DNA of 32,000 nt, taken from NCBI GenBank assembly GCA_005191425.1, contig SUPR01000022.1, forward strand, positions 1 to 32,000. The letters are read 5' to 3'. The notes below the pieces were generated by a model. That model did no database searches and was not told the DNA's origin. It was given only the letters and a program-made list of their open reading frames with translations. This DNA comes from Candidatus Helarchaeota ASGARD archaeon Hel_GB_B (GTDB taxonomy: Archaea; Asgardarchaeota; Lokiarchaeia; Helarchaeales; HEL-GB-B). Position numbers and translations under genes: made by a program. Shown piece after piece: positions 1-32,000 of this stretch (its first letter is position 1; each line of letters begins with the position of its first letter).

Positions 1-1
1 T

Positions 2-184
2 GAAAATGGTGATGTTATAAAAATAGATATTAGGAGACGTGAATTAAAGTTAGAACTTACTGAGGAAGAAATTATGAGCCGGTTTTCAAAATGGAGACCG
101 CCAGCGCCCAAAATTAAGACCGGTTTTTTAATATATTATGCAAGAAATGTTAAATCTGCAAAATTTGGTGCTGTTCTTAAATAA
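2..184 (+). CDS. ilvD: C-terminal fragment of dihydroxy-acid dehydratase (5' truncated by window edge)
   Basis: Manual translation from base 2: ENGDVIKIDIRRRELKLELTEEEIMSRFSKWRPPAPKIKTGFLIYYARNVKSAKFGAVLK*. This matches the typical IlvD C-terminus (GD.I.IDI..R.L.L...EE...R...W.PP.P....G.L..YA..V.SA..GAV). Not in the ORF track. Confidence 0.8.
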   Translation, partial: ENGDVIKIDIRRRELKLELTEEEIMSRFSKWRPPAPKIKTGFLIYYARNVKSAKFGAVLK

Positions 185-376
185 AAGATAGATTTAAATC
201 TAATTTATTAAAAATAAAATTACATAAAAGGAATTTATTGACAAAAATTATTAACCTTTTTAAAATAAATAACAGATAGAAAAATATAATAAATGTGAAA
301 AAAGCCAGTCAATAAATATTTCGACAAAAAAAATAAGAAAAAGATAAAAATAAAGAATAAGAAAAGAGAATAAACA

Positions 377-2110
377 ATGAAAAATAATAATAAATTCTGT
401 TATTTTATGAAAGAGGTACCGTCAATTGCTTATTTTAGCATGGAGATAGGGTTAGCATCAGACATACCAACATATTCAGGGGGTTTGGGAGTATTAGCGG
501 GTGATATATTATATAAGGCGGTAGACCTTGAGATACCGATGGTAGCGGTGACACTATGTTATGCTGCAGGTTATTTTTATCAGATGATCGGTCCGTATGG
601 AGACCAAATTAGTAAGAATATTAGGTGGCAATTTTCTTCAAATTTTGATAAGCTCCCAATAGTTATTCCAATAAAGATACAGGGGAAAGAGTTTAAGATT
701 GGGACGTGGGTTTATAATATTATAGGAAAAAGGAACGGATTTGTAATTCCAGTATTTTTATTAGATTCAGATGTAGAAGGAAATGAGGAATGGTTTAAAA
801 GGATTACCCATACGCTGTATACAGCACATCCATTTATGAGAATTGTGCAGGAGGCGATTTTAGGGATTGGAGGGGTGCGTTTACTTGAAGAGATGTGTTT
901 TAACAAAATTAAAACTTATCATTTAAATGAGGGGCACGCTGCTTTTGTAACTTTTGAATTATTAAAAAAGTTAAAAAATTTAGAAGAAGTTAAAAAGAAG
1001 GTAATTTTTACAACGCATACACCAGTCCCTGCCGGACATGAACGATTTGATTATAATTTAGTATATGATGTTTTAAGAGATATAGTCCCTGAAAATATTA
1101 AGGAATTAGCGGGAAATGACAATTTAAATATGACAAAGTTAGCATTAAATATGACAAGATATGTGAATGCAGTTTCAAAAAGACATTTAGAAGTTACCAA
1201 AAACATGTTTCCGGAATATAAAATTGATGCAATAACAAATGGGATAAATATATTTAGGTGGTTATCACCGTATATTAAAGAATTATTGGACGAAACGATG
1301 CCTGAGTTCAGGTATGACCCGCAAGTATTGATGAATGCCCCGATAGAATTGGACTCACACGACCTATGGACAGCCCATAAAAAGTCTAAGGATGATTTAA
1401 TAGATTATCAAAGTTCTCATAGTTATGTATTGTTTGACTCGAAAATATTGACTGTTGGGTTTGGAAGAAGATTTACAAGTTATAAAAGGCCCACCTTAAT
1501 TTTTAAAGATTTGGACCGCCTTGGGAAAATAAGTAAGGGTAAAGTACAGTTTTTATTTGCGGGTAAGGCGCATCCAATGGACAATGAAGGAAAATATTTA
1601 ATAAAACAAATTTATGAATTTTCCAATTATTTGTGGGATAATTATAGAGTAAGTGTTGCATTTTTAGAAAATTATGATATGGACTTAGCCCGGTTAATGG
1701 TAGCTGGTTGCGATCTTTGGTTAAATACTCCGTTAATAGATAATGAAGCGAGTGGGACTTCGGGGATGAAGGCAGCATTAAACGGGACATTAAATTGTTC
1801 GACCTTAGATGGGTGGTGGATTGAGGGGTATAAAATGAACAAATTAGCAGGATGGACGATATGTCCTGGGGTTGAAGGGAATAAATGTAGAGAAGATAGC
1901 GACCAAGCAATGAGTCAAGCTTTTTATAATATTTTAGAAAACGAAGTTATACCCACTTTTTATGGGGAGCGAGACCTTTGGATTAAACGTATGAAAAATG
2001 CAATATTTCTTGCATCTTATTTTAATTGTGATCGAGCAGTAAAGGAATATGCCAGTCGAGCTTGGAATTTAGAAATGCAGCCAAGGTGGAGACAAAAAAA
2101 GGGAAACTAA
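377..2110 (+). CDS. glgP: Alpha-glucan (glycogen/starch) phosphorylase, short type; start may be ATG 407
   Basis: AYFSMEIG, YSGGLGVLAGD, HLNEGH, FTTHTPVPAGH, RRFTSYKR, GKAHP and the PLP-lysine motif EASGTSGMKAALNG. Confidence 0.95.
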   Translation: MKNNNKFCYFMKEVPSIAYFSMEIGLASDIPTYSGGLGVLAGDILYKAVDLEIPMVAVTLCYAAGYFYQMIGPYGDQISKNIRWQFSSNFDKLPIVIPIKIQGKEFKIGTWVYNIIGKRNGFVIPVFLLDSDVEGNEEWFKRITHTLYTAHPFMRIVQEAILGIGGVRLLEEMCFNKIKTYHLNEGHAAFVTFELLKKLKNLEEVKKKVIFTTHTPVPAGHERFDYNLVYDVLRDIVPENIKELAGNDNLNMTKLALNMTRYVNAVSKRHLEVTKNMFPEYKIDAITNGINIFRWLSPYIKELLDETMPEFRYDPQVLMNAPIELDSHDLWTAHKKSKDDLIDYQSSHSYVLFDSKILTVGFGRRFTSYKRPTLIFKDLDRLGKISKGKVQFLFAGKAHPMDNEGKYLIKQIYEFSNYLWDNYRVSVAFLENYDMDLARLMVAGCDLWLNTPLIDNEASGTSGMKAALNGTLNCSTLDGWWIEGYKMNKLAGWTICPGVEGNKCREDSDQAMSQAFYNILENEVIPTFYGERDLWIKRMKNAIFLASYFNCDRAVKEYASRAWNLEMQPRWRQKKGN

Positions 2111-2214
2111 CTTGGTCGAGTAATTTTAAATAAATTCTTTTATATAATTGGAAACAAAAATAATTTAATAGAGATCTTGAAAAAGAATTAGTTTTAGAAA
2201 AAGGAGTCCATTAT

Positions 2215-3942
2215 ATGAAGATAATAAGAGTAGATTTAAGTACTTTTAAACATAAAATAGAAGAGTTGCCATTAAAATATCAGAGATTTGGTGGTAGAGT
2301 ATTAACTTCGAATATAATTTATAATGAAGTGGACCCAAGTTGCGACCCATTGAGTGGTGGAAATAAATTAATATTTGCAAATGGGTTATTAATAGGAACT
2401 GGGTTTCCAAATTCATCAAGGTTGTCAATAGGTGGAAAATCGCCTTTAACAGGTGGAATTAAGGAGTCGAATACTGGAGGGTTGGCAGCATATAGGATGT
2501 TTGAAAATGGGTTAAGGGCGTTAATTTTAGAAAATAAGCCAAGTGATGACCATTTATATATAATTTTAATAGACAATGGGAATATAGAAATAATAGAAAT
2601 GGACGAGCTTAGAGGTAAAGGAAATTACGAAACAGTTGAAATATTAAAGAAAAAGTTTGGTAAAAAGAATGGGATATTAAGTATAGGTCCAGCTGGCGAA
2701 ATGATGTTAAAGGCGGCTTCAATAAATTCAACTAATTTATATTATTATCCGGACAGAATTGCAGGTAGGGGGGGACTTGGGGCGGTAATGGGAAGTAAAC
2801 GAATAAAAGCGATAATAATTAAGCCAGTTAAAAAGAAACCTGAAATAACATATAAAGATGAAAAAAAATTTAATGAAATCAAGAAGAAATTTATAAAAGA
2901 ATTGATTGAAACTAAAAAAGGACTCGCTAAATATGGTACCGCAGGTTTAACTGAATTCTCAAGTACAATAGGTGGGCTTCCTACAAGGAATTTCAAGCAA
3001 GGTTCTTTTGAAGGAGTAAATAATATTAGTCATATTAAATTGAACGAGATACTCAAAACTAGAGGTGGTAAACATGGATTACCATGCAGTCCTTATTGTG
3101 TAATTAGGTGTTCAAATATATTCATTGATAAAAATGGAAAGAGACTTACAAAAATTGAGTATGAAACTATTGCTATGAATGGTGCAAATTTAAATATAAA
3201 TGACCTCGATTCAATTGCCAGTATTAATTACTTATATAACGATTTGGGGCTTGATTCTATTGAAATGGGAGACAGTTTTGGAGTCGCAATGGAGGGGGGA
3301 CTTTTAGAATTTGGCGATAGTAATAAGGTAATTGAGTTATTAAAAGAGCTATATAAAATGCCAGCAAAAACGGAAGAGTCGTGGGGTAGGATAATTGCAA
3401 ATGGTTGCGTTGAAGTTGGAAAAAAGCTTGGGGTTAAAAGAGTACCTGCAGTTAAGGGACAAGGTCTACCAGCATATGACCCTAGAGTATATAAGGGTAT
3501 GGGAGTAACATTTTCAACAAGTCCGATGGGTGCTGACCATACAGCTGGGCCTGCTATTGCAGGTAGAAAAGGTATGGATCGAGAAAAGGATTACGGAGCT
3601 TTATCTGAAGCTAATTCCAAATTAGAACTTTCCCATGATTTGCAACTAATGAGTTTATTATGTGATTGTATGGGGTGTTGCTTTTTTATAGGTCCAACAA
3701 TTGATGTTATGGAAATTTTTGTAGATTCATTGAATGCTTTAAATGGCTGGGAATTAAAATTGGAAGACCTATTAGATATAGCCCGAAATACAATAAAAAG
3801 AGAAAGAGAATTCAATAAAAATGCTGGAATTAAAGACCAAGATAAGTTACCTGAATTCTTTTATAAAGAAAAATTAAGCCCGACTGGAAATGTATTTGAT
3901 ATTGATAAAGAGGACACTAAAAAATTATGGAGTTATTTATGA
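2215..3942 (+). CDS. Aldehyde:ferredoxin oxidoreductase family (W/Mo-pterin) protein
   Basis: KSPLTGGIKESN, SIGPAGE, GRGGLGAVMGSKRIKAI, Fe-S Cys motif CSPYCVIRC, DLGLDSIEMG, YDPR, GADH. SD AGGAG upstream. Confidence 0.92.
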   Translation: MKIIRVDLSTFKHKIEELPLKYQRFGGRVLTSNIIYNEVDPSCDPLSGGNKLIFANGLLIGTGFPNSSRLSIGGKSPLTGGIKESNTGGLAAYRMFENGLRALILENKPSDDHLYIILIDNGNIEIIEMDELRGKGNYETVEILKKKFGKKNGILSIGPAGEMMLKAASINSTNLYYYPDRIAGRGGLGAVMGSKRIKAIIIKPVKKKPEITYKDEKKFNEIKKKFIKELIETKKGLAKYGTAGLTEFSSTIGGLPTRNFKQGSFEGVNNISHIKLNEILKTRGGKHGLPCSPYCVIRCSNIFIDKNGKRLTKIEYETIAMNGANLNINDLDSIASINYLYNDLGLDSIEMGDSFGVAMEGGLLEFGDSNKVIELLKELYKMPAKTEESWGRIIANGCVEVGKKLGVKRVPAVKGQGLPAYDPRVYKGMGVTFSTSPMGADHTAGPAIAGRKGMDREKDYGALSEANSKLELSHDLQLMSLLCDCMGCCFFIGPTIDVMEIFVDSLNALNGWELKLEDLLDIARNTIKREREFNKNAGIKDQDKLPEFFYKEKLSPTGNVFDIDKEDTKKLWSYL

Positions 3943-3965
3943 ATATAATTTAAAGAAGAGGAAGA

Positions 3966-5162
3966 ATGTTAAAGATGTCATTTTCAGGAGATTTAGCTTA
4001 TAAATTCACTGAAAAAATTGCAATCCCAAGATTGATTGGTACTGAAGGCTGGAAAAAAGCTCAGAACTTGATTAAAGATGAGTTTAAAAAGAATGGATAT
4101 GAAATACAAGTCCAAAACTTCAAGTCATCGATGTTCATGGTGAATGTTTTATTAAGAGTGGCGATGATACCATTATTGATTATAATAATATTAATTATTT
4201 TCGGATATTATTTTTATCCATGGGTTTCCTTAATTTTGTCTGCCTTAATTCTTGGACTTGTCCCAATTATTGGAAAATATGCTACTTCGGGGACAGAATA
4301 TAAAGAGCCAAAAAAGGGGATAAATTCACAGAATATATTTGTAAAGTTAAAGTCAGAGACTTCTAAGGCAGAAGTTGTATTTATCGGGCATTATGATACT
4401 AAAAGCCAAGTATTAAGCATTGTACAGAGGGTAATATGTTTTGTATTATTATTTATTTTTGGATTAATTGCATGTATTTTGTTTTTTATCAGTTCCATTT
4501 TCAAGTTGTTTTTATTAACAGAAAATTCAGTGATAACAATCTCAGGACTAGTTTGTGCAATTATAGCGGGGTGCGCGGCAATAATATTGATGACAAATGC
4601 AGTCCAAAACAAGTCGCCAGGTGCCTTGGACAATGGGACAGCAGTGGCGACTGTAATTGAATTAAGTAGAGTTTTTAAAGATGCACCTCCAAAAAATATA
4701 GATTTAATGTTCTTATGCACAGATGCAGAAGAGCAAGGCGTTTTAGGAGCTTCAGCATTCATTCAAAAATATGAAGACCAATTTAGTAAAGAGAACACAT
4801 ATTTTATAAATTTTGAAGGCCCGGGTGCAAAAGATGTAGATCTAGGTGTTTTAACTTCTTTTGGGATGCCCAAAAAGCAATATACTTCAAAGAAATTAAA
4901 TACATTAGCTATTCAAGCTGCCGAATCTTTAAATATAAATTTAAAAAAACACTATTGGCCCATTGGGTTATTAGCCGATCATAACCCTATAATGAAACAT
5001 GGATTTAAAGCTACAATGCTGGGACCTATGACAATTTCGGCGGGTATTCATACCCCAAAAGATACTATGGAAAATGTATCGAGAGAAAATTTGGAAAAAG
5101 CGGGAAGAATAGCCCAAAAAATAATAGAACTATTTGACTTAGAACTTAACCAAAAGGACTAA
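3966..5162 (+). CDS. Membrane-embedded M28-family Zn metallopeptidase
   Basis: R.IGT.G, GHYDTK, GALDNGTA, DAEEQG..GA, DH.P and IHT.KDT metal/catalytic motifs, with two hydrophobic TM hairpins inserted. Starts 23 bp after the AOR stop. Confidence 0.85.
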   Translation: MLKMSFSGDLAYKFTEKIAIPRLIGTEGWKKAQNLIKDEFKKNGYEIQVQNFKSSMFMVNVLLRVAMIPLLIIIILIIFGYYFYPWVSLILSALILGLVPIIGKYATSGTEYKEPKKGINSQNIFVKLKSETSKAEVVFIGHYDTKSQVLSIVQRVICFVLLFIFGLIACILFFISSIFKLFLLTENSVITISGLVCAIIAGCAAIILMTNAVQNKSPGALDNGTAVATVIELSRVFKDAPPKNIDLMFLCTDAEEQGVLGASAFIQKYEDQFSKENTYFINFEGPGAKDVDLGVLTSFGMPKKQYTSKKLNTLAIQAAESLNINLKKHYWPIGLLADHNPIMKHGFKATMLGPMTISAGIHTPKDTMENVSRENLEKAGRIAQKIIELFDLELNQKD

Positions 5163-5243
5163 TATAGTAGTGTTATAATGAACTTAATTTCTTGTTATAA
5201 AAGTAGTTGCTTGTTAAATTAAGTTGAAGACCATAAAAAATAA

Positions 5244-6224
5244 CTAAATTATTATAGGAAATTTAGTGTCTATTCTAATATTAAAATGATTTAGGAACTT
5301 TAAGAGGTCCCTATCCTGAGTTAAAACAAATTTATTATTTTCTTTTAATTTAGATGCCAAAACAATAAGTGAAAGATCATTTAATAGTGAGATATATTCA
5401 TGTTTTTGGATGATTGAATTAAATCGCTTGATTTTTAAAAGTTCATTTTTGACATTTTGAATTTCTTTATTTGGGACTTTACAGAGATAAATACTTTTTA
5501 TAAAATAAATAAAGTCCTTGTCTAATAAATCGAAATGAAAGGTCAATTCATCAAAAATTCTAATGGAAGTTAGTACCTTTAATTTTGAATTATTTTCATG
5601 AAGATAACTGAAAAATTTCGACTTATCATCGTTCCATGAATTGAGTATAAAATTAGAGTCTAATATTAAAATGGTAATTGAATTTCCTTCAAAATGGTCA
5701 GAAAGATTAGAAAACTTTATAATTTTTAGTTTATGTTCTTTCTTTATATATTCTTGAATAGCAGCCTTGACTTGATATTCACTTGGAATAATCAAAATAT
5801 CGTTAAAAACGGAATTAAACCTATTTATGACTTCTTTAAGTGGAATTCCATAAAATTCAGAATGTTTTTGTAAAAATAAGTTTTTAAAATACAGGGGAAG
5901 TGACCCATTTAATTGGTTGATGATAGACATTTTAGCTTTAATACCAAAAGATTTTTCTATTTTGGCTAGAAATACATTAAGTATTAAGCGGCTGGTATTA
6001 TAGGAAGGGTCGTACTTAATTGCAAGTCCAAACATATCATAAAACAAATTTCTAATAGTTTTAAATTTTTTAGTAAGAATTAATTGTTGTTTTGTTAATA
6101 TATCTTCTAGGATGAAGTCAAATAACTGCAGATTTTTTTCATCACTAAAAGTAATGTCCATTTCTTCGATAAATTCGCGAAAAAGCTTTTTAAGAGTAGC
6201 TCTACCAATTCTTATATCAGACAT
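5244..6224 (-). CDS. Hypothetical protein with C-terminal PIN-like ribonuclease domain
   Basis: Acidic PIN quartet in order: ILILDSNF, IFDEL, NDLSLI, VLTQDRDL. The ~180-aa helical N-terminal part is unassigned. Confidence 0.65.
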   Translation of the reverse strand: MSDIRIGRATLKKLFREFIEEMDITFSDEKNLQLFDFILEDILTKQQLILTKKFKTIRNLFYDMFGLAIKYDPSYNTSRLILNVFLAKIEKSFGIKAKMSIINQLNGSLPLYFKNLFLQKHSEFYGIPLKEVINRFNSVFNDILIIPSEYQVKAAIQEYIKKEHKLKIIKFSNLSDHFEGNSITILILDSNFILNSWNDDKSKFFSYLHENNSKLKVLTSIRIFDELTFHFDLLDKDFIYFIKSIYLCKVPNKEIQNVKNELLKIKRFNSIIQKHEYISLLNDLSLIVLASKLKENNKFVLTQDRDLLKFLNHFNIRIDTKFPIII

Positions 6225-6384
6225 TTATAAGTCAATCCGATGATTATCTAAACTATAACGTAATTAATAGCAAATATTTAGCATTTGTAATAAATAAATA
6301 CAATGAATGAAATTCTTTACGCTAATGAATTTAATCAATTTGAGGAGTTAATGTGAATTTAATATTTATTTAACATTTGGCAAT

Positions 6385-6762
6385 TTATAAGGAGATAATA
6401 AGTTGTCCTGATTCTTGGTATTCGAGTAATAAATCAGCGACCCTATAAGAGGGTACCATTTCAACACCTTCCATCAATTCAGCTGGATCTAACCCAATTA
6501 TTTTAGCTGCAAGGTCGCAGCAATAAAATTTTATGCCTAAGTTAATACATTCCTTCATTTCATCTTCATATCGCATCCGACCTACTTTATTTTTTTTACC
6601 CAACATTATACCCATAGGTCCCCATAAGACAACGACAACTTCAAGCCCTTTTTTTCGGTAATATCGCGCAAACCTAATTATTTCCATAGGAGATGTACTT
6701 TCATAAATCATCTGTTTAAGTAAAAGCAAGACTTTCTTGATTTTTGTCAAGATATCATTCAC
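6385..6762 (-). CDS. DsrE/DsrF-like family protein; start probably TTG 6750
   Basis: About 120 aa with the alpha/beta pattern KKVLLLL...GLEVVVVLWGPMG...GIKFYCCDLAAKIIG..ELMEGVE...IISL typical of the DsrE-like fold. The ORF-track GTG lies inside the SD-like AGGTGA. Confidence 0.7.
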   Translation of the reverse strand: MNDILTKIKKVLLLLKQMIYESTSPMEIIRFARYYRKKGLEVVVVLWGPMGIMLGKKNKVGRMRYEDEMKECINLGIKFYCCDLAAKIIGLDPAELMEGVEMVPSYRVADLLLEYQESGQLIISL

Positions 6763-7238
6763 CTTATTACACCATTTACAATTTATTTTTAAATTATAAT
6801 ATTTTCGATAATAGTCTAAAATTTAAGTTAATGATAAGAATTATATTAAAAAGATGAATGATTAAATAAAAGGTTATAATTGAGAAATTAATAATAATTT
6901 AGAATGAGAGGAGGTGATTCCATTACGTTAATTTTAGAATTTTCAGAAATAATCACTATCAAATTAGGACAATTCCAATTTAATACATTTATTTTAGATA
7001 TTTTATCTCAAACTTTAAATTTATGATATGAATAAATTATTTACATAAATTCCCAGCAAAGAACTGTTAAATTAAAGTATGGAAAAATACCGAACTTATA
7101 AATCTTCTACTTAAACTAAAAAAATCAATAAGAGAGAATTTAGCCTAATTTTTAAAAAATAAATGAGTAAAAAAAGAGGGAATTAAAGAGGCATATTTTT
7201 TATGTTATAAAGCAAGTTGTAAGTCGTATTAAATTGAA

Positions 7239-7808
7239 TTATTTATTAATTTTTTCCAAAAGCCATGCCATATTTTTACCAAGATTCTTGAATGTTTGAA
7301 TACCCTCATCATCGTTCATAATATCGCCAGGTTTTAAACCGATGCCCAAATTCCAATAACTTGAGCCTGGGACGATCATTTGGTTAATCAAGAAGAAATA
7401 ATTTAAACTGGAAAATACATGACATGCGCCTTGTCTACGTACCGCTATAACAGCTGCCCCAACTTTTCTTTTAAACATATCATTATTGGCCTTAGCGATA
7501 GTGCCTGCTCTATCAATAAACGTCTTCATTCTTGAAGAAACATTTGCAAAATAAGTTGGAGAGCCGAGGATTAGTCCATCAGCCGCTACGACTTTTTCTA
7601 GAATCTCATTTAAATCATCATCTTGAGCCATACACATACTATTTCCTTTGCATTGGAAACAAGCTTTACAGGGAAGTATATTTTTGTCTGCTAATTGGAT
7701 TAATTCAGTTTCAATTCCAGCATTTTGCAGTTCTTCAAAAACTACTTCAATTGCTCGTTTGGTATTTCCATTTTTTCTGGAACTTCCATTAATCCCAATA
7801 ACTTTCAT
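7239..7808 (-). CDS. Iron-sulfur flavoprotein (Isf)/NADPH-dependent FMN reductase family
   Basis: MKVIGINGSSRKNGNT, CKACFQC-x5-C cluster motif, GSPTYF, FIDR, FFLINQMIVPGSSYWN. Confidence 0.9.
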   Translation of the reverse strand: MKVIGINGSSRKNGNTKRAIEVVFEELQNAGIETELIQLADKNILPCKACFQCKGNSMCMAQDDDLNEILEKVVAADGLILGSPTYFANVSSRMKTFIDRAGTIAKANNDMFKRKVGAAVIAVRRQGACHVFSSLNYFFLINQMIVPGSSYWNLGIGLKPGDIMNDDEGIQTFKNLGKNMAWLLEKINK

Positions 7809-8378
7809 TTTTCACAACCACATTATTCTGTTTAATTATTTAAAAATCCGGATAGTTTAAATTTATTTATTAGACATCCTAAAATCGATCTAATTCTAAT
7901 TTGAGAAAAATTGTCCAATTAATAAATTTAGTAAGATAAAATTTTAAGACAAGTTTAAAAAAATATGGTCAAAAAATGACATTTTTATTTTATTATTTAT
8001 ATATAATTTATAAATTTATTAAAAAGCGCAAATAGAGAGAGAATTTTGGTAGATGTTTAAAGTAGCCATACAAAAAGTGTAATATATTCAAATTATTTAG
8101 TTAATCAATATTAATCGCTGTATTTTTAAGATCATTATTGATTTCTTAGAGATAGATTATTTTATCTGTGCCTCTTAAATATTTCAAGGAGTCCATCTTA
8201 CAAAATATTTTGAAAAATATCAAATTCAAAAAAAAGTTTAAAAACTAAATTTAGAATTCTATTTTGAAAATGAGTTAAAATTTATTTGAAAGTTAAAAAA
8301 CTAAGTTTATTAGGTTACAGAAAATAGGTATAGCAATGAGAATTTTAGTCATTTTAAGTAAAAAATATAGGAGCGTGC

Positions 8379-8837
8379 TTGAAAATAGGTACCATTTTTA
8401 GCAAATTGCTAGCTGGATTTTCGATTTTCTCTATAATTGTGAATATTGGGATTATTCCAATAAATATGATAGGGATTTTTGGTTTAGGGGCATTTTATTG
8501 GTTATTAAACAATTATTATATAATTTGGGGGGTCTGTATTATATTGAATATTAGCCTAAATTTTTTATTATGTGATATTACTAACTCTACTGGTAAAAAA
8601 ATTGTGTATTGGTGTATCAGTTTATGTACATATATTGAAATAATCGTTTGGTTAGACATAGGTTATTTTATCTTGTACAATGTTGCGATTACGCAGATAA
8701 TATCTTTAATTTTCATGAAGTTCTTATTGCTTATAAGTAATTTTGGGTTGGTCGCATTTAATGTAATTATAAGTCTAATGGACATTATTAATAGCAATAA
8801 ATCAATATGGAGAAACAGGGGAGGTGTATTAAAATAA
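8379..8837 (+). CDS. Hypothetical membrane protein (~4 TM)
   Basis: TTG start after SD-like GGAGCGTG. Four hydrophobic stretches, no recognised motif. Overlaps the next gene. Confidence 0.55.
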   Translation: MKIGTIFSKLLAGFSIFSIIVNIGIIPINMIGIFGLGAFYWLLNNYYIIWGVCIILNISLNFLLCDITNSTGKKIVYWCISLCTYIEIIVWLDIGYFILYNVAITQIISLIFMKFLLLISNFGLVAFNVIISLMDIINSNKSIWRNRGGVLK

Positions 8838-10087
8838 AATTGAAGAATTTTTTACAAATTGTTGCTCAGGTAATTATAATAGGTGGCTTAATATTTTGGA
8901 TTTTTCCGACAATTTTGATTTTAACGGGTGGAATTTTTGGAGGCCAGTCATTTGAAACGACATTAGATATGTTTCTGCCACAGTTTACTGGATTTTCCGT
9001 AATAGTCCTAATTGTTTCTACAGTTTTGAAGTTATTTTTGGTTAAGAAGCGAAAATGGCTTTTATATTTTACATTGGTCATAGGATTAGTTCTAATATTT
9101 ACAAATCTATTACCACTAACTTCACCATACATTGCGACTAGCGATTTCGATACAAAGTTTAAATCGGCACTTGGAAATGATTATATATCAAAAATCCCAC
9201 CTGAATTGCGTTCCCAATTTAGGACATATAAATTTTCATTATGGAATTATTATTATTATGGATTTCACGATTTTCAATGCAATTTGACGCTGGACATACC
9301 TTATCTAAAAATAGGAAATGACACCTTCAAATTTGACCTGTATAGGCCAATTAATCAAGCAAAGAAATCCCCTGTTGTAATAGCGATACATGGTGGTGGT
9401 TGGAGAACGGGCGATAAAGGAATTGAAAATATGTTTCCTTTAAATAAGTACCTTGCGAGTCAAGGATATGTGGTTTGTGATATTCAATATGGACTGGCAC
9501 CCAATGGATATAACATGTCAGATATAGTCAGTAATATAGGTTTTTTTACAAAATTTTTAGAGAACAAATCTTCTGCATATAAAATAGACCTAAATAAGAC
9601 CTTTTTCTTAGGGAGGTCTGCAGGGGCGCACTTAGCACTTTTATCTGGGTTGGGTATTAAGAGCCCGCAATTTTCCGGAATTTTTGGGAAATCGATTAAT
9701 GTTTCAGGGATTATTGACTTTTATGGGCCGACTAATTTATCAATTACATATGATTTGTTTGTTAGATATGGAGAACCATCAATATTTACCTTTTTAATGA
9801 ATGGGACGCCAAGTTCAAATCCCCAATCATATCATAAATATTCCCCAATAAATATAATAAACACATCGGCACCACCAATATTAATTCTTCATGGTAAAAA
9901 TGATAAAATCGTATCAATTTCAGAGTCGGAGGTTTTTAAGAATAAATGTGATTTACTGTCAGATACCTGTATATTGCTTGAATTTCCATTTGGTGGACAT
10001 GGGTTCGATTATTTTTTTCAATCGCAATATAGTCAAATAATTACTTATTATATAGAGAGGTTTATTGGATATTTCAGTAATGTATAA
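8807..10087 (+). CDS. Membrane-anchored alpha/beta hydrolase (HSL-like esterase/lipase); true start probably 8834-8840
   Basis: FDLYRP, HGGGW oxyanion motif, GRSAG nucleophile, HGKND, GGHGF. Three N-terminal TM segments. Confidence 0.88.
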   Translation: MEKQGRCIKIKLKNFLQIVAQVIIIGGLIFWIFPTILILTGGIFGGQSFETTLDMFLPQFTGFSVIVLIVSTVLKLFLVKKRKWLLYFTLVIGLVLIFTNLLPLTSPYIATSDFDTKFKSALGNDYISKIPPELRSQFRTYKFSLWNYYYYGFHDFQCNLTLDIPYLKIGNDTFKFDLYRPINQAKKSPVVIAIHGGGWRTGDKGIENMFPLNKYLASQGYVVCDIQYGLAPNGYNMSDIVSNIGFFTKFLENKSSAYKIDLNKTFFLGRSAGAHLALLSGLGIKSPQFSGIFGKSINVSGIIDFYGPTNLSITYDLFVRYGEPSIFTFLMNGTPSSNPQSYHKYSPINIINTSAPPILILHGKNDKIVSISESEVFKNKCDLLSDTCILLEFPFGGHGFDYFFQSQYSQIITYYIERFIGYFSNV

Positions 10088-10273
10088 TTATGTTCTATTA
10101 ATTATAACAATTCTTTATTTTTAACCAAGTTGGAATTAATGTAAGTAAATAAATTATAGGTTGAAATAGTAATTACGAATTAATATAATAAAAAGAATTT
10201 GGATAGAAATGATTATATGGAAAAAAATAAAGAATTTATTTTATGATATTTTAGAATTTATTTAAAAATAGTT

Positions 10274-11452
10274 TTATTTCATTATTTTAGTATCTCTACC
10301 CATCCCTATGGAGACAATATTATCGGATGTAACTTCATAGTCGCTAGGTGTTTCATGAGTAATATCTAAATTGACACCTTTTATTGCCTCAGAACGTTCT
10401 ATTCCTAATTTTTCAGGGGTAATACGATTGGTACCAGGATATTTCCATTCAAAAACTCCAGATTTGAAGACAGACTTAGGGATTTTTTTAGGTTCCTTCG
10501 ACCCAAGAATTTCCACGTTTAAGCTATCGATAGGCATTGGGATACCATCGTCCCATTGTCGTTCAATTGATGCATGCCATATTTCAGGATGTTCGTCTTG
10601 CATCCATTTTACTCCAATATCTTCGATCCCTTTAATTGAAAAACAATGTGACTGAAAAAGACCCATTATTCGCAATTGATAATCACGACGTTTCATCATA
10701 CTCATCATCTGTAAAGTACTGGACCAAGGGATCATTGCTGCATAAAAATCAGGTAATTTGTAAATGCGTTCCGTATTTACCATATCATACATAAGTCCCA
10801 TAGCATCATAATTACTTAATTCACATATGATATTTATGGCACAAGAAAGCCAAACTATTGTAGAATGATAGGGAGACGACGACCATTGAGGAGTCCGCTC
10901 ATTCCTAACATCTTTTAAGATATCCATGCAAGCATACGCACATTTTGTAAGATTTTTAGTCCGTTTAGGAATCTCGCGTAGTTTATAACCCAGTTTCATA
11001 TGTCGCCTGTCTAGAAGTTCATCGTCCTCTTTAACACCAGCAAACCAAAAATCAGCAGGTAATCCGTTCTCCATATGACAATTAATAATGGTGAAAATTT
11101 TTTGAGACATGTCATCTACCAAAATAAATGAACTGTCAATACTTTCGCCATGTAATAACTTCATTGCACCTTGTTGAAGGTCGGATCTTGTAAGAATAGC
11201 AGGGGGAAATATAGTATAAGTTATAACTTTTTCTGGTTCCTTTATTTTACCATCAATTAATTCTTTTGAAGTCATTATGCTTTCAGTCATCCTAACCCGC
11301 ATAATCTCTTCAATTATCTCCCTTAAGCTTCTAGTCGCTTTATTCCAAGTTTCCCAGCCAATTTCTTGGTGCATTCTCCAAACATGTCTTGCAATTGGTA
11401 AATATTTTTTTGTTCTTAAAGAATCATCAATCTCGCCATAAGTATGAAGCAT
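10274..11452 (-). CDS. Hypothetical soluble protein (392 aa), function unknown
   Basis: Long ORF with globular composition, ATG preceded by SD GAGGTA, flanked by long AT-rich intergenic regions. No motif recognised. Confidence 0.85.
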   Translation of the reverse strand: MLHTYGEIDDSLRTKKYLPIARHVWRMHQEIGWETWNKATRSLREIIEEIMRVRMTESIMTSKELIDGKIKEPEKVITYTIFPPAILTRSDLQQGAMKLLHGESIDSSFILVDDMSQKIFTIINCHMENGLPADFWFAGVKEDDELLDRRHMKLGYKLREIPKRTKNLTKCAYACMDILKDVRNERTPQWSSSPYHSTIVWLSCAINIICELSNYDAMGLMYDMVNTERIYKLPDFYAAMIPWSSTLQMMSMMKRRDYQLRIMGLFQSHCFSIKGIEDIGVKWMQDEHPEIWHASIERQWDDGIPMPIDSLNVEILGSKEPKKIPKSVFKSGVFEWKYPGTNRITPEKLGIERSEAIKGVNLDITHETPSDYEVTSDNIVSIGMGRDTKIMK

Positions 11453-11844
11453 AAAATTTACCTCGATTAGTCATTATACTTTCTTTCAATAATTTACAAC
11501 TTATATTATTTTTAAAATCTATGTTTAAATATAAATAATTAAGCAATTCTTGATAATTAAATTATATTAAACCATTAATTAATGAAATATAAATTTAATC
11601 ATGATAAATAACTGAAACTAAGTTAACAAATCTCAAAAATTTTATTTTTTTAATTTTATAAAAATGAACTTTAAATATCTCAGTTTAAAAAATTGAAAAG
11701 GACGATTCTATATAAAAATTCGGTGGTTGAATATAGGATATAAAAAACAATAAAAGAAAAAGGAATTAAATTAAAGTTTTTTAAAAAGTGGTCGGTCCAT
11801 TGATTATTTTTTAGTTTTATATAGAAGTTAGGAATGATTTATGA

Positions 11845-12378
11845 CTAAATTATTTTGTGGATACCGGCTCTTTCCAGTCCAATGAATAATAAATAACCAA
11901 GTAAGTTCATAGAGATTAGAGACCCAGTAAAAATCCCGAGATATGTCAACCAGAACGGCATGTTAAGCAGAAACGGCAAATAAGTCCCGACAATAAAAGT
12001 ATTAATGAGGTTCATTAATAGAATAATTAATTGGATATAGATATGCCTTTTTTTGCCGGTCAAATTTTTAATTTTATTAAAGAGATAATAGCCCAATGAA
12101 CCTGCAAGTAAATTAGCTAGAGAACCAAAAATAATATCAATCAGTCCGAGACCACCAATTATATTAGCCAAGATACACCCTATTGTTATTCCAATAGTGC
12201 CAGGATAACCGAAGAAGAAAACAGTGGTAAATAGTGCATCAGCGACCCTAACTTGAGGAATATCCCAAGCGATAGGGATTAAAATTACTAGAACAACATA
12301 AAGAGCACTAATTATAGCAATTAATGATATATAAATAGATGTATTTTTATTATTTTTTGACAATTTTTTTTCATTCAT
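11845..12378 (-). CDS. queT: QueT-family (COG4708) queuosine/7-deazaguanine precursor transporter, ECF S-component-like
   Basis: ALYVVL...IAW...QVRVADAL......G..GITIGC.LAN..G.LG.IDIIFGSLA signature of the QueT family. About 5 TM. SD GAGGTG 8 nt before ATG. Confidence 0.85.
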   Translation of the reverse strand: MNEKKLSKNNKNTSIYISLIAIISALYVVLVILIPIAWDIPQVRVADALFTTVFFFGYPGTIGITIGCILANIIGGLGLIDIIFGSLANLLAGSLGYYLFNKIKNLTGKKRHIYIQLIILLMNLINTFIVGTYLPFLLNMPFWLTYLGIFTGSLISMNLLGYLLFIGLERAGIHKII

Positions 12379-12386
12379 TAATATTA

Positions 12387-12465
12387 CACCTCGAAACCCG
12401 GGGTTTATTGATTAATGTGGCGGAACGCGGTTTGAGGCGTACCCACCCGCCACGAAGTCAATAAT
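12387..12465 (-). ncRNA. Candidate cis-regulatory structured 5' leader (putative translational riboswitch) of queT
   Basis: Core 12417-12453 is 26/37 G+C in AT-rich intergenic DNA. Stems: GUGGCGG/CCGCCAC, ACGC/GCGU and UUAUUGA/UCAAUAA. The loop CCUCAAAC is complementary to GUUU(C)GAGG covering the SD. Confidence 0.62.
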
Positions 12466-12483
12466 TTCTACCTTAAGAATTCT

Positions 12484-12498
12484 TATATAAATTTTTTC
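12484..12498 (-). promoter_or_regulatory. Archaeal BRE/TATA promoter of queT
   Basis: Minus strand GAAAAAA-TTTATATA. With canonical spacing the start site falls near 12461-12467, the 5' edge of the structured leader. Confidence 0.5.
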
Positions 12499-12619
12499 AT
12501 TAATATTTTATTAATGAAATAAAGATTGGAAAAAGTTCAATAATTATTTAGTAAAGACAGTAAAGACGGAATTTGGTACCAGAAAAATAGAGAACTATTA
12601 TCTTCAATCAGTATAATAA

Positions 12620-14179
12620 GTGGTGAAAATAAAATATATAAATAATAAAAAGTTAAAAAGAAATATAATTGAATATAGAGAATACCAGGATTCGATTAGC
12701 GATATCTGCTTAGAGAAAAATACATTGGTCATATTACCGACTGCATTAGGAAAAACAATTATAGCGATTTTAACTGCAGTTAAATTATTGGACAAAGATG
12801 AGAAAATAAAAATTTTAATGCTTGCACCAACAAGACCTTTAGTTGTCCAGCATTTTAATACATTTAAAAATTTATTAAATTATAATAACAAGGATTTTAC
12901 CATATTGACGGGAAAAATTTTGCCCAAAAAAAGGCTTATGGCATGGAATTCTGCTAAATTTATATTTGCTACACCACAAGTAATAAGAAACGACTTACAG
13001 AACAAAAGATATAATTTAAAAGATATTGGACTTATTATTTTCGATGAGGCGCATCACGCAAGAAAAAACTATGCATATAATTATATTGCTTCGGAATATA
13101 TTAAAGGATATGAGAAAACGCGAATCTTAGGTTTAACGGCATCTCCAGGAAAAGATGAAGAAAGTATCAATGAAATCTGTGAAAATTTATTTATTGAAGC
13201 AATCCAATTTCGCTCGGAATACGATGACGATGTCAAAGATTATATTACGCCAATAACACTTTTTTGGCACAGATTAGAACTACCTGAAGAATATAATTTG
13301 ATTTTAAAAATACTAAGAGATATGGTAGAAGAGAATATACTTAAATTAAAAAGACAGGGTCTATTGATAATTAAATCTACAAAAATAATAACTAAAAAAG
13401 ATATATTAGAACTGGGTAAAAAATTAAGAGTAGAATTAAATAGGGCAACAAGGAGAAAAAAGGGATATCTTTATAATGCAATCGTTATTCAATCTGCTTT
13501 ATTGTCGTTAATGCACGGAATTGAATTAATAGAGACGCAAGGACTATTACCATTTTGTAATTTTCTTAGAAAGATTGAGAAAGATGCATTACAAGGCAAA
13601 TCAAAATATTCTAAATTAATAGTAGACCATTTAAAATTTGAAAAATTAACCTATTATTGTGAGTTTTATAGGCACATACCAAATCCTAAACTTGAGAAAT
13701 TAGCGGTACTTATAAAACAAGAATTGCAAAAAAATGCAAATTCAAAAATAATTGTCTTTAGCCAATATAGAGATACAGTAATACGAATCCAAGAATATTT
13801 AAAGACAATAGATAATGTCAAGGCAATTAAATTTGTCGGACAAACTTCTAAAGAAAATGACCCAGGACTTAAACAAGATGAACAAGCCAGAATAATTGAG
13901 GATTTTAAAGGAGATAAATATAATGTATTAATAGCGACATGTGTAGCGGAAGAGGGACTAGATATTCCAGCAGTAGATAGAGTAATTTTTTTTGAGCCAA
14001 TTCCAAGTGAAATAAGATATATTCAACGAAAAGGTAGGACAAGTCGACACCATATTGGTCGAGTGGACATACTTCTAAATAAAAATACTATAGATGAAGC
14101 ATATTTTGGGGCAGCACTCTCTCGCGAGAAAAAGATGAAAAAAATTATTAAAAAATTAAACAAGAAACTAGAAAAATAA
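12620..14179 (+). CDS. hef: Hef/FANCM/Mph1-like SF2 DEAH helicase lacking the C-terminal ERCC4 nuclease domain
   Basis: REYQ, LPTALGKT, LAPTRPLV.QH, ATPQ, FDEAH, LGLTASPG, KFVGQ, EEGLDIP, IQRKGRT. The ORF ends at 519 aa after the helicase C-terminal helix, with tandem TAA TAA. Confidence 0.9.
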   Translation: MVKIKYINNKKLKRNIIEYREYQDSISDICLEKNTLVILPTALGKTIIAILTAVKLLDKDEKIKILMLAPTRPLVVQHFNTFKNLLNYNNKDFTILTGKILPKKRLMAWNSAKFIFATPQVIRNDLQNKRYNLKDIGLIIFDEAHHARKNYAYNYIASEYIKGYEKTRILGLTASPGKDEESINEICENLFIEAIQFRSEYDDDVKDYITPITLFWHRLELPEEYNLILKILRDMVEENILKLKRQGLLIIKSTKIITKKDILELGKKLRVELNRATRRKKGYLYNAIVIQSALLSLMHGIELIETQGLLPFCNFLRKIEKDALQGKSKYSKLIVDHLKFEKLTYYCEFYRHIPNPKLEKLAVLIKQELQKNANSKIIVFSQYRDTVIRIQEYLKTIDNVKAIKFVGQTSKENDPGLKQDEQARIIEDFKGDKYNVLIATCVAEEGLDIPAVDRVIFFEPIPSEIRYIQRKGRTSRHHIGRVDILLNKNTIDEAYFGAALSREKKMKKIIKKLNKKLEK

Positions 14180-14345
14180 TAAATATTTATCCAATTTTCA
14201 GAGTATTTAAATTAATAAATAAATTAAATTTACAATTTGCAGATATTTCAAAACAATGATTATCAATACAAATAATTAAATTAGATAAATATTAATAGAA
14301 TTATAATTGTTTAGATTAAAATACCATTTATTTCAATTTTTTAAT

Positions 14346-14684
14346 TTATAATAAAGAATTATTAAAGCTGTTTCTATTTATTATACCATAGTTAATCATT
14401 GCAATTGCAATTTTACCACAGCTTTCCATATCGATGTGTGGAATTATATCTTTCACTTTTTGAGGACTTATATTAGTCCCGCATGATTCTAATTTTTTAA
14501 ATTGGTCTAATGTTATATGGCAAATTAATTTATTGATACCCAATTCTCTAATCATTAGGGATAATTTATCATTTTCACTTTGTACAAATATCCCTTGAAC
14601 CCCATCTCTTTTTGGAAGTATTATATTCCTTTTTTTTTCTGATTTCTTGAAAAAGTCAGTAATTATAGTTTGCTTTGAGACCAT
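14346..14684 (-). CDS. Small hypothetical protein with N-terminal PCNA-interacting (PIP) box
   Basis: ATG start. Residues 5-12, QTIITDFF, fit the canonical Qxx[LIM]xxFF, followed by basic KKSEKKR. Confidence 0.7.
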   Translation of the reverse strand: MVSKQTIITDFFKKSEKKRNIILPKRDGVQGIFVQSENDKLSLMIRELGINKLICHITLDQFKKLESCGTNISPQKVKDIIPHIDMESCGKIAIAMINYGIINRNSFNNSLL

Positions 14685-14957
14685 TTTTTATTCATTGAAA
14701 ATTTAAGTTGACAGATTTTTAAAATTTTGGTTTTTAATCCATTTAAATGGTATTATCAACTAAAATAAAAAATATAAACGAACAACGAATTTTTAACAAA
14801 ATTCATATCCAATCAAAATCTTTTATTTACATAGTAAAAAAGAATATAAATAATAATAGATTGTTCAAGTTCTAAAATATGAGTTAGATTTTAATAATAT
14901 TGTCTTTTATTAATTTTATTGAAGATGATTGGAAAAAGATAAAAGTACCATCGAAAA

Positions 14958-15950
14958 TTAATGCTTTTTAAATGTCTTTGAAATAATATTTTTGTTTACA
15001 ATAAATGCATGATCGAATTTTTTTTCTAAGACATTAATAATATTTTCAAATGCGAGTTTAGCCATTTTAGTGCGTGTTTCAATAGTAGAAGAGCCGATAT
15101 GGGGAGTAAGGACGACATTATCAAGTTTTAAAAGTGGATTATCATTACTGATAGGTTCAATAGTGTAGACATCAAGACCAGCTCCTGCAATAATTTTGTT
15201 TTCGAGTGCCCAGATCAAGAATTTTTCATCGATAACTTTACCTCTGGAAATATTTATTATAAATGCTGTTTTCTTCATTAATTTTAATTCATTTTCGCCG
15301 ATCATATTTTTAGTCTGGGGGTTTAATGGTACAGCTAAAATAATAAAATCAGATAATTTTAAAAGTTCAGATAATTCTTTAAATTCCATTGAATAAAGTT
15401 TTTCTAATTCAAATTTTCTAGTACGACTGTAATAAATAATTTTCATATTAAATCCAACAGACCTTCTTGCAATAGCAGACCCAATACGTCCCATTCCAAT
15501 GATCCCAAGAGTTTTACTATGGACATCTCTACCTGCAAAAAAAAGTGGATGCCAATCCTTCCATTTATTGTCTAAAATAAAGTTATGGGCTTCGATAATT
15601 CTGCGGCTAATTGCCATAAGTAATGCCCAAGCAAGATCAGCCGTGGTCTCTGTTAATACTTCCGGGGTATTAGTAACGATAATATTTCGGTCTGTAGCTG
15701 CATCTATATCTATATTATCATATCCGACCGCGAAATTACTGATAACCTTAAGGTTTGGCCCAGCAGAGTCCATTATTTCGGCATCTATCTTATTTCTTAA
15801 AGTACATATAATGCCATCAATACCCGGCACTAATTTAAGTAATTCTTTTTTAGATAATTTTCCTCCGGTATTAATATTAAACTTAAAATTAGTTCCAAAC
15901 TTTTCCAAATTTTCAAATGGAAGTTTTCTAGTGATCAATATTTTATACAT
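14958..15950 (-). CDS. gyaR: Glyoxylate reductase / D-2-hydroxyacid dehydrogenase
   Basis: NFAVGYDNID, NTPEVLTETTADL, GIIGMGRIG, NISRG, GLDV..EP, TPHIGS. Start reassigned to ATG 15950 (MYKILITRKLP), preceded by GGTG. Confidence 0.9.
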   Translation of the reverse strand: MYKILITRKLPFENLEKFGTNFKFNINTGGKLSKKELLKLVPGIDGIICTLRNKIDAEIMDSAGPNLKVISNFAVGYDNIDIDAATDRNIIVTNTPEVLTETTADLAWALLMAISRRIIEAHNFILDNKWKDWHPLFFAGRDVHSKTLGIIGMGRIGSAIARRSVGFNMKIIYYSRTRKFELEKLYSMEFKELSELLKLSDFIILAVPLNPQTKNMIGENELKLMKKTAFIINISRGKVIDEKFLIWALENKIIAGAGLDVYTIEPISNDNPLLKLDNVVLTPHIGSSTIETRTKMAKLAFENIINVLEKKFDHAFIVNKNIISKTFKKH

Positions 15951-15994
15951 AAGGTACACCAATTGGAATAAAAAATAAAATGTAAATACAATTT

Positions 15995-16696
15995 TCATTT
16001 AGTTGAGAAATAATTTAAGAGTCCGTAATATATCCCAAGAACCGCTTTGATCATAGAATCTATAAAATTTCGTATAACAAACATTTGTACAATTAAAACA
16101 AAGATTATGGTAAAAACAATAGTCATTGTTGCAGCTAGTACCTCATGAGCAATATAAAAAGAAAAACCATTCATAAGTAATACCACAGTGATTACGATCC
16201 TTAATACATTTGCACTATAGATACCCAATATCATAATAGAGCCACCAAGTAATTTTTTCCACCATTTTGTTGGAGTTGCAATCACAAGAGCTGTTAAAAG
16301 AGCTATAGCTTCAATACCAGTACAAAGTTTGATTACTTCTAAAGAAAAGGGATAGTCCAAGGGAGGGACATTTGGATAAATAATAACATGCCCAGCGTTT
16401 ATAATAGTAAATGCAGGGGCTATATTGAAAATTGAAAGAAATTGCGATGCGCCTTCACTTGTTGCATATCGAAGCCATAAGTCAAATGTCCAGATCTGTC
16501 CAGGTCCCCAACCATAAGGTATATTGAATAAAATATAGAAAAATTCAATAATTTCAGAGAGATACAAAATAAATAAAGTTAATAATATAACAGTACCAAA
16601 ATAAATAATCGATTGGGTAAGAGTCCAACGTTCTGATTTGGAATCTTTTGGTGTTACATCAATAATTTTATCTTTATCAATATTATTTGACATCAT
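15995..16696 (-). CDS. Archaeosortase/exosortase-family membrane transpeptidase
   Basis: LEVIKLCTGIEAI (catalytic Cys), NVLRIV (Arg) and IAHE (His) in the family order within a multi-TM protein. Confidence 0.85.
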   Translation of the reverse strand: MMSNNIDKDKIIDVTPKDSKSERWTLTQSIIYFGTVILLTLFILYLSEIIEFFYILFNIPYGWGPGQIWTFDLWLRYATSEGASQFLSIFNIAPAFTIINAGHVIIYPNVPPLDYPFSLEVIKLCTGIEAIALLTALVIATPTKWWKKLLGGSIMILGIYSANVLRIVITVVLLMNGFSFYIAHEVLAATMTIVFTIIFVLIVQMFVIRNFIDSMIKAVLGIYYGLLNYFSTK

Positions 16697-16722
16697 TTTT
16701 AATTCATTTTGAAATATTTGAT

Positions 16723-18222
16723 TTAAGTCATTAATTTTATTAATAATTTGAAGACTGAGGCTGCGATTATACCAAATAAACCAATAATACTAATGAAACT
16801 AAAAAAGCCAGGGTCAAAAACAAAAGCCCCAGAGATATCTACAAAATATAGTTGATGCATAGGTGATAAGAAAATTAAATAGAACGAATTTAATGCAATA
16901 CAATAAGAAAAAGTGCCAACAATTATAAGATAGGTAGGGTCTGGTAAGTTTTTCATAATTTTAGCACGCCAAATTTTGTTTTCATTTAACCAAGAGTTAA
17001 ACAATTCAAATAATACAAAAATAATCACAATTAGAGTAATAATAAAAACATAGATATTAAAATAGGAAATTAATATGATTTTTGATATTATAGGAAATAG
17101 TAAATACAAAATTAATACAGATATTACTGCTAAACTTGAAAAAACAACTTTTAAATTCACCTTTTTTTCATTCTGCTTTATTCGTTTAATGATACTGAAT
17201 ATACTAAGCCCAAATAAAAAATTGAAAATGAAATTAGAAATAGACCAGCTTATTAAATTCTCCCATAGACTATAAAAATATGGATAAAAAATGCCCCATA
17301 TAATTAATGGAATTGTTATGATAAAGAATCCAACGACCAATTTTAACCAATTACTGCTTTTATGATTCATTAAGTATTTCTTGGTATAATAATAAAGAAA
17401 TGCACTCATTAAGAATGCTGGAACAAACCAGAATAATTTTGGTATTCCTGCAAAAGTCATCGTGAAAATAATATTGAATATATTAGTTATTTCTATATTT
17501 AAAAAGCCAAAACTCAATAATATATAATTAAGTTCAATACAAAATAAACTGAAATATAAACTTATAGTATAAATTATAATAATTATGACCCAAATTCGAT
17601 AGCTTGTTTGAAAACTAGACAAAATGTATCGATACAACCGGAGAGATAAAACGATGGAACCCAATAAAATGATAATTAAAAAAATAATCCACAATATAAC
17701 ACCAACACTGCTCATAAATATTACTTCGGGTACCATTTTATCATAAAAATTATATAATTTAAAGAAAAATTCAAATAAAAATACTAAAATATTAAAAGCG
17801 TAAATAGTAAATAACCAGCTATTAAGAATTGAATCATGGTAAAGTGTATGAAGGGGAGCCGAACAATGGAGACATTTTTTTAAAACTTTGTTTTCTTTAA
17901 ATGTATTTTTTTCATGATATTTTAAAAGTAGCATCTGAGCTCCTACCGGTAGTAAAGTCATTAAAACACCCCAAATTGTAGCTGTTGTGAGAGGAACTCT
18001 TAAATCCTCAAGAATAAAGACACCAATATACAAGAATAAAATAACAATAATAGCCATTAACAATTTTTCAATAGATATCCGTTGTATAGAAGTATGAGCA
18101 CAATCAACACAATATAATCGCCCACATTTTTTACATTGTAGCCATGTGGGGAGAAGATCTATATTCTTTTTTTCATGTACTTTTCCACAATTATTACAAG
18201 CATTTTCAAGATTATTATCCAT
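16723..18222 (-). CDS. Polytopic membrane protein with N-terminal 8-Cys zinc finger and C-terminal PGF-TM-basic tail
   Basis: CxxC pairs at aa 9-12, 30-33, 38-41 and 117-120. More than 10 hydrophobic segments. Ends in DPGFFSFISIIGLFGIIAASVFKLLIKLMT. Confidence 0.8.
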   Translation of the reverse strand: MDNNLENACNNCGKVHEKKNIDLLPTWLQCKKCGRLYCVDCAHTSIQRISIEKLLMAIIVILFLYIGVFILEDLRVPLTTATIWGVLMTLLPVGAQMLLLKYHEKNTFKENKVLKKCLHCSAPLHTLYHDSILNSWLFTIYAFNILVFLFEFFFKLYNFYDKMVPEVIFMSSVGVILWIIFLIIILLGSIVLSLRLYRYILSSFQTSYRIWVIIIIIYTISLYFSLFCIELNYILLSFGFLNIEITNIFNIIFTMTFAGIPKLFWFVPAFLMSAFLYYYTKKYLMNHKSSNWLKLVVGFFIITIPLIIWGIFYPYFYSLWENLISWSISNFIFNFLFGLSIFSIIKRIKQNEKKVNLKVVFSSLAVISVLILYLLFPIISKIILISYFNIYVFIITLIVIIFVLFELFNSWLNENKIWRAKIMKNLPDPTYLIIVGTFSYCIALNSFYLIFLSPMHQLYFVDISGAFVFDPGFFSFISIIGLFGIIAASVFKLLIKLMT

Positions 18223-18465
18223 TGTATTTTTATGGTAGAATTTTGAAATAATAAAATTTATGGTTTATAAAATTATGAGAATTATTCTTGAAATAAAAAA
18301 CGATTAAATTGCCAGTTTTTTAAGTTCCATTAAAAATAAAGTATTAGTATAAAATCAAAATGAGAATCCGAGTAGAATTAGAGTAATTAACTTGAAATAA
18401 TAAGAGATATTAAAATTATAATTAAAAAATTATTTTAAAAATAAAAAAGTTGGAATTATATTAAA

Positions 18466-20307
18466 TTAAGACCAAAATTCTTTTGCTATTTCGTTAAGGC
18501 CCAATGATTGTAATTTTTCTTTAGAAGGTTTTCCTGTATTTAAGTCCCAATCTCGTAATTGATAATATTCTTTGAGCATAAAATCGATGTCAACAGTATT
18601 TCCTTTAGCCCCACCTTCAGAAAGCGGCTCAGAGGTAATTCGTTTAGGTAATATATCATCTTGGGGTGTAGCACCAAATTTAATGTTAAATGCACGCCGT
18701 AAATTAGTGATCCGTTCACCAATTTTCATAAAGTCGTCCATTTTTAATGATTTATTTAAGACTATGTTGTAGAATTCCAATTGATTTTTGATCATTTTTC
18801 CTGTTGATGGAAAACTGCAAGTAATAAGGGAGCCCATTATAGCATTATAATCTTGAATTTTAATTACAGCATCGGCTTGACCCTCAGGTTTTGTTCTATT
18901 TGGAGCTTTTTTTACACCGATTGTAGGTAGTGGTAGGTTTACAAGGCTCATGGAGATTAGCTGATTGGCAGTAGAATGCCGGGCGCCGACTAATTCGGTA
19001 GCATATTGCAGTCCCATTCCATTGATAGCCCGGGGGTCATGCATAGGCATTTCTAAGCCTTTAACATGAATTGCGAAGTCTTCAGAGCCTTTACCAATCT
19101 TTTTAGAAGCTCTCATTACTCCGTCAGCAAGAATGCTCCCAAACCCTTCTTTCTTAGAGATTTGGTCTATTAATTTTAGAACACTCTCCATATTTCCCCA
19201 ACTTAAGTCCATTCCGACCTCTTCTTCTGTAATAAGCCCTTTTTCAAATGCTTCCATTGCCCATGAAATAACGGACCCACAAGATATAGTATCAAGTCCC
19301 AAATCGTTACATTTAACATTAGCATCTAGAATTGGTTGTAATTCTCCGTTTAAAAGCATGGTACCGAATGCAGCAATAGTTTCATATTCAGGTCCTTTAC
19401 CTTCATATTTGTCATATTTGATCCACCTATGACAATGGACATTACACCCAAAGCAAGTAGGAGTTTTAGTAGTAATTTTTGAAAAAGCAGATGCGTCAAT
19501 TTTTTTTACGTCAAATTTACCTTTAGCCCAGTTTTTAATAGGGGTATCACCAATTACTATTCCCATACTCATACCACTAACAGTCCCCATTTGTGAGAAA
19601 GCGCTAACTACCATATCTTTGTTAATATTTTTTAGATATTTAGGTAATAGTTCTTTAAACTTATCTGGATTAGCAATGCTAATGCTATTTTTAACTGAAG
19701 CTTTTACTGCGACACCTTTCAAATTTTTAGAACCCATCACAGCACCCATGCCAGTCCTGCCAGCTGCTCGTTTGTCGTTCATTATACTTGCAAAAAGTAC
19801 TTGGTTCTCACCAGCTGGTCCAATGCAAGATACCCGAATTTTTGGGTCATGATAATAATCTCTAATTACCTTTTCAGTTTTTGTAGTAGTTTTTTTCCAG
19901 ATTTTAAGTTTCTTAGCATCTACTAAGTTTACTTCTTCATTTATAATAGTCAATAATACTGGTTTCTCACTTTTACCCTCAAAAATTATCCCATCAAATC
20001 CGGAGAACTTTAATTCCGGGCCGAAAAAGCCACCAGCATTAGAATCACCAATTCCTATACAAAGTGGACTTTTAGCAGCAATCTCAAATTTACTGGATAT
20101 TAGTCCGGTTAATGGCCCAGTCATATAAATTAATTTATTTTCTGGTTCCAGTCCTTTAACTGATGGGTCTAGTTCATCATATAATATCCGAGTAGCGAGC
20201 CCCAGTCCACCAATATAATCATTTAATAAGTCTTTGTTTAAATTTTCACTTTTAATTGACTGATCGGTCAGATTTACTCTCAATATTTTACCCATATAAC
20301 CATCCAT
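18466..20307 (-). CDS. aor: Aldehyde:ferredoxin oxidoreductase (tungsten) catalytic subunit
   Basis: MDGYMGKILRVNLT, KSPL, SNAGGFFGPELKFSGFDGI, CIGPAGEN, RAAGRTGMGAVMGSKNLK, CFGCNVHC, GPEYET, DLGLDTIS, VKGLEMPMHDPR. Start ATG 20307. Confidence 0.95.
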   Translation of the reverse strand: MDGYMGKILRVNLTDQSIKSENLNKDLLNDYIGGLGLATRILYDELDPSVKGLEPENKLIYMTGPLTGLISSKFEIAAKSPLCIGIGDSNAGGFFGPELKFSGFDGIIFEGKSEKPVLLTIINEEVNLVDAKKLKIWKKTTTKTEKVIRDYYHDPKIRVSCIGPAGENQVLFASIMNDKRAAGRTGMGAVMGSKNLKGVAVKASVKNSISIANPDKFKELLPKYLKNINKDMVVSAFSQMGTVSGMSMGIVIGDTPIKNWAKGKFDVKKIDASAFSKITTKTPTCFGCNVHCHRWIKYDKYEGKGPEYETIAAFGTMLLNGELQPILDANVKCNDLGLDTISCGSVISWAMEAFEKGLITEEEVGMDLSWGNMESVLKLIDQISKKEGFGSILADGVMRASKKIGKGSEDFAIHVKGLEMPMHDPRAINGMGLQYATELVGARHSTANQLISMSLVNLPLPTIGVKKAPNRTKPEGQADAVIKIQDYNAIMGSLITCSFPSTGKMIKNQLEFYNIVLNKSLKMDDFMKIGERITNLRRAFNIKFGATPQDDILPKRITSEPLSEGGAKGNTVDIDFMLKEYYQLRDWDLNTGKPSKEKLQSLGLNEIAKEFWS

Positions 20308-20327
20308 ATAATCACATCCCAATTATT

Positions 20328-20888
20328 TTAATCAATCAAATTGGAAACTTTTGCGAGGATTTCAGCTTGACTCTTCTTATTTTCAAGATTTGTTTTCAAG
20401 ATGTTTACTAATTTAATTGCACCAGTAGGACAGACTTTAGCGCACTGGGGATCTCCGTCACATAGGTCGCATTTTAATGGGACTGTAAACATTGCACCTT
20501 CTGATTTAATGTTGACCAAGAATAATTCGTTAGTAGGACATGCATCTATGCACATTTTTGCACAATCATGACAAATTTTCAGTTTATTAATACCCTTCTC
20601 AGATTTTTCATTAGAATAAATATCTAAATCGATATATACAAGTCCAGTTTCGTCCTTTTTTAAAATATTCTTATCGCAAGCTTTAACACAAGGCGCATCA
20701 GTACAATTAAAACAAATTGAACTTCTATTAATGACACCATTTTCTACTTTAAACCTTGTTTTGTTTAATTTTTTCCCGTATTTAATTAAATCATCTATTC
20801 TATCATTTAAATGACAGACCATTATACAATTTCCGCAACCAATACATTCACCAATGTCAACAACAATCAAATCCTCTCTAGCTTCCAT
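20328..20888 (-). CDS. Four-cluster 4Fe-4S electron-transfer protein
   Basis: Four Cys groups: CIGCGNCIMVC, CFNCTDAPCVKAC, CHDCAKMCIDAC, CDLCDGDPQCAKVC. Confidence 0.9.
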   Translation of the reverse strand: MEAREDLIVVDIGECIGCGNCIMVCHLNDRIDDLIKYGKKLNKTRFKVENGVINRSSICFNCTDAPCVKACDKNILKKDETGLVYIDLDIYSNEKSEKGINKLKICHDCAKMCIDACPTNELFLVNIKSEGAMFTVPLKCDLCDGDPQCAKVCPTGAIKLVNILKTNLENKKSQAEILAKVSNLID

Positions 20889-20909
20889 TTTTTTTCACCA
20901 AGAATTACA

Positions 20910-21359
20910 TTATAACAATAATTTTTCTGCAATTTGCATTTTCTTTTTATAAGTCAATTTATCTGGTTCCTCAAATGATAATGCATGGGTCGGACATATC
21001 TCTACACATTGAGGCTGTAAGGGCTCGCATAAATCACATTTAAAGACCCTACCAGTTGCGTCCAGACCAATAGCACCAAAAGGACATGCAATAGCACATG
21101 CTTTACAATTTATGCATTTATTTTTATCAATTATTACTCGACCAGTTTCATCTCGGCTGATGGCCCCAACGGTACAAACTTGCATACATACTGCATCGTC
21201 ACACTGAAAACAATATATAGGCACATTTACAGCTTCCTTTACTTCAATTACTTCAATCCCCGATTTCATTGGATTCACTTCATCACCATGGTATAAACTG
21301 CAAACTACTTCACATAATTTACACCCTATACACTTTTCAATATCAACGGTTAATATCAT
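20910..21359 (-). CDS. Four-cluster 4Fe-4S electron-transfer protein (DmsB/NrfC/AorA-like)
   Basis: CIGCKLCEVVC, CFQCDDAVCMQVC, CINCKACAIACPFGAI, KCDLCEPLQPQCVEICP. SD AGGAG upstream. Confidence 0.92.
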   Translation of the reverse strand: MILTVDIEKCIGCKLCEVVCSLYHGDEVNPMKSGIEVIEVKEAVNVPIYCFQCDDAVCMQVCTVGAISRDETGRVIIDKNKCINCKACAIACPFGAIGLDATGRVFKCDLCEPLQPQCVEICPTHALSFEEPDKLTYKKKMQIAEKLLL

Positions 21360-21978
21360 CCTAATCTTGTCTCCTTTTTCAACTCACTTTATTAATATTT
21401 GGTTAATTTATTAATTCTATTTTGAAATCTTGTTATAACGAATTAATTTCTTAAATTCAATTCTAATTTAATTTTTTTAATTAACTAATTTCTTACTTTA
21501 TCAGAATATTAAATTTTTTCAATTTTAGAATTTACATGATTGATTTATAAAGAACCCGATCCATTTGATATTTTTCTGAAAATTGAAATAGAACAAATTT
21601 GAGTCAAATTAATTGCATTAATTTAAATATAAATTTAACTTAACATTTTAACATTAGAATAAAGAATTGAAGTAATTGATCATTTTCAAATATAAAATTT
21701 CGGTTTAGAGAATAATAATTTTGTAAAATAAGGTAAAAATCAATTTTGCTAATTGGGATAAAGCAATTTTTTAAATTTCTTCCCTGAAGGTAAACATCAT
21801 ACAAAATATAGACCCGAACAATTTTAGAAAAAACATGAATTTACTTTAGACTTTATTAATTTGGTTTTTTTCCGTTAATTTTTATCAATAATGATTAGAA
21901 AATATCTTAAATTCGTTTAAAAAACGCAATATAAATTAATAATTAAAAAGAGCAAAAAATTTAATTGATTATTAAAAA

Positions 21979-22872
21979 TTAAACTCTTTTTATGTCCATT
22001 CGAATCATTTTGTTTTTTTCCATTTTGTCGATCAATTCGCTAAGTTTATCGCCATCTATTTCTAATTTTTCTTCGATTTCTTCAATAGTCCTTGTACCAT
22101 CGCATAGTTTTGCAATTTGATATTCTAAATTAGACATTAACCTCAATTGAACAGCCATTGGGGGGATTTTTTTCGTTAATATTGGGACAAAATCGGGGTT
22201 ACCAGAATAATTTATCTTAATATATTTTTTCTTTTTATATTCATCTAATATATTCCAAACAGTCAAAACATCCACGTTTGCTTTATCTGCTATTTGTTTT
22301 ACAGTATTTTCACCATCACATAAGTTCAATACTACAATATCTTTAAGAGGGAATTTGTCTTTTTTTCGGATCTTTTTAATTAGTTGAGGTATTACTTTTA
22401 CTTCTTCTTCCTCTTCCGCTTTTTTTATCTCTTCTTTAGGTGGTGGTGCGACTTCTTCAATAACTTCAGCTTCCTCAGGTTGTTCTTGACCTTCAAGTGG
22501 TTCCAAAACAATGAGTGGGTCTATTTCACTGGCATATTTAGCCATACGCTTTTTGAATGCTAATAATTGCCCTACAAGTCCCTGTTTCATAAACATAACT
22601 AAAACTATCTTGGGACTGATCTTAAAAAAAACCATATTTAAGCCGCTAATCGGAATACTGTGATCTCCAACTCTTAGAAAATTGAAATTTTTATTGACAA
22701 AACTTGAAATAAAATCGCTATATTTATCAATTGCCTCATCTTTATATTTAATTTTGCCATATTTATCTATTATTCCAATATATGGGCGACTTGTAAGCAT
22801 AGGTCCAATTTCTGATGCAATACGTTTTGTAATCTGATAAAGTGCTTCTTCTACCATCTCAAACGCGACCAA
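21979..22872 (-). CDS. Hypothetical protein: N-terminal alpha/beta (longin/profilin-like) domain, acidic Pro-rich linker, two wHTH repeats; start may be ATG 22857
   Basis: Internal repeat IPQLIKKI...LCDGENTVKQI (aa 161-220) versus VPILTKKI...LCDGTRTIEEI (aa 229-292). Glu/Pro-rich linker at aa ~124-158. Confidence 0.8.
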   Translation of the reverse strand: MVAFEMVEEALYQITKRIASEIGPMLTSRPYIGIIDKYGKIKYKDEAIDKYSDFISSFVNKNFNFLRVGDHSIPISGLNMVFFKISPKIVLVMFMKQGLVGQLLAFKKRMAKYASEIDPLIVLEPLEGQEQPEEAEVIEEVAPPPKEEIKKAEEEEEVKVIPQLIKKIRKKDKFPLKDIVVLNLCDGENTVKQIADKANVDVLTVWNILDEYKKKKYIKINYSGNPDFVPILTKKIPPMAVQLRLMSNLEYQIAKLCDGTRTIEEIEEKLEIDGDKLSELIDKMEKNKMIRMDIKRV

Positions 22873-23098
22873 ATTTTATCAATTCTATTTTATAATCTGT
22901 TTAAATATCTAATTCCTTTTGTTTATATTTAATTAAAATTACAATTAATACTTTAACTCTTTTTTTAATTTAAAATTATTCAATTTTTTTTACTCCATAT
23001 CCCCATTCTTAATAAGAGGATAAAAAGAAAATCTTTTAAAAAACCTAAACGAATATTCTTTGATACTTAATTATTTTCATTTAAAAATAGTGAATAAA

Positions 23099-23872
23099 AT
23101 GGTAAATACAAATCATCAATTACCAATTCTCCATATTGAAGCCAAAACATTAGGAGAAGCTTGGATAAAAACATTACATGCAGTCTGGAAATATGGGAAA
23201 TTCATGCCAAACCATTATGAGGAAGCGCCAAGTAAAGAAGCAAGTGTTATCGTCAATGTGACAGACCCCTTAAGTGAACCTAAGATACATCAAGCTGATG
23301 CCATTGCTTTGAAATGCTGCAAACTTGATGGTGGGTCATACATTAAGGAAATCATTGAAGGAACTCTTGATTCAAAGGTCGATGAAGGACATCTTTCATA
23401 TACTTATCACCGCAGGTTGCAAAGTTGGGGAAAATCAGTCCCAAAACATAGTGAAATTCTTAAAAAACTTGGTATCCCATTTTGTGAGTTTGAAGATGGA
23501 ATTGATCAAATTCAATTCTTAATTGAAAAAGCTAAAGAGGAATCAATTTCAAGAAAATTACAAATTACTACGTGGATACCCTGGAAGGACTTAAAAATTT
23601 CGGGAGCTCCATGTCTACAACGCTTATGGTTTAGAATTGTAAATGATGAATCTCTTATACTCGAGACTGCTTGGAGATCTCGTGACCTTTTTAAAGCATG
23701 GGGCAGTAACGTTAATGGGATGGTAGCTTTAGGTAAATTAATTGCAGATAAATTGGGACTTGAGCTCATTCAATATGTAGATTTTAGTAATTCATTGCAT
23801 ATTTATGGCTCAGATTTTGAAGAAGTAACTAAAATATTCCAAATTATGGAGAAAAGAGGAATAAAAATTTGA
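23099..23872 (+). CDS. thyA: Thymidylate synthase (archaeal ThyA-type)
   Basis: SYTYHRRL, QI, SRK, catalytic APCLQ, WRSRD...AW..N, SLHIY. Start reassigned to ATG 23099. Confidence 0.82.
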   Translation: MVNTNHQLPILHIEAKTLGEAWIKTLHAVWKYGKFMPNHYEEAPSKEASVIVNVTDPLSEPKIHQADAIALKCCKLDGGSYIKEIIEGTLDSKVDEGHLSYTYHRRLQSWGKSVPKHSEILKKLGIPFCEFEDGIDQIQFLIEKAKEESISRKLQITTWIPWKDLKISGAPCLQRLWFRIVNDESLILETAWRSRDLFKAWGSNVNGMVALGKLIADKLGLELIQYVDFSNSLHIYGSDFEEVTKIFQIMEKRGIKI

Positions 23873-24756
23873 TATAAATCAAAATTAGGTTCAAATACAA
23901 TATTAAAATGAAAAATATTTGAAATAACCATTAAAATACTATAATTTTTATTTAAAATAAAATTTGCATTGAATTTAATAATCCTAAATGCTTGGAAAAT
24001 TAATAATTGATGGTTATAATCTTGTTAAATAATTTAATACTACAAAAACAACTTTTTCTTACCACCTTTTTTATTAAATAACATTATCTTGAAAAACAAT
24101 TTTTTCCACTTTTGTATATTCCTATATGAAAGAAAATATTGATATGAAATAAATAATCAAAAAGTTTTCAACTATTTAGTTAATTATTTAAAATATCTTA
24201 TTTTTTATCACTAAATTTAATAGATACTAAGACCTCAAATCTGTTCAAACGAACTGAATTTCGATAAAAAACAATAAAATTTAAATTAATTTAATTGAAC
24301 ATAAATAAAATATTATGTATACAAACTCCAGATGAGATGTGAGAAAGAATTAAGACATGTATTGAAGTGTAAAATAAAAAAGGTAAAAGATATTTCACTT
24401 ACTCTACATAATTCATTTTAAATGCTATAATTTTTTTTATGAGCTCATTAGAAGAAGAAAATAATTATAAAATTAATTCTTTAAGAGAGATTGCAAAGGT
24501 TTTCATATTAAATTGAAAAATACAAAATCTATGAAACGAAAAAAGTTAAAACAATCAAGAAGTTGTTAAAGGAACAATATAATTATTTTCATAATTATTA
24601 TTAGTTTCAATTTGTTCTATACTTGTAATTGAAGGTTCAATATAATTTGTTTTTACTTGATTTTTTTCGCTTGATGGAAATTTAATGTCTATAAACTGGA
24701 TTCTACCAGAACCAAATGGTAGAAAATTTATTGTAACTTTAATTTTTATTTCTGGT

Positions 24757-25848
24757 TTATCTTTCTTCAATCCATTTACCTCCAAAACTTCTTCCTTCAT
24801 AACCAATAATGGGAGATTGTCTTTGTAATTCTTGTAGAACCAATTGTTGTAATTGTTCCTGAACTTGTTTTATTAGATTTTGCAATATTATTTGGGATTG
24901 TTGAGGAATCTGATCTGGTTTTATTGTTGGTGGAAGGGATAAGTTTAGGTTAATATTTAATTGAATATTTGCGGGTATTTTTCGTTTTAAATTTAGATGA
25001 TAACTAGTCCTAAACACATGAAGCTTCTTAACACTTTCTATTAAAGCTACTGGTTCATTTGTTATCAATTTTTCATCATTGTTTTCTAATTCAATCTCAA
25101 TAAATAATGGATCATTTAACTTTAAATAATTCTCGTATTTTAAATATAAATCCCAAATAAGTGTTTCTATTTCTGGGTCGGGAAACATAATTGGGAGTCC
25201 AATATCAAGTGCTTCTTTTCTCCCAATGGTATGACCATGGGAATATATCTTTTCGGTGAGAATCTCAATGATCGTGTTAATTTTTTCTTCATCCAATCGC
25301 ATGTTGCGGGATGATAAGAGCTTTCTAGCAACAAGTCTTATGTGTGAGTGTTGTCTATTCACCCGCCCCAATGTCAAGGGGCTAATTTGTTTGACCAAGT
25401 TTTCAACAACTTGTGCTAATGGCTCTTGATCATTTATGTTAGCTCGTTCCTTCAGAAATGAAATGAAAGAATTGACATCTTCAACTGAAATTTCTTGTGC
25501 AGGTAAGGAACCTTCACTAACAGTTGCTTTTACTAATGTTGGATCAATCGGACCTAATTCCGCTTTTTTTCCCATAATAATATTATCTGCACCCAAAGAA
25601 AGCAATGTAGCTGCGCTTTGAGCTTTATAGGGAATTAAAACGTTAAATTCATCACAAAACTCCCTAATCATTGTAGTTATTCGCCAAGGAACGCTAATAT
25701 CTCCGCCTCTACTATATATGAATATGTCAATTTTTTTATTCTTTTCTGGTAGTTCTAAATTGATCAAGTGGTCATACAATGATCTTACCACGTCTTCAGC
25801 TATTCTAGAACCAAATGGCTTGCGATCTCTAGTGAAATATACGATCAC
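24757..25848 (-). CDS. SDH-family (DUF114) Clp-fold serine proteinase; probable N-terminus lies upstream of 25848
   Basis: IDIFIYSRGGD, PYKAQSAATLLSLGAD.IIMG..AELGPIDP, YSHGHTI. Gln/Pro-rich C-terminal region. Confidence 0.85.
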   Translation of the reverse strand: MIVYFTRDRKPFGSRIAEDVVRSLYDHLINLELPEKNKKIDIFIYSRGGDISVPWRITTMIREFCDEFNVLIPYKAQSAATLLSLGADNIIMGKKAELGPIDPTLVKATVSEGSLPAQEISVEDVNSFISFLKERANINDQEPLAQVVENLVKQISPLTLGRVNRQHSHIRLVARKLLSSRNMRLDEEKINTIIEILTEKIYSHGHTIGRKEALDIGLPIMFPDPEIETLIWDLYLKYENYLKLNDPLFIEIELENNDEKLITNEPVALIESVKKLHVFRTSYHLNLKRKIPANIQLNINLNLSLPPTIKPDQIPQQSQIILQNLIKQVQEQLQQLVLQELQRQSPIIGYEGRSFGGKWIEER

Positions 25849-26095
25849 TTTACTATTTCTTTTATTTTCTAATTGTTTTATTAATTGAACTCCAATTTTA
25901 TTTTCGCTTATGGATCGTATCCCGTATATATTATTTATTTATTATAATTTTTTGGTATATTAATCAAATAGGAATTAAATATTATATATTCGACAAAATT
26001 ATTTTAAGTTTTTATTATTTAAATAACACCTTCTTTCCTTAAGATTATAAAAAAATACAAGAAGAGAATTTATAGATTTTCTTAATAATTGTCTT

Positions 26096-26503
26096 TTAAG
26101 ATTTGATATAATACGCCATCAATTAACATGCAAACAGACCAATTATTTCGATATATCCGCCGAGATTTTTAATATATAAAAAAGGATTTACACCGATTAA
26201 GACAATAATGATCCCAATTATTCCAATAATTAAGGAAGTAATTTCTCCTTTTTCATTTTCTTTCAGTACTAAGATTCCATCAAGTAATGCAAAAACATTG
26301 AAAATGAAAGAAATAACAGATTCAGATATAAATATTGTCGGAAATACTCTAGATATCCAAGTAACGGGGGGAGTATAGGTTAAATTCAAAGTAAAACTAG
26401 TTATAATTGATTAAATATTACCAATTAATAATAGAATTCTTTTTATTATACTAAAGACGTTTTCGCTCTTTTGCTTTTCTACTAAATCTTTACATCTCTC
26501 ATA
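26096..26503 (-). pseudogene. Degraded small membrane-protein gene
   Basis: One frame reads ...VFSIIKRILLLIGNI*SIITSFTLNLTYTPP...YIEIIGLFAC*LMAYYIKS*. Two in-frame TAA (26411-26413, 26123-26125) interrupt hydrophobic segments, and no intact start is seen. Confidence 0.4.
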
Positions 26504-26878
26504 TTAATTAAACTTTTTCAATTTATTTATATATCCTTGTTCTATCGTTTTCTAACATCATTAATATTCGTTCCTCATTCTGATTAATTGTACCAAGAGA
26601 ATTACAGATATCCAAATATGAATTTTAAATTGTAGTAAAAAAAATTGTTTTAATTATTCTGTAAAAAAAGTTACATATCTTAAAATAAAATACTGCTCCT
26701 TAGATATGGTCTTATATAAGAATATTGACATGGTTTGATAGGATTTTAGAGAAGTTTTAAGTTTATAAAAAAGAGAAATGATGTTTTTTAACTTAAAATC
26801 ACTTTCTTTTTATAAATTTTTGAAAAAAAATTATGAAAGATTTTATATTTGTTAAATTTATAAAAATATTTGATAACG

Positions 26879-27529
26879 ATGAAATTTTCAGAATCGGATA
26901 TACAAAAAATATATGATAATGCTTCAAAATATTTGGCTTTTATGGAATTAGATGCTCTATTTGGGAGGTCTACTGAAAATTCGGTTTATAGGAAGAGAGC
27001 TATTTCGTTATTAAACTTGACATCAAATTCTTCAGTATTAGAAATAGCATGTGGTATTGGATATAATTTTAAAATAGTACAAAGTTATTTAAAAGGAAAA
27101 GGACATTATGTGGCGATTGATATTTCATCAAATTCATTGGCTATAGCTAATGGGAAGGTTAAATACAATAACTGGACAAATATGGAGCTTATTAATACGA
27201 GTATTACGAGATATAATCCCAGAATTAAATTTGATGCCATATTATGTACTTATGCATTAACGATCGTGCCGGACTATAAAAAGACTATTGATAAAATGCA
27301 TGACCTTTTAGCACCAAATGGTAGAATTGCAATTATCGGAATGAAGTTAAGTAAAAGATATCCGTATAAAATATTTAATTTTTTATTGGAAAAAATTAGT
27401 ATATCTGCTCGAATAGACTACAGGCGGGAGGTCATACCATATATTGCTTCTAAATTTAAGATAGACCATTATGAGAGCATTTTTATGGACTTTTACTATA
27501 TATTAAGTGGCACACATAAAAATCAATAA
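26879..27529 (+). CDS. Class I SAM-dependent methyltransferase (UbiE/PmtA-like)
   Basis: VLEIACGIG motif I, AIDIS, FDAILCTYAL, LAPNGRIAII. Start ATG 26879. Confidence 0.85.
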   Translation: MKFSESDIQKIYDNASKYLAFMELDALFGRSTENSVYRKRAISLLNLTSNSSVLEIACGIGYNFKIVQSYLKGKGHYVAIDISSNSLAIANGKVKYNNWTNMELINTSITRYNPRIKFDAILCTYALTIVPDYKKTIDKMHDLLAPNGRIAIIGMKLSKRYPYKIFNFLLEKISISARIDYRREVIPYIASKFKIDHYESIFMDFYYILSGTHKNQ

Positions 27530-27613
27530 TAATTTGGGGTATTTGATTATTTTATGTATGAGGTTTAAGTTTGTATATAATCTTGCTTCTAAATAGATCT
27601 GATTTCGAATAAA

Positions 27614-29569
27614 TTAGATCACTTCATCAAATCGTTTCTTAACAAATGAAATTCTGAATGTATTGATTATAACTAATAAAGTAATTCCAAGGTCTCCTAT
27701 CCCAACAGCCATCCATAGAGTCATCAGTCCTAGAAATGTTAGAATTATAAATAGAAATTTTAAAACAATTGTGGAATAGATATTTTCTTTCATAATCTTA
27801 TTTGTCTTTTTGCTTATGTCAAGTAAAGTTATAATTTTTCCGATGTTGTCATTCATTAAAATAACATCAGCAGTTTCTAGCGAAATATCACTTCCAATTC
27901 CACCCATTGCGATCCCAATATCTGCAGAGGCTAGAGCAGGGGCATCATTGATACCATCACCGACCATTGCAACTGTTTTATTTTTATTAATAAGGTTTTT
28001 AATAGTCTCTTGTTTTTCATCAGGTTTTAGCTCATAAAAAACTTGGTCTATTCCAAGTTCTTTTTGCAATGCTCTGACAGTATTTTTATTATCTCCTGAA
28101 ATCATGATTGTTTTAATATTTCTAGCTTTTAGTTCATGGATTACTTGCTGGGAATAATCACGTATTGTATCCCGGAGTGAAATTAAACCAATGATTTGAC
28201 GACTATTTCCAAACAAGACTACAGTTTTTCCCTCATTTTGATATCGATTTAATAATTTTTCTGGAACGGATATTTTTAGTTCATCAAAGAGAGATTTATT
28301 TCCAACATAAAATCTATTTCCATTAACTGAACCTGAAATACCTTTTCCGATAATAGATTTAAAAGATTCGATGGGTATTTCAGGTGATATCCCTCTTTTT
28401 TCTGCACCAGATACAATTGCTCTTGAAATAGGGTGTTCAGAGAGGTTTTCTAAAGAGGCAGCAATTTTAAACCATTGATCAAAGTCATTATTGAGTGAAA
28501 TAATATCTTTAACTTCAAGAGAACCTTTAGTCAGAGTGCCAGTTTTATCAAATGCTATTATCTGTAATTTATTGAGGTCTTCGATAAATTTCCCACCTTT
28601 AATAAGTATTCCGTTTTTTGCGCCACTAGTCAAAGCAGAAATCATTGAAATTGGCATAGATAATGCAAGTGCACATGGACATGAGATCACTAAAATGATA
28701 AGTCCTTTATAAACCCATTCATTAATTGGTAATTGAAAAATTAAAGGTGGAATTAGCATCATAAAAATTGCAAGAAAAATCATTATAGGTGTATAATATT
28801 TAGAGAATTTATCTATAAACCGCTGAGTTTTACTCTGCTTATTTCGAGCATTATCAATTATCTCTTTTATTTTGGCAAGGAGTGTTTGGTCTGAACTTTT
28901 AGTAACTTGGACTTCTAAATATCCCTCAAAATTAATAGTACCTGCAAATACAGTGTCCCCAATTTGCTTAAAAACAGGAATTGATTCACCGGTAAGAGAA
29001 GATTCATTAATTGTAGAAGCCCCTTTTATAATTATTCCGTCCAGAGGGATGCTGTTTCCAGGTTTTATTTGGATAATATCGCCTACTTTAACGCTGTGAG
29101 TATGCATCTCTTTAAATGACCCACTAATTTTTACCACAGCAATATCAGGCGCAATTTTCATCAATGAAGTAATTGAATTTTTTGACCGGTCTGTAGCATA
29201 ATTTTCAAGGAATTCTGCAATAAAAAATAGGAACATTACACTCGCACCTTCGCCTCCATGACCAATTAAAAAAGACCCAATTGCAGCAATTGTCATTAAG
29301 ATGTTAATAGTGATTTTGTGGTCAATTAAATTTGAAATACCTTCTTTTACTATATTATAACCACTTACTATAACTGCAACAGCAGCAAAAATCTGGCTAA
29401 ATATGAATAAATTTAAAAAATTACCAAAAAGAATTGATAAAAATAAGAAAATGCTCGAAATTATTATAATAAATATGCTTTTTTTTCTAGTATAATGCTC
29501 GATTTTTTTATCCAGAGCAATATTTTTTTCGCAGATTTCACAATATTTAATTTCCAATATTTGCACCAA
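27614..29569 (-). CDS. Heavy-metal P1B-type ATPase, P1B-2 (Zn/Cd/Pb-like) signature; start probably TTG 29557
   Basis: TGES, SCPCAL, DKTGTLT, SEHP, SGD, GDGINDAP. Conserved Lys (IVLKF) and Asp (GDLG) in the last two TMs. Only a short N-terminal CEIC motif, no HMA domain. Confidence 0.93.
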   Translation of the reverse strand: MVQILEIKYCEICEKNIALDKKIEHYTRKKSIFIIIISSIFLFLSILFGNFLNLFIFSQIFAAVAVIVSGYNIVKEGISNLIDHKITINILMTIAAIGSFLIGHGGEGASVMFLFFIAEFLENYATDRSKNSITSLMKIAPDIAVVKISGSFKEMHTHSVKVGDIIQIKPGNSIPLDGIIIKGASTINESSLTGESIPVFKQIGDTVFAGTINFEGYLEVQVTKSSDQTLLAKIKEIIDNARNKQSKTQRFIDKFSKYYTPIMIFLAIFMMLIPPLIFQLPINEWVYKGLIILVISCPCALALSMPISMISALTSGAKNGILIKGGKFIEDLNKLQIIAFDKTGTLTKGSLEVKDIISLNNDFDQWFKIAASLENLSEHPISRAIVSGAEKRGISPEIPIESFKSIIGKGISGSVNGNRFYVGNKSLFDELKISVPEKLLNRYQNEGKTVVLFGNSRQIIGLISLRDTIRDYSQQVIHELKARNIKTIMISGDNKNTVRALQKELGIDQVFYELKPDEKQETIKNLINKNKTVAMVGDGINDAPALASADIGIAMGGIGSDISLETADVILMNDNIGKIITLLDISKKTNKIMKENIYSTIVLKFLFIILTFLGLMTLWMAVGIGDLGITLLVIINTFRISFVKKRFDEVI

Positions 29570-29600
29570 TTTAATAAAAAAATCAATTGTTTATTAAATT
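29568..29600. promoter_or_regulatory. Candidate NikR operator (perfect 11-bp inverted repeat, 11-bp spacer)
   Basis: AATTTAATAAA (29568-29578) and TTTATTAAATT (29590-29600). Contains TAATA-N15-TATTA. Lies between the divergent ATPase and nikR. AT-rich, so chance is not excluded. Confidence 0.4.
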
Positions 29601-29708
29601 AATGCTAAGAAAATAACAAATATTAATATTATATTATTAAGAATATATTATTTAATTAATAATAAAAATTTGTAAAATTAATTTTAAACCATAATTAGAG
29701 GAACAAAA

Positions 29709-30113
29709 ATGCCAATTGTAAGTGTATCGCTCACTAGTACGATATTAAATGATTTAGAAAAGTTAATTAAAAAAAGAGGTTATTATAGCAGGTCTGAAGC
29801 TATAAGAGATGCCATTAGAGCTATGCTACTCGACTATGACTTGTCTTTAAAAAATGAGGATATGGTCTTTGCTATGATCATTGTAGTAAATGATTTTGTC
29901 CGAGAGGATGTCGAAATTAGGTTGTCCAAATTAAGACACGAATTTAACAATTTAATTATTGAAGATATTCATCGACATATAAAAGAGCAGTATTGCATCG
30001 AAATTTTTCTAGCCGAAGGAAGAAATTCAGAAGTCAGTGATCTGATAGGTAGGATTAGAGGAATAAAAGGAGTGAACCAAGTAAAATATTTAGTTTTACC
30101 ATTTTTCTTATAA
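29709..30113 (+). CDS. nikR: NikR-family ribbon-helix-helix metal-responsive regulator
   Basis: RHH N-terminus VSVSL...RGYYSRSEAIRDAIR. ACT domain retains the His (RHEF), HxH (IHRH) and Cys (YCIE) Ni ligands. SD GAGG upstream. Confidence 0.85.
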   Translation: MPIVSVSLTSTILNDLEKLIKKRGYYSRSEAIRDAIRAMLLDYDLSLKNEDMVFAMIIVVNDFVREDVEIRLSKLRHEFNNLIIEDIHRHIKEQYCIEIFLAEGRNSEVSDLIGRIRGIKGVNQVKYLVLPFFL

Positions 30114-30202
30114 AATAAAGTATTATTTTTGAGAAAAGTTAAATTTAAAATAAAAATATTATCCAAAAAAATATTTTAAAAAAAAAGATAAGTTGTGATT
30201 AA

Positions 30203-31762
30203 TTAAATATCTTCATGAGTATATTCCATTGGTATATTTAATTTGGGTAATTGACTTGATATCATTTGATAATGTTTGTGAAATAGCAAAATTCTCCGAA
30301 TATTTTCAACATTCATTAGTACTGCAATTATAATTAATACTATAAAGGGAACATACAATAGAGCACCTATCAGGATTATAATCATCCGGACATCCCTGCC
30401 TAACCTGAAATAAGAGGAATTAGGAGTGGTCAGTTTTTTCATTAAGCCATCATATTTATCAGCGGTATAGCTGTTCATAAAAGACCCAATAATAGCAAGA
30501 AACCCAATTAATAACATAACAAAATTCGGGGATAAATTGAACACAAAGATTGTTAGTCCAAAAAGTAATAGAGCATCAGCGTACCGGTCGAGAACAGCAT
30601 CAAACCAACCGCCAAATTCAGAGGTCTGCATTTTTAATCGGGCTATTTCGCCATCACAACCATCAATTATAGAAGCAAATTGAGCAAATACTGCGCCAAT
30701 GATTAAGTTGGGATAACCACCTAAAAAGAAGAAAATGGAACCAATAGCAGCTAAGAGAAATGTAAACAAAGAAATTATATTGGGAGTTATATTTGTTTTT
30801 AAAAGTAATTTTGTAATTTTTGTAGAGATTGGTCTATTAATATAACGAGATACCGGTCCATCGGATTTCTTTTTAAGATTTGAGATTAATAGTCTTTTTG
30901 CCTTTTTGTAAGAGAGTTTGTCGTCGATGTCAATCCAATATTTATCCTTAATATCAAAAACTTTGGCATTACCTCTTTCAGCGAGAATTTTAATTCCGCC
31001 GGATAATGAGTCATCACCATTTTCTATAGATTCTTCAAGAGCATCAAAGATGATTGGAGAACAAAGAAAGATCCCAGTATCAAAAGCATTAAAATTGTCA
31101 ATATTTTTGCCAATATCCAGAATTAAATCATCATATACTAATACTTTAGTAACATCATCAATGTCTATGTTTCTATTGGAATCGATATTATAGTCAACAA
31201 CGAGTTTAATTTCTTCGTCTTCAATATCTTCCTTCAATAAATCTACCAAGATAGATGGGTCGAAAATGTGGTCAGACATTAATAATACAAAATTTTCGTT
31301 GAGGTATTTTTTTGATTTAAGCACAGATATGCCGTTTCCTTTTTTCCATTCAAAATTATACAAGTAATTTATTTTAATATCCTTTTTTATGCTCAATTTG
31401 TCCAGAAATTCGCGTACTTTATGGTCGTTATAGCCAATAACAATATAAAAGTCAGTTAGGCCTGCTTCTTTAGCGCTCAATATGACCCGTTCAATCAATT
31501 TTAGTCCTAAGATAGACAATAAAGGTTTTGACTCGCAGACATCAGATAGTCTACTTCCCCTGCCAGCAGCAATTATTAAGCATTTGGTTATCGGGAATTT
31601 TTCTTTATAGAGAATAAGTTTTTGTGTACTTTCACTAATACTATAAGTATTGTCTTTTGTATAAACATCTCTTATAGTAAATAAATTGTCGGACTCGAAT
31701 TCATTTGGTTCATCTTTAAATTGTGGAGTATTTTGAAAATCTGACGGAATAATCGAAATCAC
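30203..31762 (-). CDS. Bifunctional nucleotidyltransferase / CDP-alcohol phosphotransferase (IPCT/DIPPS-like); start uncertain
   Basis: KCLIIAAGRGSRL...KPL, NG.S, MSDH, FDTGIF and WIDID, followed by DGPVSRYINRPIS, TPN and DGCDGEIAR-x7-GGWFDAVLDRYAD. Confidence 0.88.
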   Translation of the reverse strand: MISIIPSDFQNTPQFKDEPNEFESDNLFTIRDVYTKDNTYSISESTQKLILYKEKFPITKCLIIAAGRGSRLSDVCESKPLLSILGLKLIERVILSAKEAGLTDFYIVIGYNDHKVREFLDKLSIKKDIKINYLYNFEWKKGNGISVLKSKKYLNENFVLLMSDHIFDPSILVDLLKEDIEDEEIKLVVDYNIDSNRNIDIDDVTKVLVYDDLILDIGKNIDNFNAFDTGIFLCSPIIFDALEESIENGDDSLSGGIKILAERGNAKVFDIKDKYWIDIDDKLSYKKAKRLLISNLKKKSDGPVSRYINRPISTKITKLLLKTNITPNIISLFTFLLAAIGSIFFFLGGYPNLIIGAVFAQFASIIDGCDGEIARLKMQTSEFGGWFDAVLDRYADALLLFGLTIFVFNLSPNFVMLLIGFLAIIGSFMNSYTADKYDGLMKKLTTPNSSYFRLGRDVRMIIILIGALLYVPFIVLIIIAVLMNVENIRRILLFHKHYQMISSQLPKLNIPMEYTHEDI

Positions 31763-32000
31763 CTACTGTAATTTTATAATAATAGAGAGTCAATTGACGT
31801 AAATGTATATCAAAACTGTGGAAAGATCCCAATCTAAAGTTAATTTATGTAAAAAGAGTGGAACTGATTGATAGTCAGTTTATTTCTTTAAAATATAGTA
31901 AGGTTGGGTTCATTTCAAACAGCTTTAAATTGAAATTTAATCAATCAATTTTTCCACTCATAGACGCACATTAATAGTTTATATGAATTAATCAAATTTA

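Follow-up and report, generated by a model that had tools for sequence, protein, structure and literature searches.

What controls the queT gene of a Helarchaeota archaeon, and is the short RNA ahead of its start codon a riboswitch of a known kind, a riboswitch of a new kind, or a regulatory element of another sort? The question comes from the window analysed here, a stretch of 32,000 nucleotides from Candidatus Helarchaeota archaeon Hel_GB_B, in which the initial annotation had proposed a preQ0/preQ1-like translational riboswitch on the minus strand.

The candidate regulated gene (11845..12378, minus strand, 177 aa) matches the Pfam family PF06177 at E 3.4e-29, which confirms that the gene under the supposed control is queT; its product, QueT, we take to be the S-component of an ECF-type 7-deazaguanine importer. 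A divergent gene at 12620-14179 on the plus strand (519 aa), encoding a DEAD/Helicase_C helicase with an RNA_helicase_helical domain, has an AT-rich intergenic region of 240 bp in common with queT. On the other side, the spacer 11500-11700 just downstream of queT is extremely AT-rich (10-15 % G+C), and the next reading frame (10274-11452, minus strand, 392 aa) gave no Pfam match.

The queT leader and its promoter

The minus-strand letters 12498-12376 that the annotation had quoted are identical to those of the contig, every coordinate and pairing that it listed is present in the sequence, and its figure for the G+C content of the P1-to-P1 core, 26/37, was reproduced by hand counting, with AT-rich surroundings (18-24 % G+C in the spacer DNA around the core). 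Read 5' to 3' on the minus strand, the leader has as its main stem P1, formed by GUGGCGG (12447..12453) and CCGCCAC (12417..12423), of which the family keeps the core GCGG with co-varying outer pairs, and CCGC in 56/57 unbiased hits. Directly 3' of the first strand of P1 lies an invariant junction G-U-G (12444..12446), followed by the remaining internal loop (12424..12443), which carries the anti-Shine-Dalgarno (anti-SD) sequence CCUC (12437-12434), its extension AAACC (12433-12429) and, before the second strand of P1, the invariant G12426 and U12424. After P1 come the A-rich linker AUUAAUCAAUAAA (12404..12416), ending in the invariant A-N-A-A-A, and the block CCCCGGG (12397..12403), of which CCC and GG are invariant in the family and the last G is free. 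The Shine-Dalgarno (SD) sequence GAGGUG (12387..12392) forms the 3' strand of the pseudoknot, pairing with the loop CCUC, and the start codon AUG (12378-12376) stands 8 nt after it.

Folding energies give a divided picture: the 66-nt core reaches -21.6 kcal/mol against -13.75 +/- 2.76 in shuffles (z -2.84, 1/200), and the 106-nt whole leader is unexceptional against shuffles, with z -0.42, so that thermodynamics alone would be weak evidence. The window copy is of the Hermod/Hel subtype, which is without the extra GUGA and has CGNGYU ahead of P1. Its SD helix has a core of no more than 4 bp, CCUC/GAGG, beyond which the pairing goes on with a bulge; by RNAduplex its loop and tail form an interrupted duplex of 15 bp at -19.9 kcal/mol, and its local hairpins score -5.9 and -3.6.

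A TATA-like box, TTTATATA, is located at 12484..12491 on the minus strand, 41 nt upstream of GCGG; across the family such octamers cluster 32-38 nt upstream of the same point. From this spacing transcripts should start at P1 or just ahead of it, which agrees with the suggestion of the annotation that the TATA box places the start near the 5' edge of the leader. For the window copy we predict a start near 12461 +/- 3, about 8 nt before P1, which would give queT a 5' UTR of roughly 83 nt.

Occurrence of the motif in archaeal genomes

Within the same order, Helarchaeales, three other genomes possess an orthologous queT, 44-69 % identical to the window QueT at the protein level, and all three carry the motif ahead of it; more distant QueT-like genes of a neighbouring family (~30 % identity) stand without the motif. 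A covariance model (R1) built on the four same-order leaders found a single copy in every genome of the order with this queT (4/7) and nothing in the remaining three, where this queT is absent. In a sample of 151 Asgard genomes R1 gave convincing matches in four further families, namely Hermod-, Odin-, Hod- and Atabey-archaeia (in one family alone 17/19 genomes), and QueT lay directly downstream in 28/28 of the Asgard matches.

The motif extends outside the Asgard archaea. A scan of a species-representative genome collection with a pattern of the invariant blocks returned 119 matches, in 78 of which QueT is the next gene, with 7 more QueT genes having unusual starts; those with QueT come mostly from Bathyarchaeia, and the rest is mostly high-GC bacterial noise. 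An earlier, too GC-rich version of this pattern gave only chance matches in high-GC bacteria and was discarded. A second model (R2), made of Bathyarchaeia-type leaders only and containing no Helarchaeales or Hermodarchaeia sequence, found one copy in 28/151 Thermoproteota genomes, with QueT downstream in 28/28, and recovered the window leader at 38 bits (E 1.4e-9). Among Nitrososphaeria R2 matched 17/151 genomes, with credible matches before QueT in 15/17, and the two other matches precede a gene for a QueE-like radical-SAM protein, which in one of them (L207) is followed by queC. The motif was also found before queT-queC. Genomes carry a single copy, with the sole exception of G340, which has two.

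This recurrence of the same motif before orthologous queT in two archaeal phyla is the decisive evidence beyond chance. Being common to Asgardarchaeota and Thermoproteota, the family is either very old or has been exchanged together with queT.

Several records ask for a comment of their own. Three loci with bacterial or other labels (L185, Deferrimicrobium; L210, Krumholzibacteriaceae; L212, Methanocella) carry the archaeal motif with QueT. L185 is identical to a genome belonging to the same order as the window; all three are probably mislabelled or misbinned, and L185 and L210 look like archaeal contigs. An apparent occurrence in Halobacteriota was dismissed, as the 'Methanocella' MAG behind it (L212, G186) sits in the GTDB phylum of Bathyarchaeia and thus gives no evidence for a third phylum. 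At four Nitrososphaeria loci (L218, L294, L361, L365) the QueT frame opens 80-200 nt after the SD-like GGGAGG, which might point to a short ORF ahead of that frame or to another type of expression platform.

Co-varying helices and the invariant core

P1, as drawn in the annotation, is supported across the family. It is a stem of 6-7 bp, composed of the core GCGG/CCGC and two outer pairs, with two-sided changes at three pairs; the first outer pair is standard in 85/85 sequences and occurs in 6 pair types, the second is standard in 69/85. The pseudoknot between loop and SD, by which the SD could be buried according to the same annotation, is upheld as well, since the helix of loop and tail co-varies across the family. 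When each loop is matched with its own tail, the longest Watson-Crick helix has a mean of 5.78 bp, against 4.93 +/- 0.09 bp for swapped partners (maximum 5.25 in 300 swaps), and at least 12 compensated variants of this helix were found, among them CCUCGCA/UGCGAGG, CCUCUCA/UGAGAGG, UUCGCA/UGCGAA, CACCUCC/GGAGGUG, CCACC/GGUGG and GUCUC/GAGAC. In a formal count of P1 and pseudoknot on the Asgard alignment (A3), 91.1 % of cells are paired compared with 79.4 % in shuffles; covariation scores 0.216 where shuffles give 0.082, 0/500 shuffles attain the former value, and all slid registers score <=0.052. A MAFFT alignment of all subtypes (A4), in which the subtypes are offset by 4 nt, was left out of the counts.

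A third helix, the hairpin P2 (GUGGG/CCCAC), has two-sided changes at 4/5 pairs in leaders of the Bathyarchaeia type (A5) and at 5/5 pairs in the combined alignment of 61 sequences (A6). Because the anti-SD includes the 3' strand of P2, formation of P2 precludes the SD helix and vice versa, an arrangement of the kind that makes a switch. In every helix the G-U pairs are compatible with the queT-sense strand only.

Other pairings did not hold as family features. The optional outer stem of the annotation (12464-12458 with 12411-12405) is confined to Helarchaeales and, given a start near 12461, would be mostly untranscribed. The inner hairpin ACGC/GCGU (12440-12437 with 12428-12425) proved specific to the window sequence, the leader from the same genus being without it, and the alternative hairpin AAACC-CCG-GGUUU was likewise seen in the window sequence only. 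The longer form of the loop-tail pairing, CCUC-AAAC(C) with GGUUU-C-GAGG (12437-12429 with 12398-12389), is present in the window sequence, and so is the proposed second pseudoknot of GGGU with ACCC (12444-12441 with 12404-12401); the GGG:CCC core of the latter is invariant, so it gives no covariation, and the pair flanking it is standard in 11/26 relatives. Three further candidates of our own were not adopted: P2' (GGG/CCC, one register over) has no covariation, deviates by mismatches alone and was rejected; P1b (CGGGUG/CACCCG) is 95 % pairable with no two-sided change and was kept as a possible alternative conformer only; and a lengthening of the pseudoknot by CCCG:CGGG is at most tentative, as its flanking pair is standard in 64/104 with uncompensated changes and the GG is absent in two relatives.

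Between these helices lies a set of bases that hardly varies. In the hits found by covariance model the junction G-U-G has G in 56/56, U in 56/56 and G in 54/56, and before the 3' strand of P1 a G at -3 and a U at -1 were each found in 57/57. The blocks A-N-AAA and CCC are both present in 56/57 hits; they belong to the search anchor, so that the per-position count of 56/56 for A-N-AAA arises by construction. Of the G's after CCC the first is kept in 53/56, the second in 54/56 and the third in only 36/56, and the linker varies from 8 to 17 nt across the family. The invariant bases (GUG, G..U, A-N-AAA-N-CCC-GG) are mostly unpaired, as in aptamer cores. Such a core gives no covariation from which a candidate pocket or a partner of CCC-GG could be read.

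Taken with the association to queT, queE and queC, the covariation bears out the central idea of the annotation as far as computation can: the leader is structured and conserved, can sequester the SD and accompanies genes of 7-deazaguanine metabolism. We have very little doubt that it is a real conserved regulatory RNA. It also has what is generally expected of a riboswitch, being a structured 5' UTR element linked to a single pathway, whose helices co-vary and whose alternative folds exclude one another. One may object that SD:anti-SD pairing by itself can throttle translation and that the weak 4-bp SD core of the window sequence could melt with temperature, in which case the structure would act independently of any ligand, as a constitutive translational attenuator, an mRNA-stability element or an RNA thermometer. 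Such elements have no need of about 15 invariant unpaired bases and a compensated competing hairpin; the hosts, judged by taxon labels only, appear to range from mesophiles to thermophiles, and an association so strictly limited to one pathway points to a signal from that pathway, which makes a ligand-independent role, in our estimation, very improbable.

Relation to preQ1 riboswitches, candidate mechanism and ligand

In bacteria, riboswitches of classes preQ1-I, -II and -III control queT genes, and all three classes are bacterial (PMC11625349); a 2024 review of the preQ1 riboswitch family never mentions archaea. The annotation could not place the leader in classes I-III, and the comparison with Rfam models, of the cmsearch type asked for there, agrees with this, with no match at E<=10. 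Against the leader of the window, one from Bathyarchaeia and 19 from Asgard archaea, the preQ1-I model (RF00522) gave no hit at E<=10, nor did it match any part of the whole window at its gathering score, and neither preQ1-II (RF01054) nor preQ1-III (RF02680) had a covariance-model match at E<=10 among the leaders searched. Across all families of Rfam 15, 20 leaders from six lineages were likewise without a match at E<=10, and the window too had none. Nor did a literature search of incomplete coverage turn up a paper on the motif or on any archaeal queT leader.

In its general plan the leader resembles preQ1-I. There an A-rich tail comes after P1 and folds back to pair with the P1 loop, giving an H-type pseudoknot; part or all of the SD lies in the second helix, and queT together with que biosynthesis genes is controlled (PMC11625349). 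In the archaeal family, too, the linker ends in A-N-AAA and the tail:loop helix co-varies. It is nevertheless 65-75 nt long compared with ~34 nt in preQ1-I, its loop of 14-24 nt carries a hairpin of its own, and it is an archaeal family as opposed to a bacterial one. In preQ1-I the 3' strand of P1 comes directly after UC or AC, the C of which forms a pair with the ligand (PMC11625349). Among our hits CCGC is preceded by U in 57/57, and a UC would be obtained only with the first C of CCGC left unpaired, both partners of that pair being invariant. With preQ1-II (the COG4708/queT motif) the leader has in common a position upstream of queT, control (in the archaeal case proposed) at the level of translation only, a whole SD within the pseudoknot helix and a hairpin embedded where several helices meet (PMC11625349), and its SD does pair with the loop anti-SD upstream of queT; yet the P1-P4 HLout layout and the U-A-U triple floor of class II have no recognisable counterpart in it, and class II is confined to Bacillota. 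PreQ1-III also stands upstream of queT and has a hairpin-loop anti-SD that docks dynamically on a downstream SD (PMC11602147), but it is ~100 nt long and has a distance of over 40 A between SD and pocket, whereas the archaeal SD helix abuts the conserved core, and it is known from Ruminococcaceae and metagenomes only. The archaeal leader thus shares single features with preQ1-I, -II and -III but does not qualify as a member of any of them.

A 2017 survey names TPP and fluoride riboswitches as the only classes common in archaea (PMC5473149), and with so few classes known one may ask if the same RNA could be read by a protein, either an RNA-binding regulator or an enzyme of the pathway such as a TGT paralogue, which would stabilise the pseudoknot and repress translation; the invariant single-stranded GUG and AAA-CCC-GG blocks could be its site. 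We regard such a reader as unlikely. The element is small, 5'-terminal and H-type-like with an A-rich linker, as metabolite aptamers are, and it is kept across two phyla with very different proteomes; in the loci that we looked at, unsystematically, no conserved neighbouring regulator gene was noted.

The reading that we favour, and consider probable though well short of settled, is that the leader is a candidate translational OFF riboswitch of a new, undescribed and archaea-specific class, responding to preQ0 or preQ1 by sequestration of the SD. Binding itself, the compound bound, the direction of the switch (OFF) and the position of the transcription start are what we infer here. The transcript would start a few nt before P1, whose loop carries the anti-SD, and would continue 3' of P1 with the A-rich linker, the invariant CCC-GG block and the SD. 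A 7-deazaguanine base, likeliest preQ0 and possibly preQ1, would bind a pocket of invariant junction bases around P1, and the invariant GUG / G..U / AAA-CCC-GG would make this pocket a new one. In the bound state the H-type pseudoknot of loop and tail would be stabilised and the SD buried, so that QueT synthesis, and with it the import of precursor, would drop. In the ligand-free state local hairpins would hold the anti-SD and leave the SD open, this part being played by P2 in the Bathyarchaeia type and by ACGC/GCGU together with the tail hairpin in the window sequence.

We see an even chance that the class is the first to be exclusively archaeal and provides a fourth, independent fold for sensing 7-deazaguanines, tuned to preQ0, the archaeosine precursor. 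If validated, it would mean that archaea evolved metabolite-sensing RNAs of their own; if true, it would also give a much-studied family of ligands a further small aptamer fold, a new one, and make SD-dependent translational control directly testable in Asgard archaea, Bathyarchaeia and ammonia-oxidising archaea.

A 7-deazaguanine as ligand is suggested by the exclusive association of the motif with queT, queE and queC, and preQ0 is favoured as the common product of those genes. In the host genome, 93.7 % complete, neither QueD (PF01242) nor a full-length QueC was found, the latter being represented by partial N-terminal PP-loop matches only. De novo synthesis of preQ0 thus appears to be missing, import through QueT is the likely supply of precursor, and the host probably depends on such import or salvage. 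This marks QueT as a candidate regulated 7-deazaguanine importer in lineages apparently unable to make preQ0.

A riboswitch of a new class could also sense something else, namely queuine, archaeosine base, guanine, another purine or a signal of tRNA modification status. The U before the 3' strand of P1, unlike the C of preQ1-I, would fit such a ligand, and so would the queuosine-type Tgt(34) encoded in 7/7 Helarchaeales genomes; the motif, however, stands also before queE, with queC next where this was checked, and before queT-queC, whose common product is preQ0, and for this reason we think another ligand improbable and keep preQ0 as the first candidate. With Tgt(34) present, preQ1 and queuine stay among the conceivable ligands. 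The host encodes both Tgt(34) (TIGR00430, 441 bits, cut-off 307) and the archaeosine enzyme TgtA (483 bits), with loci at G000:C150:43825-44916 (L317:1438-2616:-) and G000:C111 (L318:1465-3099:+). The match to Tgt(34) is above the cut-off in all 7 genomes of the order, which makes the enzyme a lineage trait, and Helarchaeales may make or salvage queuosine, unusual as this would be for archaea.
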